DNA of 64,000 nt from Bacteroidales bacterium UBA5429 (GTDB taxonomy: Bacteria > Bacteroidota > Bacteroidia > Bacteroidales > WCHB1-69), in NCBI GenBank assembly GCA_002427605.1, contig DIRT01000023.1, positions 2,936 to 66,935 on the forward strand, read 5' to 3'. A model generated the notes under the pieces. It made no database searches and was not told where the DNA came from. It was given only the letters and a program-made list of their open reading frames with translations. Positions 1 to 64,000 of this stretch are shown one piece after another. Each line of letters starts with the position of its first letter. Position 1 is the first letter of the stretch. A program made the position numbers and the translations under genes.

Positions 1-1919
1 GCTTTTTGCTGCAATTGTCCGGCTGTAGTCATCTGCACATCATTAAATCTGTACGCCAGAGTAATCTCAAAACGGTCAATCGGTAACATAATCAACTCCG
101 CTTGAAAGGCATGCGAATAGGATTGGTTTAAAATCCCGTTAACACCTCCATTGAGGTTATAAACATAAATGTTGTGCGCATCCCGATCCATATCTACAAT
201 GGTCTGATTAACAAAGTGAGTGTAGTGATAATCCACTGTAAAAATAGATTGTCCACCCTTCATTTTGAAAGTTCTGACATAACTTGCACCAACATTGTAA
301 GCCTCTTCTGGTCTAAGATCTTCCACAAAGTTGAACTCTCTGTTACTCACCAGCAAAGAGAGATTTTCAGCAATCACATTGGAAACTCTGTACGCTTTTC
401 CTGCCGATGCCCTCACTGCATTATGTTCCGATATTTGCCATTTGGTGTGCAAACGAGGAGTGTACAGCATCTGATTATAGTAAGCATGATAATCTACCCT
501 GAAACCGGGCATAACAATAAACTTTTCAGCTATGGAGTACGCATATTCCGCGTAGAATCCGGGTACTATTTCTTTTTTATTTTGAAAATAGTGTGAGGTA
601 CTGACTTGGAGCGTTTTCAAAATTTCTCTCAAATAGTCAACCTGCATACTCAATCCCATTCCGACACGGTGATTTTCTTTTGCTCCAAAACGGTCTGAGT
701 ACAAAATATTTGCATATCCACTCACTTGTTCAGCATTGTAGAGACGCATCCCAAAAATCGACTGATTATCCTGAAAGTTGAACGATAAAATCGTTCCAAT
801 ACTTCTGTGATGGTGATCTTTAAACATAAATCCATTTTTTGTAATCAGATCTACCTTATTGGTTTTAATATGTAATCCGTAAGGATTGAACATGTTCAAT
901 TCCTGTTTGGGATCATACTTCATTTGCCCTCCTACCCTGTCTTCAATCAGATAACCGATCATAGTTCTGCCCTCCATCACCTCTTTATAGCGATAATCGA
1001 TTCTGAACATGGAGTTCAATTGCTTAGTTAGAGGCAAATCCATAAAACCATCCTTATTGTTATCCAAACGTGCCATTTGAGAGTTGGCGTGTAATAAAAG
1101 CAATCCGTAAACCGGTTTAGTTTTGCTCATCGGGAAACGGGTATTAAGATTCACGTCTGCGGAACCCATCGTATTTCCGTATAGATTCAAAAAGAGCTTT
1201 TCCTTATTGGTTTCCGGCTTTTTGTAGTCCAGATTGATCTGTCCGGTGATTCCCTCAAATCCATTAGATACTGAAGAGGTTCCTTTCGAAACACTGATCG
1301 CATCCATCCATGAACCGGGTACAAAACCCAATCCGAACTGATTGCCTAACAATCGGATATAGGGTACATTTTCCAGTAAAATCTGCGTATAAATTCCGGA
1401 TAAACCCAACATCGCAATCTGTTGAGCGCCACTTACGGCATCGGCATACTCAACATCCACGGAGAGCGAGCCCTCGAAGCTTTCTGCCAGATTGCAGCAA
1501 GCTGCTCTACGCAATCCTTCACTGGTAGTAATCTGAGTTAAAATCGGTTTGATAGAAATATAAGAACCCTCTCTAGCTGAAACTTCTACGCCTTGCAGAC
1601 TATTGGCTGAAGACAAAACTATATTTAGAGTTTCCTGATCTTGAGGCACTTCAATCGTATCGTTTGCATACGTTATATAGCGAACAATCAGACGATTTAC
1701 CGAACTGACTCTAGTAATTTCAAATCGACCTTCTGCATCTGAAAAGGCTCCTATATTGGTTCCCAACCACTGCACGGAGGCGCCTGAAACCGGAGACATA
1801 CTACCTCCTTCACCATACTCAGTGATGGTTCCTTTTAAGGTTTGTACCTGGGCTTGAGTTGTCATTATAAAAAATCCCAGACACAATAATATAAACAGTT
1901 GTTTTTTCATTTTATTCAT
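1..1919 (-). CDS. TonB-dependent receptor, N-terminal ~640 aa (C-terminus lies beyond the window edge)
   Basis: Absent from the ORF track because it is open at the window edge. My minus-strand translation from ATG 1919 (alternative 1910) gives the signal peptide MNKMKKQLFILLCLGFFIMTTQAQ. A CarboxypepD_reg-like segment follows (LKGTITEYGEGG..VQWLGTN..DAEGRFEI), then the plug motif AACCNLAESFEGSLSVDVEYADAVSGAQQI, and the frame stays open to position 1. Confidence 0.8.
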   Translation of the reverse strand, partial: MNKMKKQLFILLCLGFFIMTTQAQVQTLKGTITEYGEGGSMSPVSGASVQWLGTNIGAFSDAEGRFEITRVSSVNRLIVRYITYANDTIEVPQDQETLNIVLSSANSLQGVEVSAREGSYISIKPILTQITTSEGLRRAACCNLAESFEGSLSVDVEYADAVSGAQQIAMLGLSGIYTQILLENVPYIRLLGNQFGLGFVPGSWMDAISVSKGTSSVSNGFEGITGQINLDYKKPETNKEKLFLNLYGNTMGSADVNLNTRFPMSKTKPVYGLLLLHANSQMARLDNNKDGFMDLPLTKQLNSMFRIDYRYKEVMEGRTMIGYLIEDRVGGQMKYDPKQELNMFNPYGLHIKTNKVDLITKNGFMFKDHHHRSIGTILSFNFQDNQSIFGMRLYNAEQVSGYANILYSDRFGAKENHRVGMGLSMQVDYLREILKTLQVSTSHYFQNKKEIVPGFYAEYAYSIAEKFIVMPGFRVDYHAYYNQMLYTPRLHTKWQISEHNAVRASAGKAYRVSNVIAENLSLLVSNREFNFVEDLRPEEAYNVGASYVRTFKMKGGQSIFTVDYHYTHFVNQTIVDMDRDAHNIYVYNLNGGVNGILNQSYSHAFQAELIMLPIDRFEITLAYRFNDVQMTTAGQLQQK

Positions 1920-2009
1920 CATTTTAGCACAAGTAAAATCTACTTGTAGTCATTAACAATAGTGTAAATAATTCGCAGTGTACTTTATAACAATTTGAAC
2001 AACAAACTA

Positions 2010-2501
2010 TTAGGCGTACAATACTCTTTGAGAAATAAAATGAATAAAATCGGGACTCCCCGCTCGAATGGAGGGAGGATCAATATCTGTACTCATCTGT
2101 TCAAAAGAGGCTGGAACAGATGATATTTCAACTATTGGCTCATTGAAAAGATCAATCGGATCACATGTTAATTGATATTCCTTTGATAAATCATCAACTT
2201 TATAGCTATCAGTAATTTTTATCAGTTGGGAAACCAGCGAACAATGAGAGTGCATAGTACAGTGAGAATGTTCCTCATCCACTGATGAGCAGGCATGACA
2301 TTCTTCAGACTCACAACCTGTATGATGATGTTCATGGATAAGCAAATAGATACTATGTCGCGAAGTAGAACAAATATGATCATGCGATTCCGTACACACA
2401 TGAACTGTCACCATAATCCCTGATGAAAACACAAAAAAGATCAGCATCACCACCATGGTGATAACGTGCGATAAAATCTTATATACTCTTTTGTTTTTCA
2501 T
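2010..2501 (-). CDS. His/Cys-rich single-pass membrane protein, possible metal-binding partner of the adjacent TonB receptor
   Basis: ORF track 2010..2513; the likely start is MKNKRVY. One N-terminal TM helix is followed by HVCTESHDHIC, HEHHHTGCESEECHAC and EEHSHCTMHSHC. It is co-directional with, and directly upstream of, the receptor gene. Confidence 0.55.
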   Translation of the reverse strand: MKNKRVYKILSHVITMVVMLIFFVFSSGIMVTVHVCTESHDHICSTSRHSIYLLIHEHHHTGCESEECHACSSVDEEHSHCTMHSHCSLVSQLIKITDSYKVDDLSKEYQLTCDPIDLFNEPIVEISSVPASFEQMSTDIDPPSIRAGSPDFIHFISQRVLYA

Positions 2502-2646
2502 AATAATCTGCAAAAATAGGAAAAATTTATATATAAATGGTTTGTGATCAAAATTACAATTACACTTGTTTTAAATCCAAAATTAATTATACATTTGCAC
2601 CTATAAAATCCGGAAATAAAATCAATAATTCAAATTAATACTGATT

Positions 2647-3174
2647 ATGAAGCATTTAGTGTTTATTATAAGTTTAATTTTATTCATCAACCTCAATGTT
2701 TATCCACAAAATAACAGTATCAATTTTACCGATGAGAATGGAAAAAAACAAGGTTTTTGGATTGAAGATAATGAATGTGCTTACTATGTAGATGATGTAT
2801 TGCATGGATTAAGTATAAGCTATTTTAAGAAAAATCATAACTTATTTCGTATTGGAGAATTTGAAAACGGTGAATATGCCGGAACTTGGATGTTTTTTGA
2901 TGAAAAAGTTGGATATCTTAGTTGTAAAATATTTGATATCAAGTTAAATGATGGGAAAAAAGTGCTGATTGATAAGTATCGTGGATTAACAAAAACACCA
3001 ATACGTCAGGCGTATATGATTGAATATTATCCTACTGGCGTTATAAAGAAAGAAGGTATTATCCTTTATGACAGCAGTATGGAAGTAGATTTTTACGAAT
3101 ATGGTTCGTGGAAATTTTATAATGAAAAAGGAGAGCTGATAAAAGTTGAAAACAAATCTCCATCTACCGACTAA
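2647..3174 (+). CDS. Exported MORN-variant / YwqK-like repeat protein
   Basis: Signal peptide MKHLVFIISLILFINLNVYPQ. Repeated G-x-W-x-x-Y/F motifs are present (GKKQGFWIED, NGEYAGTWMFFDEKVG, YGSWKFYNEKGELI). Confidence 0.5.
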   Translation: MKHLVFIISLILFINLNVYPQNNSINFTDENGKKQGFWIEDNECAYYVDDVLHGLSISYFKKNHNLFRIGEFENGEYAGTWMFFDEKVGYLSCKIFDIKLNDGKKVLIDKYRGLTKTPIRQAYMIEYYPTGVIKKEGIILYDSSMEVDFYEYGSWKFYNEKGELIKVENKSPSTD

Positions 3175-3219
3175 ATTCTAAATTTATGAATCTGCGAAGT
3201 ATATAATTCAAAAACAGGT

Positions 3220-3297
3220 ATGAAAAAAAGTATTTTAGTTTTCTTCTTTATATTGTTGCTCAGCCATACTGTTTTATCTCAAATTGAATCTCATTAA
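3220..3297 (+). pseudogene. Signal-peptide-only ORF (25 codons), probable remnant of an exported protein gene
   Basis: ATG at 3220 gives MKKSILVFFFILLLSHTVLSQIESH, then TAA. A +1 frame ORF (3284..3478) continues with Lys-rich sequence and runs into the heptamer repeats and the murB 3' end. Confidence 0.25.
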
Positions 3298-3397
3298 TGT
3301 TATAGACAAAGATAATTACAAATTTACAATAGTTTCTCCGAAAATTAAAGACAAAGAGAAAGGTAAAGAGAAAATCAAATTAGGGGATCACATCGCA

Positions 3398-3450
3398 TTC
3401 CGAAATCCGAAATCATTCCGCCTTAAAATTCTACCTTCTTCCTTCTACCT
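3398..3450 (-). repeat. Heptamer array: (GGTAGAA/GGAAGAA)x3 .. GGCGGAATG (ATTTCGG)x2, read on the minus strand
   Basis: The plus strand shows CCGAAAT x2 (3400..3413) and TTCTACC TTCTTCC TTCTACC (3430..3450). The last unit contains the murB stop codon (3445..3447). Confidence 0.8.
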
Positions 3451-4440
3451 TTGCACAATCACCTCTGGTTCAAGGTAAACTCCATACTTCTGCACGACGC
3501 TTTCCTTGATCTTTTCCGCTAATTGGAGAATTTCTTGTCCTGTGGCGATACCGTAGTTGACTAGGATTAGGGCTTGTTTGGGATACACGCCGGCGTCCCC
3601 TTCGCGATACCCTTTCCAGCCCGCCATATCAATCAGCTGTCCGGCTGCCAGCTTTATATTCTCATTCGCTACCGGATAACCAATCAGATTGGGATATTCC
3701 GCTTTCAGCTGATTCCATTGTTCTATAGAAACAACGGGATTTTTGAAAAAGCTTCCTGCTGAACCGATCTCCTTTACCGATGGCAATTTGGAGTTTCTTA
3801 TCCGAAGCACTTCATCACGAACTCCGGCAAGGGTCACTTTATCAGGCTCTTGCGCCAACTCCTTCAAGGCGCCATATTCAAGGTTAAACGATTTAATCTT
3901 ATACAACTGAAATACCACTTCCGTAATCACATATTGATCTTTAACCTCTCTCTTAAAAATCGAATCGCGGTAGCCAAATCGGCAATCCTCATTGGTAAAC
4001 AGCACTTTACGTCCATTGTCGAGACGCAAAGTATGGACTTGAAAGATCCGATCTTTAGCTTCCATACCATACGCTCCGATATTTTGCACAGCGCTACTCC
4101 CCACTTTTCCGGGAATACCGGCTAAATTCTCCAATCCGTAATAATTATGCTCCACACAGTAATTTACCAGATCATCCCATTCCTCACCGGCCGCTACTTT
4201 CAGATAAACATAGGTACTATTTTCCGCTATCCATTGAATCCCTTTCGTATTGATATAGAACACTCTGGCTGCTAAATCCTGAGTAAACAGGAAGTTGCTT
4301 CCTCCCCCCAAAATTAAAAACGGTTCAAAAAAAAGTTTCTTTTCAATCGCATCCACCAGCTGAGAGGGATCTGTAATCTCAATCAACTCTTTACATAATG
4401 CACTAATTCCGAATGTATTATATTGTTTTAAATCAACCAT
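3445..4440 (-). CDS. murB: UDP-N-acetylenolpyruvoylglucosamine reductase
   Basis: 331 aa with an FAD-binding PCMH-type N-terminus (ILGGGSNFLF), GIPGKVGSSAVQNIGAYG, and the MurB C-terminal domain (SAGSFFKNP). Confidence 0.9.
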   Translation of the reverse strand: MVDLKQYNTFGISALCKELIEITDPSQLVDAIEKKLFFEPFLILGGGSNFLFTQDLAARVFYINTKGIQWIAENSTYVYLKVAAGEEWDDLVNYCVEHNYYGLENLAGIPGKVGSSAVQNIGAYGMEAKDRIFQVHTLRLDNGRKVLFTNEDCRFGYRDSIFKREVKDQYVITEVVFQLYKIKSFNLEYGALKELAQEPDKVTLAGVRDEVLRIRNSKLPSVKEIGSAGSFFKNPVVSIEQWNQLKAEYPNLIGYPVANENIKLAAGQLIDMAGWKGYREGDAGVYPKQALILVNYGIATGQEILQLAEKIKESVVQKYGVYLEPEVIVQR

Positions 4441-4446
4441 AATTCA

Positions 4447-5511
4447 TCATTTTTTTGATATCCAATAGATTGCTCCACCTGCACTATCTTGTGTAGCACC
4501 GGTAACCGAAGCGAGTGTATTATCCTCTTGACGCCATCTCAAATAGCCCAAAAATGCAAAAACAATCGCCTCCTTAAACTTGATTGTCTGCTCATCAGGA
4601 AGACAAATTTCCGATTGAGTATGTGCAGCTATTCGCTTCATTAAAAATGAGTTAAACGCACCTCCACCCGTCACCAACACCTTTCCTTGATCCGGCAGAT
4701 TAGCCCCGATAACAGATGCAATATGCTCCGTGATGGTTGCCATTAAATCCTCCGATGAAGCTTCCGTTTCCTCTAAAATCGGCAAAAACACCTGCTCAAA
4801 CCACTCCCGTCCCAACGATTTAGGGTATGGTTTTTTATAATATTTTAATTTTTGTAATTGAATTATTAGGGGGGAGACAATTCGTCCCTTTTCGGCAATC
4901 GCTCCCTCTCTATCGAACGGGTATCCCATTTGGCGCGCATAGTGATTGAGTGGGATATTGCAGAGCGAAATATCATAAGCCACCCACTTCGCTCCATCCT
5001 CGAAAGAGATATTAGCTATACCACCCAGATTCAGACACGCATCATACTCTGAAAAGAGCAAGCGATCTCCAATTGGCACCAGAGGAGCCCCCTGACCGCC
5101 CAACGCCACATCCAAAGAGCGGAAGTCACACACAACAGGTATTCCGGTCAGTCCGGCAAGTGTTCCACCATTGCCAATCTGAGTCGTGAAGCCCAGCTCC
5201 GGTGCATGAAAAACGGTATGACCGTGAGAAGCAATAAAATCGGGTGTGATGCCTACCTTTCCGATCAGCCGATTCACCTCCTGAGCACAAAATTGCGCAA
5301 ACTCCTGATCCAACCGCATCAGTTCAAAACCGGACAACTGGTGTGCCCGCCCCAACCGACTGCGCAGCTCGTCACTATAAGAAACCTCCTCCGTAGCTAC
5401 CACCTCATAGCGATAAACTCCCTGATTTTCTGTAAATTGACAAAAAGCCAAATCCAGTCCATCCAGCGAAGTCCCCGACATTAAACCGATAACAAATCTA
5501 TAATGTTGCAT
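4447..5511 (-). CDS. anmK: Anhydro-N-acetylmuramic acid kinase
   Basis: 354 aa. GLMSGTSLDGLDLA at the N-terminus, LNLGGIANIS and VTGGGAFNSFLM are typical of AnmK. It sits 6 nt upstream of murB. Confidence 0.9.
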   Translation of the reverse strand: MQHYRFVIGLMSGTSLDGLDLAFCQFTENQGVYRYEVVATEEVSYSDELRSRLGRAHQLSGFELMRLDQEFAQFCAQEVNRLIGKVGITPDFIASHGHTVFHAPELGFTTQIGNGGTLAGLTGIPVVCDFRSLDVALGGQGAPLVPIGDRLLFSEYDACLNLGGIANISFEDGAKWVAYDISLCNIPLNHYARQMGYPFDREGAIAEKGRIVSPLIIQLQKLKYYKKPYPKSLGREWFEQVFLPILEETEASSEDLMATITEHIASVIGANLPDQGKVLVTGGGAFNSFLMKRIAAHTQSEICLPDEQTIKFKEAIVFAFLGYLRWRQEDNTLASVTGATQDSAGGAIYWISKK

Positions 5512-5565
5512 TGTGGAAAAAATAACTCACAAAAGTAAGAAAAAGTTTCAATATAAAACTCTGTT

Positions 5566-5590
5566 GAAGGCGGAAGGCGAAAGGCGGAAT
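5566..5590 (+). repeat. Heptamer array GAAGGCG GAAGGCG AAAGGCG GAAT
   Basis: Read directly from the sequence. It lies in the divergent intergenic region between anmK and the truncated TonB receptor ORF. Confidence 0.8.
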
Positions 5591-5690
5591 AAGATCGTTT
5601 CCACCTTTAAAGCAACCTTTTAGGAGTAAAATATTTAATTGTAAGGTTTATTTATGATGTAAAAAATAAACCATACCTGAACCTATTTAT

Positions 5691-7754
5691 TTGAGATCAT
5701 TGGCATTGCATCTGGGTGAGTTCGAGGTATCAGCGAGTAGAACTGAAAAGGAGATCAGCGTTGAAAAGACCAAAATAAACGTAGCACAAAGCATTTCTGC
5801 TATTTCCGGCAATATCACAGATGTATTAAAAAGTCAGCCCTCTATTAGCATTGACGGGGAGGACAATGTTTATCTCCGTGGAAATAAAAACATTCTTCTG
5901 CTTATTGATGGTGTTCCCACTACAGTATCAGGCTTGAATTCAATTCCGGCATCGCACGTTGAAAGCATTGAAATCATCACCAACCCGGATGTAAAATATG
6001 ATGCGGAAGGAACAGGCGGTATCATCAACATCGTAACTAAAAGAGAAACCCTATCCGGAATGAGTGGTGCAGCTTCTTTAAATTATGGCATTTACAACAA
6101 AATCAATGGAGGATTGAATTTAAACTACTCTAAAGGAATTTGGGATATCGGAATAAGCTATAATGGTAAATATGAAAAAAATGATATTCAAAGTAGTTTG
6201 ATGAGAGAACTGTACGCTCAAAACCTCTTTGTTGAACAAGATATTCAATCGATACAAAGAAATTCAAATCATACACTAGGATTATTATTCAATGCAAAGC
6301 CGACAAAAAAAGATCTATTTTCTTTGAGTTTAAAATATATGTCGCCTCATTTGAATAATATTCAATCCATTACCGGACAACAATTGGAGGACACGCTGCC
6401 TGAATTTCATTTTAATAGAAAAAACAACATCACTCACTCGAGAAAAACCTTTGGAACTACGCTATCCTATAAACGAATCATTGAAAAGAACAAACACGAA
6501 CTCTCTTTTGATGCTTCATTTTCAAGAACAAAAGGTTCCAGACCTGCTGAATATCATATTGAAAACGTGCTGTTACAAAAATCTTTCGGTGGGGGAAGAC
6601 CCACTAATATGAGTATTCAGGCTGACTACATGAAATCTTTATTCAAAACCGGTAAAATAGAATTTGGCTTAAAAGGATTTTCCAGATGGAATAATTTCAA
6701 TTATTATTTTTACGATTTAGAGAGCATCTCAAGTGAATGGATTTTAAAACCTGAATTTAGTAACAACCTAGAGCATCAGGAATATATTTACTCATCATAT
6801 CTACTCTATTCTGACAGTTTATTTAAGAAAATCTATTATAAAATAGGTGCTAGAATAGAATATAACAGTTCTGAATTGATTCAAAAATCTATCCAAGATA
6901 CTGTTTATACAAAATATCTATTTCCCTTCCCCTATTTACTAATCAAATACGATATAGATAACGCCCAAAACATTGCTTTAAGCATAAATCGAAGAATAAC
7001 ACGCCCAACTTATCCTCAATTAAATCCATTTATCAACATCATTGACCAAATGACATACGAAACGGGAAATAAAAACTTGCAACCTGAAATTCTTGACAAA
7101 GTAGAGTTCAACTACTCTTTAATAAAAGAAAAGTTTCAGCTTAACAGTAACATATTTTATAGCCGTACCCAAAACTTCATTACACAAGTCTCTATGTTGA
7201 ACACACCTGAGAGATTAATACTTACGTACGTCAATGGAAAGGTACAAAACAAAATGGGAGGCGATTTGAACATCACCTATAAACTCAATAAATATCTTTC
7301 TTTAAATCCCGGATTTTCAATATTTTACACTCAATCAACCGGTCAATACAATGAAATTGATTTAAGTACTGACAACCTTGCCTGGACAGGAAATATCAAA
7401 GCAACCATTAAACCGGACAAAAAAACAGAAATTCAACTATTCTTTAATTATAACTCTCCTATTGAATTACCTCAATTCCATTTGAGCGAAATTTATTATG
7501 CAGACATTGCTGTAAAACGAACCTTTTTCAACAATAGATTTTCCGTTAGCCTTATCTTGACTGATGTTTTTAACACACGTAAATGGGAGATCAATTCAGA
7601 TAATGCTATTTACAAACTCACCAACTACAGCAAAAGCGAAACCCGGATTGTGTGGATAGGATTGACCTACAACTTCAACTCCTTCAAAGGTGGTAAATCT
7701 CAGAAAAACGGTGAAAATGACAGTGACGGAGGAATCATCAGACTTGGGCAATAA
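5691..7754 (+). CDS. TonB-dependent receptor-like outer membrane barrel, N-terminally truncated (possible pseudogene)
   Basis: Plug-like sequence starts at the ORF beginning (EVSASRTEKE..VLKSQPSISIDGEDNVYLRGNKNILLLIDGVPT). The barrel ends in the aromatic LTYNFNSF motif. The frame opens only at 5670 after a TAA, and there is no ATG, signal peptide or CarboxypepD_reg domain. Confidence 0.6.
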   Translation: MRSLALHLGEFEVSASRTEKEISVEKTKINVAQSISAISGNITDVLKSQPSISIDGEDNVYLRGNKNILLLIDGVPTTVSGLNSIPASHVESIEIITNPDVKYDAEGTGGIINIVTKRETLSGMSGAASLNYGIYNKINGGLNLNYSKGIWDIGISYNGKYEKNDIQSSLMRELYAQNLFVEQDIQSIQRNSNHTLGLLFNAKPTKKDLFSLSLKYMSPHLNNIQSITGQQLEDTLPEFHFNRKNNITHSRKTFGTTLSYKRIIEKNKHELSFDASFSRTKGSRPAEYHIENVLLQKSFGGGRPTNMSIQADYMKSLFKTGKIEFGLKGFSRWNNFNYYFYDLESISSEWILKPEFSNNLEHQEYIYSSYLLYSDSLFKKIYYKIGARIEYNSSELIQKSIQDTVYTKYLFPFPYLLIKYDIDNAQNIALSINRRITRPTYPQLNPFINIIDQMTYETGNKNLQPEILDKVEFNYSLIKEKFQLNSNIFYSRTQNFITQVSMLNTPERLILTYVNGKVQNKMGGDLNITYKLNKYLSLNPGFSIFYTQSTGQYNEIDLSTDNLAWTGNIKATIKPDKKTEIQLFFNYNSPIELPQFHLSEIYYADIAVKRTFFNNRFSVSLILTDVFNTRKWEINSDNAIYKLTNYSKSETRIVWIGLTYNFNSFKGGKSQKNGENDSDGGIIRLGQ

Positions 7755-7832
7755 ATCAACACCAAAAAGCAAGATTATTGAAATTCATAATTAACGTAAA
7801 GAAACAAATATTTTTGTACTTTTGCATTGAAA

Positions 7833-8729
7833 ATGTATTACAGAAGAAAAGTATTATTGGCTTTATTGGAATTGTTTGATGGACAACTTACTGCCAAACA
7901 GTTTCAGAAATATTTGTTCTTGTTTACCCGTAAACAAGAAACTAAATCCTTTGATTTTCTTCCGTATCTCTATGGCTGTTTTTCGTTTCAAGCTAATCAA
8001 GACATTGCAACACTCACTAAATATGGATATTGCAAAATTATCGATACAGAAAAGGGGAGATTTTATGAATTAACAAATGAGGACCATTTCCTCGATATGC
8101 TTAATCCGAGAGATAGAAAGGCACTTCTCGACGTTAAAGAACAGTTTGGCAATTTAACACAAACTGATTTAATTCGCTACACTTATCAGCAATATCCATA
8201 TTACGCAATAAAAAGTATTATTGCCAAAAATTTGCTGAATAGTGAAGAACTCTGTAAGATTGAACAAGAAAAACGACATTATATCGAAAAACATCTTTTC
8301 ACTATTGGTTATGAAGGAATATCCCTTGAAACCTATATTAACAAGTTGATTATTAATGATATCAATGTACTTTGTGATGTTCGAAAGAACGCTTATAGCC
8401 AAAAATATGGGTTTTCTAAAAAAACTCTCAAACTGGCTTGTAAAGGTGCTGATATTGAATACATTCACATTCCTGACTTAGGGATTATTTCTAACAAAAG
8501 ACAAGAATTACGTACACAAACGGACTACGACCTATTGTTTCAGGAGTACGAAAAAACAACTTTAAAAGAAAACAAAGCTGCACTTCTCATTATCCGTAAT
8601 TTATTGGATAAAGGGAAACGAGTGGCTCTAACCTGCTTCGAAAAAGATCCAAAACAATGCCACCGCACTTATGTGGCCAATGCTCTCATACAACTACCAG
8701 ATACTGACTATAAACTAACATATCTCTAA
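7833..8729 (+). CDS. Fusion protein: uncharacterised N-terminal domain (Panacea/DUF4065-like impression) + C-terminal DUF488 domain
   Basis: DUF488 signature in the C-terminal half: LFTIGYEGISLE..LCDVRKNAYSQKYGF..IEYIHIPDLG..RVALTCFEKDPKQCHRTYVA. The N-terminal half has FQKYLFLF..FLPYLYGCFSF. A TACTTTTG -7 box lies about 15 nt upstream. Confidence 0.75.
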   Translation: MYYRRKVLLALLELFDGQLTAKQFQKYLFLFTRKQETKSFDFLPYLYGCFSFQANQDIATLTKYGYCKIIDTEKGRFYELTNEDHFLDMLNPRDRKALLDVKEQFGNLTQTDLIRYTYQQYPYYAIKSIIAKNLLNSEELCKIEQEKRHYIEKHLFTIGYEGISLETYINKLIINDINVLCDVRKNAYSQKYGFSKKTLKLACKGADIEYIHIPDLGIISNKRQELRTQTDYDLLFQEYEKTTLKENKAALLIIRNLLDKGKRVALTCFEKDPKQCHRTYVANALIQLPDTDYKLTYL

Positions 8730-8733
8730 TTTC

Positions 8734-9567
8734 ATGGCTCTTACTCGTATTCTTATATCTGTAAAAACTTACCCTACACTTTCTGCCACTTACGATGAAC
8801 TAGTTTGCACAGCTGGTTTTAAAGAAGATGGTTCTTGGATTAGAATATATCCGGTTCCTTATCGAAAATTAAAATATGCCGACCAATATAAAAAGTGGCA
8901 ATGGATTGAAATAGACATTGTTCGTAACACAAAAGATTTCAGAAAAGAGAGTTATCGTCCGGCTGATTTAGACAAAGATATTATTATTGGTGAAACTATT
9001 CCTACGACAAACAATTGGATACTCCGAAAAGAAATTGCTCTTAAAAATGTTTATACCGATATGTCAACTTTGATTCAAGAAGCAAAAGACATAAATATTG
9101 GCAGGTCCTTAGCCGTACTCAGACCTAAAAAGGTTATCGATTTTATCTGGTAACCATGTGAAAGAGAATGGGACAAAAATAAACTTGACGCTATAATTGC
9201 AAAGCAATCCCAAAACAACTTATTTGACAATGAAGAAACTAAAAAAATATTCCAAATAGCAAAAAAACTACCCTATAAATTTTCTTATATTTTCACCACA
9301 GAAGATGGCAAAAAACGCGCTTTAATGGTTGAAGACTGGGAACTGGGTGCTTTATACTGGAATTGTTTGAAAAGTGCAAACGGAAATGAAGAAGTAGCTT
9401 GTCAAAAAGTGAAAGAAAAGTATTTTGACTACATGGTTAACAAATGTGATTTACATTTCTTCCTTGGAACTACACAAAAGTTTCACATGGTAGGACCCAA
9501 TCCATTTATTATAATCGGCGTTTTTTATCCCCTCAAGGAAGATAAAACACAGCTTTCTCTGTTTTAA
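8734..9567 (+). pseudogene. Conserved-looking hypothetical gene (~277 codons) interrupted by a single in-frame TAA at 9151..9153
   Basis: ORFs 8734..9153 and 9325..9567 are in the same frame (591 nt apart). The stretch between them also reads as clean protein (PCEREWDKNKLDAIIAKQSQNNLFDNEETKKIF..KKRALMVEDWELG). The gene starts 5 nt after the DUF488 gene. Confidence 0.65.
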
Positions 9568-9660
9568 AAATGGTAAATTTTCCAGAGTGGGGAAATGAAA
9601 TAAGTAAAAAGTGGTGAATGTCCTGCCCCCCATTTATTTTTAATTAAAAAGAAAGAAGGT
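9566..9660 (+). repeat. G-run/C-run intergenic element, copy A
   Basis: AAAATGGTAAATTTTCCAGAGTGGGGAAATGAAATAAGTAAAAAGTGGTGAATGTCCTGCCCCCCATTTATTTTTAATTAAAAAGAAAGAAGG. It begins at the stop codon of 8734..9567. Confidence 0.75.
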
Positions 9661-9723
9661 AGAATGATAAGGAATGAAATATGATATTGAGAAATTTTAA
9701 CGTAATTCGTAATTCGTAATTTC
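9655..9723 (+). repeat. GAAGGTAGAATGAT block followed by an (ATTCGTA)x~3 heptamer array
   Basis: GAAGGTAGAATGAT is at 9655..9668 and CGTAATTCGTAATTCGTAATTTC at 9701..9723. The region lies between G-run/C-run element copy A and the M1 peptidase promoter. Confidence 0.75.
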
Positions 9724-9727
9724 ATTG

Positions 9728-9746
9728 TATCTTTGCAGGTTAATTC
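9728..9746 (+). promoter_or_regulatory. Promoter/leader block TATCTTTGCAGGTTAATTC (contains TAnnTTTG -7 box) upstream of the M1 peptidase gene
   Basis: It lies 8 nt upstream of ATG 9754. Near-identical blocks are at 20407..20421 (+) and 48324..48344 (-). Confidence 0.55.
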
Positions 9747-9753
9747 AGAATCT

Positions 9754-12078
9754 ATGAAAAGAAATATTATACTCTTCTTTTGGATTGCATTATTGGGGTT
9801 AAATTTGACGGTTCAGGCGCATGACAGAACCGATACTATCCATGTGGTGCATTACGATATAAACCTTTCCATTGTGGAGTTGACCAATCGACAGATCAGC
9901 GGTTATACTGATGTGAAGGTGGTTCCCAAAATTTCAGGCATTCCTTATATCGATTTGGATCTGATCGCATTGACAGTGGACTCGCTCTTTCTCAATGGTG
10001 AAGCAGCAGCCTACACCCATACCAACGCATTGATCAGGATTCCCACTCAAAACATTGTAGCCGGTGATACGCAATTTGTTCGGGTTTATTACCACGGAAC
10101 GCCCATCAGAGACGAGTCTTGGGGCGGCTACTTTATAACTGACGATTTTGCGTTCAATGTAGGCGTCGGGATGGGCATGATTCCACCCACCATTGGACGG
10201 GTTTGGTTCCCTTGTCTGGATGATTTTAAAAACAAAGCGACCTACACTTTTACCATCCGCACCGATAGCGATAAACGTGCTGTTTGTAACGGTGTGTTGA
10301 CCGATTCGCTCACTTTGGATGACAGTACCAAAGTGTGGAGATGGGAACTCCCCTATCCTATTGCAACTTACGTTACCGCCTGTGCTGTCGGGAATTTTCA
10401 AATATACATCGATACCGTACATGGCTTGGAACGGATCATTCCGATCGAAATATATGCCCCTGCGTCTGTGATTCAGAATGTACCCGCTACCTTCGTAAAC
10501 CTGAAAGAAGTGGTTCATATTTTTGAGAACTTGTATGGTCCTTATGCTTGGCAACGAGTAGGTTACACCGTAGTTCCCTTTGGGCAAGGCGCTATGGAAC
10601 ATGTGGACAATATCTGCTATCCCATGTTTGCCGTGGATGGCACAACCTCTTATGAAGACCTGATGGTCCACGAGTTTGTACACATGTGGTTTGGGAATCA
10701 GATCACCCCTTCGGGACCGGAACAACTGTGGCTCAAGGAAGGTTTTGCAGTCTATTCCGAGATTATCGCTAAAGAGTACTTACAGCCCAACAGCGGCATA
10801 GCGGCTGCTGAAAAGAGAGATCTGCACCGCTCTGTGATCAAATCAACTCACGTTAATGATGGTGGATATTATCCTTTAGACCAAATCCCTCAGCCGATTA
10901 CTTATGGATCACACACTTACGATAAAGGAGCCTTGGTGGTGCACTCTTTACGCGGTTATATGGGTGATGAACTATTTTACTCCTCTTTGCGTACCCTTTT
11001 GCAACAAGAGAAGTTCGGCAATGTCAACTCATTGGAGTTTTTTCAAAAAATGAGCACCATCTCCGGGATGGATCTCTTGGAATTCTTCTACGGATGGATT
11101 CATCAGCCGGGATTTTTGCATTTCCAGATTGACTCGGTGGTTGCTACCGGTTCTCCTAATCTATATGATCTTCATTTCAGACAAAAACTACACCATGCGA
11201 CTGATTTTGCTAATGCCAATCGTCTGGATATCGAGTTTGTATCTCAAACCGGGGAACGTCACATTGTTGAGAATGTGTTGTTTAACGGAGAACGTGATGT
11301 TACATCGGTGTTACTTCCTTTTGAACCTCAATTTTGGGTTGTAGATCCTCATGAAAAGTATGGTGATGCGCTCATTGACTACTTTATCGATGTACTCGAC
11401 CAAAATGCAGTCACCTGTGCGGATGCTTATTTCCGGATTAAGGCTGACCAATTTACAGATACATCTAAATTGTACGTAGCTTTCCATTGGGTTAAACCCG
11501 ACAGCATCAAGATGTATTATCCTAACATCTACAGAGTAGCGGATAATCATTACTGGGAAGTGCAGTATTACGAAAAGAATTTCACAGAAGGGACTTTGCA
11601 TTTCCGCTACTTAGCGTCACTACCCACTGCTAAAGATTACGAACTGATGGCTGGTTACGGCAAGGAGGATCTGCTGTTGCTTTACCGTAAAGATTGTAGT
11701 GACGACTGGGTTGAAGTGCCCAGCCATCCCGTTGGCAATAATATCCAAGGCTATTTGATTACGGAACACACAGAATCCGGGGAGTATGCTCTGGCTATTG
11801 GTGACCACTGTGTAGGGATTGATGAATATGCTTCCCCCCAATTTATTTTATTTCCAAATCCAGCAAATCAATATGTATATTGTCAGTTTGAACAGGCTAT
11901 AATGCAAGAAACTGAATTATTGATCTATTCGATGGATGGAAAATTAGTCGAAAAAATGATCTTATCCGATCCTAATCAGGCGATTTCTGTATCGCATCTT
12001 GCTGTAGGAGAATATGTTGTAAAAGCAGGTTGGAAAGATCAACAATCGGCTTCTTCACGACTTATAATTGTTAGATAA
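9754..12078 (+). CDS. M1-family zinc metallopeptidase with T9SS type A C-terminal sorting domain
   Basis: Signal peptide MKRNIILFFWIALLGLNLTVQA. HEFVHMWFGN plus WLKEGFA form the gluzincin motif pair. The C-terminus (FPNPANQYVYCQF..LLIYSMDGKLV..LAVGEYVVKA..LIIVR) looks like a Por secretion tail. Confidence 0.8.
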   Translation: MKRNIILFFWIALLGLNLTVQAHDRTDTIHVVHYDINLSIVELTNRQISGYTDVKVVPKISGIPYIDLDLIALTVDSLFLNGEAAAYTHTNALIRIPTQNIVAGDTQFVRVYYHGTPIRDESWGGYFITDDFAFNVGVGMGMIPPTIGRVWFPCLDDFKNKATYTFTIRTDSDKRAVCNGVLTDSLTLDDSTKVWRWELPYPIATYVTACAVGNFQIYIDTVHGLERIIPIEIYAPASVIQNVPATFVNLKEVVHIFENLYGPYAWQRVGYTVVPFGQGAMEHVDNICYPMFAVDGTTSYEDLMVHEFVHMWFGNQITPSGPEQLWLKEGFAVYSEIIAKEYLQPNSGIAAAEKRDLHRSVIKSTHVNDGGYYPLDQIPQPITYGSHTYDKGALVVHSLRGYMGDELFYSSLRTLLQQEKFGNVNSLEFFQKMSTISGMDLLEFFYGWIHQPGFLHFQIDSVVATGSPNLYDLHFRQKLHHATDFANANRLDIEFVSQTGERHIVENVLFNGERDVTSVLLPFEPQFWVVDPHEKYGDALIDYFIDVLDQNAVTCADAYFRIKADQFTDTSKLYVAFHWVKPDSIKMYYPNIYRVADNHYWEVQYYEKNFTEGTLHFRYLASLPTAKDYELMAGYGKEDLLLLYRKDCSDDWVEVPSHPVGNNIQGYLITEHTESGEYALAIGDHCVGIDEYASPQFILFPNPANQYVYCQFEQAIMQETELLIYSMDGKLVEKMILSDPNQAISVSHLAVGEYVVKAGWKDQQSASSRLIIVR

Positions 12079-12122
12079 TTATGAATGAATAAATATTATA
12101 TCAACCATTAAAACAATAGATT

Positions 12123-13298
12123 ATGTTAAAAGAAATCAAAAAAAACTTATTTGCGATTATTTCTGTAGACTGGGACAGACGTTTATTTGACTCTTTAATT
12201 CCGCTTCCGGACGGAACCAGCTATAATGCATATTTGATCAAAGGATCGGAAAAAACAGTATTGATTGACAGTACAGACCCTGCGATGTTGGATCGATTGA
12301 TGACTCCACTTCAAGAGATTTCTAAGATTGACTATGTAATTTCATTGCATACCGAACAGGATCACTCAGGTGCAATTCCTTACGTATTGGAAAAATATCC
12401 TGAAGCAGTTTTAATCAGCTCTCCTAAAGCTAAAGAATTGATTATGGATCACTTACTGATTCCGGCTGAAAAAATCAGAACTGTTGAGGATGGCGAAGAG
12501 CTCTCATTGGGAGATAAAACTTTAGAATTTATCCATTTTCCATGGGTACACTGGCCCGAAACTATGTTTGCATACCTTAAAGAGGATAAAGTGCTGTATA
12601 CCTGTGACTTCTACGGTTCTCACCTAGCCACTACAGACCTATTTGCCACTGATGAATGTGTTCTTTATGATGCAGCTAAGAGATACTTTGCTGAAATTAT
12701 GATGCCTTTCAGACCAACAATCAACAGAAACCTGCCTAAGTTGGATAAATATGATATTGAAATTATTGCACCCAGTCACGGACCACTCCATAACAATCCT
12801 AAATTTATTAGAGATGCGTACAACGACTGGCTGTCAGACAATGTAAAAAACGAAGTGATTATCCCTTACGTTTCAATGCACGGCAGTGTTGAAAAGATGG
12901 TACAACACCTAATGAAAGAGCTTGAATCAAAAGGAATTACAGTGTATCCATTCAACATGGACGTAGCTGACATGGGCAAATTAGCCATCAGATTGGTGGA
13001 TGCTGCTACTATCGTTGTGGGAACTCCTACCGTTCTATTTGAACCGCACCCTACAGTGGGGTATGCTGTCAGATTAGCTAATATTTTGAAGCCTAAAACC
13101 AAATTTGTTTCAGTTTTGGGATCCTATGGCTGGGGTAGCAAAGTGATTGAGCAAGTAGCAGGCATGATCCCCAACCTCAAGGTTGAAATCATTGATCCTC
13201 TGTTGGTTAAGGGTACCCCCAAAGCTGATGATTTCAAAGCAATTGAAAAAATTGCTGAAGCGATCTATCAGAAACATAAAGAATTGGGAATTGCGTAA
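12123..13298 (+). CDS. FprA-family A-type flavoprotein (metallo-beta-lactamase + flavodoxin domains)
   Basis: 391 aa. The di-iron motif is SLHTEQDHSG, the N-terminus is SYNAYLIKGSEKTVLIDS, and the C-terminal half is flavodoxin-like (IIPYVSMHGSVEKM). Confidence 0.8.
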   Translation: MLKEIKKNLFAIISVDWDRRLFDSLIPLPDGTSYNAYLIKGSEKTVLIDSTDPAMLDRLMTPLQEISKIDYVISLHTEQDHSGAIPYVLEKYPEAVLISSPKAKELIMDHLLIPAEKIRTVEDGEELSLGDKTLEFIHFPWVHWPETMFAYLKEDKVLYTCDFYGSHLATTDLFATDECVLYDAAKRYFAEIMMPFRPTINRNLPKLDKYDIEIIAPSHGPLHNNPKFIRDAYNDWLSDNVKNEVIIPYVSMHGSVEKMVQHLMKELESKGITVYPFNMDVADMGKLAIRLVDAATIVVGTPTVLFEPHPTVGYAVRLANILKPKTKFVSVLGSYGWGSKVIEQVAGMIPNLKVEIIDPLLVKGTPKADDFKAIEKIAEAIYQKHKELGIA

Positions 13299-13301
13299 AC
13301 A

Positions 13302-13370
13302 GAAGGCGGATTTCGGATTTCGGATTTCGGATTTAAAATATTGAAACTTTTATCTTAGAAATCCGAAATC
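13302..13370. repeat. GAAGGCG + (GATTTCG)x3.7 array with inverted partner AAATCCGAAATC; potential bidirectional hairpin between convergent genes
   Basis: 13302..13334 is the direct array, starting 4 nt after the fprA-like stop. 13359..13370 is the reverse complement of the array and lies 11 nt from the hipT-like stop. The spacer is 24 nt. Confidence 0.8.
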
Positions 13371-13380
13371 TTATTATTAA

Positions 13381-14334
13381 TTATCCCTTTAATAACTCCA
13401 ACCTAACCTCCAATAAATCAATATATTTGATCTGATTTTCGGGTGATAGAAAGGAGGATTTAATGGTTTGTTTCATTTTTTCTTCTGCCTTAATGAAGCG
13501 CTCAAAGGCGTTTGAAATCTGTTTTTCAGCTAATTGTAATTTCAAACCTAGATTAATAAAATCAGACTTGGTCAGTTTCCTTTTCTTGCCCCCAATGGTT
13601 AGTGCCATCTCTTCCTTATCTTCCGGAAGATGTAGATTTACATTCAGTAGGTCGTAAGCCGGCGACAAAACCCAATCCTGACCGGATAAAATCAAAGAGA
13701 AGTTTTTTAAATGCATGTCATTATTTCCCGTGATATAACTGAAAATCACGACTTCAAAAAGTCGAAGCAAATCGAGTAACGTATTGGATGAGTGCTCTTT
13801 GACTGCTTTTCCCACCTTTTCGACAGAGCTTTTATATTTATTTGAAGCTTCTAAAATCTGAAACATGTCCAACATGTGAATTTTCTCTCCCGTTTCCGTA
13901 CGGTCTATCCGTTTGGTTAGATAAGAAAGTTCTCCCGACTTCAATCGAATCAACGTGGATGGCACAACGGAAATACCACAAAGTTCAGCCATTCGCATAG
14001 TCAGATGTTCATTTGCAGGCATTTGAGGAAACAGTTCATTTTGAGGTTTCAAAATATAGTTTCCGCCTAAAGTACCCATTAAGGTTAGTCGTCCTTTTCC
14101 GCTATCCTCTAATACATTTTTTATAAAGCCCAAAGAGAGTTTAGGTTGCACACCGGTAACTACTACAGAATTTTCAATCACTTCTTTGGCTAACTCAGCC
14201 ATCTCTGATAAGGTGTAATCCAAAATCGGTGGTTCGGGAGTTCCAAAAAACTGAACACAACAGGAAGGATGAAAATCACCTTCTGTGTCCAACTTTTGAT
14301 AGCAATATAAACAGTTCTTACTCATTTTCTTCAT
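13381..14334 (-). CDS. HipA-family Ser/Thr kinase toxin lacking the HipA N-subdomain (HipT-like), with N-terminal Cys/His zinc-ribbon-like motif
   Basis: CLYCYQKL..FHPSCC at the N-terminus, P-loop-like TGVQPKLSLGF, and catalytic-region-like GNNDMHLKNFSLI. It overlaps the upstream HipA_N-like gene by 17 nt. Confidence 0.75.
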   Translation of the reverse strand: MKKMSKNCLYCYQKLDTEGDFHPSCCVQFFGTPEPPILDYTLSEMAELAKEVIENSVVVTGVQPKLSLGFIKNVLEDSGKGRLTLMGTLGGNYILKPQNELFPQMPANEHLTMRMAELCGISVVPSTLIRLKSGELSYLTKRIDRTETGEKIHMLDMFQILEASNKYKSSVEKVGKAVKEHSSNTLLDLLRLFEVVIFSYITGNNDMHLKNFSLILSGQDWVLSPAYDLLNVNLHLPEDKEEMALTIGGKKRKLTKSDFINLGLKLQLAEKQISNAFERFIKAEEKMKQTIKSSFLSPENQIKYIDLLEVRLELLKG

Positions 14335-14656
14335 TTATTATAATGGGAATGACACTCACAGCACCAATACAATTTTTACAACATGCCAATAGCAAGCCCA
14401 TACGATCATTCGGATTCAATTTCCAACTTTTAGAGGCGATCTCCAGCAACCAACCTTCCGGGATTAATCCTTCAAAAAAGGGGAATAACCGATTCTCTTT
14501 ATACACCTGATCCGAAACAGGCATGGAAAAGGTGATCGGTTGATTAGGAAATCGTTCGATATACTCTTTATCGTATTCAAACCAGTATTCTCCATCGTTG
14601 GTTTCCGTAATGACCCCGGCAAATTGATCCTGATAAAACACTTTTCCTTGTCTCAT
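14318..14656 (-). CDS. HipA N-terminal-subdomain-only protein (HipS-like)
   Basis: 112 aa. MRQGKVFYQDQFAGVITE..YWFEYDKEY..PFFEGLIPEGW resembles the HipA N-terminal coupling domain. It shares an ATGA overlap with the upstream HTH gene. Confidence 0.7.
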   Translation of the reverse strand: MRQGKVFYQDQFAGVITETNDGEYWFEYDKEYIERFPNQPITFSMPVSDQVYKENRLFPFFEGLIPEGWLLEIASKSWKLNPNDRMGLLLACCKNCIGAVSVIPIIINEENE

Positions 14657-14865
14657 GATTCAATCTCTTTATGGTTCACCGGTGCCAATTTATGTCCAAA
14701 CATCATCAAAACCTGATTCACTTTGACCAGACTCAAATTCTCTTTGCCTTGCTCAATTTTTCGAACAACAGTAAGCGCCACTCCTGCCCTATCAGCAAAC
14801 TCCTGCTGGGTCAAATTGGCTTCTTTCCGTTTTGTCTTAACTAAATTTGCTAAACTCAATCTCAT
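14653..14865 (-). CDS. XRE-family helix-turn-helix protein (HipB-like)
   Basis: LANLVKTKRKEANLTQQEFADRAGVALTVVRKIEQGKENLSLVKVNQVL is a classic Cro/C1 HTH. The track start at 14883 is a TTG; the ATG at 14865 is more plausible. Confidence 0.75.
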   Translation of the reverse strand: MRLSLANLVKTKRKEANLTQQEFADRAGVALTVVRKIEQGKENLSLVKVNQVLMMFGHKLAPVNHKEIES

Positions 14866-14884
14866 GATTATATGCTTTTGCAAT

Positions 14885-14900
14885 TATTTTTGCAAAAATA
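14885..14900. promoter_or_regulatory. Perfect 16-bp palindrome TATTTTTGCAAAAATA overlapping the putative -7 box of the hipB-like gene
   Basis: Read directly from the sequence. It is self-complementary, lies 20 nt upstream of ATG 14865, and contains TATTTTTG (TAnnTTTG) on the minus strand. Confidence 0.5.
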
Positions 14901-14918
14901 CTAAAATTATATCTAAAA

Positions 14919-14964
14919 ACATATAAAATGTGAAAAAAGTATTATTTTATATGTAATTACATAT
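14919..14964. promoter_or_regulatory. Nested inverted repeats sharing the ACATATAA half-site
   Basis: ACATATAAAAT (14919..14929) pairs with ATTTTATATGT (14944..14954). ATATGTAATTACATAT (14949..14964) is a perfect 16-bp palindrome. The region lies between the mnmE stop and the hipB-like promoter. Confidence 0.4.
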
Positions 14965-14984
14965 AAGCATCATACACAACACCT

Positions 14985-16364
14985 CTACTTCCCAATACAA
15001 AAATGCCCAAAAATGGTATTGAGGATTTCGTCTGTGGTGATTTCTCCGGTGATTTCTCCAAGGTAGTGAAGAATATGATTGAGGTCTATGGTAATGATAT
15101 CTGTAGGCAATCCTTCGGCTAAACCTTCTTTGATCTGTTTAATTGAGTCTTCAATTTTCAAAAAGAGATCGTAGTGTCTTACATTGGTGAGGAGAGTATT
15201 GTCAGTGATAGCATATTTATTGATTTGAGATGCCAACACTTCTTTTAACAGATCAATATTTACATTTTTTCTTGCAGAAATATACACGATTTCATATTCA
15301 TTCCAGGTTGAGAAACGGGATGGGAAATCTTCCAACTTATCGATCTTATTCGCTACAATGATAAACACTTTGTTGATAAAATCAGTTTCATTTTCCAAAA
15401 AGAGAAGTTCCTGTTCTACTTCTTCAATTGTGGTTTCAGTGATATCCACAAGATATAAAATTACTTCTGCGCGATCTATGGCTTTGAAAGTTCTCTCAAT
15501 ACCATAGCTTTCTACTTCATCTTTAGTGATTCTAATACCGGCAGTATCAATAAAACGAAAGTTGATTCCATCGATGGTAAAGTTATCCTCAATGGTGTCT
15601 CGTGTAGTTCCGGGAATATGGGAAACAATAGCACGATCTTCATCCAGAAGCACATTCAACAGGGTTGATTTGCCCACATTAGGCTTTCCGATAATTGCTA
15701 CGGGAATCCCATGTTTAAGCACATTACCCACTTTAAAGGATTGGATTAAAGCGGTTACATCGGTTTGCAATTCATCCAACAGTTGGTTGAATTGTTTCCT
15801 ATCAGCAAACTCAACATCCTCTTCACTAAAATCGAGTTCCAGTTCCATTAATGCTGCCAACTGCACAAACTGAGCACGCAACTCTTTGATTCTGTTTGTA
15901 AAATTACCTTTCAGCTGATTGATTGCCAGACGGTGTGACGCTTCCGATTGTGAATTAATCAGATCTGACACTGCTTCTGCCTGGGGAAGGTCCATCTTGC
16001 CATTCAAGAATGCTCTCATGGAGAACTCTCCCGGTTTCGCTATCCGAGCTCCTGCCTGAATTAACAGTTGCAAAATCTGTTCCTGAATATAGGTTGATCC
16101 ATGGCAGACTATTTCTACCATATTTTCTCCTGAGAAACTCTTGGGAGCCACATATTTAATCAATACTGACTGGTCAATCAGGCGATCCGCATCAAAAAGT
16201 TCGTATAATTTTGCCTGATTGGGGTCTTGCGACAGTATCTTCTGGGGATCTTTTAACAGCTTTCCGGTAATCTCAAAAGCTTTAGATCCTGAAACTCTAA
16301 TTACAGCCAACGCACCTCTACCCGGAGGTGTTGCCACTGAACAAATTGTATCGACCATATTCAT
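14985..16364 (-). CDS. mnmE: tRNA uridine-5-carboxymethylaminomethyl modification GTPase
   Basis: ICSVATPPGRGALAVIRVSG at the N-terminus, G-domain motifs GKPNVGKSTLLN and DTAGIR, and the C-terminal FCIGK. The likely start is MNMVDT at 16364, with a TAATTTTG box upstream. Confidence 0.9.
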   Translation of the reverse strand: MNMVDTICSVATPPGRGALAVIRVSGSKAFEITGKLLKDPQKILSQDPNQAKLYELFDADRLIDQSVLIKYVAPKSFSGENMVEIVCHGSTYIQEQILQLLIQAGARIAKPGEFSMRAFLNGKMDLPQAEAVSDLINSQSEASHRLAINQLKGNFTNRIKELRAQFVQLAALMELELDFSEEDVEFADRKQFNQLLDELQTDVTALIQSFKVGNVLKHGIPVAIIGKPNVGKSTLLNVLLDEDRAIVSHIPGTTRDTIEDNFTIDGINFRFIDTAGIRITKDEVESYGIERTFKAIDRAEVILYLVDITETTIEEVEQELLFLENETDFINKVFIIVANKIDKLEDFPSRFSTWNEYEIVYISARKNVNIDLLKEVLASQINKYAITDNTLLTNVRHYDLFLKIEDSIKQIKEGLAEGLPTDIITIDLNHILHYLGEITGEITTDEILNTIFGHFCIGK

Positions 16365-16463
16365 AATCCTATATGTTTTTTTTGCAAAATTAAGAAAAAT
16401 AGAATGCAAAAAATCCTTTTTGAGGATTTCCATCATAAGATTACGTAATTTTAGCCTAAAAAG

Positions 16464-17615
16464 TTACATTATTGAATCATATAACAGTTGAATTGTGATA
16501 TGATCTGTCAAAGCAATTCCAGCTTCCGTTAAAATCAAATGATCATTTTCAATTTGATACCATGCCTTATTTAACAGCGCAATCTCATTCATTATATGAG
16601 CATGATAAGCTACTCCAAAATGCTCCTCTATTTTCTTTAAGTTGATCCCTTTAGTAGTTCGTATGGTAAGCAATACTCTTTCATTATAATGATCTGTTAG
16701 AGAAAGCTCTTCAACCTCGAAATAGCTTTCTCCGGCTTCAATTGCTTCACAATAAGCCTCTGTAGAGGGTACATTCCAGTAGCGTTTTTCTCCATCAAAA
16801 CTGTGCGCTGAGGGTCCAAATCCCAAATAATGAGTACTATCCCAATAGGCACTATTATGCTTGGATTCATATCCTGGAATAGCAAAATTGGAAATCTCAT
16901 AGCGTTTTAACGGAGAATTTGCAATCTTTTCCAGTAACAGATTCATATCTCCGAGAGCGATATTTTCATCCATATCTTTACCTACCTGATAGGCTGAAGG
17001 TTTCTTTTGTGCCAACTCTTTGTATAGAATGCTATTTTCTTCCAAGGTGAGAGCATAGGCAGAGAGGTGTTGAATGGGCTGAGAAAGAGCCACCTCCAGG
17101 TCATGGAGCCACTCCTTCCCCCCCCTGATTATAATTCCATAAATCAAATCTATCGAAATATTATCAATCTGAGCCTCACGGATATGCCGGATGCCCTCTA
17201 ATGCTTGCTGTGCAGTATGTCGGCGACCCAAAAAGTGCAAAACGCGATCATTAAAGGATTGCACCCCCATACTAATTCTATTGACACCCAATTCTTTCAA
17301 CGCACGTAAATAATCGAACTTAGCCTGTTCAGGATTAATTTCAACCGTAAATTCAATCTGAGGGGCTATCTTAAAGTGATGTTTCAGCGCCTCAACAACC
17401 AGTGCCATATCCTCGGTAGGAGTTAACGAGGGAGTTCCTCCACCAAAATAGATAGTTTGCACAGTTTCTCTTTGAAGCTCACCTGCACGCAATTCAATCT
17501 CTTTCAGTAAAGCTTGAATAAATCTTTTCCGGGTATTCAGGCTTGTTTCAGAGTAAAAATTGCAATAGCGACATTTGGAATTGCAATACGGAAAGTGGAT
17601 GTAAATAGCACTCAT
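16464..17615 (-). CDS. hemW: Radical SAM heme chaperone HemW (HemN-like, oxygen-independent coproporphyrinogen oxidase family)
   Basis: IHFPYCNSKCRYCNF provides the CxxxCxxC cluster. GGGTPS is present, and the C-terminus is HemN_C-like. Confidence 0.85.
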   Translation of the reverse strand: MSAIYIHFPYCNSKCRYCNFYSETSLNTRKRFIQALLKEIELRAGELQRETVQTIYFGGGTPSLTPTEDMALVVEALKHHFKIAPQIEFTVEINPEQAKFDYLRALKELGVNRISMGVQSFNDRVLHFLGRRHTAQQALEGIRHIREAQIDNISIDLIYGIIIRGGKEWLHDLEVALSQPIQHLSAYALTLEENSILYKELAQKKPSAYQVGKDMDENIALGDMNLLLEKIANSPLKRYEISNFAIPGYESKHNSAYWDSTHYLGFGPSAHSFDGEKRYWNVPSTEAYCEAIEAGESYFEVEELSLTDHYNERVLLTIRTTKGINLKKIEEHFGVAYHAHIMNEIALLNKAWYQIENDHLILTEAGIALTDHITIQLLYDSIM

Positions 17616-17658
17616 TGTTAAAAATAAAAAAAAGCAGTCCTATCGTAGAACTGCTTTG

Positions 17659-17732
17659 TACCGCATAGGGGATTCGAACCCCTGATCTTCAGGATGAAAA
17701 CCTGATGTCCTAGGCCTCTAGACGAATGCGGC
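17659..17732 (-). tRNA. tRNA-Glu (anticodon UUC)
   Basis: The minus strand reads GCCGCAT TC GTC TAGAGGCCTAG GAC A TCAGG TTTTCAT CCTGA AGATC AGGGG TTCGAAT CCCCT ATGCGGT A. It folds as a cloverleaf with a 7-bp acceptor stem, the 3-bp D stem typical of tRNA-Glu, and a TTCGAAT T-loop. No CCA is encoded. Confidence 0.9.
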
Positions 17733-18046
17733 ATTTGGTCTTTCTTGTTTTCAGAGCGCAAAAATACAACTTTTTTTGATATAAACTGACTTTCTCTGAA
17801 AAATATTCTTAAAGCATTCATTTCCAGGGGAATATTTTTTATCATGAACACTAAAAATCCTCTTTTTGAGCGATTTTAAAGGGTTGTCAACCTTTTATTT
17901 TAGAAGAATAAGCTCATTTTTTTACAAAAAAGGAAATATTACAACATTCTTTCACTCTTCCATTGAAGAGTCCAAAATCTCAAAAGTGATTCATTTATTT
18001 TTAAATCGAGACGAACAATTCGAATTATTTATATACTTTTGTACTC

Positions 18047-19282
18047 ATGAATAAATTGAGTCGAAATTTTTGGCGATTCCCCTGGAAGCTGAAACAAGCG
18101 TTTGTAATCGCTTTGAGTTTTCCTTTGATTGGACTCTTGTTGGACCTCGTAACAAGCAGAGATTCGGTCTGGATTCCACAATTTCCGTACAATCTCATCA
18201 CATTTCTACTCTTTATCGCACTGATCGGACTAATCTCTTTTAGGTACAAAAAGAGCAAATTAGTTCAATTTCTGTCCTGCATACCGGCAAGCATCTCCGC
18301 CATTACAGTATTTATTGGTGTCCTGCTGCTGATGGGACTGATTCCTCAACATCCTGACTCAACGCCCTTTGCAATACAACTCCGTCTCAACGACATTTTG
18401 AATTCCGGCATCTTCCTTTTCTCGCTTATCTACCTGCTTATCATCCTCACATTCACGATTTTCACCCGCGTTTATCCTTTCCGTTGGCGGAATCTGCCTT
18501 TTCTTTTGAATCATGTTGGGTTATTAATAATATTGGGGGGGGCCACAATGGGTTCTTCGGATCTGTATCGTCTGAAAATGTTATGCGCATACGACACGCC
18601 GGTCTGGTACGGCACTGATCAAAGAGGAAAGCAGTATAAACTTCCTTTTGCCATTGAATTGAAAAAGTTCCATATCGATTATTATGATCCTGAACTGGTA
18701 TTGATAGATAGAGAAACTCAAGAAGCGGTAAAAATTAAAGTTAAACCGGATGCTTATGTAAAAAGAGGAAAGAAAGTCAATTTTAACGATGAAGTCAAGA
18801 TTACTATCGACACCTTTCATCGTCATGCCTTTGAATCGAAGAAAATATTTCTTCCTGCTGAAAGACCGGGTAATACCCAGGCGGTCAAAGTGAGAGTCTA
18901 TGACGCAGCAACCCAAAAAACATGGAAGGGATGGATCTCCGCCGGTAGCTTTATTCAATATCCTCATCGGATAAAATTACAGCACTACGATTTGGGATTA
19001 GCGCCTCCCAAACCTAAGAAATATAGTTCTGAATTCAAACTCTATGAACCTGGTAAAGAACCCGAAACTATCACTTTAGTAGTCAATAAACCTGTTCGAA
19101 GCATGGGATGGAAACTATACCAGGTAAGTTATGACATACGAAAAGGGAAATGGTCGGAATATACCATCATTGAAGCTATAAAAGACCCCTGGCTTCCATT
19201 GGTTTATATCGGTTTCTACATGCTTTTGGCAGGGGCTTTATTATTAATTTGGCAGGGAGCTAATTTGAATAGAAATGGATAA
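18047..19282 (+). CDS. Cytochrome c biogenesis protein, ResB/CcsB-like
   Basis: 411 aa with N-terminal TM helices, a large soluble loop and a C-terminal TM helix. It overlaps the downstream ccsA by 8 nt. Confidence 0.6.
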   Translation: MNKLSRNFWRFPWKLKQAFVIALSFPLIGLLLDLVTSRDSVWIPQFPYNLITFLLFIALIGLISFRYKKSKLVQFLSCIPASISAITVFIGVLLLMGLIPQHPDSTPFAIQLRLNDILNSGIFLFSLIYLLIILTFTIFTRVYPFRWRNLPFLLNHVGLLIILGGATMGSSDLYRLKMLCAYDTPVWYGTDQRGKQYKLPFAIELKKFHIDYYDPELVLIDRETQEAVKIKVKPDAYVKRGKKVNFNDEVKITIDTFHRHAFESKKIFLPAERPGNTQAVKVRVYDAATQKTWKGWISAGSFIQYPHRIKLQHYDLGLAPPKPKKYSSEFKLYEPGKEPETITLVVNKPVRSMGWKLYQVSYDIRKGKWSEYTIIEAIKDPWLPLVYIGFYMLLAGALLLIWQGANLNRNG

Positions 19283-20060
19283 TTTAATCACCTACTATAT
19301 TGTCGCCGGCTCCATCGTGCTGATTGGATTAATTGCAACTTTGCTTGCTTTCATTGAGAAAGAAAAAAAGTTGCCATTGATCTTTCTAACTATCGGCATA
19401 TTATGGTTAGGATTCTATATTGCCGTGTTATGGTATAAAATGGGTCATGCTCCCATGAAATCATTGGGAGAAACACGTTTGTGGTATGCTTTTTTCCTTC
19501 TCTTTATTGGTTCCATCCTCTATCTGAGATGGGAATACAAGTGGATACTGCTCTTCAGTGTCCTGATGACAGACCTGTTTCTAATTTTCAACATCATCTA
19601 CCCGGAAAACTTTGACACTTCCCTGATGCCGGCTCTCCAAAGCTACTGGTTTGTTCCCCACGTGATCGTCTACATCTTTGCCTATTCGATGATGAGTATC
19701 GCTACCCTATTCTCCTTCAAGGGATTATATCAAATGAGAAAGAAACGTTGGAACACCCAAAGCCTGAACATTATAGATAACTTAGTCTATATTGGATTTG
19801 CTTTCCTCACTTTTGGAATTATTTTTGGTGCCATGTGGGCAAAAGAAGCCTGGGGACACTATTGGAGTTTCGACCCTAAGGAGACCTGGGCACTAATCAC
19901 CTGGCTCATGTACTTACTCTATTTGCACTACAGAAAATTCAAAAATCAAAATGTTCGAATCACACTGATTATATTAATTATCGCCTTTTTGATGCTCTTA
20001 ACATGCTGGTTTGGAGTCAACTACCTCCCCGCAGCCGCGAAAAGTATTCACGTCTATTAA
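19275..20060 (+). CDS. ccsA: Cytochrome c biogenesis heme-handling protein CcsA
   Basis: Polytopic membrane protein with the Trp-rich motif WAKEAWGHYWSFDPKETWALITWL (WWD-type). Confidence 0.8.
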   Translation: MDNLITYYIVAGSIVLIGLIATLLAFIEKEKKLPLIFLTIGILWLGFYIAVLWYKMGHAPMKSLGETRLWYAFFLLFIGSILYLRWEYKWILLFSVLMTDLFLIFNIIYPENFDTSLMPALQSYWFVPHVIVYIFAYSMMSIATLFSFKGLYQMRKKRWNTQSLNIIDNLVYIGFAFLTFGIIFGAMWAKEAWGHYWSFDPKETWALITWLMYLLYLHYRKFKNQNVRITLIILIIAFLMLLTCWFGVNYLPAAAKSIHVY

Positions 20061-20128
20061 AGGTAGAAGGTAGAATGATTTCGGATTTCGGAATTTAATT
20101 CTTAATGTTTATTTCGACTTTCGACTTT
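20061..20128 (+). repeat. (AGGTAGA)x2 ATG (ATTTCGG)x2 .. (TTTCGAC)x2 heptamer arrays
   Basis: The array begins at the nucleotide after the ccsA TAA stop (20058..20060). The units were read directly from the sequence. Confidence 0.8.
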
Positions 20129-20132
20129 TAAA

Positions 20133-20230
20133 TTTTTTTCTTTTTTTTTGAAATAAAATAAAAGGGGGGCAGGATAGATTTTCCTCTTCAGTTATATCAT
20201 TTCCCCACTCTGAAATATTGTACCTTTTAA
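20133..20230 (-). repeat. G-run/C-run intergenic element, copy B
   Basis: The minus strand reads AAAAGGTACAATATTTCAGAGTGGGGAAATGATATAACTGAAGAGGAAAATCTATCCTGCCCCCCTTTTATTTTATTTCAAAAAAAAAG. It aligns with copy A along its whole length. Confidence 0.75.
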
Positions 20231-20355
20231 GAGAAATAGTGTGCAATTAAGAAATGCAAATCGGATTGTTTATCTATTGCCATCATGGTTGGTTTATTGA
20301 AAACTCCTTTAACAGTAGATTGATCATTAAACTTTTCACTCCAAATCTTGTCAAG
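20227..20355 (-). pseudogene. Decayed fragment homologous to the 3' end of the DUF488-partner gene (8734..9567)
   Basis: The minus frame reads LDKIWSEKFNDQSTVKGVFNKPTMMAIDKQSDLHFLIAHYFS*. The DNA shares GAAATG.AAATC, the DLHF codons, AGAGAAA and the immediately following element with 9440..9600. About 70 nt appear to be missing. Confidence 0.45.
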
Positions 20356-20372
20356 ATTATAAATTTTTGATT

Positions 20373-20400
20373 CCGAAATCCGAAATCCGAAATCCGAAAT
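20373..20400 (-). repeat. (ATTTCGG)x4 heptamer array, inverted relative to 20078..20091
   Basis: The plus strand shows four perfect CCGAAAT units, immediately upstream of the promoter block at 20407..20421. Confidence 0.85.
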
Positions 20401-20406
20401 TTATTA

Positions 20407-20421
20407 TATCTTTGTAGGTTA
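20407..20421 (+). promoter_or_regulatory. Promoter/leader block TATCTTTGTAGGTTA upstream of the lipoprotein/asmA operon
   Basis: It is preceded by AAATTTATTATA, as at 48345..48356 on the minus strand. Confidence 0.5.
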
Positions 20422-20428
20422 TAATACA

Positions 20429-20824
20429 ATGTTTATGAAACGTAAAATCATCCTTATAATAGTTTTGGTAAGTCTTGTTGCAGGGTTCCATTCCTGTGTT
20501 GATCCTTTTGGCTTTGACGCTGATTTATTGATCGGCAAGTGGTCGAGACCTTCTCCTTTTGCTACACCGGAATATCCCGGCGATGAGTATTATCGCTACG
20601 ATGAAGGTGGATTGGGCGTAACCTGGGACACCTCAGATGATGTTACTGAAGAGGAAGCTCAAAAGTTCACCTGGAGTGTGAATGGCTCCAGACTTACTTT
20701 AGTTCACGAGATTGAGATGGGAGGAAGCGTTACCAAAATCTATACCCTCTCTACTCTCACCTTTGACAAACTTATTTACAAGGATGAATTCGGCAAAGTT
20801 TATACATTTCAAAAAGTTCAGTAA
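20429..20824 (+). CDS. Small lipoprotein, lipocalin-like
   Basis: Lipobox-like LVAGFHSC after the signal peptide. GKWSRPS..FTWSVNGSRLTL..TLTFDKLIY follows. It lies 15 nt upstream of the AsmA-like gene. Confidence 0.55.
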   Translation: MFMKRKIILIIVLVSLVAGFHSCVDPFGFDADLLIGKWSRPSPFATPEYPGDEYYRYDEGGLGVTWDTSDDVTEEEAQKFTWSVNGSRLTLVHEIEMGGSVTKIYTLSTLTFDKLIYKDEFGKVYTFQKVQ

Positions 20825-20839
20825 CCTTCAATTCCCACT

Positions 20840-23824
20840 ATGAATCCAAAACTTAAAAAAGCATTAAAAATCACAGGAATCAGCTTGGGATCATTGATCG
20901 CTCTGCTGATTATTGCCGCAGTAATTATCTCCTGGGTTATTGTTACCCCTAAAAGATTAACCCCCATTGTACGCTCTCAGCTCAAAAACTACATCACCTG
21001 TCAGGCAGACCTGAAAGAGGTGGAGTTGACCATATTTTCCACATTTCCTCAAATCGCCTTACGAATTGATGGATTGACACTGATTAATCCTACTCCGGGA
21101 ACCGATCAGGACACTTTGCTCGCTTCTCAATCTGTAGATGCAGAGCTCAATCTGAAAGCATTGCTCTTTCACAATAAAGTGCTTGTTGACGGGGTCACCA
21201 TACACAAAGCAAAAATTTCTGCTTTTGCAGACTCTACCGGTCGAACTAACTTCGATATCTTCAAAGAGAGTGATCCTAAAAAAGAGTCTGAACCATTTGA
21301 TCTGATAGCCTTGAAATCCTTGAAACTGGAAGAGAGTGATGTCAGTTTTAATGATTATCAAAATGGGTACTTTTTCGATGCTAAGAAACTGGATCTCAAG
21401 CTTCAAGATTTGGAGATAACACCGGAGGAGCTTACCGCTATGCTCAAACTTAAATCACCGGATCTCTACTTCAAAATGGGTGAAGATATCTACTGGGATC
21501 ATCGGGATATGGATTTGTCACTGGGTGCGGGATACCACATGGAGAGCGGCAAAATCACCATTCAGGATTTACAGCTCAACCATCAAAAGAACCGAATTGA
21601 GGTAGATGGAACCATTGAAAGTAATCCTGACGGGGATATGGTACTGAACCTGGACTATGCATTACAGACAGACTCAATCCGTGAAACGATAGCTTTGATC
21701 CCCCTATTTTTAAGAGAATCCCTGGATGGTATTGAAATGGAAGGAAAAGGGGAACTCAAAGGTAAAGTCAGCGGAATCTTTAATGATAGCTTAATGCCAT
21801 TAATCACCGGGGAATTAAAACTGAAAGAGTTTGTTGCCTACCTGGAAGGAATGGAAAACATTGTCCTCAGAGAGGGAGTTGGCAATTTTAACTACCATAT
21901 CGACTTAAATCAGGAAGATGAGAGTCGTGTTCAGGTTAATAACTTTAAATTCAATACCTTAGATTCAAAATTTGAGATGAAAGGGTTGATTACTGAACTC
22001 TTCGATGCAGTCCGATATAATGGTAATCTCAAAGCAGATTTGCACTTACCCACACTTTCCAAAGAGTTTGCGGAACCGGAAGGATATCAAGTGAATGGCA
22101 AGATGGCGTTGAATACCCAACTCAACACTACTTTAGATGATTTGACCCAGCTCAATTTGGATAAACTGCTCGTTCAGGGTAATCTGAAACTGGAACGTTT
22201 TAGTCTGATAGGTGCAAAAGACACCCTCTTCTTCGAAACTCCCGATGCACAAATCAATCTCAGGATGAACCAAGCGGGAAAAGATCGTAAAAAACAGTTC
22301 CTGGAAGCCCGAATCAGTTCCTCACAAATGAAAGGCACGATGGGTAAATCGATCGATTTCAACCTGGATAATGCCAACCTGCACGTTGATGGATCCAACT
22401 TTACAGATTCTTTGCAACTGTTAAAGATTGCCTGTGAGTACCAAATTGGGCACTTAACAGGAAGAATGGACAGCGATAATGCAGAATTAAGTGAGATCAA
22501 AGGGAAAGCATCTATAGAAGAGTTGCGCCAACTCAAACAAAATCTGTACAATATTGACCTCAAAGCATCTCAAATTGCTGCTACTACCGGTGAAGGGGAA
22601 GACAAAATGGATATTGCTGCGGATGCGATCTCGCTCAAGTTTAATATCCATGAGAAATATACCGAGAGCAACCCGCTACTGCAATGGAATCCTGTAGGAG
22701 ATATCCAATTGACAAATGGGAAAGTCAAAATGGCAAGTATCCCGGAAACCATCTACATTCCGACCATCAGTTTTATAGCTGAAAAGGATGAATATCGGAT
22801 CAAAGAGAGTAAAATTATCTTAGGAGAGTCTGACTTTTCATTGATTGGAACCCTTTCCAATTTACAACCCTATCTTAAAAATGAGGGGATCCTCCATGGC
22901 GACTTTCAGTTTATTTCCACTCAAACAGACATCAACCGCATTATGGATTTGACCAGTGCGGAAAGTGGCAGCGAAGAGGTGGACCTCCCTCCTACTCCAC
23001 GTGCTGAAGGCGATCCTTTCCTGGTACCTTTGAACATGAACGTGAAGTTAAACACCCGAATCGATCAGGCGCTCTTCAACGGCAGTATTATCCGCAATAT
23101 CAAGGGAGATCTCTATGTCAAAGATGGCAAGCTGATACTGGACGGACTTAAGGCAACACTCCCCGGAAGCGACGTAGTTGTGACCGCTTTATATAGAACT
23201 CCACGCAAAAATCACCTCTTTATAGGAGTCGATTATCACATGTTGAATGTTGAAATTGAGAACCTCTTAACCATGTTCCCCGACATCGACACCATGATGC
23301 CGATGCTGAAATCGTTCAAAGGAAAGGGAGAGTTTCACTTCGTTGCGGAAACCTATCTTTTCTCCAACTATGACCTCAAAAAGTCCACTATTCGCGGTGC
23401 TGCGGCCATCAGTGGTCAGGACTTGGTTTTAATGGATGGAGAGACCTTTACAGAAATATCTAAAATACTGATGTTCAACAAGAAAACAGAAAATAAGATC
23501 GACTCCATTGCTGCTGAGTTCACCCTTTTCAAAAACGAAATCGATGTTTATCCATTCTCCATAAAAATGGACAAATATCGGGCGGTAATCAGTGGTAAGC
23601 ACAACCTTGACATGAGCTTCATCTATCATATTTCGTTAGTAGAATCGCCCATCCTCATCACTATCGGGGTGGATGTTTCCGGCACACTGGATGACCTCAA
23701 AATCCGTCCGGTCATCCCACGTTACGCTGAATATTTCCGTCCTGCCCGTTCGGAAGCGTTCACCAACGAGCAGTACAACTTGAAGAAGATGATCAGGGAG
23801 GCTTTATTAATGAAGTTGGAATAA
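20840..23824 (+). CDS. AsmA-family outer-membrane biogenesis protein
   Basis: 994 aa with a single N-terminal TM anchor (GISLGSLIALLIIAAVIISWVIV), followed by a long repetitive beta-rich body and an AsmA-like C-terminus. Confidence 0.65.
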   Translation: MNPKLKKALKITGISLGSLIALLIIAAVIISWVIVTPKRLTPIVRSQLKNYITCQADLKEVELTIFSTFPQIALRIDGLTLINPTPGTDQDTLLASQSVDAELNLKALLFHNKVLVDGVTIHKAKISAFADSTGRTNFDIFKESDPKKESEPFDLIALKSLKLEESDVSFNDYQNGYFFDAKKLDLKLQDLEITPEELTAMLKLKSPDLYFKMGEDIYWDHRDMDLSLGAGYHMESGKITIQDLQLNHQKNRIEVDGTIESNPDGDMVLNLDYALQTDSIRETIALIPLFLRESLDGIEMEGKGELKGKVSGIFNDSLMPLITGELKLKEFVAYLEGMENIVLREGVGNFNYHIDLNQEDESRVQVNNFKFNTLDSKFEMKGLITELFDAVRYNGNLKADLHLPTLSKEFAEPEGYQVNGKMALNTQLNTTLDDLTQLNLDKLLVQGNLKLERFSLIGAKDTLFFETPDAQINLRMNQAGKDRKKQFLEARISSSQMKGTMGKSIDFNLDNANLHVDGSNFTDSLQLLKIACEYQIGHLTGRMDSDNAELSEIKGKASIEELRQLKQNLYNIDLKASQIAATTGEGEDKMDIAADAISLKFNIHEKYTESNPLLQWNPVGDIQLTNGKVKMASIPETIYIPTISFIAEKDEYRIKESKIILGESDFSLIGTLSNLQPYLKNEGILHGDFQFISTQTDINRIMDLTSAESGSEEVDLPPTPRAEGDPFLVPLNMNVKLNTRIDQALFNGSIIRNIKGDLYVKDGKLILDGLKATLPGSDVVVTALYRTPRKNHLFIGVDYHMLNVEIENLLTMFPDIDTMMPMLKSFKGKGEFHFVAETYLFSNYDLKKSTIRGAAAISGQDLVLMDGETFTEISKILMFNKKTENKIDSIAAEFTLFKNEIDVYPFSIKMDKYRAVISGKHNLDMSFIYHISLVESPILITIGVDVSGTLDDLKIRPVIPRYAEYFRPARSEAFTNEQYNLKKMIREALLMKLE

Positions 23825-23832
23825 AAATAATT

Positions 23833-23863
23833 GGGGGGGGGTGACAAAACATCCCCCTTTTTT
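23833..23863 (+). terminator. Rho-independent terminator after the AsmA-like gene
   Basis: GGGGGGTG (23836..23843) pairs with CATCCCCC (23850..23857) with one mismatch. The loop is ACAAAA, and a TTTTTT run follows. Confidence 0.7.
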
Positions 23864-23975
23864 ATATTTATCGCATTCATTCCGTCAATTCGTCACAATT
23901 TAGACATTTTCATGAGAATTTGACCCACTGTATGACACACATTTCCGAAGAGGAATAGTTCCCCCGCACCTGACA

Positions 23976-24055
23976 AAAATAAGTAAAAAGTGACAAATTG
24001 TCATGATTCCCCCTTTTATTTTAATTAAAAAAAGAAAAAAAGATAAAAAAGAAGA
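23976..24055 (+). repeat. G-run/C-run intergenic element, copy D (3' two thirds only)
   Basis: AAAATAAGTAAAAAGTGACAAATTGTCATGATTCCCCCTTTTATTTTAATTAAAAAAAGAAAAAAAG aligns with the 3' part of copy A. The AGAGTGGGGAAA box is not conserved. Confidence 0.6.
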
Positions 24056-24146
24056 ATTATGGTCCACTTTTTTGTTTGGCACCATTTTTGTTTATATAAA
24101 GGTGTAGAAAACAATTTAAATATTAACATTATATAAATACGAAATT

Positions 24147-26078
24147 ATGGGAAAAATTATTGGAATTGACTTAGGAACAACAAATTCATGCGTATCCGTT
24201 ATGGAAGGTAACGAACCTGTTGTTATACCTAATAGCGAAGGAAGAAGAACAACTCCTTCGATTGTGGCTTTTGTTGGGGAGAATGAGCGTAAAGTAGGTG
24301 ATCCTGCGAAAAGACAAGCGATTACCAACCCTACTAAAACAATCTATTCGATCAAACGTTTTATGGGTGAAACTTACGACAGAGTAGCGAAAGAATGTGA
24401 AAGAATACCTTATGTTGTAGAGAAATCGAGCAACAATATGCCACGCATCAAAATTGATGACAGACTATATACTCCACAAGAAATTTCGGCTATGGTACTT
24501 CAAAAAATGAAGAAAACTGCCGAAGATTACCTGGGAACTGAAATAACCAAAGCTGTTATTACTGTGCCAGCTTACTTTAGTGACTCACAAAGACAAGCTA
24601 CAAAAGAGGCCGGAGAGATTGCAGGTTTGAAGGTAGAAAGAATTATCAATGAGCCTACTGCAGCGGCATTGGCTTACGGTTTGGACAAGAAGAAATCAGA
24701 CTCTAAAGTGGCTGTGTTCGATTTGGGTGGCGGAACTTTTGATATCTCTATCCTTGAGTTAGGAGATGGCGTATTTGAAGTGAAATCAACCAATGGAGAT
24801 ACTCACCTGGGTGGTGACGACTTTGACCACGCGATCATCGACTGGTTAGCAGAAGAGTTCCAAAAGGATTATAATATCGACTTAAGAAAAGATCCGATGG
24901 CGTTACAACGCTTGAAAGAGGCTGCTGAAAAAGCTAAGATTGAGCTTTCCAGCTCCACTTCTACCGAGATCAACCTACCTTATATTATGCCTATAGATGG
25001 AATTCCTCAACACTTGGTGCGCACTTTGACCCGTGCACAGTTTGAGCAATTGACCTACGATTTAATCCAACGTACTATTGAGCCTTGTAAAAAAGCATTA
25101 GCTGACGCAGGTTACAAAACATCTGACATCGATGAAGTACTTTTGGTGGGTGGATCAACCCGTATCCCTGCTATCCAACAAGTAGTAGAGAATTTCTTCG
25201 GCAAAGCACCTTCAAAAGGTGTTAATCCTGACGAAGTAGTAGCCATTGGTGCTGCAATCCAGGGAGGCGTATTAAGTGGTGATGTAACCGACATCTTACT
25301 TTTGGACGTAACTCCACTTTCACTCGGATTGGAAACTTTAGGTGGTGTGATGACTCGCTTGATCGAAGCCAACACAACTATCCCAACCAAGAAAACAGAA
25401 ACCTTTACTACCGCTGTGGATAATCAAACCTCTGTTGAGATCCATATCCTTCAAGGGGAAAGACCCATGGCGAATCAAAATAAGAGTATCGGACGCTTCC
25501 ACCTTGACGGCATCCCCGCTGCTATGCGCGGAATTCCACAAATCGAAGTCACTTTCGACATCGACTCCAACGGAATTTTGAATGTAAGCGCTAAGGATAA
25601 AGCCAGTGGTAAAGAGCAAAAGATCCGCATTGAGGCTTCCTCCGGATTGACAGATGAGGAGATCAAGAGAATGAAAGCGGAAGCAGAAGCCAACGCTGAA
25701 GCGGACAACAAAGCGAAAGAAGAAGTTGAAAAGCTCAACAATGCTGACTCGTTAGTGTTCAACACTGAAAAACAACTCAAGGAGTTTGGCGACAAGATTC
25801 CTGCTGAAGACAAAACATTGATCGAAGCAGCTGCTGCAAAACTAAAACAAGCTCATGCAGACAAGAACTTCAGCGCTATCGATGAGGCTACAACCGAGTT
25901 GAACAATGCATGGAACAACGCTTCACAAAAGATGTATCAGCAAGGCGAAGCACAAGGGGCCTCTGCCCACACACAAGATTTCAACTACGGAAATCAGCAG
26001 CAAGACGGTGCTACCGACAACCAGGGCAGCAACATGGATGGCCACGTAACTGACGTTGACTTTGAAGAAGTGAAGTAA
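24147..26078 (+). CDS. dnaK: Molecular chaperone DnaK (Hsp70)
   Basis: [19 protein letters not shown] and [11 protein letters not shown] are present over the full 643-aa length. Confidence 0.97.
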
Positions 26079-26106
26079 TTCACCATTATACAATAACAAT
26101 AACGCG

Positions 26107-26142
26107 AACCAGACGTAAGAGCAATCTTGCGGCTGGTTTTTT
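26107..26142 (+). terminator. Rho-independent terminator after dnaK
   Basis: AACCAGACGTAAG (26107..26119) pairs with CTTGCGGCTGGTT (one mismatch, one G-U). The loop is AGCAAT, and the sequence runs into TTTTTT. Confidence 0.7.
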
Positions 26143-26188
26143 GATTCAATATTTTTTTATACTTTTGTGGTTTATTTTACTTAAGAGC

Positions 26189-27088
26189 ATGGTACATAAT
26201 ATCTACATTACAAGATTTGAAGTTACTCCGGAAGGAGAAGAGGTGATTAGTCAGGAAAAAACATTGCAAACTGTTCAGGTAGAAGATGAGATGGGACAGG
26301 TTGTTCAAGTGTTGAACTATGACGAGCTTAATGGTGAATTGGTGCGGGAAATCCGGAACAAATACAATGAAAAAGGAGAGTTGGTACGGGAAGAACATCG
26401 CTATATGCAAGATGATATTGAATATGAGGATTTTAACGCCTATCAATATGATGAAACGGGACGGATGACTGTAAAAATGGAACAGTTTTATGGAGATGAT
26501 ACGGTCTACACTACCCAATACATCTATGAAGGAGATCTTCTAATGCAAGTAGATCACTACATCAACGAGAGTTTTGACTATACTGAAACTGAATTTGAAT
26601 ATCAGGATAACAGATTGGTTAAAGAGACCCATTATGATGAGTATGAGGAGCTTGTAAGTACCGTTATCTATCATCGGGATGAGAACGGATGGGTTAATCA
26701 ATGGGTGAAAAACGAAATCCGAGATAAAGATCGCCGTACTGTGGATTATTCCTACGATGAGAATGGCAATCCAATCAAAATCTTGACCTACAACTTTAAA
26801 AACACACTAATTCATGCGCAATATCTTACCTACGACGAATTGAACCGGGATCTGGTTACAGAGTGGGAAGATCTGGACAAAAAAGGTAAAATAGTGAAGG
26901 AATATCAAGGCAAGTTGATTCATAAAATCCAACTTTTCAACGCAGAGGATCAACCTGAAACGGTGTATGAGTATTTCTATAATGATGAGGGACAAATTAA
27001 AGAAACTCATGTTTACCGTTGGGATCCTTTCCATATTCATGCACTTTACCTTGCCGAAATCACTACGCATGAAAGAGTAGCTGAGTGA
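26189..27088 (+). CDS. Acidic YD-like repeat protein, no signal peptide
   Basis: Repeats of the form Y-x-Y-D/N-E-x-G-x-hydrophobic are present (NKYNEKGELV, YQYDETGRM, YSYDENGNPI, FYNDEGQIK). The track start at 26141 (TTG) overlaps the dnaK terminator and a TACTTTTG box at 26160..26167, so ATG 26189 is preferred. Confidence 0.5.
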   Translation: MVHNIYITRFEVTPEGEEVISQEKTLQTVQVEDEMGQVVQVLNYDELNGELVREIRNKYNEKGELVREEHRYMQDDIEYEDFNAYQYDETGRMTVKMEQFYGDDTVYTTQYIYEGDLLMQVDHYINESFDYTETEFEYQDNRLVKETHYDEYEELVSTVIYHRDENGWVNQWVKNEIRDKDRRTVDYSYDENGNPIKILTYNFKNTLIHAQYLTYDELNRDLVTEWEDLDKKGKIVKEYQGKLIHKIQLFNAEDQPETVYEYFYNDEGQIKETHVYRWDPFHIHALYLAEITTHERVAE

Positions 27089-27648
27089 TGAAAAGGCTTT
27101 TTATAGCTGTACCGGTCACACTTTCTCCCTCTTTGCAGGAGAATAGTAACCTTTTACGAGAACATTTACAAAGAGATCAAATTACCTGGGTGGCACCCCA
27201 TCTGCAACACTTGACACTGAGATTTCTTGGAAAAACTCCACCCCAATGGATCGATCCATTGCAAGAAGCAATTCAGAATTGCGCTCAACAGGCAACTCCT
27301 TTTACACTGGAACTCAATCGTTTGGGCTTATTTGGCAGTCGCTACGCACCCAAAGTGATCTGGTATGGCTTTGAAGAGTTTACACTGTTTAAAAATCTTT
27401 TTGAGATACTTGAACCTCAGCTGATCAAGATTGGATTTGAACCCAATTATGGCAACTTTGTTCCTCATATTAGCGTTGGACGAATCAGAAAGGTAGAGAA
27501 CAAAAAAAGATTCTCCGAAGCGATTACAAAACTGCAACCTAAAGAGACACAAACAATTCATGTAGATCAATTGGTTTTGTATCAAAGTAAATTGCATTCG
27601 GATGGACCTATTTACCGGAAATTAGCCACTTTCCCATTTGCACAATAA
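27088..27648 (+). CDS. thpR: RNA 2',3'-cyclic phosphodiesterase (2H phosphoesterase, LigT/ThpR)
   Basis: Two HxT/S motifs are present: HLTLRFLG and PHISVGR. It shares a TGATG overlap with the upstream ORF. Confidence 0.8.
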   Translation: MKRLFIAVPVTLSPSLQENSNLLREHLQRDQITWVAPHLQHLTLRFLGKTPPQWIDPLQEAIQNCAQQATPFTLELNRLGLFGSRYAPKVIWYGFEEFTLFKNLFEILEPQLIKIGFEPNYGNFVPHISVGRIRKVENKKRFSEAITKLQPKETQTIHVDQLVLYQSKLHSDGPIYRKLATFPFAQ

Positions 27649-27651
27649 GCT

Positions 27652-28422
27652 ATGAATGAGAAATTTAAATATATCACCATTGATGATGAGCGTGCCACTC
27701 ACCTGATTATTCAGCACCTGATGAAGGAGGAGGATGAGTGGGTCTCATTGGAAGAGTTTCAAGATCCCATTGCTGCCTTGCACTACATCAACGCACATCC
27801 TGAAATCGATCTCGTTTTTCTGGATATTGACATGCCCTACCTCAGTGGATTTGAATTATTGCAGCAGATCGAACATCAACCGTTGGTGGTGATCATCACT
27901 GCTCATGCACAGCGTTATGCAGTGGAAGGGTATCAGTTCATCTCCAAAGGGGTAATCCACCTGCTCGAAAAGCCAATTGATCAGGCACGTTTGAAAGATG
28001 CACTGAATTACTTTAAAGAGTTGAAATCAGCAGAAATCAGAACTCCGGTACCCGTAGAGATTGAAAGCGGTGCTTTGGAACAGTTGATTGTCCAAAAGAA
28101 AAACGAGTGGCACACTCTTGCTGTTGCCGATATCACCCATCTTTCCGTTGACGGAAATTATGTTTATTTTTACACTACAGACCAAAACAACTACACCAAA
28201 TATTGTAGCCTGGACGAAATCCTTAAACAGTTACCTCAATCCCTTTTCGTTCAGGTAAATCGTCAGACCGTAGTCAATTTGATGCATGTAGAAAGCTACA
28301 CACAAAGTCAAATTCAAATTCGCAATGCAACAGATGAGACACCTTTATTGATTCCTATCTCTCACCGTCGCAGGAAAGAGGTTTATGAACAAATTACAAA
28401 ATTCAAGGAAAAACTATCCTAA
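27652..28422 (+). CDS. LytTR-family response regulator
   Basis: The receiver has IDDE and VFLDIDMPYLSG. The C-terminal LytTR domain has ITHLSVDGNYVYFYT and VNRQTVVNL. Confidence 0.85.
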   Translation: MNEKFKYITIDDERATHLIIQHLMKEEDEWVSLEEFQDPIAALHYINAHPEIDLVFLDIDMPYLSGFELLQQIEHQPLVVIITAHAQRYAVEGYQFISKGVIHLLEKPIDQARLKDALNYFKELKSAEIRTPVPVEIESGALEQLIVQKKNEWHTLAVADITHLSVDGNYVYFYTTDQNNYTKYCSLDEILKQLPQSLFVQVNRQTVVNLMHVESYTQSQIQIRNATDETPLLIPISHRRRKEVYEQITKFKEKLS

Positions 28423-29418
28423 AAAGGGAATCACAAGCGTAACACTATATTGCGACTCTTGGTCATCAATTTGCAGTTGATATTGATTCGGATAGAGCAA
28501 ATCCAAACGCGTTTTTAGGTTTTTTAACCCGATTCCTGTAGTTTTTTCTTGTGTTGGCTGCTGTGTCCATTTATTATTCACACAACTAAAAAAGAGTTCT
28601 TGATTATTTCTGTTCTCAAAATGAATCTCCACAAAGCCATCTCCTTGCTTAGGAACATATTTAAATGCGTTTCCTATTAGGGGTTCAAAAATAAGGGGGG
28701 GAATTAGTAATCGCTCTGGGAACGTATCAGCGTAAAATGAAAGCTTTACTTTGTTGTCAAACCGTTTATTCTCCATCTCTGTATATTGCTGATAGAAAGC
28801 GATCTCTTCTCTCACGGTTACGCGTTCTTGATGCGATTCATCCACATAATAGTGCAATAGTTTGGAGAGCTGCAAAATATAGTTGGGTAATTTTTTATCT
28901 TGCACAATGGCATCCGCATAGATGGAGTTGAGTACATTATAGAGGAAGTGAGGAGTAATCCTGGATTTTAGATAATTTGCCTCCACCATAAACTTCTCTC
29001 TTTCAAGTCGTTGTACCTTTTTAGCCTCCCGATAAAACAGCAAAAGCAGGAAGAAAAGTAAAAATCCCAATTGACGCAGACCAATAAAAAAATAGAGTGA
29101 ATTGATATATTGGTTGAGCAGTGCTTCTTCAATAAAAAGCTGTTTTCGGACAATCGGATCCGCTATGCGTACCTCTATAATAGTGATCAAAATGACAAGA
29201 GCAAGCGAAGCAATCCAATAGATAGCTTGACGACCCTTTTTATAAAGTTGTGGGAAAAGTAAAAAGTAGTTGAGATAGATTATACCCATGATCATCAAAA
29301 CAGAAAGCAGTTCCCTTTGAACTCCAATTGTAGGACGAATAAAGGAGTATTTGACGAAGAACCATCCCGTCAATACCCAAAAGAGAATGTGTGCTGCTAT
29401 TTCAGTAAATCTTTTCAT
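28414..29418 (-). CDS. Membrane sensor histidine kinase, LytS/YehU type
   Basis: Multiple N-terminal TM helices are followed by the His_kinase motif ITPHFLYNVLNSI and a GHKL ATPase motif (GIGLKNLKTRL). Its 3' end overlaps the convergent response regulator gene by 9 nt. Confidence 0.8.
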   Translation of the reverse strand: MKRFTEIAAHILFWVLTGWFFVKYSFIRPTIGVQRELLSVLMIMGIIYLNYFLLFPQLYKKGRQAIYWIASLALVILITIIEVRIADPIVRKQLFIEEALLNQYINSLYFFIGLRQLGFLLFFLLLLFYREAKKVQRLEREKFMVEANYLKSRITPHFLYNVLNSIYADAIVQDKKLPNYILQLSKLLHYYVDESHQERVTVREEIAFYQQYTEMENKRFDNKVKLSFYADTFPERLLIPPLIFEPLIGNAFKYVPKQGDGFVEIHFENRNNQELFFSCVNNKWTQQPTQEKTTGIGLKNLKTRLDLLYPNQYQLQIDDQESQYSVTLVIPFLG

Positions 29419-30038
29419 TACTCTTCCTCTTCGTTATCAAATAATGGGGTTGCAGTAAAAGAAACGCGCTCATAGTAGAACAGATCATCTTCAGTATCAC
29501 GTTTGATATATTGCTCCGGAATATTCATCCAACGGTAACGCCAGTTTACCCAACTACCTGAAACCCAGAAAGATCTTCCGGGGAACAGCATAAAGTCATT
29601 GTCGGCTAATTCGTCTGATATGTTGAGAGAATCGAGCAATGCAGGAGGTAACGAGGTAACAATATAATATGAGTAGGGATCACCCGGAACAAAAGAGGGA
29701 TGACTCTCTCCCACTTCAATCAAGAAGGCAGTATTAACAGTACAGGCGTTGCCCGGTCCACGACAAGGCACATGGGTTAAAACGCCATTAATCATGACAC
29801 AGCCGGTGCACTCCGATGCCTCATGTCCCATTTTTATAGAGGCTTGACAAATCGCTTTATTATTTTGTGTATAGCCAATAGTTTGTGCTACTGTTTGAGG
29901 TTGAGTATCCTGCACCACATTTTCGCGAGGCAGGGGTTCAGGATCTGGTGTGCAAGTCCAGAAGAAGAGAGCGATGAATATGCTCCCCCCTAATTTTATT
30001 AATAAAAAAGAAAAAAAAGACAAAAAAGATCTTTTCAT
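29418..30038 (-). CDS. Exported Cys-rich protein of unknown function
   Basis: The likely start is MKRSFLSFFSFLL. The Cys cluster is AICQASIKMGHEASECTGCVMINGVLTHVPCRGPGNACTV, and the tail is the acidic NEEEE. Its stop shares one nt with the kinase ATG (TAATG). Confidence 0.5.
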   Translation of the reverse strand: MKRSFLSFFSFLLIKLGGSIFIALFFWTCTPDPEPLPRENVVQDTQPQTVAQTIGYTQNNKAICQASIKMGHEASECTGCVMINGVLTHVPCRGPGNACTVNTAFLIEVGESHPSFVPGDPYSYYIVTSLPPALLDSLNISDELADNDFMLFPGRSFWVSGSWVNWRYRWMNIPEQYIKRDTEDDLFYYERVSFTATPLFDNEEEE

Positions 30039-30046
30039 GATGATTT

Positions 30047-30934
30047 TTATTTTGAGTCCACATATTGATAACGCCAACGTAACAGGTTTGAATTATCTTG
30101 TTGAACGTAAACATGTGTTGGATATTTATTTTTCTGATATTCAAGTGTATAGAATGTCTTCTCACAACCGACAGGGGTACCGTAATGCTCTTCAAAAGTG
30201 GAAGTAACGAAATTGTTTGCGGAGTAGGCAGTGAGCGGACTCGAAGGAAAAGAGAAGTAGTTGATAAGCACGAATGGAAGACCGTAAAGCGGATTGGGTT
30301 TGTTGTCGTACTCAAACTGAGCCAACATGGTGTAGCCATTGAAATAAACAGTCTCCATCTCTTCAATATTTTTATTCTTTACTTTCAGATTAGTCTGCGA
30401 GATCAGTTGCAAATTAGCTGATTTAGAGGAAGATAAACTTTCTAATTGAGCAGTCGAATGACTGTGCATGACGTGAGCATAGAGGGCGTTGGGACGTTCC
30501 AACAGACTCTTTTCAGGGAGATGAGCCGGCACGATGAAAGATTGATATGCGTAAAGGGTGCCGTGGTGACGGTAAAATGTATCCACCTGAAAGAGCATGT
30601 TCGGATTGTTGTAATAGGAGATTTTTGACATTTTCTTATCAATATAATCGACTAAAACGTATCCGTAAGACTCTGAATTAAAGTATCCTATAATTTCCGA
30701 AACTTGATTATCAGGATTATACTCCATCTTAAAGTAAGTAAACTCGTCAAAAATCACCTTTTCAATCTGATTCTCTTTATTGTACCTAAACTTCGCAAAA
30801 GGAGTTGTAGGTGATTTTTCAGTGTCATAGATGGCGCTTAATCGGGATTTGGGATTATAAACATCCTCTTCCTCCCGGCAGCCGGAGAAGCAAAGCAGCG
30901 ACAGTAGTAACAAGAAATATAATAGTTTACGCAT
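30047..30934 (-). CDS. Lipoprotein with YD-like beta-hairpin repeats
   Basis: MRKLLYFLLLLSLLCFSGC is a lipobox. Repeats such as FRYNKENQIEKV and MEYNPDNQVSEI are present. It lies 8 nt upstream of the Cys-rich ORF. Confidence 0.55.
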   Translation of the reverse strand: MRKLLYFLLLLSLLCFSGCREEEDVYNPKSRLSAIYDTEKSPTTPFAKFRYNKENQIEKVIFDEFTYFKMEYNPDNQVSEIIGYFNSESYGYVLVDYIDKKMSKISYYNNPNMLFQVDTFYRHHGTLYAYQSFIVPAHLPEKSLLERPNALYAHVMHSHSTAQLESLSSSKSANLQLISQTNLKVKNKNIEEMETVYFNGYTMLAQFEYDNKPNPLYGLPFVLINYFSFPSSPLTAYSANNFVTSTFEEHYGTPVGCEKTFYTLEYQKNKYPTHVYVQQDNSNLLRWRYQYVDSK

Positions 30935-31021
30935 AACGATATGAATCATCATGCAAAGATAATATAAATCATAAAGTATGACAACTATATTGTGAAATAT
31001 ATGATGAAAATATGATTAGTG

Positions 31022-32953
31022 TTAGTCTAATTCTTCTTCGTGCAATTCGAGCCACTCAAACTCTTTTTCTTCAACCAAAGTTTTGATCTCTTCATATTGT
31101 TTGTAGAGGGAACCATCGGCAATTTGCTGAGCATAGGTTATAGGATCTTCCAGGTGAGCTTCTATTTCGGCTAACCGAGTATGGAGCTCTTCGATCTCTT
31201 TTTCCAATCTATTGAGTCTGTTTTGTACTTTTCTTCGTGCCGCTTCCCTCTCTTTACGCTTTTCATACTCTATTTTATTGGCTCCGGGTGTTTTAGCTTC
31301 TCTTGTTTTATTTTTTTGGGCAATTTCCAGTTCTTTCAGATTATCCAGTTTTTTCTTTTCAAGAAACTCATGAAGATCACCAATAAAGTTATGAATTTGA
31401 TGGTTTTTAAACTCGACAATACGATCAATTAAACCATCCAGAAAGTCTCTGTCGTGAGATACGAGAATCATGCTTCCCTCATATTGGAGCAGAGCATTTT
31501 TCAGCACATCTTTCGACTGCATATCAAGGTGATTGGTCGGCTCGTCGAGGATTAAAAGATTGAAAGGGGATAGCAACAGTTTAGCGAGTGCCAATCTCGA
31601 CTTTTCTCCACCGGAAAGCACTCCTACCCTCTTTTCGCTATCCTCCGGAGTAAAGAGAAAACGTCCCAGAATCGTTCTAATTTTCGTCCTAACGTCTCCT
31701 ACTGCAACATGGTCGATAGTTTCAAACACTGTTTTTTTTGGATCTAAAAGCAGTGCCTGATTTTGTGCATAGTAGCCTATCACCACTTGATGTCCCAAGC
31801 GAATCTCTCCCTGTTGTGGTTCCAGCTCTCCGACAATCGCTTTCACCATGGTCGATTTACCCTCCCCATTCTTTCCGACAAAAGCCACTTTTTCGCCCCT
31901 TTTCAAATGAAAATTGACCTGCTTAAGTACCTGCAGATCACCATAGCCCAGGTTTAAATCTTCTGTTTCGACAGTAACTTTACCCGAGTGCGGCGCCGGA
32001 GGAAACTGAAAGGAGATCGAGGATTGATCCAGTTCATCCACTTCAATCAGTTCCATCTTTTCCAACATTTTCACTCTACTCTGTGCCTGTTTTGCTTTGG
32101 TAGCTTTATATCTGAAACGTTCTATAAAACGCTCTATTTGTGCTATCTCTTTTTGTTGATTTTCGTATGCAGCAGACTGAATCTCAATCCGTTCCATCCG
32201 CTGTTGGACGTACTCGGAGTAGCTGCATTTATAATCCTGGATGGTACCCAGTGTAATTTCCACTGTTCTATTGGTCACCCGATCCAAAAATGTTCTATCG
32301 TGGGAAACCAGTAACAATGCCCCATCATAGTTTGCGAGATACTCTTCCAGCCATTGGATAGATTCGATATCCAGGTGGTTTGTAGGCTCGTCCAGAAGTA
32401 GAATCTCAGGCTTTTGGAGTAGGATTTTAGCGAGAGCTACTCTCATTTGCCATCCTGAGCTGTACTCTTTGAGAGGTCGATCAAAATCTTGAGCCGGAAA
32501 CCCCAGTCCTAGCAGTACTTTTTCAGTCTCTGCCTCCATGGTATGTCCCCCAATTAAATGAAAACGTTCATTAGCATCTGCCAGCTGTTGTGTTAACTTG
32601 ATGTAGCTTTCAGACTCATAATCGCTTCTTTCTGAGAGTTCCCGGGTTGTATGATCAATCTTCTTCAACAAACCCATCTGTTCAGTAAAAGCATTCATTG
32701 CCTCCTCCCATACGGTAGTTTCAAAATTGGCAACCATCTCCTGTGGGAGATAACCCGTTTTATGTCCGGAAGTGATAATCATGGTTCCCGATTCCGGCTC
32801 CAGAAGTCCATGAATAATCTTCAGTAATGTACTTTTTCCGGCTCCATTTTTACCCACCAAACCAATACGATCCCTATCCCCCACGACAAAGGATATCTCC
32901 TTAAAAAGAATTTCACCATTAAACCCAATAGAAATATTGGAGAGTGTAATCAT
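31022..32953 (-). CDS. ABC-F family ATPase (two ABC domains, C-terminal coiled coil)
   Basis: Two Walker A motifs (GKNGAGKST, GKNGEGKST), two signature motifs (YSSGWQMR, LSGGEKSR), and no TM segments. Confidence 0.9.
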   Translation of the reverse strand: MITLSNISIGFNGEILFKEISFVVGDRDRIGLVGKNGAGKSTLLKIIHGLLEPESGTMIITSGHKTGYLPQEMVANFETTVWEEAMNAFTEQMGLLKKIDHTTRELSERSDYESESYIKLTQQLADANERFHLIGGHTMEAETEKVLLGLGFPAQDFDRPLKEYSSGWQMRVALAKILLQKPEILLLDEPTNHLDIESIQWLEEYLANYDGALLLVSHDRTFLDRVTNRTVEITLGTIQDYKCSYSEYVQQRMERIEIQSAAYENQQKEIAQIERFIERFRYKATKAKQAQSRVKMLEKMELIEVDELDQSSISFQFPPAPHSGKVTVETEDLNLGYGDLQVLKQVNFHLKRGEKVAFVGKNGEGKSTMVKAIVGELEPQQGEIRLGHQVVIGYYAQNQALLLDPKKTVFETIDHVAVGDVRTKIRTILGRFLFTPEDSEKRVGVLSGGEKSRLALAKLLLSPFNLLILDEPTNHLDMQSKDVLKNALLQYEGSMILVSHDRDFLDGLIDRIVEFKNHQIHNFIGDLHEFLEKKKLDNLKELEIAQKNKTREAKTPGANKIEYEKRKEREAARRKVQNRLNRLEKEIEELHTRLAEIEAHLEDPITYAQQIADGSLYKQYEEIKTLVEEKEFEWLELHEEELD

Positions 32954-32959
32954 AGTACA

Positions 32960-35900
32960 TTATTGAGCTAATAGCAAACGAACACTGAATCCTGTTTCCA
33001 GGTTCATATTGTTGTTGGTTAAAGATGTCTTAGGTCTGTTAATAACTTGGTTGTAGTAGTATCGTAATCCCACCATTTGGCTAATTTGATAATCTGCAGA
33101 GATATTAATTGTGACAGTGAGCATACCGGCTGAGATTTGATTTTGATTCTCTTCAATTTTCCTCAATACTGTCATGTTATCTCTCAATGCAAATCCAACT
33201 GTCATATTTAGGTCACTTACCGTTTGTCTTTTCTCACCGGAAAACACAAATCCCAATTTCAGATCTTTAAAACGATATCCAGAGGAGATTGATATCTCAT
33301 TGGTATTAACCTCTGTAATCTGGTTATTAGCAAAGCTCATTGACACATTTCGACCTTTTTTATACTCCACTTTTAGCATTAAACTATTCTTCAATGTCAT
33401 ATCAAACCCGATAAAAGGTCCAAACTGTTCATTAATTGCAATCTGTTGAAAATCTCTTTTTGCGATAAAGTTGCCTAATGGGTCTATAGCTGTCGGATTC
33501 CCTTGCGCATCCTCTTCATAGTTAATATTTGTTGAGAAGTTACCTACAGAATAAGTATTGGTGTAGGAATGGGACAGAGAGAAGTTTTGGAAATATTTCG
33601 CAAAGAACTTGTTTCTTGTCAATCCGTTATAGTTCAATCTCCAGTTCGGCATCGGAATTTTAGGGAATGGTGAGGTTACATCCAATTTTGCACTATTTTG
33701 TCCTCCGTACGTAGCCAGAAATGCAGCTGTCAACACTTCCTTATTGACGCCGCTATAACCGATCGGGAATCCGGTTTCTGGATCCATCTCTCCGGTATAG
33801 TTTGGATTATGAGAAGAGATTCTCTCAGCCATCATCTTTCTCAGGTCTCTAAATTCCTGGAAAATTTTATCCGGATCACGGAAGAAGGTTGCCAATCCTA
33901 TCGAAGAAATAGTAAATGTTCCCGAAGTCATCGGTGAATAATGGTGCATCACTCCCTCTGAATCTGCTCTAAAATACTCTGTAAATGATTGAGTATATAC
34001 CCTATTTGCTGTCACGTCAATCCTAAAATTATTAAACGGCTCCACATTAGCTCTCACATTGATGGTTTGATTTTTACGCTGTAAGAAAGGGGTATTCAGC
34101 AATGTATCTTTAGTGAGCCATCCACCTTCAACTGCCATACGTTGTATATCTGGTTGTCCACCCAAAATAAACAGCGCTCCGGGTGAACCGTTCACCAGAC
34201 TGGCACCAAACAGATTAGGCGAGTACATATATCCCGGCAAGGTTGTTCCATTCCCTTGTGAAACATTAAAGGAAACATTACGAACCATCATCAGGAAGCG
34301 TAGGGAGTGATCTAATATGAGCTTACCAACATTTACTTTAACTGTATCTTTTGTTTGATTTTCATTTTTGGGGTTATCCTCCCGCCTGCCTCCCGCTCTT
34401 CCTGCCGGACTTTGCGGGCGCCGTTGAGAACCCTGATTCACTTTTTTCAAATAAGGGATTAGATCGTAAAGAGTTACCAAATTGAAGTTCACATTAGCCT
34501 GCATTTGGTTTGAGTTATCAATTGTATTTCCCAAATTAGCCAAGGAAAGTGGTGAAGCAGTAAAATTGTAAGTAGCGTTATAGGTTAGATTGGTATTGAT
34601 CCACTTAAAGAGTGGTATTTTATTAAGAGGCACCTGCCAGGAACCATCAATTCTCTGCATAAACTGAGTCGACCTACCTCCGGTTCTAAAGCTAAGCCAT
34701 ACAGAATCCTTTTTCTCACGTGTATCCAATAATCCCGGTGGTTCATCAATACGAGATGTAGAGAGTGCTTTATAGTTCAAACGCAAGGCTTGTGTTAAAT
34801 CCCACTGTACAGAATAATCTCTTACCCACATAAAGTTCTTCACGATACTGGTATCAATGATGATATTTCCTTTACTCTTAGGTCTTAACTTGAATTCATT
34901 CAACTCTCGGGTAACTGTAGTTCTAAAGGTTACATTCTTAGGCAGTGGATTGATATTCACGTCCCTGATAATCTGTAACCATGAAGATTTTAAGAACTTC
35001 ACTCTGGAGAATGGACGATAATTCTTAGGGGTACTTGTATAGGTGTAACCTATCTGACCTTCATGGCGAGTTTCATTATCAAACTCTACATCCACATCCC
35101 GTTTAGCTACTTCTGAATAGGCATAAGAAAAGTCTAAATTTTCTATATCCCAAGGTCTAATTTTTAGCGGTTTATTCAGGTCTCGTTCTTTTCTTACGTT
35201 GGTAATATTAAGATTTTGACGTTGTACTAATACAGTCGTCATCGCCCGAACCGAATCTCTTTCGTCTGCGTTATCAAAAGTTGCCAAATCCTCAATCAAT
35301 AATACATCGGGATTCAACGGGTTGTATTCCGGAAGTTCTCCTACTTGAGAAAAGTCGTAGTGGAAAGGCACTTTAATATTCCATTTTTGAGGGAAGAGCA
35401 CTTTTCCTCCATCCAGGTTAGTAGCCACATCTACACTATACTTTGTGGCGATTTGTCTATCTGTTACGGCTTGTTCCAATGATCCAAATCCGGGTGTTGA
35501 ATAGGTAGAAGAAAGTGTTAAATCGCCCAGGTCTGCCAGATTCATCCGTACTCTACCCAATGCTGCCATTCCTGATCGGTCATCAAAGCCCACCAGGCGC
35601 AGCTCATTAAACCAGATTTCTACCGATTTAGGGAGCATATCATCCCCATCATTAAGCGATCGTTTTTTAGGATTTCTTACTCCCAGCATAATCGTATTCA
35701 CTGAGGCCAAATTGGGCATTCCAAGAATAGTCACTCTATTTCCATTTTCCAGATGATGCACATAAGGAGTTGCATTATTGATATGATGTCCCTCTCTAAC
35801 TGCTTTATTACGAAGTTGCTTAATATCTACTATCGAATCTAAAACAATGGCCATTCTATTTTTAACCGGCCAGATCAATGTTGAATCCTTACCGACACCC

Positions 35901-38900
35901 CAGGGAGTTATTTCTATTGGAATCTCGTACTCATAGTAATTCTCAGTAAAGTCACTACCCAAGCGTATAAACACTGTTATATCTCCCGGTCTAAGGTCTC
36001 CTGAAGTGTACAGATCTTCAGCGTGGATAAACATCTCCAGCTTTTTAAATTGACGCATGTCAAAATTGGCATTTTTGTATACTGCTCTGGCATCACCATC
36101 CGCCAATTCAGCAATTTTCATAGAGAGTGACTGCTCATTTTGCTGATAAACAACGAGACCACTAATTTTTTCTCTCTGAATCCCGGGAGGTAAAACATAA
36201 GGAATAGGAACGCGATTTGCATTCTCCTCAAAATTTACTGTACCAACATTAACAACAGTATTGACATCTCCTCCGGGAACATAATCTCCATCTTCATAAA
36301 GTTCATGAGTATATGTTCTCCAATTACTCTTTACCAGTTCAAAAGTAGCCAAACGACAAATAATCGGCTCTTCAAATTCTCTCATGAAGACCCTCATAAA
36401 TCGAATTGAGTGGAAGCCTGAGATATTTCCTACTACCTGATCAGGATTCTTGATTGGAATACGGAACTGGTACCATTTTGTGATCGGTGAGGTTCCATTG
36501 GGTAATCTTTCCGGAACCCCTTCATAGATATCATTGATATAATTTTCACCCACATTCATCCGATCGGGTCTCAACTCAATTACATATTGGTAATATTTTT
36601 CCTCTTCACTCAGTGTATTGTCATTATTCACATCCTCCACATCAGGCTGTGTTGTCTCTGCTGCCAGGTATGACTCATTTGTCTGAGTATGCGCAGGCGA
36701 GTTTCCTTGTTGATTATTGTATTGTTTATAACGCTCGATAATTTTCACATCCTGTTCATCATAATCGGAACCCCTAAAATAGTGGAAGTTATCTGCTGAT
36801 GGATCCTGTAGTGCATTTTGATAAGCCATAGAGGTTTCTCCGAACTGGTTTCGGAGCAATTCCAGATAGGTTTCATTAAAATGCTGTTGCTCCATTTGAT
36901 CTGTCAATCCATCCAATCCCACGTCCTGGAAAGGTCTGGCATTTGGATCATTATCAAACGAATTGATAATCTGTTGAATAGTAGGAACACGTCCCCACAC
37001 AGTATACTCAACATCTTCATCACTTCCATCACCGGGTAGTCCATTTTCAAAGAACTTCTTACCATCACGCAGAATATCCTCAGAGATATCACCCAGGTTA
37101 AACACCAGTTTTCCTCCTTTATGATTAGGATTCTCAATAAACGGATCCATCATCCAAAACTCGATATACTCGTAGTTATTAGATTCAAAATCGGTATAAT
37201 CGAAACGTCTCATAATCCCGCCCCATCGTGATCCGGGATCATTTAATGATCCATCAGCATCAACCCCTGCGGAGAATCCTTCAGACCCATCTACATCGTA
37301 GTTATATGGCCCTCTTTCTGTAGGGAAGAACGCAAGGTTAAATACAGGCATATAGGTAGACTGCGCTGCAGAGGAATACTCTCTATTAGGGAAGAGTTCC
37401 GGTTCATAAACTGCTCTGGCGTAAGGCGCAGATTGATCATCTTTTGTTAAATTAGGAGGAGTTGCAGTAGTATTGGCATAGAAAAGCGGGTCTATAATAT
37501 ACCATGCTAATTTAGCACGATTAAAACCGTATGCCAATTGTCTTCTTGCAGGTTCACTGGAACTTACCGGCATTGCTTCTCTAAACCAGTGAGGTTGTCC
37601 TTGCGGAGTGGAAGCCATCACCCAAAACTGACGTTGTCCCAAATTAACAGATACCTTTGCAGATTCAAAGTCATCAATGTATGTAGTTCCCTCTTTTCCC
37701 ACTGCTCTGGAGTGACCCGGAACAAAATGAGCAAACTCACCATCCATTTGCACGTATGATTTTGCAGTGGTACTGTAAAAGGGTAGCCAATCCACCAACT
37801 TAGTAATAAAGGGCACCTCCTTTTTATAGGCAATATTCATTCCCCAAATCATATTGTTGATCGGTTCATTTCCATAATTCACCTTGTTGGTAATAGGACG
37901 TTCACGCAAATTTAAGATGGTAGCACCAATATTAAGATCCTGATTAACTCTGTAATCCAAGTTAGTTCCCATCATCCATCGGTCATTCATCTTATTCCTG
38001 TCTTCAAGATTGACATGGATAGGAGCCCCTGATTTTAGGATTCCTTCATTTGTAATGGTTATCGTTCCCATTCCATAATTCACGGTATAATCCTGATTTT
38101 CCACCAAAGGAATTCCTCCGGCGGTTACTTTTACTGAACCTTCCGGTAAGTTAAACGCACCTAATGAAATCTCAGACCCAAAGGAGGATTGGTATGTTCC
38201 TTCCAGATAGAATTTATTCTTAGCAGTATATTGTTGTGCCAGCGTTTTAGTCATCGTATAGAGCGAATCATAAGCATACCGGTCTGCTACTTCTGGTTCC
38301 GGAATGACAGCTCTTAAGTCCTTACCAAAAGGCTCCACTGTAGGAAAGTAAATACGTCCATTACGTGAAACAATCGTTCCCCCATTGACATCAGCACCAT
38401 CAACAAAGTCAAATACACCGTCAGGGTAAGGATCTTGTTGTTGATTTAATCTATCCAATCCCATCAAGCGAATCAAAGGAATACCTTTTACACTTCCGGT
38501 ATTAAAAAATCCGTTGGCTACTCCTTCATCGTCTCCTGTATACAGAATATTCAATCTGAACTTTTCACTGGAAATCTGGTACGCATTCAGATTATACACG
38601 TTTTTCATCATCAATTTCCAAAGAGGAGATTTGGTATTTAAAGAGGTGGATTTCAACAACTTCACCCTAATTGCTCCTGGTGAAGAAACCTCGTTGGAGA
38701 ACTCCCCTACCTGATACACAGCATCATCTCCAATCACCTGATATTGAAAAGCAACTGCCAATACCTGATCAGAAGTTAGAGTTGTATTCAGAGAGATAAA
38801 ACCTAATTTACTATTAAATGTATACTCATTGGGGGACAAAAGTCTGGCATTTTCAATCTTTTCATAATCCTCACCTGCAGTCAATCCTAAAAGACGTAAA

Positions 38901-40201
38901 TTATTTGAAGCGGTAGTAACATTACGGATCAAAGAAGTATCGACTGCCACAGTTAAGTCGTTACTCATATCACTTGGTAGAACATAGCCGGATCCATGGA
39001 ATCCTTCAAAACTTGGATCTGCTTCTCCCAAGTCTGTAAAAGCAACAATATTTCTATTTTCTGCCGTAGCAGCACCAATATTGGTACGCCATACCTCAAT
39101 ACGGGTAATAACAATAGGAGATCCCACAAGAGGAAGGGTTGACATATACTCATTGTAATGATCTCTAAAGTATTGAGCAATAAAGTAGTGTTTATTGGCT
39201 TCATAATCATCGGCACGAAGATAAAATTCCTGCATTTGTGCTCCACCTGAAATGGTAATCGACTTCGTATTGGCTTTGCTTTCAGAGAGCACCGAAGTTA
39301 CCGTCAACTTACCAAACCTCAATGCCGTTTTAAAACCAAACAGTGACTGACTACCTGTAATAAGGGTACTCTGTAGTGGTAACATCACATCTCCAAACTC
39401 CATCAATTGAATAATATCATCCTCTTTCCCTTCAAATTTCAATTTCATCTGGTTGTCAAACTCAAAGTTTGACTCAGTGTTGTAATTCAGGTTATAGGAG
39501 ATCTTATCTCCCACTTTTGCAATCACATTTGCCTGAATCTTCTCATCAAACTTAAACTCTGTTCTTTTTTGTTGACGCGCTGTCAGGTTCGGGTTATCAT
39601 CACGATTATGCAAGATTCCAAACAATAGTTCAACATTTCCGGATGGACGAACATCTATTGTGTTACTACCAAAAATCGACTCAAAAATATCTCCCCCGAT
39701 TCTCAGTTGTGGAATCAACCCATCTCCACCTCGGCGGTTTGGATCAGAAGAGTGTTTTACTCCTCTTGATCTCCAATAGTTACGTGCTTCGTTACGTACA
39801 TCATACTCAATAAATTCTGACACATCCATTGATGCGGCAGGACCAAAAGGAACTTCCCCAATCATATTTCTAAATACAAACTGATTGGTGATGGTATCAA
39901 AGTAGATTCGTGTTTGTAATGCCGGTGGGGTTTTTAAATGGAAAGGGGAGAAAAAGACTCCCTCTTGCAAAGGATTATTGATCGGTTGTGGAATTGGACT
40001 CACTAAACCCGAGTCCGGTGGAGTCAAATTCTCAGACGCTTCAACAACTTCATTGTCATGTTGAACCGAACTAACATTCTCTTTATTATTCTCTTGAACA
40101 AAAACTTTCATGTAGCCGGGCAGTGCCCATACTAATGAAGTGAGAAAGAAGATAATCACCATTACGGAGGTGATTCTTCGGGTTGCTTTTCTTATTGCCA
40201 C
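32960..40201 (-). CDS. sprA: T9SS translocon / gliding motility protein SprA
   Basis: About 2400-aa beta-rich protein. It sits directly downstream of ruvA, the arrangement I associate with Bacteroidota sprA. The track start is GTG; an ATG at 40162 is an alternative. Confidence 0.8.
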   Translation of the reverse strand: MAIRKATRRITSVMVIIFFLTSLVWALPGYMKVFVQENNKENVSSVQHDNEVVEASENLTPPDSGLVSPIPQPINNPLQEGVFFSPFHLKTPPALQTRIYFDTITNQFVFRNMIGEVPFGPAASMDVSEFIEYDVRNEARNYWRSRGVKHSSDPNRRGGDGLIPQLRIGGDIFESIFGSNTIDVRPSGNVELLFGILHNRDDNPNLTARQQKRTEFKFDEKIQANVIAKVGDKISYNLNYNTESNFEFDNQMKLKFEGKEDDIIQLMEFGDVMLPLQSTLITGSQSLFGFKTALRFGKLTVTSVLSESKANTKSITISGGAQMQEFYLRADDYEANKHYFIAQYFRDHYNEYMSTLPLVGSPIVITRIEVWRTNIGAATAENRNIVAFTDLGEADPSFEGFHGSGYVLPSDMSNDLTVAVDTSLIRNVTTASNNLRLLGLTAGEDYEKIENARLLSPNEYTFNSKLGFISLNTTLTSDQVLAVAFQYQVIGDDAVYQVGEFSNEVSSPGAIRVKLLKSTSLNTKSPLWKLMMKNVYNLNAYQISSEKFRLNILYTGDDEGVANGFFNTGSVKGIPLIRLMGLDRLNQQQDPYPDGVFDFVDGADVNGGTIVSRNGRIYFPTVEPFGKDLRAVIPEPEVADRYAYDSLYTMTKTLAQQYTAKNKFYLEGTYQSSFGSEISLGAFNLPEGSVKVTAGGIPLVENQDYTVNYGMGTITITNEGILKSGAPIHVNLEDRNKMNDRWMMGTNLDYRVNQDLNIGATILNLRERPITNKVNYGNEPINNMIWGMNIAYKKEVPFITKLVDWLPFYSTTAKSYVQMDGEFAHFVPGHSRAVGKEGTTYIDDFESAKVSVNLGQRQFWVMASTPQGQPHWFREAMPVSSSEPARRQLAYGFNRAKLAWYIIDPLFYANTTATPPNLTKDDQSAPYARAVYEPELFPNREYSSAAQSTYMPVFNLAFFPTERGPYNYDVDGSEGFSAGVDADGSLNDPGSRWGGIMRRFDYTDFESNNYEYIEFWMMDPFIENPNHKGGKLVFNLGDISEDILRDGKKFFENGLPGDGSDEDVEYTVWGRVPTIQQIINSFDNDPNARPFQDVGLDGLTDQMEQQHFNETYLELLRNQFGETSMAYQNALQDPSADNFHYFRGSDYDEQDVKIIERYKQYNNQQGNSPAHTQTNESYLAAETTQPDVEDVNNDNTLSEEEKYYQYVIELRPDRMNVGENYINDIYEGVPERLPNGTSPITKWYQFRIPIKNPDQVVGNISGFHSIRFMRVFMREFEEPIICRLATFELVKSNWRTYTHELYEDGDYVPGGDVNTVVNVGTVNFEENANRVPIPYVLPPGIQREKISGLVVYQQNEQSLSMKIAELADGDARAVYKNANFDMRQFKKLEMFIHAEDLYTSGDLRPGDITVFIRLGSDFTENYYEYEIPIEITPWGVGKDSTLIWPVKNRMAIVLDSIVDIKQLRNKAVREGHHINNATPYVHHLENGNRVTILGMPNLASVNTIMLGVRNPKKRSLNDGDDMLPKSVEIWFNELRLVGFDDRSGMAALGRVRMNLADLGDLTLSSTYSTPGFGSLEQAVTDRQIATKYSVDVATNLDGGKVLFPQKWNIKVPFHYDFSQVGELPEYNPLNPDVLLIEDLATFDNADERDSVRAMTTVLVQRQNLNITNVRKERDLNKPLKIRPWDIENLDFSYAYSEVAKRDVDVEFDNETRHEGQIGYTYTSTPKNYRPFSRVKFLKSSWLQIIRDVNINPLPKNVTFRTTVTRELNEFKLRPKSKGNIIIDTSIVKNFMWVRDYSVQWDLTQALRLNYKALSTSRIDEPPGLLDTREKKDSVWLSFRTGGRSTQFMQRIDGSWQVPLNKIPLFKWINTNLTYNATYNFTASPLSLANLGNTIDNSNQMQANVNFNLVTLYDLIPYLKKVNQGSQRRPQSPAGRAGGRREDNPKNENQTKDTVKVNVGKLILDHSLRFLMMVRNVSFNVSQGNGTTLPGYMYSPNLFGASLVNGSPGALFILGGQPDIQRMAVEGGWLTKDTLLNTPFLQRKNQTINVRANVEPFNNFRIDVTANRVYTQSFTEYFRADSEGVMHHYSPMTSGTFTISSIGLATFFRDPDKIFQEFRDLRKMMAERISSHNPNYTGEMDPETGFPIGYSGVNKEVLTAAFLATYGGQNSAKLDVTSPFPKIPMPNWRLNYNGLTRNKFFAKYFQNFSLSHSYTNTYSVGNFSTNINYEEDAQGNPTAIDPLGNFIAKRDFQQIAINEQFGPFIGFDMTLKNSLMLKVEYKKGRNVSMSFANNQITEVNTNEISISSGYRFKDLKLGFVFSGEKRQTVSDLNMTVGFALRDNMTVLRKIEENQNQISAGMLTVTINISADYQISQMVGLRYYYNQVINRPKTSLTNNNMNLETGFSVRLLLAQ

Positions 40202-40220
40202 GTTTTCAATAATCTACAAT

Positions 40221-40811
40221 CTACAATAACTTTAACGCCTTTTTTATCAATTCCTCTACACTTAGATCAATCCCCTCTTGTTGAATAATTTTATCTAATA
40301 CAGCCTCAGCAGGATTTTTTACAAAACCTAAAGAAACTAAAGCAGATAACGCTTCACTTTTATTATTATTGTAAGAAAATGCAATTTTATCTAAATTTTG
40401 TGGGGTTGTTTTTCCAATCTTATCTTTCAGTTCAATAATAATCCGTTGCGCACTCTTATTACCTATTCCTTTCACAGTTTGAAGTGTTCTGGCATTCTCT
40501 GTTGCAATAGCTCCCAAGATTTCCGAAACGCTCAACGAAGAGAGCATGAGACGAGCAGTAGCTACTCCAATACCACTAACGGTTATTAAGAGTTTAAAAA
40601 GAGAACGCTCTTCCTCATCTGCAAAGCCATATAAAATATGCGCATCTTCCTTGATTACATAGTGAGTTAACAAACTCAACTCTTGAACATCTCCAATTGC
40701 AGAGTAAGTAGCTAACGAGATGTGAATAATATAGGCTATACCACCGGCGGTCTCAATAACAACATGCTCCGGAGTTTTCTCAACCAATTTTCCTTTTACA
40801 TATTCAATCAT
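40221..40811 (-). CDS. ruvA: Holliday junction branch migration complex subunit RuvA
   Basis: MIEYVKGKL..P..VVIE..GIAY is the N-terminal OB fold. HhH motifs are VSGIGVATAR and VKGIGNKSAQRI. Confidence 0.9.
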   Translation of the reverse strand: MIEYVKGKLVEKTPEHVVIETAGGIAYIIHISLATYSAIGDVQELSLLTHYVIKEDAHILYGFADEEERSLFKLLITVSGIGVATARLMLSSLSVSEILGAIATENARTLQTVKGIGNKSAQRIIIELKDKIGKTTPQNLDKIAFSYNNNKSEALSALVSLGFVKNPAEAVLDKIIQQEGIDLSVEELIKKALKLL

Positions 40812-40885
40812 ACAAAACAAATAAATAGAACGTGCAAAAGTACGATTTTTAGATTAAATGACTATCTTAAAAAAATTGAAATCTT

Positions 40886-41542
40886 TCAGACAACAACCAC
40901 AATCTCCCCTTTTACCTCTTTTGCTCCAAAATATTGCAAGCATTCTGCAATTGTACCCCGATACGTTTCTTCGTAGACTTTGGAAATCTCTCGAGATATC
41001 GAAATAGTGCGGTCTTCTTCAAAGAGAGGAAGCATCATCTCAAGGGTTTTCAACAATCGGTGAGGGGATTCATAAAAAATCACTGTTTGATCGCATTCTG
41101 CAATCTTTTTGAGGGCGCTTTGTTTACCTTTTTTATGTGGTAAAAAACCATAGAAAAGGAATTGATCGCTGGGAAGTCCCGAATTGATCAATGCAGGAAT
41201 AAGCGCAGTAGCTCCGGGTAGGCAAATTACTTCGATCCCCTCCTTGATTGCTTCACGAATCAACAGATAACCCGGATCAGATATTCCCGGTGTACCTGCA
41301 TCGGAAGTAAGAGCCACAGCAGCAGCCTGTTTAATTTGATCTATGTAGCGTGAAACCTGTTTATGCTCATTATATATATGGTATGCGTAACAACGATTCT
41401 CTATTTCGTAATGTTTCAACAACTTCTGTGTTGTTCGGGTATCTTCACTCAATATAAAATCCACCTCCTTCAGAACACGCAATGCACGCAAGGTGATATC
41501 CTCCAGATTACCAATTGGTGTAGGGACAATATAGAGTTTCAT
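40886..41542 (-). CDS. rsmI: 16S rRNA (cytidine1402-2'-O)-methyltransferase
   Basis: MKLYIVPTPIGNLEDITLRALRVL..SEDTR is the RsmI N-terminus. The upstream gene stops 2 nt before this ATG. Confidence 0.85.
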   Translation of the reverse strand: MKLYIVPTPIGNLEDITLRALRVLKEVDFILSEDTRTTQKLLKHYEIENRCYAYHIYNEHKQVSRYIDQIKQAAAVALTSDAGTPGISDPGYLLIREAIKEGIEVICLPGATALIPALINSGLPSDQFLFYGFLPHKKGKQSALKKIAECDQTVIFYESPHRLLKTLEMMLPLFEEDRTISISREISKVYEETYRGTIAECLQYFGAKEVKGEIVVVV

Positions 41543-41544
41543 AG

Positions 41545-42912
41545 CTAAAAAGTTTCTAATGTTCTGATAAAGAGTTTCAATATTCTTTCCGAATAGTTCA
41601 CTCCACAAAATTCACAACGATCCTCAGGAGTATGCGTCTCATTGGGTTTAAGACCTCCTATAGTCAACGTAAAAAGTGCAGGAATCTCCTTCAAAGTAAA
41701 GGGATAATGATCGCTATTTGGCGCATTTCTACCTCTTTTAATTTGAGGAACCCAATTTTCTGCTTCATTGATTCGTTCCATCTGATTCAAAAAGCGTGCA
41801 TTAAGTAGGTTGACTCCATTAAACATCATCAATCCCTCATCTCCACCACAAACAAGGTCAAAGTTAATCACTTGTATAATTTTATCTAACGGAACTAGAG
41901 GATGTTCTACAAAATAGGTTGAACCTTGCAGCCCACTCTCCTCCCCACTGGTCAAAATCAGGATAATACTATATTTCAATCGATTGTGAACGAAATATTG
42001 TCCTAAACTCAACACATAAGCGACTCCGGAAGCATTATCAAATGCGCCATAAAAAACACAGTCATCACCTAACATACCCAGGTGGTCATAGTGACCCATC
42101 AGTACAACAAAAGAGTCCGGTTCAGTTGTTCCGGGGATTATACCTACTACATTTTGCGTAGTGCGATATCCCATCTTGTTCTCAAAATGGATTCGTATCT
42201 TTTTCGTCTTATGTGTAATCTTTTCCGGCTTAATGTAGAAAAACGAAAACTCTTTTTCTTCCATTTTACGAGTTCCAAATCCGGGGAGATCACTCATCCC
42301 AATCATAATTTTAGAAAACTCAAAAACATTAGTTGTTTCATGTTTCCAATTATTCAAATTCTGTCTGATTCGTACTTTCGTCAAAGAGTCACATGGAAGG
42401 TCAGAAATCAGGTCGGCATTAAAATAGATCACTTCACTCTTTAATCGCTCTTTATTTTTCTTTTGAAATCGTTCCCAACGGGTTTGTGCTATCTCAGAGA
42501 GTTGATAGGAGTCACCTTCTATCGTGTAATCTAAAATCTCCAATGGAGCATGAATCACTCTAAACTCCCCATTTATAGATGGGGTATGAAATGGAAGCCG
42601 ATAATCATAAAAATTATTCAAAACAACCTTATCTACTACTACAGTCACATCCCCAATCATTTCATAACCGTAAATCGGGTACTCCTGGAAGAAATTATTT
42701 CCCAATGGATGTACCTTGAGTTGCTTCAATTCCTTTTTTATGTATTGAGCCGCTAAATATTCCCCATTGTAAGGAGCAGCACGTCCATACATCTCAGGAG
42801 CGGAGAGGTCGCAGATGACCCTCTTGACGTAATTACTGTCTTGCCCCTGTACACTCCCCCCCTTTATTATTAATATCATAAAAAAGAGAGAAAACCATCG
42901 TATCATTTTCAT
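41545..42912 (-). CDS. M28-family aminopeptidase, exported
   Basis: Signal peptide present. Metal ligand regions are GHYDHLG, FDNASGVA and SGEESGLQGS. Confidence 0.75.
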   Translation of the reverse strand: MKMIRWFSLFFMILIIKGGSVQGQDSNYVKRVICDLSAPEMYGRAAPYNGEYLAAQYIKKELKQLKVHPLGNNFFQEYPIYGYEMIGDVTVVVDKVVLNNFYDYRLPFHTPSINGEFRVIHAPLEILDYTIEGDSYQLSEIAQTRWERFQKKNKERLKSEVIYFNADLISDLPCDSLTKVRIRQNLNNWKHETTNVFEFSKIMIGMSDLPGFGTRKMEEKEFSFFYIKPEKITHKTKKIRIHFENKMGYRTTQNVVGIIPGTTEPDSFVVLMGHYDHLGMLGDDCVFYGAFDNASGVAYVLSLGQYFVHNRLKYSIILILTSGEESGLQGSTYFVEHPLVPLDKIIQVINFDLVCGGDEGLMMFNGVNLLNARFLNQMERINEAENWVPQIKRGRNAPNSDHYPFTLKEIPALFTLTIGGLKPNETHTPEDRCEFCGVNYSERILKLFIRTLETF

Positions 42913-42933
42913 ACATTATAGATTTAGAGCCCC

Positions 42934-43533
42934 CTATGCCCGATTACGAAAAATGGAGCCAATAGTAAGAAAAATCAGTTTAAAATACTCTTTGAGGGAG
43001 CGGTTTTCTATATATTTAAAATTCAATTCAATTTTAGCGGGCATAATCTCCTCTATGTAGGTCTTTTCAGGATTATCAGAAGCTGCAAGGATATCATTTT
43101 CATCAATATAACTCAGAGAAGCATAATCGGTAATCCCGGGACGAACCTGCAGCACTTTACGCTGCTCTTCAGTGTACAAATCTACATATTTTTTCACCTC
43201 CGGACGAGGACCCACAATACTCATATCCCCCTTCAGCACATTGAATAGCTGTGGCATTTCATCCAATTTATATTTTCTCAAAAAGCGACCTAAAGTTGTA
43301 ACCCGCGGATCACGATCCCCTACAGTAAGCAAACCCAACTTGTCTGAATTTTTCTTCATCGTCCTATATTTCAACAAGTTGAACTGTTTCCCATTTTTCC
43401 CAACTCTACGTTGCATAAAAAAGGGATCTCCTTTCGATTCAATCGCTCCTATTATCGTGATTATCAACAAAAAAGGGGACAACAATACGATAGCAAGCAG
43501 CGAGAGAACAATATCACACAACCTAATCAGCAT
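42934..43533 (-). CDS. Small polyprenyl-phosphate sugar phosphotransferase (bacterial sugar transferase family)
   Basis: A single TM helix is followed by GKNGKQFNLLKYRTM, DEMPQLFNVLKGDMSIVGPRPE. Confidence 0.85.
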   Translation of the reverse strand: MLIRLCDIVLSLLAIVLLSPFLLIITIIGAIESKGDPFFMQRRVGKNGKQFNLLKYRTMKKNSDKLGLLTVGDRDPRVTTLGRFLRKYKLDEMPQLFNVLKGDMSIVGPRPEVKKYVDLYTEEQRKVLQVRPGITDYASLSYIDENDILAASDNPEKTYIEEIMPAKIELNFKYIENRSLKEYFKLIFLTIGSIFRNRA

Positions 43534-43542
43534 AGTCTTATA

Positions 43543-45009
43543 TTATCTCAAATAGAACCAGTCGTCCTCAACAGTATTGCCATAATATTGCTCAATACTT
43601 TTATCGTCAAAGTTATAGATTGGAGTTTTACGATTCACCAGCTTTACTTTCCAGAACGGATCCTGTACTTCGCCAATCTTATCTGAGTGAAGAAGTTCAT
43701 AATTTTTAGATACCAAGTCCACATTATAGAAGATAAACCTCACATTGGTTTGATTATCCAGCATATCGTAGGTCCAAATTTCATATGGATAAGAATGAGA
43801 GTCAAAAGCAGACTCATACACCGAACTGGGGGGACCATATTGAAGGAACACCCGCCCCCGGTCAGTTCGATACCCTTTCATATTACCAGTAGTGTACAAT
43901 TTGTCAATGTATTTTATCTTCTCATAATATTTCAACCACTCTTCTTGCGGATTCTCATCATTTCTTAAGTACCAAAAAGCGTAAAAAAAGCGTTGCAAAT
44001 CTTGCATTTCTCCTTTTCTGACATGGTTTCTAATAAAGTTATTTTCTGAAATGGACGCTATAGGTAAAAGACAAGCAACGTACTCTCTCATCTGTTTCGG
44101 ATCTGTAATCTTTTCAACAAAAGTGCCTCTATAATCTTTATTCAAAACAACTTCCTCCTCTAAGAAAGGAGCATCATTATTTCTTTCAAAAACGGTTTGA
44201 GAAGTAGCAACAAGTATAGAATCTGCTCCATATACCTCTACAGTAAGTAAATAGTTCCCGGTATAGAGTTGCGTGATATCCAGTTCTTTAACAAAATAAA
44301 CCAAAGGAGCAGATTGCATTCTTTGAACTGTAGTGAACTCACCTCCCATCTGTCTTTTAGTATTCAAATTTTTCAACGAACTGCGAACCATAAAAGTACT
44401 ATTAGGTCCTATTCCTTTTTCGGTATTATAGATTTCTGTCGAAAAATAGAGTTTATTTAAAACGGAAGGTAAATAATTGTAAATAAGTGGAATAGATGTA
44501 TATCCATGCTTATCGAAATAGGGATCGGGATCATCTGTTTTGGCAATCTGTTCATGCAGAGAGATTCCGGAAACAGAAACAGTATCTTGCGGAAATGCAA
44601 TTTTAACCAAATCTTCAAATTGCACCTTGGATTCCTCATTATTCATATCCTGAATGGTAAAGTTGAGGTTATAGGTTCCATTAAGCAATGAAATGCGTTT
44701 AATTCCCCAAAAATCTGTTTTATTTACGCCGGCTGTATCTTCAAGCATCTCACTTGCCACAACGTAATCTACCTTTCGAACAAATTGCCCCTCCTTCATA
44801 ATATCAATAGTAATGCGCACCTCAGCTTCAAAAAAGTCAGCCTGATTTTTAGCATAACGTACTGAATTACCACCAAAAAAGGAGGAAACTTCCAAATAAG
44901 GATCCAGCTCCTGGTCACAATAAGGACGATAATCAATCACCGCACTTAACTTCTGTGCCTGAGCAGAAAAGGCAATGAATCCTATTAAAATTAAAAATAT
45001 TCGTTTCAT
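43543..45009 (-). CDS. GWxTD domain-containing exported protein
   Basis: Signal peptide present. The C-terminal motif KGYRTDRGRVFLQYGPPSSV..YPYEIWTY matches the GWxTD pattern (W replaced by Y). Confidence 0.7.
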   Translation of the reverse strand: MKRIFLILIGFIAFSAQAQKLSAVIDYRPYCDQELDPYLEVSSFFGGNSVRYAKNQADFFEAEVRITIDIMKEGQFVRKVDYVVASEMLEDTAGVNKTDFWGIKRISLLNGTYNLNFTIQDMNNEESKVQFEDLVKIAFPQDTVSVSGISLHEQIAKTDDPDPYFDKHGYTSIPLIYNYLPSVLNKLYFSTEIYNTEKGIGPNSTFMVRSSLKNLNTKRQMGGEFTTVQRMQSAPLVYFVKELDITQLYTGNYLLTVEVYGADSILVATSQTVFERNNDAPFLEEEVVLNKDYRGTFVEKITDPKQMREYVACLLPIASISENNFIRNHVRKGEMQDLQRFFYAFWYLRNDENPQEEWLKYYEKIKYIDKLYTTGNMKGYRTDRGRVFLQYGPPSSVYESAFDSHSYPYEIWTYDMLDNQTNVRFIFYNVDLVSKNYELLHSDKIGEVQDPFWKVKLVNRKTPIYNFDDKSIEQYYGNTVEDDWFYLR

Positions 45010-45037
45010 GGTGATCAGGGTTTTATATAAATTTTTA

Positions 45038-46543
45038 TTAAAACTTAATCGTTTGCAATAGTTGTTCTATCGGTACACGAATTTGTTCCATGGAATCACG
45101 TTCTCTAACTGTAACAGTTTGATCTTCCAATGTCTGATTATCCACAGTGATACAATATGGGGTTCCAATTGCATCCTGACGACGGTATCTTCTGCCGATT
45201 GCATCTTTTTCATCATATTGGCACATCATATGCTGTTTTAGTAAATCCTGGATTTCTCTAGCCTTTTCTGGAAGTCCATCCTTTCTCACTAGAGGTAGTA
45301 TTGCTACTTTGACAGGAGCTAAAATGGGGGGAAGCGAAAGCACCACTCTTTGGGAACCATCTTGCAGAGTTTCTTCTTTATATGCATGACTCAAAATCGC
45401 CAGGAACATTCTGTCCAATCCGATAGAGGTTTCCACAACATAGGGAACATAACTCTCATTGGTTTCAGGATCAAAATAACGTAATTTTTTACCGGAGAAC
45501 TTCTCATGCTGAGCCAAGTCAAAATCAGTTCTGGAATGGATCCCCTCCAGTTCTTTAAATCCAAATGGAAATTCAAACTCAATATCTGTAGCAGCATTAG
45601 CATAGTGTGCTAACTTATCATGATCGTGAAAACGGAATTTTTCGGCTGGTATTCCCAAATTCTGATGCCATTTCATCCGTTCTTCTTTCCAATACTCAAA
45701 CCAGGTGAGTTCCTCTCCCGGACGAACAAAGAACTGCATCTCCATCTGTTCAAACTCACGCATTCTAAAAATAAACTGACGTGCTACAATTTCATTTCGG
45801 AACGCTTTCCCAATCTGAGCAATTCCAAAAGGAACCTTCATCCGACCAGTTTTATAAACATTCAAAAAGTTTACAAAAATACCCTGAGCTGTTTCGGGAC
45901 GTAAATAAACAGTATCAGCACCTTCAGAAACAGAACCCATCTGCGTTGCAAACATTAGGTTGAACTGTCTTACATCGGTCCAGTTCCTGGATCCGGAAAC
46001 GGGACAAGCAATCTCCAACTCCTCAATCAGTTGTTTCAAGCCAGCCATATCGGAACTGTTCATCAGATCTGCCAAACGTGTCGTAACCTCATCTATCTTT
46101 TGTTGATTGCGCAGTACATTAGGATTAGTTTCACGGAACATCTTTTCATCAAAAGGATTAAATCTTTTCTTCGCTTTTGCAATCTCTTTATTGATTCTAT
46201 CCTCTAATTTTGCAATATATTCCTCTATCAATATATCTGCACGATATCTTTTTTTAGAATCCTTATTATCGATCATAGGATCATTAAATGCATCTACGTG
46301 CCCTGAAGCTTTCCACACTGTTGGGTGCATAAAGATAGCACTGTCGATACCTACAATATGATCATGCATTTGCACCATTGCCTTCCACCAATACTGTTTG
46401 ATGTTATTCTTGAGTTCGACACCATATTGAGCGTAATCATACACCGCACTCAAGCCATCATAAATTTCACTGGAAGGAAAAACATAACCATACTCCTTCG
46501 CATGAGCAATAATTTGTTTAAATAGATCCTCTGGATTAGCCAT
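45038..46543 (-). CDS. glyQS: Glycine--tRNA ligase (homodimeric type)
   Basis: 501 aa. The sequence reads FPSSEIYDGLSAVYDYAQYGVELKNNI, with class II motifs FRNE and GLDR. Confidence 0.9.
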   Translation of the reverse strand: MANPEDLFKQIIAHAKEYGYVFPSSEIYDGLSAVYDYAQYGVELKNNIKQYWWKAMVQMHDHIVGIDSAIFMHPTVWKASGHVDAFNDPMIDNKDSKKRYRADILIEEYIAKLEDRINKEIAKAKKRFNPFDEKMFRETNPNVLRNQQKIDEVTTRLADLMNSSDMAGLKQLIEELEIACPVSGSRNWTDVRQFNLMFATQMGSVSEGADTVYLRPETAQGIFVNFLNVYKTGRMKVPFGIAQIGKAFRNEIVARQFIFRMREFEQMEMQFFVRPGEELTWFEYWKEERMKWHQNLGIPAEKFRFHDHDKLAHYANAATDIEFEFPFGFKELEGIHSRTDFDLAQHEKFSGKKLRYFDPETNESYVPYVVETSIGLDRMFLAILSHAYKEETLQDGSQRVVLSLPPILAPVKVAILPLVRKDGLPEKAREIQDLLKQHMMCQYDEKDAIGRRYRRQDAIGTPYCITVDNQTLEDQTVTVRERDSMEQIRVPIEQLLQTIKF

Positions 46544-46566
46544 ACAGTTTTATTTTTAACAGTTAA

Positions 46567-47283
46567 TTATTCAAATAGAAAAGATATTTGTATTACTTTT
46601 GTTTTCAGACCTGTAACACTTGTCGAATAAATGTGGGGTTCCGGAACAAGAATATTGGGAACCCCAAACGACATTTTCAACTCTGTCGAAAACTTAAAGT
46701 AGGTTAAATAAAAGTCAAACCCCATCCCGGTTTGAAATTGAAAATCATCCGGGTACACTTTCACGTAGATTTCCCGTGGATTAGCTGCTTGTTTTTTAGC
46801 GTTGGATATCAAGTCACGACTATACTGTACTCCCCCTACCACATAAGCTCTTACATTATGCATTCGGGAAGACTTAAACTTCACCAGCAGTGGAAAATCC
46901 AAAAACACTGACTCTACATTCTTATAGCTTATAAACTCCTGATTATTATTGTATTTAATCGAATAGTTAAGCATACGATCTGCAAAAGTAAGTCCCGGAA
47001 TAAAACGCAGATCAAAATACTCCCCAAGCCTCAAGTTGGCCACAATACCCAGGTTAAAGCCACTTAAAGATGATGTATATATTCTCATTAAAGAGTCATA
47101 TTCATTCAGATTCCCTTTTGTTTTCATGGTAAAATCATACTGATTATACCCTATCATAAAACCAAAATGGAAGCGTTGCTTATCATATTTCAACAAATTA
47201 GGCAATCCTAAGTTACGTTGGGCTTGTAGTGATATCGAAATTCCCAACAGCAATAAAATAATGGTTATCAGTTTTTTTCTCAT
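46567..47283 (-). CDS. porT: PorT/SprT-like outer membrane beta-barrel protein
   Basis: Signal peptide present, then NLLKYDKQRFHFGFMIGYNQYDF, alternating beta-strand pattern and a C-terminal aromatic residue. The assignment rests on motif recollection only. Confidence 0.55.
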   Translation of the reverse strand: MRKKLITIILLLLGISISLQAQRNLGLPNLLKYDKQRFHFGFMIGYNQYDFTMKTKGNLNEYDSLMRIYTSSLSGFNLGIVANLRLGEYFDLRFIPGLTFADRMLNYSIKYNNNQEFISYKNVESVFLDFPLLVKFKSSRMHNVRAYVVGGVQYSRDLISNAKKQAANPREIYVKVYPDDFQFQTGMGFDFYLTYFKFSTELKMSFGVPNILVPEPHIYSTSVTGLKTKVIQISFLFE

Positions 47284-47311
47284 AATCTTAAAAAATATCA
47301 AACGAACACCA

Positions 47312-48316
47312 TTAAGATTTAGTATTTTGTTCCACTAATTCCATTATCTGTTCTTCTAGCAATATAGGATCTACCGGCACTACACCTACAAACTGACACA
47401 CAATCCCCCCGGCTAAATTAGCAACCTTAATCATCTGTGTAGGAGGAAGTTGCACTATCATACATAGGGTTGCCACTGAAATAACAGTGTCTCCGGCACC
47501 CGAAACATCACTCACTTCTCTTGCTGAAGCAGGAGACCACTCAAATTGATCATTCAAACGATGATACAAAGCTATTCCTTTATCGGAAAGAGTCACCATA
47601 ACCATGTCAATCTCATGTTGATGAGCAAACTGTTTTGTAGCATCATGCAACTGTTCTAAAGTCAACTGTTCCTGATTCAAGTGAAGTGCATCTGATAATT
47701 CTTTCAGATTGGGTTTAAAAAGATTTACACCGCCATAAGCATGAAAGTTTTTCTTTTTAGGATCTGTTGTCATGAGAATCCCTTTCTCTCTTGCTTTTTC
47801 AATAATCTGGGCAATATTAGTAGGGTTTAGCAGCCCCTTATCATAATCTTCAAAAATAATTGCATCTATTTGATAACGATCAATCAGGTTAAAGAGTGCA
47901 TTAAGAAACTGTTCATTCTCCTTTTCGGAGAGTCCATGTTTATCCTCTTCATCCACACGAATCATCTGACTTTGATTACCAATAATACGATACTTGATCG
48001 TGGTAATTCGTTCATCAGATTGCACTATCCCTTCCGAAGTCAGCCCCATTTTAGAAAGTTGATCCATAAAAATCTTTCCTTTTGGATCTTTTCCTACCAC
48101 GGAACAAAGGATTGGTTCAGCACCTAGTGCTTTCAAGTTAGCTGCTACATTTGCCGCGCCTCCCAAGCGATAATCTCTTTCTTTAACATCCAGAATCGGA
48201 ACCGGTGCCTCCGGAGAGATTCGATCAACCCGTCCCTTCAAGTAAGCATCAATCATTACATCCCCAACCACCAACACTTTAGCAGCTTTAAACTTTGAAA
48301 TCAACTGATCTAACAT
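47312..48316 (-). CDS. PfkB-family sugar kinase, RfaE domain I-like (D-glycero-beta-D-manno-heptose-7-phosphate kinase)
   Basis: VLVVGDVMIDAY..RISPEAPVPI and GAGDTV are present. ATG 48316 is preferred over the track TTG at 48337, which lies inside the promoter block. Confidence 0.7.
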   Translation of the reverse strand: MLDQLISKFKAAKVLVVGDVMIDAYLKGRVDRISPEAPVPILDVKERDYRLGGAANVAANLKALGAEPILCSVVGKDPKGKIFMDQLSKMGLTSEGIVQSDERITTIKYRIIGNQSQMIRVDEEDKHGLSEKENEQFLNALFNLIDRYQIDAIIFEDYDKGLLNPTNIAQIIEKAREKGILMTTDPKKKNFHAYGGVNLFKPNLKELSDALHLNQEQLTLEQLHDATKQFAHQHEIDMVMVTLSDKGIALYHRLNDQFEWSPASAREVSDVSGAGDTVISVATLCMIVQLPPTQMIKVANLAGGIVCQFVGVVPVDPILLEEQIMELVEQNTKS

Positions 48317-48323
48317 TGCAATA

Positions 48324-48344
48324 GAATTAACCTGCAAAGGTATA
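48324..48344 (-). promoter_or_regulatory. Promoter/leader block TATACCTTTGCAGGTTAATTC upstream of the heptose kinase-like gene
   Basis: The minus strand reads AAATTTATTATACCTTTGCAGGTTAATTCTATTGCA, followed by ATG at 48316. Confidence 0.5.
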
Positions 48345-48361
48345 ATAAATTTTGGACTATT

Positions 48362-48460
48362 TTTTCTTTCTTCTTTTTGGACTAAAAAAAAATGGGGGGC
48401 AGAAAAAGTCTCCCTTTTTAGATATTATTATTTCCCCACTCTCTAAAATCTACCTCTTTT
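48362..48460 (-). repeat. G-run/C-run intergenic element, copy C
   Basis: The minus strand reads AAAAGAGGTAGATTTTAGAGAGTGGGGAAATAATAATATCTAAAAAGGGAGACTTTTTCTGCCCCCCATTTTTTTTTAGTCCAAAAAGAAGAAAG. Confidence 0.75.
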
Positions 48461-48529
48461 CCTATTTTCTACACTCTTCGTGACACCTAAAGTTATCATG
48501 AAATGAGATTTTTCTCAACTATGCCAAAA

Positions 48530-48694
48530 TTACATTTTTCTTTTTGACAACTCACACCCTATACATCCGTCACAACCACTACTGCAGTCTCTTTTTTTCT
48601 TAGAATATTGGATAATCTTATAGATTGAATAACTCACCGCTAACACAATGACCACAGCTACAATAATATTCTGCACCATATCCACTCCTTTCAT
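48530..48694 (-). CDS. FeoB-associated Cys-rich membrane protein
   Basis: MKGVDMVQNIIVAVVIVLAVSYSIY is a TM helix, followed by CSSGCDGCIGC. It starts 2 nt after the feoB stop. Confidence 0.7.
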   Translation of the reverse strand: MKGVDMVQNIIVAVVIVLAVSYSIYKIIQYSKKKRDCSSGCDGCIGCELSKRKM

Positions 48695-48696
48695 AG

Positions 48697-51192
48697 TTAT
48701 ATCATGATTCCAATATGATAAACGGCAAATGCTACTAACCACGCCAACAGCGTCGTGTAGAATATCGTAAAAATCGCCCAACCCAGGCTTGCTTCCCTAC
48801 GAATTGCTGCAATCACCGCGACACAAGGGAAGTAGATCAGAATAAACAGCATAAAACCGAATGCTACCAGCGGAGTAAACACCTTCTGCCCCTTTAGTTT
48901 GCCAGTTGTATGAACCTGTTGTTGCAATTTTACTGCCAGATTATGAGAATTTTCGTCTGCTTCAAAATCAGCATGATAAAGTACGCCCATAGTACTTACT
49001 ACAATCTCCTTTGCAGCTAATCCTGTAATGATGCTAATTCCTATCTTCCAGTCAAATCCGAGAGGCTGTAAAACCGGCTCTACAAATTTACCCATCTGAC
49101 CAATATAGGACTGTTCCTGATGAACACCCTCCTTTTCTAGTTCCAATTCAAGCACCAACTTATCCTTTTCATCGGAAGAGAGTGTTTCATTTAGCTCCAC
49201 TTGAGCAATTTGGTAATCATACTTCTCAATCAATTCTTTATTTTGTGGGAAATAGCTCAATGCCCATATAATTATGGAAGCAACCAAAATCACAGTACCC
49301 ATTTTTCGTAAATACTGGGATGCTTTATGCCACATATGCCGTAAAGTATTGCGCATCGTTGGAAGACGATATGGTGGTAACTCCATCACAAAAGGAACAT
49401 CCTGTTTAGAAAATACCGTATTTTTCAACAACAGTGCGCTAAGAACCGCAATTAAAATTCCAATTAAATAAATAGAAAAGAGAATCAATCCCTGATGTTT
49501 GGGAAAGAAAGCTGAAATAATCAGCAGATAAACAGGTAAACGAGCACTACAAGACATAAATGGGATGATCAGCATCGTCATAATACGATCTTTTCGATTT
49601 TCGAGGGTTCTGGTTGCCATAATCGCCGGCACATTACATCCAACCCCCATCAATAGAGGAATGAACGATTTTCCGTGCAATCCGATTTTATGCATCAGTT
49701 TATCCATAATGAAAGAAACCCGTGCCATATAGCCGGTATCCTCCATCAGTGAGATAAAAAAGAAGAGAATCAGGATATTAGGTAAAAAGACGATTACTCC
49801 TCCAACCCCACCAATCACACCATCAATCAGGAGGTCATGCAAAGCCCCATCCGGTATCCTTGTGGATAATAGTTTCCCCAGATACCCAACTCCCATTTCT
49901 ATCCATTCCATCGGATAGGCTCCCAATGTAAAAGTGGTCTGGAACATCAGCCACATAAAAAAGAAAAAGATAGGAAATCCCCAATATTTATGAGTAAGAA
50001 AACGATCAAAATTTTTCTTCTTTTTAAGGATTTCTCTTTTATTAGGGGAGACCGATTCAAGTAGTGCTCCCGAAATAAACCCGTATTTTGCATCAGCAAT
50101 TACCGTTTCTGACTTCTCTTTATACTCTTTTTCCAACCTACGGATCTCTGCTTCAGCTATTTTTTTTACAGATTCATAGTTTGAACAGACTTTTAACCGT
50201 TCCAGGGTAGATTGATCTCTTTCCAATAACTTAATAGCCAGATAACGCTTGGAATATTGGTCTGTCAACTCCTTATTCTTGCGCAACTCTGTACGAATAC
50301 GGTCTATTGATTCTTCAATCATAGATCCATAATTGATATGGATGTGACGAGTAATCGGATCCTGATCTTCATACACCTCGATAATCTTCTCGAGCAATGC
50401 TACCAATCCCACTCCTTTAACAGCAATAGTGGGTATAATCGGGATTCCAAGCAACAAGCCCAAATTGTGATAATTCAATTCTATTCCTTTATACTCCAAC
50501 TCATCGTACATATTTAAAGCAATCACCACTTTTATATCCATGTCGATCAATTGTGTTGTCAGGAAGAGGTTTCTTTCCAGGTTGGAGGCATCCACAACAT
50601 TGACTACCACATCCGGTTTCTTTTCCCAAATATGATTTCTGACAAACAACTCTTCCGGCGTATATTCAGTGATTGAATAGGTTCCGGGAAGGTCTGTGAA
50701 GTTCATTTTGTAGGACTCAAACTTGACTACTGCTTCTTTGATATCTACTGTAACTCCCCCATAATTACCCACTCTTTCGTGAGAACCTGAAACTCTGTTA
50801 AAAAGGGTTGTTTTCCCGGAATTTGGGTTACCCACCAGGGCTACATTAATCCGTTTTGTTTTGGGAATAGCCCGCATGCGGGGTGTCTCTTCGATAATAA
50901 TCCCCTCATAATGAAAAAGCTGCTGCAAGTCTCCCTCTATTAAAGGTTCTACCTCAATCATGGCGGCTTCACTACGTCTGAGCGACATATTATAGCCCAT
51001 AATCTCATACTCAATCGGATCTTGCAAAGGTGCATTTTTGATCACTTTTACCTTTTTCCCTTTCACAAACCCCATCTCGGTGATTCTCTTTCTGAACGCA
51101 CCATGTCCCAAAACCTTGGTAATATATACTGACTCTCCGGTTGGAATATCGGAGAGATAAACATGACAATTCCTATCTTCCATCATCTTCAT
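48697..51192 (-). CDS. feoB: Ferrous iron transporter, FeoA-FeoB fusion
   Basis: The N-terminal FeoA-like SH3 domain reads [23 protein letters not shown]. The G-domain has [12 protein letters not shown] and DLPGTYS, followed by a polytopic permease body. Confidence 0.9.
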
Positions 51193-51277
51193 TTATTTGC
51201 AAACGCAAAATTATAAAAAAAACAGGAACTTAATTATCATTAAAATAGGTGAAATATTGTACAACCAATCACTATTA

Positions 51278-51880
51278 TTAGTGAGCCAATGTAATTTGAT
51301 CTATTGTTACATAATTATTGGTAACCGCGTAGATGGTCAATCCCGAAACAGACTTAATTCCTGTCTTTTGGGATATATTCTTTCGGTGTGTATTTACGGT
51401 ATGTACGCTAATATTAAGGTGATAAGCTATCTGTTTATTAGTAAACCCTTGTGCTAAAAGCTGTAAAACTTCAATCTCACGATCACTAAGAAGCAAGTTC
51501 TGAGAAATGGTATCCCCTTTTTTTGATTGAATTACCTGAGAAACAGTATGATTGATCATTTCAGGAGTATCTTGTACAGTTATCACAGCATCAAACTGAC
51601 TTATAATCTTGGGATCAACGTGCCAATGACAAAATGCTATCAAACTAACCTTCAGATACTTAGACCTTAGCTGTTGAAACTCCTTTAGATTATACTGGAC
51701 AGAATAAGGATTGATCAATACAACACTATCCTCATGAAGTTCTAAGCAGGACTCCAACTCTTGAAAACTGAATATCTGTTTAACTTTTCGGGCATGTTGG
51801 GCAGGTTGCAACACCTGAGCCAACCCTTCATATAGAATTGAAGAAGATTCCAGAATCAGAATGGAGGCGATCAGTTTCAT
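51278..51880 (-). CDS. LuxR/NarL-type DNA-binding regulator with degenerate (pseudo-)receiver domain
   Basis: The C-terminal HTH reads LSDREIEVLQLLAQGFTNKQIAYHLNISVHTVNTHRKNI. In the receiver-like N-terminus, ES replaces the DD pair (ILILESSS) and LIN replaces the phospho-acceptor LLD. Confidence 0.7.
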   Translation of the reverse strand: MKLIASILILESSSILYEGLAQVLQPAQHARKVKQIFSFQELESCLELHEDSVVLINPYSVQYNLKEFQQLRSKYLKVSLIAFCHWHVDPKIISQFDAVITVQDTPEMINHTVSQVIQSKKGDTISQNLLLSDREIEVLQLLAQGFTNKQIAYHLNISVHTVNTHRKNISQKTGIKSVSGLTIYAVTNNYVTIDQITLAH

Positions 51881-52599
51881 TGCTTCCTCTTTAAATTTTG
51901 TTCAACATTTTGAGCTAAAGGAATCAATATCTGTTCTTCAATTTTACTGTGGATTTTCAAATCATAATCCAACTCAACCAAAGTAAGAAAAAGACTCCTC
52001 CTGATATGAAAATCTTTCTGATAAGGTAAATACTTCACTAATAGATTCACCAAATCATCCAATTTTTCCTCAATATCATCATGATGTTCAACATAATCGC
52101 TCACGGAATAGGTCATCATATTGGGAGCTATTTCGGTATCGGATGCTGCTTTATAGAGTTGTTCGATATAAGGATGGGCCACTTCCAGCTCATAATTCAG
52201 GTGTTCTCTCACCTCATTGAAGTAAAGTTCAAAAAAACGCTCCAACAAAGCGATCTCTTTCGAATCATTCAACTGTTGAATCTCTTGAATGGCACGTTCA
52301 ATTTTTGGATAGATATCGTCCAAATAATATCGATGGGTATTGTTTAAAAAGTGAATAATTGTGGGCAGATCATCCACGGTGATAGCGGTGGAATCTGCAA
52401 CTTCGTGGCGAAGATACAGATTACCTATTGCAATAAAAAGTGCTTCACTAATTTGGTATTGCTGACAGATTTCAGCTACCGTTTTGCTTTGTAAAGGTGT
52501 GTCAATATTAAAGTGTTCTAAAAAAAGAATGAAGTGGGGATACTCAAATACTACCTGAGCCACTTCTGTATCGGCATGTATAAAAAACTGAGTAGCCAT
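51877..52599 (-). CDS. Hemerythrin / RIC (ScdA/YtfE)-like di-iron protein
   Basis: His/Glu-rich helices are present: NTHRYYLDDIYPKIE, REHLNYELEVAHPYIE, VEHHDDIEEKLDDL and HSKIEEQIL. It shares an ATGA overlap with the LuxR-type gene. Confidence 0.55.
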   Translation of the reverse strand: MATQFFIHADTEVAQVVFEYPHFILFLEHFNIDTPLQSKTVAEICQQYQISEALFIAIGNLYLRHEVADSTAITVDDLPTIIHFLNNTHRYYLDDIYPKIERAIQEIQQLNDSKEIALLERFFELYFNEVREHLNYELEVAHPYIEQLYKAASDTEIAPNMMTYSVSDYVEHHDDIEEKLDDLVNLLVKYLPYQKDFHIRRSLFLTLVELDYDLKIHSKIEEQILIPLAQNVEQNLKRKQ

Positions 52600-52601
52600 G
52601 G

Positions 52602-53198
52602 CTATTTTCTTATTACACCCTTACAGCCATATTGTCTGTCAGCCTTGATTACAAAATACTCCTCATACATTTCAAAAGCTTCTTGAATAATCTGATGAGC
52701 TACATCTTTATTAAAGAACTCTTCCACCTCAACAGTTTTATTTTCCAGTTTGGTATATTCTTCAAAGAAGTTGCGTAATTCTGTAGTAAAGTGATCTGCC
52801 AGTTCTGTAATATCATTTACATAATTGATACTGGGGTCACCGGCATTGACTGCAATTATTTTATCATCCGCTTCTCCATTATCCAACATTCGCATTACTC
52901 CAATTACCTTGGCCGGAACGATACAAAGGGGGACTATCTCCACCTGTGAAACAATCATGATGTCTAACGGGTCTTTGTCATCGCAATAGGTACGAGGAAT
53001 AAAGCCGTAGTTAGCCGGATAATACATCGAGGAGTAAAGTACGCGGTCCAATATCAATAAACCACTATCCTTATCTAATTCATACTTAGCACGACTTCCC
53101 TTTGGAATCTCAACAATACCGTTAACAATTTGGGGAACATCATGTCCGGGATTAACACAGTGCCAGGGATTAAATGTACCGGGCAGCGGGTGACTCAT
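52602..53198 (-). CDS. ppa: Inorganic diphosphatase (family I)
   Basis: [24 protein letters not shown] and DPLDIMI are present. The likely start is MSHPL. Confidence 0.9.
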
Positions 53199-53405
53199 AA
53201 ATTTATTTTTAATCATAGATGTAATAAAATAAACATTAATCTGCAAAGGTATATTTTTTTTCAATATGACACCTTTTTTTCTTCTCTCTCCGCGTAAATG
53301 TAACGAAATCTTAATGTAAAATTATAATATAGTGAATATTATATAAGTCCTTTTTTTATATACTTTTGACGTTTTGATTATTATATTGTATTTTTCAGCA
53401 AAAAA

Positions 53406-56400
53406 ATGAAAAAACTTCTATTTTTTCTATCCATTTAATTCAGTTTTTCGGTTATAAACGGGCAGATTGTGACCATTGGAAGTGGAAGCAGTACCGATAC
53501 CTTAATGCCGAGTTTATTAAGTCAAAAGTACAGCTACTCTCAGCAAATATACACTGTAGCAGAAGTGGAAGGCGCGTCTACCATCTGCGGAATATCTATA
53601 TTCAAAACCTCAAATGGTACAATCTATCGTTATGCCAAAATCTATATGGGGCATACTGAACAATCACAATTTAATGCTGACAACAACTGGATTCCAACCA
53701 ATCAATTAACTCTTGTTTTCTCAGGCATTGTCACATTTCTGGCCAATGAGTGGAGTTATATTAGTTTTGACACTCCATTTCAATACAATGGTGTTGGTAA
53801 TCTTGTAATTGCCTTTGATGATAACACTCAAGTTAAGGAAACACCTCAAGCTTTCAAAGTTTTTAGCACTTCAAACGGTTCTATCCATAGCAGTTCTGAT
53901 ATAAACAATATTGATCCCGCTTCTCCTCCGGAAGGAACACGTCTTTCTGTACGTAATCAAATAAAAATCCATAAGTGTAATCCAATATCTATGTCAAATA
54001 ATCCTATTAGTACCTGTGATTTATTGTATTCAGATCCAGGAGGGATGAATGACTATGGACCTAATCAAACTTACACACAAGTGATCACTAGCAGCATTCC
54101 GAACGACCGTTTAGAGGTAAACTTTTTAGATTTTAGTCTCGCTGATGGAGACACCCTCTGGATATTCAATGGAGATAATACTAATGCTCCACTTATTGGA
54201 ATCTTTGGAATCTATGTTAGCCCTTTTAGTTTTACTTCATCTGGAAGTTCGCTTACTTTTAGATTTAAAAGTAATGACACTATTGAATCTACAGGATGGT
54301 TGGCTCAAATCCTATGTCAGGGATGCACTCCGGTTGTTAGTACCGTTGGATCGCCTTGTTATCCTGATCCCAACAGTATCACCGGTTATGCTGCCAAACC
54401 TTTCTGTACTGATGATAATCCATTAGGAATCACGTATCCATCCGGAACAACGGGCAATACAAATGATTACCTCCCTTCTCCCGGTTGCCTTTATTTTACA
54501 ACTGGTCCGGCATGGTACTTTATGCGAATCAATGATCCTGGTGATCTGCTGATTTACATTTCACAGACTTCAATTGCTACCGGTGCCGGATTGGATGTTG
54601 ATTTTGCTTGCTGGGGTCCATTTTATGCTAACAATCAGAATGACTTTATGCAACGTTGGTGTTGTGGAGAATATAACCTCTATGATGCAAATACCCCTAG
54701 TCACAGACCCGCCGACGGAAACCATACTAATGATATGGGAGTTTATCCCGTTTCTAACCTCGTTGACTGTTCCTACTACAATCACTCTACAGAATGGGCT
54801 TTTATTCCCAATGCTCAAACAGGACAATTCTACATTCTTCTAATCACTAATTATAGTGAACAACCGGGGGAAATCTTTTTCAATAGTGTTCCTAAATACT
54901 CTACTGCTACTACTGATTGTTCCCTTTTAAGTTCTCTAAGTACTAGTAGTCATCTTTGTGAAGGAGACCCTATTGTCCTCAACTCCAACAATAATCAACC
55001 TGGTATCACTCATACATGGAATGGTCCCAACGGATTTACATCTACTTACCCCAATTTGGTTATTCCTAACGCCACTCCGGCTAACTCAGGTACCTATTAT
55101 TTGACTCTTACCAATCAATCAGGAAACTCTTTTATTGATTCCACCTATATATCTGTGCATGCAATGCCATCCGTTACGTTAAGCAGTACCGCTTTGAGTA
55201 TTTGTATTGGGGATTCAGTGACACTCACTGCCAGTGGAGCCAACGATTATAGTTGGAATCACGATTTAGGATCAGGGAGCCAACACACTACCATCCCCTC
55301 TGATAGTATTACTTACATCGTAATAGGAAACAGCTATGGGTGTATAGACACAGCCCAAATTAGTATTGCTGTAAATCCTTTACCTCAAGTTGAAATCCAG
55401 GAACCAATAGCCGAAATATGTCCCAACTACAGTGCTATTCCAATCAATAGCATCCCCTCAGGGGGAACGCCAGGATACAACTATTCGTGGTCTGGTGCCG
55501 GTATAGTAAACCAGAACAACAACACTACCCTGTTTAATCCCGAGATCACGTATTGTGATGAAGAATTTTCTATTGTGTTGGAAATTACTGACCAAAATCT
55601 TTGCAAGGGACAGGATTCAATTTTAATAGGAATCTCTGACACTATTAACCCTCAATTTACTACACTCCCCTTCCCACTTCAATATGCAACAGGAACTTTT
55701 CCTAACTATGCCATGCCCGATCTTACAGATATTGTACGGAATAACAGCAGCGATAACTGTTGGAATATAAATCAATTAATCATCTCACAAAGTATTGAAG
55801 TAGGGACTACTCTCAATGAAAACTGCTACGTTCAGGTTACTGTAACAGACCCTTGTGGAAACAGTTGTTCAACATCAATTCGAATTATTATTCCACTCCA
55901 TATTCAGATAACCGATGTAGATCATGTCAGCTGTTTTGGTGCTAATGACGAAAGTGCGGCAGTAAGTAGTTATGGAGGAATTCCGCCCTATCAATATCAA
56001 TGGAGTAATTCCGCTCCACCGGGAAGTACTGTCATTTCATCTCTGCAAGCCGGCACCTACCAAGTAACCGTAACAGACTCATTAGGTGTTGCATTAAATG
56101 ATAATATCACAATTACTCAACCGGACTCTTTAATTGTAAATTATACCAAAACTGACACACATTGTGAATAGAACAACGGAATGTTTGAATTGACACCTTC
56201 CGGTGGAACTCCTCCCTACCAATATAATTGGTCTCAAGGAGGCAATAATGCAGAAATATCAGATCTAGTAGAAGGAGTCTATTCCTGTATAATCACAGAT
56301 GCTCACGGATGCACAACAAACCTCCAGGATACCATCCATAAAATCAATCCACTGCATATTGTTGAAATTATCGGTAATCGTGAAACCTGCAATCAACAGA

Positions 56401-57329
56401 ATGGATCTATTCAGATTACACTTGCAGAAGGAACTCCCCCATATGAATACCTTTGGAACAGTGCTAACGGTTCTTCCGGTAGTGAACTCACTCAATTAGT
56501 CGGTGACTATTATTTTGTTACCATAACTGATCAATATGGTTGTACTGACACTACCTCAATAGAGATTAGCAGTGTAAATTTTAGTGTTTCAGTTGCAGAA
56601 ATCACTCCTTCATACTGTGAACGCAACAATGGTACTGTTACGCTGGCCTTGACGGGAGATGTTGAAAATCCTTTCATTGATTGGGGTCCTATTTTACATC
56701 ATAATGACTTGTATGCTCATCGTCTTTCCGGTGGAATTTACACGGTATACATCGCAGATTATGGGTGTATTGATTCGATCACATTTGAGATTGAAGATAT
56801 TCCCAGACCTATTGCCTGTTTCGATTACGACCCTACTGGTGAACTTGAAATCAACCAAATGGTTTATTTTTATAACTGTTCTTCTCATGGAGAATTTTAT
56901 GAATGGGATTTTGGAGATGGTTATACCTATACTGAATACAATGCACAACATGCATATTATGGTGGAGGAAAATATGAAGTAACCCTGTACACCTCCAATC
57001 AATATGGCTGTATTGACTCCACCAGTGTATTCATTATTGTTAGAGGAGGAGTCACTGTACATATTCCTAATGCATTTACACCCGATCAGGATGGATTTAA
57101 TGATGTTTTTCTTCCTTTATTCTCCTTAATCAATGAAACAGGTTATCAGTTGACCATTTTAAATCGTTGGGGTCAGATTGTTTTTCATACTACTAATCCT
57201 ACAGATGGATGGGATGGAACCTATCGCAATAAGGAAGCTCTTGCCGGAACATATGGTTACGTGCTTATTTTCCAAGATGAGGCTGGAAAAAAATATAGAC
57301 GTGCCGGCACATTGCACTTAATCAGATAG
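53406..57329 (+). pseudogene. Giant T9SS type-B-CTD adhesin gene, paralog 1, with two in-frame stops (TAA 53436..53438, TAG 56169..56171)
   Basis: ATG 53406 gives MKKLLFFLSI*FSFSVINGQIVTIGS, aligning with MRQLTLFLFILFNFSFINGQVVTIGS of paralog 2. Further down, THCE*NNGMFEL aligns with TYCERNNGKFEV. Track ORFs 53469..56171 and 56181..57329 are in the same frame. Confidence 0.75.
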
Positions 57330-57562
57330 TATAAAAGCATATTAACATTTTTATTTTAAGTTAGAATATTCATTTCTAACATTTTATCAAATTTGAGAAC
57401 TTACGATAAATTGTTTGAGATTTTATCGGACAATGAAATATTTTTTCATTGTAAATGTAACAAAATCTTAATATAAGAGTATAATATACAGAACATTAAG
57501 GTCATATAAAAACTAATTTATATCCTTTTGAACACTTAAATTTGATATTATCCACTAATTCG

Positions 57563-60500
57563 ATGAGGCAACTTACGCTTTTTCTGTTTATCTTATTCAA
57601 CTTCTCATTTATTAATGGGCAGGTTGTGACTATTGGAAGTGGAAATAATACCAATACATCAATTCCCGGTGTTTTAAGTCAAAATTACAGCTACTCCCAA
57701 CAGATTTACACAGCCTCTGAACTGGATGGTGCTGCCCCCATTTGCGGAATATCCCTATTCAAATCCTCAAGTGGTATAATCTATCGTTATATTACCATCT
57801 ATTTAGGTCACACGGAGCAATCGGAGTTTAGTTCTAATAACAGCTGGGTCCCAGCCGGTGAACTAACAGTTGTTTTCTCCGGCATTGTCAAGTTTCTACC
57901 CAACACATGGAGCTATATTAGTTTTGACACCCCATTTCAATATGATGGAGTCGATAATCTTGTAATCGCCTTTGATGACAATACTCAAATTAAGGAGGCT
58001 GCTCAAACATTCAAGACTTTTAGTACACCCAATGGTTCTATCTACAAGAGTTCAGACATAAGCAATCCTGACCCCGCCTCTCCACTGGTAGGAACACGTG
58101 TTCACGCACGCAATCAAATAAAAATCCATAAGTGTACTCCAACACCGATGTCTAATTCTCCTATTCATACCTGTGATTTATTATATTCAGATCCAGGGGG
58201 GATGGACAATTATAGCCCCAATCAAAATTTTACACAAGTGATTACCAGTAGCTCTCCGAACAGTCGTTTGGAGGTACGCTTTTTAGATTTTAATTTGGCT
58301 GATGGGGACACTCTTTGGATATACAACGGAAACAGCACCAATGCTCCACTTGTTGGAATTTTCGGAGTTTATGTCAATCCTTTTAGTTTTACCTCATCAG
58401 GAGGTTCACTCACTTTTAAATTTAAAAGCGATAACAGCATTGAATCTGCAGGCTGGTTAGCTCAAATTGAATGTCGGAGTTGCACTCCTGTTGCTACTAC
58501 CACCGGATCACCCTGTCAGCCCGATCCTAACAGTATCACCGGCTATGCAGCCAAACCTTTCTGTACTGATGAGAATCCAATGGGTATCAGTTATCCATCC
58601 GGAATATCGGGCAGTACAGAATCATACATTACCGCTCCCGGTTGTCTTGGTTCAACTCCGGCACCGGCATGGTACTTTATGCGCATCAATACTCCCGGCG
58701 ATCTATTGATCTACATTTCCCAAACTTCAATTGCAAGCGGTGCCGGGATAGATGTCGATTTTGCCTGCTGGGGTCCTTTTTATGCTGATAATCAAAATGA
58801 CTTCATGCAACGATGGTGTTGTGGAGAATATGATCTTTATGACGGAAGTGCTTCAACTCACAGGCCTCCAAATGGAGTACATACCAACGATATGGGCGGT
58901 TATCCCATCTCTAATCTTGTTGACTGCTCCTACCATATTGAATCCACAGAATGGGCATTTATTCCCAATGCTCAAGAGGGGCAATACTACATTCTGCTGA
59001 TCACCAATTACAGACGCCACCCGGGGATAATCGATTTTAATACTGTTTCGGAATATACTACAGCTACTACCGATTGTTCCGTTTTGGCATCAATCACCGG
59101 CAGTGGTCATATTTGCGAGGGAGAATCCATCTACCTTAACTCCAACAACAACCAGCCCGATATCACGCACTCCTGGAGTGGTCCTAACGGATTTACATCT
59201 ACTTATCCCAACCCAATCATTCCCGGTGCCACTTCAGCAAACTCGGGAACTTATTACTTAACTGTTACCAATCAGGCAGGAAACTCTTCTACTGACAGTA
59301 CACAGGTATTTGTGCACCCCATTCCATCCGTTACGTTAAACAGTAGCGCTCTGAGCATTTGTTCGGGCGAATCGGTGACACTCACTGCTGATGGAGCCAA
59401 CAGCTACAGTTGGAGTCACGATTTAGGACCCGGCAGCCAACACACTACCATCCCCCCCAATAATACTAATTACATAGTAATAGGAAATAGTTATGGATGT
59501 ATAGATACAGCACAAATCACGATTACAGTAAATCCTTCACCGCAAGTCCAAATCCAGGAACCGATGGGCGAAATGTGTCCCAATAGCGCTACCATATCAA
59601 TTAATAGCATCTCTTTCGGAGGATCTCCGGGATATAGCTATTCGTGGTCAGGTGTCGGTATTGTAAATCAAAATAGCAGCACAACCCAATTTACTCCAAA
59701 TATTACGCACTGTGATGCTGAAATTCCTGTTACATTGGAAGTTACTGACCAAAATCTTTGCACAGGACGCGATTCGATTTCCATCAACGTCTCTGATATT
59801 ATTAATCCCCAATTTACAACACTTCCTTTTCCTTTTCAATATGCAACAGGAACTTTTCCAAACTATACAATGCCTGATCTCACCGATTTAGTCCGCAACA
59901 ACAGCAGTGATAACTGTTGGGATATCAATCAGTTAAACATCTCACAAAGCATTGCAGCAGGAACTATCCTCAATGAAAACTGCTACGTTCAGGTGACTGT
60001 AACAGATCCTTGTGGTAATAGTTCTACTGCTTCAGTTCGCATTATTATTCCGTTCTATGTTCAGATGACCGATTCAACTCAGGTTAGCTGTTTTGGGGGT
60101 AATGATGGAAGTGCAACCGTCAGTGGTTACGGCGGCATTCCACCTTATCAATACCAATGGAGTAATTCCGCTTCACCAGGAGGTACTGTTAATTCATCTT
60201 TACAAGCGGGCAACTATCAGGTAACAGTTACAGACTCACTAGGTGTCTCATTGAGTGCCTATGTCACTATTACACAACCGAACTTATTATCTGTTAATTA
60301 CACTACAACTGATACGTACTGTGAACGAAATAACGGAAAGTTCGAAGTGATTCCCGCCGGTGGGACTCCACCTTACCAATATAGTTGGTCAAATGGAGAA
60401 AATAGTGCACAAGTATTAAATCTGGAAGCAGGATTCTATTCTTGTACCATCACTGATATTCATGGATGTACAACGAGCCTCCACGACACTATTCATAAAC

Positions 60501-61486
60501 TCAATCCGATGGGAATAACCGGGATTATTGGTTATCGTGAAACCTGCAATCAACATAATGGAGCAATTGAAATTACATTCTCAGGAGGAACTGCACCATA
60601 CGAATACCAATGGAATAGTGGCAGTGGTTCTTCCGGCAACAATATCACCCAATTAGCCAGTGGCTACTATTTCGTTACTGTAACGGATCAACATGGTTGT
60701 ACTGACACCACCTCTGTCGAAATTGGTGGTGTAGATTTTACTGCTTCAGTTCTGGAAGTCACTCCTTCATACTGTGAGCGAAACGACGGTACTGTTACGC
60801 TATCCCTAACGGGAGATATTGAAAATCCTCATATTGATTGGGGACCTGTTTTGCATCATGACCACTTGTATGCTAATCAGCTTTCCGGTGGAAGTTACAC
60901 GGTATATGTAGAAGATTATGGTTGTGTGGACACAGTCACCTTTGAAATCGAAGAGACCCCCAGGCCTGTTGCCTGTTTTGAGCACGAACCCAATAACGAG
61001 CTTATGGTCAACCAACTGATCTATTTTTTAAACTGTTCTACAGATGGTGAGTCTTACGAGTGGAAATTTGGTGATGGTTCAAGTTACATCGGATATGATG
61101 CCCAACATCGATACCTGGGTACGGGAATCTACAAGGTTACCCTTATCACAACCAATCAATATGCCTGTATTGATTCCTCGAGTGTAAATATTCTCATTTC
61201 AGGAGAAATTACAGTATTTATACCGAACTCCTTTACACCCAATCATGATGGAGTTAATGACGTTTTTATTCCTATTTTCTCCTCTGTGAGTGAAACTGGG
61301 TATCAGTTGAGTATTTTTAATCGTTGGGGTGAGATTATTTTCCAAAACACCAATCCTTCAGATGGATGGGATGGGACTCATCAGAATAAAGCAGTCCCCA
61401 GCGGAACATATAGCTATCTCCTTTACTTCCAGAATGATAATGGGAAGGGATTCAAGCGTACCGGTTCAATAAACCTGATCAGATAA
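57563..61486 (+). CDS. Giant secreted adhesin-like protein: novel N-terminal domain, CUB-like domain, Cys-rich module, Ig/SprB-type repeats, PKD-like domain, T9SS type B sorting domain
   Basis: Signal peptide MRQLTLFLFILFNFSFING. The CUB-like segment reads CDLLYSDPGGMDNY..LADGDTLWIYNG..KFKSDNSIESAGW. SprB-type repeats read SCFGGNDGSATVSGYGGIPPYQYQWS. The C-terminus reads IPNSFTPNHDGVNDVF..FNRWGEIIF..DGWDGT. Confidence 0.8.
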   Translation: MRQLTLFLFILFNFSFINGQVVTIGSGNNTNTSIPGVLSQNYSYSQQIYTASELDGAAPICGISLFKSSSGIIYRYITIYLGHTEQSEFSSNNSWVPAGELTVVFSGIVKFLPNTWSYISFDTPFQYDGVDNLVIAFDDNTQIKEAAQTFKTFSTPNGSIYKSSDISNPDPASPLVGTRVHARNQIKIHKCTPTPMSNSPIHTCDLLYSDPGGMDNYSPNQNFTQVITSSSPNSRLEVRFLDFNLADGDTLWIYNGNSTNAPLVGIFGVYVNPFSFTSSGGSLTFKFKSDNSIESAGWLAQIECRSCTPVATTTGSPCQPDPNSITGYAAKPFCTDENPMGISYPSGISGSTESYITAPGCLGSTPAPAWYFMRINTPGDLLIYISQTSIASGAGIDVDFACWGPFYADNQNDFMQRWCCGEYDLYDGSASTHRPPNGVHTNDMGGYPISNLVDCSYHIESTEWAFIPNAQEGQYYILLITNYRRHPGIIDFNTVSEYTTATTDCSVLASITGSGHICEGESIYLNSNNNQPDITHSWSGPNGFTSTYPNPIIPGATSANSGTYYLTVTNQAGNSSTDSTQVFVHPIPSVTLNSSALSICSGESVTLTADGANSYSWSHDLGPGSQHTTIPPNNTNYIVIGNSYGCIDTAQITITVNPSPQVQIQEPMGEMCPNSATISINSISFGGSPGYSYSWSGVGIVNQNSSTTQFTPNITHCDAEIPVTLEVTDQNLCTGRDSISINVSDIINPQFTTLPFPFQYATGTFPNYTMPDLTDLVRNNSSDNCWDINQLNISQSIAAGTILNENCYVQVTVTDPCGNSSTASVRIIIPFYVQMTDSTQVSCFGGNDGSATVSGYGGIPPYQYQWSNSASPGGTVNSSLQAGNYQVTVTDSLGVSLSAYVTITQPNLLSVNYTTTDTYCERNNGKFEVIPAGGTPPYQYSWSNGENSAQVLNLEAGFYSCTITDIHGCTTSLHDTIHKLNPMGITGIIGYRETCNQHNGAIEITFSGGTAPYEYQWNSGSGSSGNNITQLASGYYFVTVTDQHGCTDTTSVEIGGVDFTASVLEVTPSYCERNDGTVTLSLTGDIENPHIDWGPVLHHDHLYANQLSGGSYTVYVEDYGCVDTVTFEIEETPRPVACFEHEPNNELMVNQLIYFLNCSTDGESYEWKFGDGSSYIGYDAQHRYLGTGIYKVTLITTNQYACIDSSSVNILISGEITVFIPNSFTPNHDGVNDVFIPIFSSVSETGYQLSIFNRWGEIIFQNTNPSDGWDGTHQNKAVPSGTYSYLLYFQNDNGKGFKRTGSINLIR

Positions 61487-61527
61487 AAAGGCATTTGGAC
61501 TCTACTCTTAATGAGAAGGAGTTCTTT

Positions 61528-62862
61528 CTAATATTTCAGCCATTTAAACAACTCACGATACGTAACTTTCTTTCCGTACATCAGAACACCAACGCGATAA
61601 ATCTTAGCTGCAAACCAAACGCAGAGGATAAAGAAAGCCACAGCAATAGCCATGGATGCAAAGAGTTGACCCGCCGGTACTCCGGAAGGCAAACGAATCA
61701 TCATAGCAATTGGTGAGGTCAATGGAATCATAGAAAACCAGAATGCAATCGATCCATTGGGATCCTCAGTAATGGGCACTATAAGTACCATTGCAAGAAT
61801 AAGCGGAATAGTCACCGGCATCGTAAACTGCTGTGAATCAGCCTCATTATCCACCGCAGAACCCACTGCAGCAAAGAGTGCTGCATAAATCAGGTATCCT
61901 ATCAAAAAATAGAAAAGGAAACAGAGTAAGAGTGCGGTAAAAGAGATATTGAAATAGTTATCAATCTTCGTAAAAATAGAGGTTTGTGCTGTTGGTGCAC
62001 TATCAACATCTGCCATGGGTGCTTGTACTCCATCGGGTAAAGTAGCCGCTTGTTCTGCCACCTCGGGAGTTACCTCAAAAAGTGTAGGAGCAGAAAGTTG
62101 AACTCCATATATAATTGCAAATGTTAATACAACCCATATCAAAAACTGTGTTAACCCAACCATTGCTATTCCAACAATCTTACCCATCATCAATTGAATC
62201 GGTTTTACCGATGAGATCAACACTTCTACAATTCGGTTTGTTTTTTCCTCCAGTACCCCCCTCAAAACTTGAGAAGCAAAGAGAAAAATAAAGAAATAGA
62301 TTGCCATACCACTGAACACACCCACTACACGTACCAAATCGGCATTGCTCTCCTTTTCATTGCCTGCAGCATCAATCTTTATATTGGAAACCGAACTTTT
62401 AGTCAGGCTCTTCATCTTCTCATAATTCACCGGATCTATCTGAAAACTATCGATCAACACCCGATCAAAGAGCAGTTTATCTATCTGACTCTCAATCACA
62501 GAGCTAAAATTCATCGAGGGCTCCTCTTTAAAGAAAAGATTGGTTTTAATTGCCTGGGTTCCTTCTAAAATGTGCAAAACGGCATCATACCCTGCATCAA
62601 ATGACTCCGACTTAATCAGTTCCACATCTCCGCTACGATAGACAAACTTTGTTTTATCCGTATCAGTAAATTTATTGATAAAAAAATCATTATCATCCAC
62701 TACTACCACTTTCATCACCTTTTGAGTCTGTTGAGCTACAATCACGGGAACCACAAAAAGGGCAGCCATTAGAATTGGCCCAATTATCGTCATAATAATA
62801 AAGCTTTTCTTCTTAACCCGTGTCAGATACTCTCGTGAAATAATCAGTTTAATCTTATTCAT
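61528..62862 (-). CDS. ABC-2 type transporter permease (NatB/YhaP-like)
   Basis: N-terminal TM helix, a large extracytoplasmic loop, then 5 C-terminal TM helices. The start shares one nt with the stop of the ATPase gene. Confidence 0.75.
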   Translation of the reverse strand: MNKIKLIISREYLTRVKKKSFIIMTIIGPILMAALFVVPVIVAQQTQKVMKVVVVDDNDFFINKFTDTDKTKFVYRSGDVELIKSESFDAGYDAVLHILEGTQAIKTNLFFKEEPSMNFSSVIESQIDKLLFDRVLIDSFQIDPVNYEKMKSLTKSSVSNIKIDAAGNEKESNADLVRVVGVFSGMAIYFFIFLFASQVLRGVLEEKTNRIVEVLISSVKPIQLMMGKIVGIAMVGLTQFLIWVVLTFAIIYGVQLSAPTLFEVTPEVAEQAATLPDGVQAPMADVDSAPTAQTSIFTKIDNYFNISFTALLLCFLFYFLIGYLIYAALFAAVGSAVDNEADSQQFTMPVTIPLILAMVLIVPITEDPNGSIAFWFSMIPLTSPIAMMIRLPSGVPAGQLFASMAIAVAFFILCVWFAAKIYRVGVLMYGKKVTYRELFKWLKY

Positions 62863-63863
62863 TACTTTGTAGCGTTAACCTGTTTGATAAAAATAGAATT
62901 CATAGAAGGTAATATCTCTTCGAATGAAACAATAGTTCCAAGAGGGAGCAGAGTGTTTAATAGCGTATTACCGTTTACACCTTCATTCATTTGAAATTTA
63001 AGCGTCAAACCCAATGGAGAAAGACGACTCTCTTTTAACGTAAAGAGGTCATTGTCTTTTAAATTTGAAAGTAATTCTTCGCCTGTATCAATAGTAACCT
63101 CAAAAAGATGCTCCTTAAATTGCTGTTTGATGTCGTGAAGATTTCCCTCCAGAACCTTTTTGGATTTATTAATTAAAACAATATCATCGCAAATCTCCTC
63201 TACCGATTCCATGTTGTGTGTTGAAAGAATGATGGTTGTTCCCTCTTCTTTTAATCTCAAAATCTCCGTTTTAATGATATTGGTGTTAATCGGGTCAAAT
63301 CCGCTAAATGGCTCATCCAGGATCAAAAAATCGGGTTGATGTATAATTGTAGTGATAAACTGAACTTTCTGCTGCATCCCTTTGGAAAGCTCCTCTACTT
63401 TTTTATCCCACCATCCTACAATTTCAAACTTTCTGAACCAGTAGACCAAACGTTCCAAAGCAATCTGTTTGCTAACTCCCTTAAGTTGAGCCAGATACAA
63501 AGCCTGCTCCCCTACTTTCATCTTTTTGTAGAGTCCACGCTCTTCCGGAAGATATCCAATCCGCTCCACATCATCTTTTTGAATGGGACGTCCATCAAAG
63601 AATATCGTTCCATTATCCGGAGCTGTGATCTGATTGATCATACGAATAAGCGTCGTTTTTCCTGCACCATTGGGTCCCAGAAGTCCAAAAATAGTTCCTC
63701 TCGATACCGAAAAAGAAACTTCATCAATAGCTAAATGGTTTGCGTATCGTTTAGTAACACCTTGAACCTCAATAATGGGATTTGTGTTTCTAGTAGTTTC
63801 TTGGGCTCGTTCCATTTCTTCTTCTATATTTTTTCTTTCTTTGTCTTCCTGAGGTAGAGGCAT
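62862..63863 (-). CDS. ABC transporter ATP-binding protein (NatA-like)
   Basis: Walker A GPNGAGKTT, signature LSKGMQQK and Walker B LILDEP are present. The start is uncertain: 63863 or the MERAQ Met at 63815. Confidence 0.85.
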   Translation of the reverse strand: MPLPQEDKERKNIEEEMERAQETTRNTNPIIEVQGVTKRYANHLAIDEVSFSVSRGTIFGLLGPNGAGKTTLIRMINQITAPDNGTIFFDGRPIQKDDVERIGYLPEERGLYKKMKVGEQALYLAQLKGVSKQIALERLVYWFRKFEIVGWWDKKVEELSKGMQQKVQFITTIIHQPDFLILDEPFSGFDPINTNIIKTEILRLKEEGTTIILSTHNMESVEEICDDIVLINKSKKVLEGNLHDIKQQFKEHLFEVTIDTGEELLSNLKDNDLFTLKESRLSPLGLTLKFQMNEGVNGNTLLNTLLPLGTIVSFEEILPSMNSIFIKQVNATK

Positions 63864-64000
63864 GTCCTCTTGGACTATAATTAACCGATTTCATTAAATT
63901 ATGTGTACTTTCCAATACTGTATCTGAAGGAAGATCAATTTTTCCTTCGGAAAGCTCTCTTAAATGATCAATCAATACGTGGTCTTTCACAGAGGACTTA
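63790..64000 (-). CDS. 3' end of an unidentified gene running in from beyond the window end
   Basis: The minus-strand frame is open from the window edge (..VKDHVLIDHLRELSEGKIDLPSDTVLESTHNLMKSV..). The basic tail overlaps the ABC ATPase start region, so the true end and the reality of the gene are uncertain. Confidence 0.3.
   Translation of the reverse strand, partial: KSSVKDHVLIDHLRELSEGKIDLPSDTVLESTHNLMKSVNYSPRGHASTSGRQRKKKYRRRNGTSPRNY

Follow-up and report, generated by a model that had tools for sequence, protein, structure and literature searches.

A decayed copy of a widespread mobile gene pair, the defence candidate PDC-M19, in a Bacteroidales genome

Introduction

Of the systems described so far, SocAB and DarTG come close in their logic to the gene pair that concerns us here. 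In Caulobacter crescentus, the toxin SocB makes replication stall by attaching itself, with a clamp-binding motif, to the beta clamp, and the matching antitoxin, SocA, carries a Panacea domain (PMC9690074), for which the Pfam family is named SocA_Panacea. DarG, the antitoxin of the type II/IV toxin–antitoxin and anti-phage system DarTG, does two things at once: it binds its toxin, and it also reverses the DNA modification that the toxin makes (PMC8832971). Panacea-domain antitoxins also pair with swappable toxins in the PanAT systems, which are often met on phages and in the context of defence (PMC8832971). For an enzyme domain of a different kind, DUF4326, a study of NAD+/ADP-ribose systems in viruses (Iyer et al. 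2022, PMC9503650) proposes that it strips phosphates from molecules derived from ADP-ribose. The PDC systems, finally, are described as unpublished candidates (PMC11811056).

In what follows, we set one gene pair beside these systems. It lies in a Bacteroidales DNA stretch of 64,000 nucleotides (the window, by which we mean that whole stretch), and a preliminary description had presented it as an uncharacterised cassette: a DUF488 fusion protein, here A, followed by a partner, here B, silenced by one stop codon. What kind of cassette is this, and does either member do harm? “Uncharacterised” holds in the sense that our literature search found no functional paper on DUF488, PDC-M19 or the Pfam domain DuOB; the cassette is nonetheless already catalogued, for the locus belongs to a mobile two-gene module, widespread and entered in PADLOC as the defence candidate PDC-M19. 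Both window proteins match the PADLOC-DB profiles end to end, in the same gene order and adjacency; unlike the catalogued system, the window copy has B inactivated. What is new here is the putative double OB fold of B, the QLSLF motif at its end and the optional nature of the N-terminal domain (N-domain) of A.

The locus and its stop codon

Table 1. Features of the A–B locus, in window positions
Feature	Position	Strand	Basis
Possible Bacteroidota-type -7 promoter box, TATTTTTG	7809..7816	+	Read from sequence; fits TAnnTTTG
Gene A (PDC-M19A), 298 aa, intact; N-domain plus DUF488	7833..8729	+	PADLOC PDLC04505, phrog_14939
A N-domain, residues 1-150, winged helix then helical bundle	7833..8282	+	Predicted structure, Foldseek
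DUF488 domain, residues 165-285, all conserved motifs intact	8325..8687	+	Pfam PF04343
Gene B (PDC-M19B), 5' part: codons 1-139 and premature TAA, first OB-like barrel kept	8734..9153	+	PADLOC PDLC04508, AF2 secondary structure
Nonsense codon TAA, codon 140 of B; Glu140 (GAA) in intact allele	9151..9153	+	Allele and homologue comparison
Gene B, 3' part: codons 141-277 and natural stop; invariant D201-W202-E203 and C-terminal tail	9154..9567	+	
QLSLF codons, last five residues of B	9550..9564	+	Matches beta-sliding-clamp-binding pentapeptide consensus QL[S/D]LF
Repeated intergenic element of ~90 nt (GGGG..CCCCCC, then T/A run)	9568..9657	+	blastn and alignment of five window copies

That A truly starts at the ATG at 7833 follows from its homologues, which begin MYYRRK. 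The candidate -7 box lies 17 nt upstream of this codon, and TAnnTTTG is the consensus of such boxes in Bacteroides promoters. A scan of the locus for sigma-70 promoters and terminators is uninformative for this phylum. B follows on the same strand after 4 nt, so that the locus shows the generic type II toxin–antitoxin layout of two small, adjacent, co-directional genes in mobile or accessory DNA. The pair sits inside a low-GC block; its immediate neighbours are housekeeping genes, with no defence island, and a HipBA module lies ~4 kb away. A TonB-dependent receptor ORF at 5691..7754 retains Plug and barrel domains and lacks a signal peptide and an N-terminal domain, which fits the N-terminal truncation attributed to it earlier.

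The ~90-nt repeat begins right after the stop codon of B. It has further full copies at 20138..20228 and 48371..48460 (both on the minus strand), with partial ones at 23977..24036 and 29962..30016 (blastn within the window), and it is context, outside the A–B module. This generic intergenic repeat accounts for the similarity near the place, 20227..20355, where a decayed copy of B's tail had been proposed. Searching the window with B by tblastn returns nothing there at E<=10, and the best six-frame Smith–Waterman score (26, for “DLHF”) falls below the shuffled-DNA mean of 30, so that the supposed copy is a chance likeness; the patchy duplication of the partner does not exist.

B itself occupies one frame interrupted by a TAA, just as first described, and the stop is a genuine mutation and no error of sequencing. 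Gene calls on at least 10 contigs, which come from independent samples and assemblers (ERZ724033, ERZ934801, ERR3345678, SRR30200692 and SRR8655112), give exactly the 139-aa product that it leaves; among these contigs is a second one of 100 kb, whose cassette is identical to that of the window and whose downstream flank differs. An intact 277-aa allele (P0001) is known separately, from samples ERR3345674 and ERR3345701; against it the window shows just two base differences, 8890 A/G and 9151 T/G, the latter turning GAA (Glu) into TAA, and close homologues read WEPCEREW around codon 140, with Glu at the stop position. That recurrence and the distinct intact allele rule out a sequencing error at codon 140, and they leave next to no room for the broader idea that the TAA is an assembly artefact or a recoding site and that full-length B is actually made. 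Such an idea can appeal to alleles that stand one base apart at the stop; against the independent contigs, the differing flank and the separate GAA allele, we regard it as extremely improbable. TAA is not known to be reassigned in Bacteroidota. The mutation removes the second half of B together with its clamp motif and leaves A untouched; translation from the start of B no longer reaches the 3' part, and of the two PDC-M19 genes at the locus one is intact.

Protein A

A aligns with the PDC-M19A profile PDLC04505 over residues 1-296 (profile 1-292 of 294; E 3.8e-116) and with phrog_14939 of PHROGs (E 1.5e-64), and >7,000 homologues share its length of about 298 aa. The C-terminal DUF488 domain, already clear in the preliminary description, is confirmed by Pfam (PF04343, residues 165-285, E 7e-26, 91.7 bits against a gathering threshold of 22.2). 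Its motifs are IGYEG, DVR, GFS, YxH, GI..R, TCFE and CHR, and every motif residue that is invariant in 35 homologues is kept in the window protein: G159-Y-E-G162, D182-V-R184, H212, R223, T267-C-F-E270 and C276-H-R278. [quoted passage not shown] The narrower Pfam family DUF488-N3a (PF22751, “active DUF488-N3 subclade”) scores 24.5 bits on window A, under its threshold of 27; it matches 34 of the 35 homologues at E<=0.01 (best 1.5e-6) and, at 28.7 bits, passes the threshold in gp42, the DUF488 partner in a Gordonia phage. DUF488-N3 and DuOB were probably defined by Burroughs and Aravind.

The AF2 model of A (pLDDT 90.8) was built from a comparatively shallow alignment, and the arrangement of one domain against the other is uncertain, because only one of the five models is confident and the others lie at 65-77. 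In the model, the DUF488 part takes a Rossmann-like alpha/beta fold, with the CbiL N-domain and DUSP18 as distant Foldseek matches, and the N-domain runs H-E-H-E-E-H-E-E and then into helices. Foldseek matches A best with a chain of the DarTG complex from M. tuberculosis, 7yk3_B/D (E 1.6e-3, prob 1.0, target-normalised TM 0.54), and we infer that the N-domain is the half that aligns to it; winged-helix regulators are also among the matches.

A resemblance of the N-domain to Panacea-type domains had been suggested earlier, and it is confirmed only in part: SocA_Panacea (PF13274) matches residues 46-122 at E 3.2e-4, yet with 22.0 bits below a gathering threshold of 25.7, and it matches just 8 of the 35 homologues at E<=0.01. 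The NCBIfam DarG model aligns its positions 183-256 with A residues 15-88 at E 0.07 (12.3 bits, where the cutoff is 250). Neither Pfam nor NCBIfam finds a macrodomain in A, and profile searches with A, its N-domain and B found no sequence similarity to solved structures. The N-domain is, moreover, optional, since other clades have a bare DUF488, a separate HTH protein or a ParB-HTH instead. We had entertained the Panacea-like domain as the essential link to B, and with so many pairs lacking it that idea is rejected; the conserved core of the module is DUF488 plus B, and the N-domain is a clade-specific accessory.

Protein B

With its frame repaired, B aligns over residues 1-273 with the PDC-M19B profile PDLC04508 (profile 1-267 of 269; E 6.8e-120). 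The earlier statement that B belongs to no known family stands for Pfam and NCBIfam, neither of which assigns one, and does not stand for PADLOC, as just given, or for PHROGs, where it falls in phrog_25907. The family is large (>7,000 clusters at 90% identity, about 2,100 at 50%) and is found in Bacteroidota, Proteobacteria, Actinobacteria, Cyanobacteria and Sulfolobales and on phages and plasmids.

The confident AF2 model of B (pLDDT 91.6) suggests a double OB fold. Foldseek places it closest to tandem-OB binders of single- or double-stranded DNA—Teb1, TEBP-alpha, HIN and POT1 in the PDB, LEF-3 and the DnaE OB in BFVD—at low TM-scores (0.26-0.45). A staphylococcal-nuclease-like reading of the OB fold was set aside, since no such nuclease is among the Foldseek matches, and it stays speculation. 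Among relatives of B, the only recurrent Pfam match is DuOB (PF22557, “Dual OB-containing domain”), which lies below its 27-bit gathering threshold in 3 of 67 close and 7 of 23 distant homologues (best E 7e-4), scores 18.6 bits on gp43 of the Gordonia phage and does not match B of the window type.

Sixteen columns of B are invariant down to 24% identity, among them R37, D68, R70, E72, S73, D201, W202 and E203; B has a cluster of charged invariant residues and also an invariant Cys and Ser, and such a pattern suggests an active site more than a passive binder. At the other end of the protein, the sequence closes with ...KTQLSLF, in a stretch (residues 271-277) of low pLDDT (57). QL[S/D]LF is the pentapeptide consensus by which bacterial proteins bind the beta clamp (PMC9690074). 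The strict motif occurs in 142 of 245 B-family tails (58%), in 21 of 6140 internal windows (0.34%) and in none of 121 A proteins, an enrichment of ~170-fold in tails over internal windows. The tail of B looks like a replication sliding-clamp-binding motif. Neither this motif nor the OB-fold character figured in the preliminary description.

The pair in other genomes

We compared 57 genome loci, of which 55 could be tested for pairing. In all 55, from Bacteroidota, Endomicrobia, Spirochaetia and Alpha- and Gammaproteobacteria, A stands directly upstream of B, mostly with gaps of -14 to +11 nt, and the co-occurrence as neighbours on which the preliminary description had made its reading depend is thus strict and tightly spaced across phyla. 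A DUF488 gene likewise adjoins B in 53 of 53 IMG/VR viral loci, with DUF4326 in its stead at L087. The pair is carried by prophages, viral contigs and plasmids: B is on 23 plasmids, 11 of them conjugative, all of the bacterial plasmids sampled have the pair, and temperate phages of Gordonia carry B in the immunity region, beside repressor and integrase. Several distant pairs are convergent and not operonic, which is atypical for toxin–antitoxin operons. B and DUF488 are also neighbours on at least one plasmid from archaea, and an archaeal plasmid has DUF488 joined to a ParB-HTH.

Around the pair in other genomes, Type I/IIG restriction–modification (R-M), PglX and DrmMI genes are frequent among the nearest neighbours, and in one genome the pair adjoins a TIR-SIR2 gene; most of the 57 genome loci hold the two-gene unit alone, in varied chromosomal contexts, with no other element genes. 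The defence or accessory context proposed for the locus is borne out elsewhere, by the R-M neighbours, the mobile carriers and the PDC-M19 listing; in the window, the low-GC block speaks for such a context, and the housekeeping genes that flank the pair are no defence island.

Each partner can occasionally be found without a working copy of the other. Intact A occurs without B in five prophage-like contigs, which are closely related and may reflect a single event. B without DUF488 is nearly absent, and the claim that it never so occurs is weakened by the Sulfolobus plasmid pSOG2, where B is present and DUF488 is nowhere on the plasmid. At two loci, L131 and L032, a frameshifted A stands next to an intact B; both frameshifts may be assembly errors, L032 being a nanopore MAG.

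Comparison with described systems

Like SocB, B has a putative clamp motif, here at its end, and A, like SocA, has a (sub-threshold) match to SocA_Panacea. Unlike in SocAB, B has no shown sequence relation to the toxin, A bears an extra enzymatic domain in DUF488, the Panacea match is absent from many pairs, and nothing suggests for A the role of protease adaptor in which SocA works. The likeness to DarTG lies in the design that we propose for A, an antitoxin built as an eraser enzyme domain plus a putative toxin-binding domain, in the structural match of A to a chain of the DarTG complex and in a target, single-stranded DNA (ssDNA), that would be shared if our proposal is right. The differences are that DUF488 stands where DarG has its macrodomain, that B is a putative OB-fold protein and no ADP-ribosyltransferase, that domain order and gene order are both reversed and that the score for NCBIfam DarG is so far below its cutoff.

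With PanAT, the locus shares a small upstream gene that has a Panacea-like region and adjoins a partner gene; here, however, the partner is constant and the N-domain variable, the opposite of the Panacea pattern, and the PF13274 match is both sub-threshold and confined to a minority of homologues. DUF4326 resembles DUF488 in that it replaces it beside B at L087 and in a strand-Cys...Cys-His motif present in both (LTCFE..CHR in one, LACWC..CHG in the other); unlike the viral systems that contain DUF4326, the A–B module has no ADP-ribose-generating enzyme. Homology of the two domains is not established, as the profile comparison aligned only the 15-residue Cys...Cys-His motif (E 0.13).

Discussion

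The cassette had been read as a toxin–antitoxin or anti-phage system with the silenced partner as its effector. That it is a mobile, catalogued defence candidate agrees with this reading; a clade-specific N-domain with a sub-threshold Panacea match does not, and B is plausibly the harmful or effector component. We have tried to imagine how such a module might work. On the logic of SocAB and DarTG, it would be of the toxin–antidote or abortive-infection type: B would be the harmful partner, held at the replisome through the sliding clamp, where it would bind ssDNA at forks and block or chemically damage it, and A would be the antidote that restrains B, possibly through the DarG-C/Panacea-like N-domain where there is one. 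The DUF488 domain might also reverse what B makes, perhaps through removal of a phosphate-linked adduct or end group. B would be set free when a phage infects or the element is lost; in this strain the harmful gene would have been knocked out, and the system, down to an antidote gene with no toxin, would be inactive. As an account of the whole—a clamp-tethered, ssDNA-directed B, an antidote in A and a dead copy here—this is the reading that we favour, tentatively, as possible rather than probable.

For the proposal as a whole speak the PDC-M19 matches, the strict linkage, the mobile carriers and the R-M neighbours; for a B directed at DNA and the replisome, its tandem-OB matches, the enriched tail motif and the invariant residues; and SocB and DarG are the precedents for a clamp-binding toxin and for an antitoxin of two actions. 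Reading A as the antidote is supported by the DarTG-complex chain as best structural match together with the sub-threshold SocA_Panacea match, and an asymmetry of toxin and antidote by the orphan copies of intact A, the near-absence of B alone and an inactivating mutation that struck B and not A. Other observations pull the opposite way. PDC-M19 is a computational candidate, and we found no publication that mentions it; the Panacea and DarG similarities of A are under their family thresholds; the N-domain is dispensable for pairing, with many pairs having a bare DUF488 and several being convergent; and the archaeal ParB-HTH-DUF488 fusion points to DNA targeting of DUF488, not to toxin binding. 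Clamp-binding motifs are typical also of harmless repair and replication proteins, and the TM-scores of the OB matches are low. That B needs DUF488 is itself called into question by the orphan B of pSOG2 and by the frameshifted A genes beside intact B in L131 and L032.

Must the two proteins be enemies at all? The main rival to this proposal makes them the cooperating subunits of one machine, with no antagonism between them: B would target or sense, its OB folds on ssDNA and its QLSLF on the clamp, and would bring DUF488 to forks, there to serve as a defence effector against replicating phage DNA or as the repair enzyme (eraser) of an ssDNA lesion or adduct, for example one imposed by the DNA-modifying toxin of a competing element. 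Loss of B would then merely switch the system off. Much can be said for this: DUF488 is partnered with various DNA-targeting N-terminal modules (wHTH, separate HTH, ParB-HTH) or with none, archaeal ParB-DUF488-HTH fusions bind CTP (bioRxiv 10.1101/2025.10.10.680097), several pairs are convergent instead of operonic, repair factors typically have clamp motifs (PMC9690074), DUF488 is widespread alone and so able to act without B, and its substitute at L087, DUF4326, has a proposed action on the phosphates of ADP-ribose derivatives (PMC9503650). A dependence of B on DUF488, and not the reverse, is accounted for equally well. Yet B keeps many invariant acidic and basic residues, besides its Cys and Ser, more than a passive adaptor usually does; the N-domain of A appears closest to an antitoxin domain that binds its toxin; and most pairs have the tight, antitoxin-first layout of an operon. 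If B did nothing alone, the orphan B on pSOG2 would be puzzling, and it is just as awkward for a toxin. We think cooperation possible, though a little less so than antagonism. A further alternative, that the pair serves the maintenance or establishment of mobile elements with no part in immunity, and that chromosomal copies are the decaying remnants of integrated elements, seems to us improbable. B might on this view be an accessory replication protein, SSB-like and clamp-binding, which with the DUF488 enzyme helps a phage or plasmid to replicate or to enter a new host, or acts in anti-defence. The idea draws on the B genes that lie by ParB-like and integrase genes on conjugative plasmids and in the immunity or early regions of phages, on the BFVD matches of B, which are viral ssDNA-binding and replication proteins, and on the window pair itself, which lies in low-GC DNA beside a truncated receptor gene and has one gene already dead. 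Most of the 57 genome loci, however, stand in varied chromosomal contexts free of other element genes, R-M genes often flank the pair, and PADLOC lists it as a candidate for defence.

Returning to the reading in which B harms and A protects, we note that the window locus is an ordinary and already decayed copy of a catalogued candidate; it is the family behind it that is large. The near-constant pairing of B with DUF488 offers a genetic handle on what DUF488 does, the clamp-type tail and putative OB folds of B predict a concrete target, the replication fork, and the intact and nonsense alleles of B, two bases apart within one sample series, are a natural matched control. One may go further, and suppose that B represents a new and very widespread class of clamp-docked, replisome-directed effectors, with DUF488 as the dedicated eraser that undoes the damage done by B to ssDNA at the fork. 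We think this unlikely, but not far-fetched. Were it true, it would give DUF488 its first biochemical function, and a hybrid of SocAB and DarTG, working in immunity or addiction, would be common to bacteria, archaea, phages and plasmids.

A Defective Member of a Catalogued Candidate System

The two genes considered here, A (an N-terminal domain fused to DUF488) and its adjoining partner B, form a new, defective member of a catalogued, uncharacterized candidate system. In PADLOC-DB, A matches PDC-M19A (E 3.8e-116) and B, once its internal stop is repaired, PDC-M19B (E 6.8e-120), both over their full length; the DUF488 half of A also matches models of a second candidate, PDC-M45, and PHROG families of unknown function exist for A and B. 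The preliminary description had placed B in no known family, which is true of Pfam (neither half matches) but not of PADLOC or PHROG. The PDC entries are “unpublished candidate systems” (PMC11811056), and “PDC-M19” is not named in any paper text searched. Nor did the literature searched yield a functional study of DUF488, and a 2024 preprint lists its Escherichia coli member, yeaO, as lacking literature.

A starts at the ATG at 7833, and not at the TTG at 7827, because its aligned homologues begin MYYRRK. B is, as first described, one frame except for a TAA, and that stop is genuine: gene calls on at least 10 contigs, from independent samples, give precisely this truncated protein of 139 aa. 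A 103-kb ENA contig carrying truncated B is 100% identical to the window across the 12.4 kb retrieved, and a second contig with truncated B, of 100 kb, has the same cassette sequence as the window, its differences being concentrated downstream. An intact 277-aa allele (P0001), present in two Logan assemblies of the same run series, differs from the window at two bases, 8890 A/G (Lys53/Glu) and 9151 T/G (stop/Glu); all close B homologues have WEPCEREW at the codon-140 site. Because the truncated product recurs and an intact allele lies two bases away, the TAA is a real nonsense mutation, a recent single-base change that segregates with the intact allele; it deletes residues 140–277, the C-terminal QLSLF tail included, and B is dead in this strain. 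An artefact or a recoding site is ruled out by those independent contigs and the separate intact allele.

Features of the window around the A–B cassette (HipBA positions are those of genes called on L120, an identical contig, plus 2733)
Feature	Position	Strand	Remarks
TonB-dependent receptor ORF	5691..7754		TTG start; Plug and barrel domains
ORF A	7833..8729	+	298 aa
ORF B	8734..9567	+	single frame; starts 4 nt past A
Premature TAA	9151..9153	+	codon 140 of B; sole interruption of the frame
~90-nt intergenic element	9568..9657		starts directly after the B stop
~90-nt element, further copy	20138..20228	-
~90-nt element, further copy	48371..48460	-
~90-nt element, partial copies	23977..24036 and 29962..30016
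Three-gene HipBA-type toxin-antitoxin module (HTH_3, Couple_hipA, HipA_C)	~13381..14865	-	~4 kb downstream of the cassette, just before mnmE

The preliminary description was largely right about what is in the DNA (the ORFs, the stop, DUF488) and wrong about a duplication. It had reported a decayed copy of B’s tail at 20227..20355, where a tblastn search of the whole window with B finds no match and where the best six-frame local alignment to B reaches a score of 26, less than the mean of 30 obtained with shuffled DNA. What was seen there is explained by the ~90-nt intergenic element, not by a gene fragment; the element, located at gene ends, has a GGGG...CCCCCC pair (AGAGTGGGGAAAT...CTGCCCCCC) and then a T/A run; possible identities for it are a terminator and a REP-like repeat. 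Tandem heptamers, three of CGTAATT (9701..9721) and four of CCGAAAT (20373..20400), stand directly before TAnnTTTG-type boxes (tatctttg) and the starts of the M1 peptidase and of a small lipoprotein-like ORF, respectively; they may be regulatory repeats.

A defense or accessory context had also been proposed; a defense context is suggested in other genomes but not by the neighbors in the window, where the pair lies between the receptor ORF and the M1 peptidase gene, near MurB, AnmK, and flavoprotein genes. The receptor has no signal peptide and no N-terminal carboxypeptidase-regulatory-like domain, and with the cassette (5.6–9.7 kb) it forms a block of 30–35% GC in flanks of 40–49% GC; the shared low-GC block and the incomplete receptor suggest that both were acquired together or are both decaying. 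A relative with an 87%-identical B has an unrelated context, adjoining a TIR-SIR2 gene. Among 129 nearest neighbor ORFs of the pair in other genomes are at least nine N6-methyltransferases (Type I/IIG or MADS type) and at least five Type I specificity subunits, and PglX and DrmMI models match several; these counts, which are qualitative and have no matched background, agree with a defense-island association elsewhere.

A Near-Obligate Partnership on Mobile DNA

At E<=1e-3, a 90%-clustered database contains 7,114 homologues of B, of which the best 120 are about 272–287 aa and without a Pfam domain, and B accounts for 2,104 clusters in a 50%-clustered library. That the two families are neighbors holds in genomes and viral contigs alike: among 57 genome loci (Bacteroidota, Endomicrobia, Spirochaetia, Cloacimonadota, and Alpha- and Gammaproteobacteria), an A homologue with both halves ends just before B in all 55 that have upstream DNA, with gaps mostly of -14 to +11 nt, and a DUF488 gene adjoins B in 52 of 53 IMG/VR viral loci. 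The remaining viral locus (L087) has, after B, a DUF4326 protein (5861..6217, Pfam E 1.7e-21) instead; since this protein stands in DUF488’s place and has a Cys...Cys-His motif in common with it, the sequences suggest that the two domains are functionally interchangeable.

The form of the partner varies. Closer relatives have N-domain–DUF488 fusions of about 290–340 aa, and more distant B proteins (26–40% identity) have a bare DUF488 of 140–215 aa, which in some cases lies downstream or is oriented convergently. Gordonia temperate phages have the B homologue gp43 directly after, and overlapping, an HTH “immunity repressor,” gp44, and convergent with gp42; in phage Nymphadora (L066, NC_031061.1, 4021..6409), cro and the integrase flank the three genes, and gp42, annotated as a “HipA toxin,” is actually DUF488 (Pfam E 2e-29; DUF488-N3a 28.7 bits, above threshold). 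B occurs on 23 plasmids, 11 of them conjugative, and DUF488 adjoins it on all bacterial plasmids sampled. On the Saccharolobus shibatae plasmid pBEU9E1 (L157, 1433..3358), the gene upstream of B, annotated “ParB/RepB/Spo0J,” encodes ParB-HTH-DUF488 as one fused protein. On the Sulfolobus plasmid pSOG2 (L158), B is present (22937..24297), an integrase occupies the upstream partner position, and no DUF488 was found across the whole plasmid; a 168-aa protein that follows B there is PD-(D/E)xK-like by eye. Apart from pSOG2, then, the partnership is near-obligate, and because bare DUF488 or other fusions stand beside distant B, its conserved core is DUF488 plus B, with the N-domain an accessory of one clade.

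A depends on B less than B depends on A. A search from the N-domain retrieved five closely related prophage-like contigs (L139..L143) with an intact 318-aa A and without B; in B’s place, 75 nt after A in the example of L139 (3929..5561), they have two genes that by eye are RelE/HigB-like and HigA-like. There are also degraded pairs: L114 (4113..5797) has A and B both split, and A is frameshifted beside an intact B in L131 (3986..5772) and L032 (5106..6840, a nanopore MAG), frameshifts that may be assembly errors.

The Two Proteins

DUF488 occupies the C-terminal half of A, as had been described (residues 165–285, Pfam E 7e-26), and its motifs (IGYEG, DVR, GFS, YxH, GI..R, TCFE, CHR) are invariant among homologues and intact here, giving it a conserved and catalytic-looking character. 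The domain belongs, we presume, to the same rhodanese-phosphatase superfamily as DUF4326. Its strand-Cys...Cys-His-Arg arrangement resembles the LACWC..CHG of DUF4326, with hhalign aligning the motif only (E 0.13). For DUF4326, Iyer et al. place the family in that superfamily and propose phosphate removal from ADP-ribose derivatives (PMC9503650).

The Panacea-type N terminus first proposed is matched by SocA_Panacea (residues 46–122, E 3.2e-4), but at 22.0 bits, below the gathering threshold of 25.7; NCBIfam offers DarG alone, as a very weak alignment at residues 15–88. The one AF2 model of five with such confidence (pLDDT 90.8) has a winged helix at residues 1–80, a helical bundle to about 145, and an alpha/beta domain at 153–297. 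Among PDB structures it comes closest to chain B/D of the Mycobacterium tuberculosis DarTG complex (E 1.6e-3, probability 1.0, target-normalized TM 0.54), followed by tetrapyrrole-methylase N-domains, wHTH regulators, and a dual-specificity phosphatase. This DarG match probably lies in the N-domain, where the NCBIfam alignment falls; profile searches find no sequence-level link to any solved structure. A PADLOC Type I specificity-subunit model (PDLC03184, positions 434–549 of 554) matches A residues 25–132 (7905..8228, E 1.4e-6), which raises the possibility that a related domain forms the C terminus of some HsdS proteins.

AF2 models B confidently (pLDDT 91.6, pTM 0.89) as an all-beta N-terminal barrel (residues 4–88) followed by another beta-rich unit into which helices are inserted. 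Its PDB matches are tandem-OB DNA binders (Teb1-AB, TEBP-alpha, p202/AIM2 HIN, POT1) and its BFVD matches baculovirus LEF-3, DnaE OB domains, and SSBs, all at low TM-scores of 0.26–0.45; a single Pfam domain, DuOB (“Dual OB-containing domain”), recurs in the family, matching 3/67 close and 7/23 distant members but never reaching the threshold (best E 7e-4). Sixteen columns, including C25, R37, D68, R70, E72, S73, D201, W202, and E203, are invariant down to 24% identity, which would fit an active or ligand site rather than simple DNA coating.

B ends ...KTQLSLF, and a C-terminal QL[S/D]LF is the consensus motif for binding the beta sliding clamp (PMC9690074). A strict motif, Q[LIMV]x[LIMFV](F or x[FL]) in the last 10 residues, is found in 142 of 245 B proteins with a complete C terminus, vs. 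21 of 6,140 internal windows and 0 of 121 A proteins; a relaxed one is found in 195 of the 245, vs. a background of 1.2%. Among 125 representatives of 50%-identity clusters, the counts are 35 and 82. Variants include the hexapeptides QLSLQF and QLTLPL, QMSLF in distant viral copies, and QISLFEP in the Gordonia phage protein. The tail is modeled with low confidence, as expected of a flexible peptide. The two archaeal copies (pBEU9E1, pSOG2) end GIDKWLQ and GIDRWL, not QLSLF, tails whose loosely PIP-like look is only suggestive.

What the Pair May Do

What, then, could such a pair be for? Tentatively, and at somewhat less than an even chance, we read it as a toxin-antidote or abortive-infection module, in which a replisome-tethered B would work on single-stranded DNA at forks, and A would counter B by binding, by enzymatic reversal, or by both. 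Each half has a precedent: SocB, of SocAB, is a toxin that binds the clamp (PMC9690074), as proposed for B, and DarG both binds its toxin, in DarTG, and reverses its effect enzymatically (PMC8832971), as proposed for A. Three features fit this reading: A is found on its own whereas B hardly ever is, the gene for the presumed antitoxin comes first in the operon, and of the two genes it is B that has been inactivated in this strain. The toxin-antitoxin or anti-phage interpretation offered earlier is partly right: the PDC-M19 match and the strict pairing bear it out, and its Panacea link is subthreshold.

A possible, if doubtful, alternative is that B is a targeting subunit only, bringing DUF488 to forks for defense or repair; this explains B’s dependence on DUF488 equally well, and the convergent arrangements and ParB/HTH fusions sit more easily with it than with a toxin and its antidote, but it leaves the many invariant charged residues of B unexplained. 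A nonimmune role in the maintenance or establishment of mobile elements seems to us unlikely. Against all of these readings stand the weak fold matches, the subthreshold Panacea and DarG links, and the existence of B without a neighboring DUF488 on pSOG2.

The result of most lasting use lies at the level of the family: a very widespread pair, DUF488 and a putative double-OB protein with a clamp motif, which comes with naturally occurring intact and nonsense alleles and gives a direct way to work out what DUF488 does.
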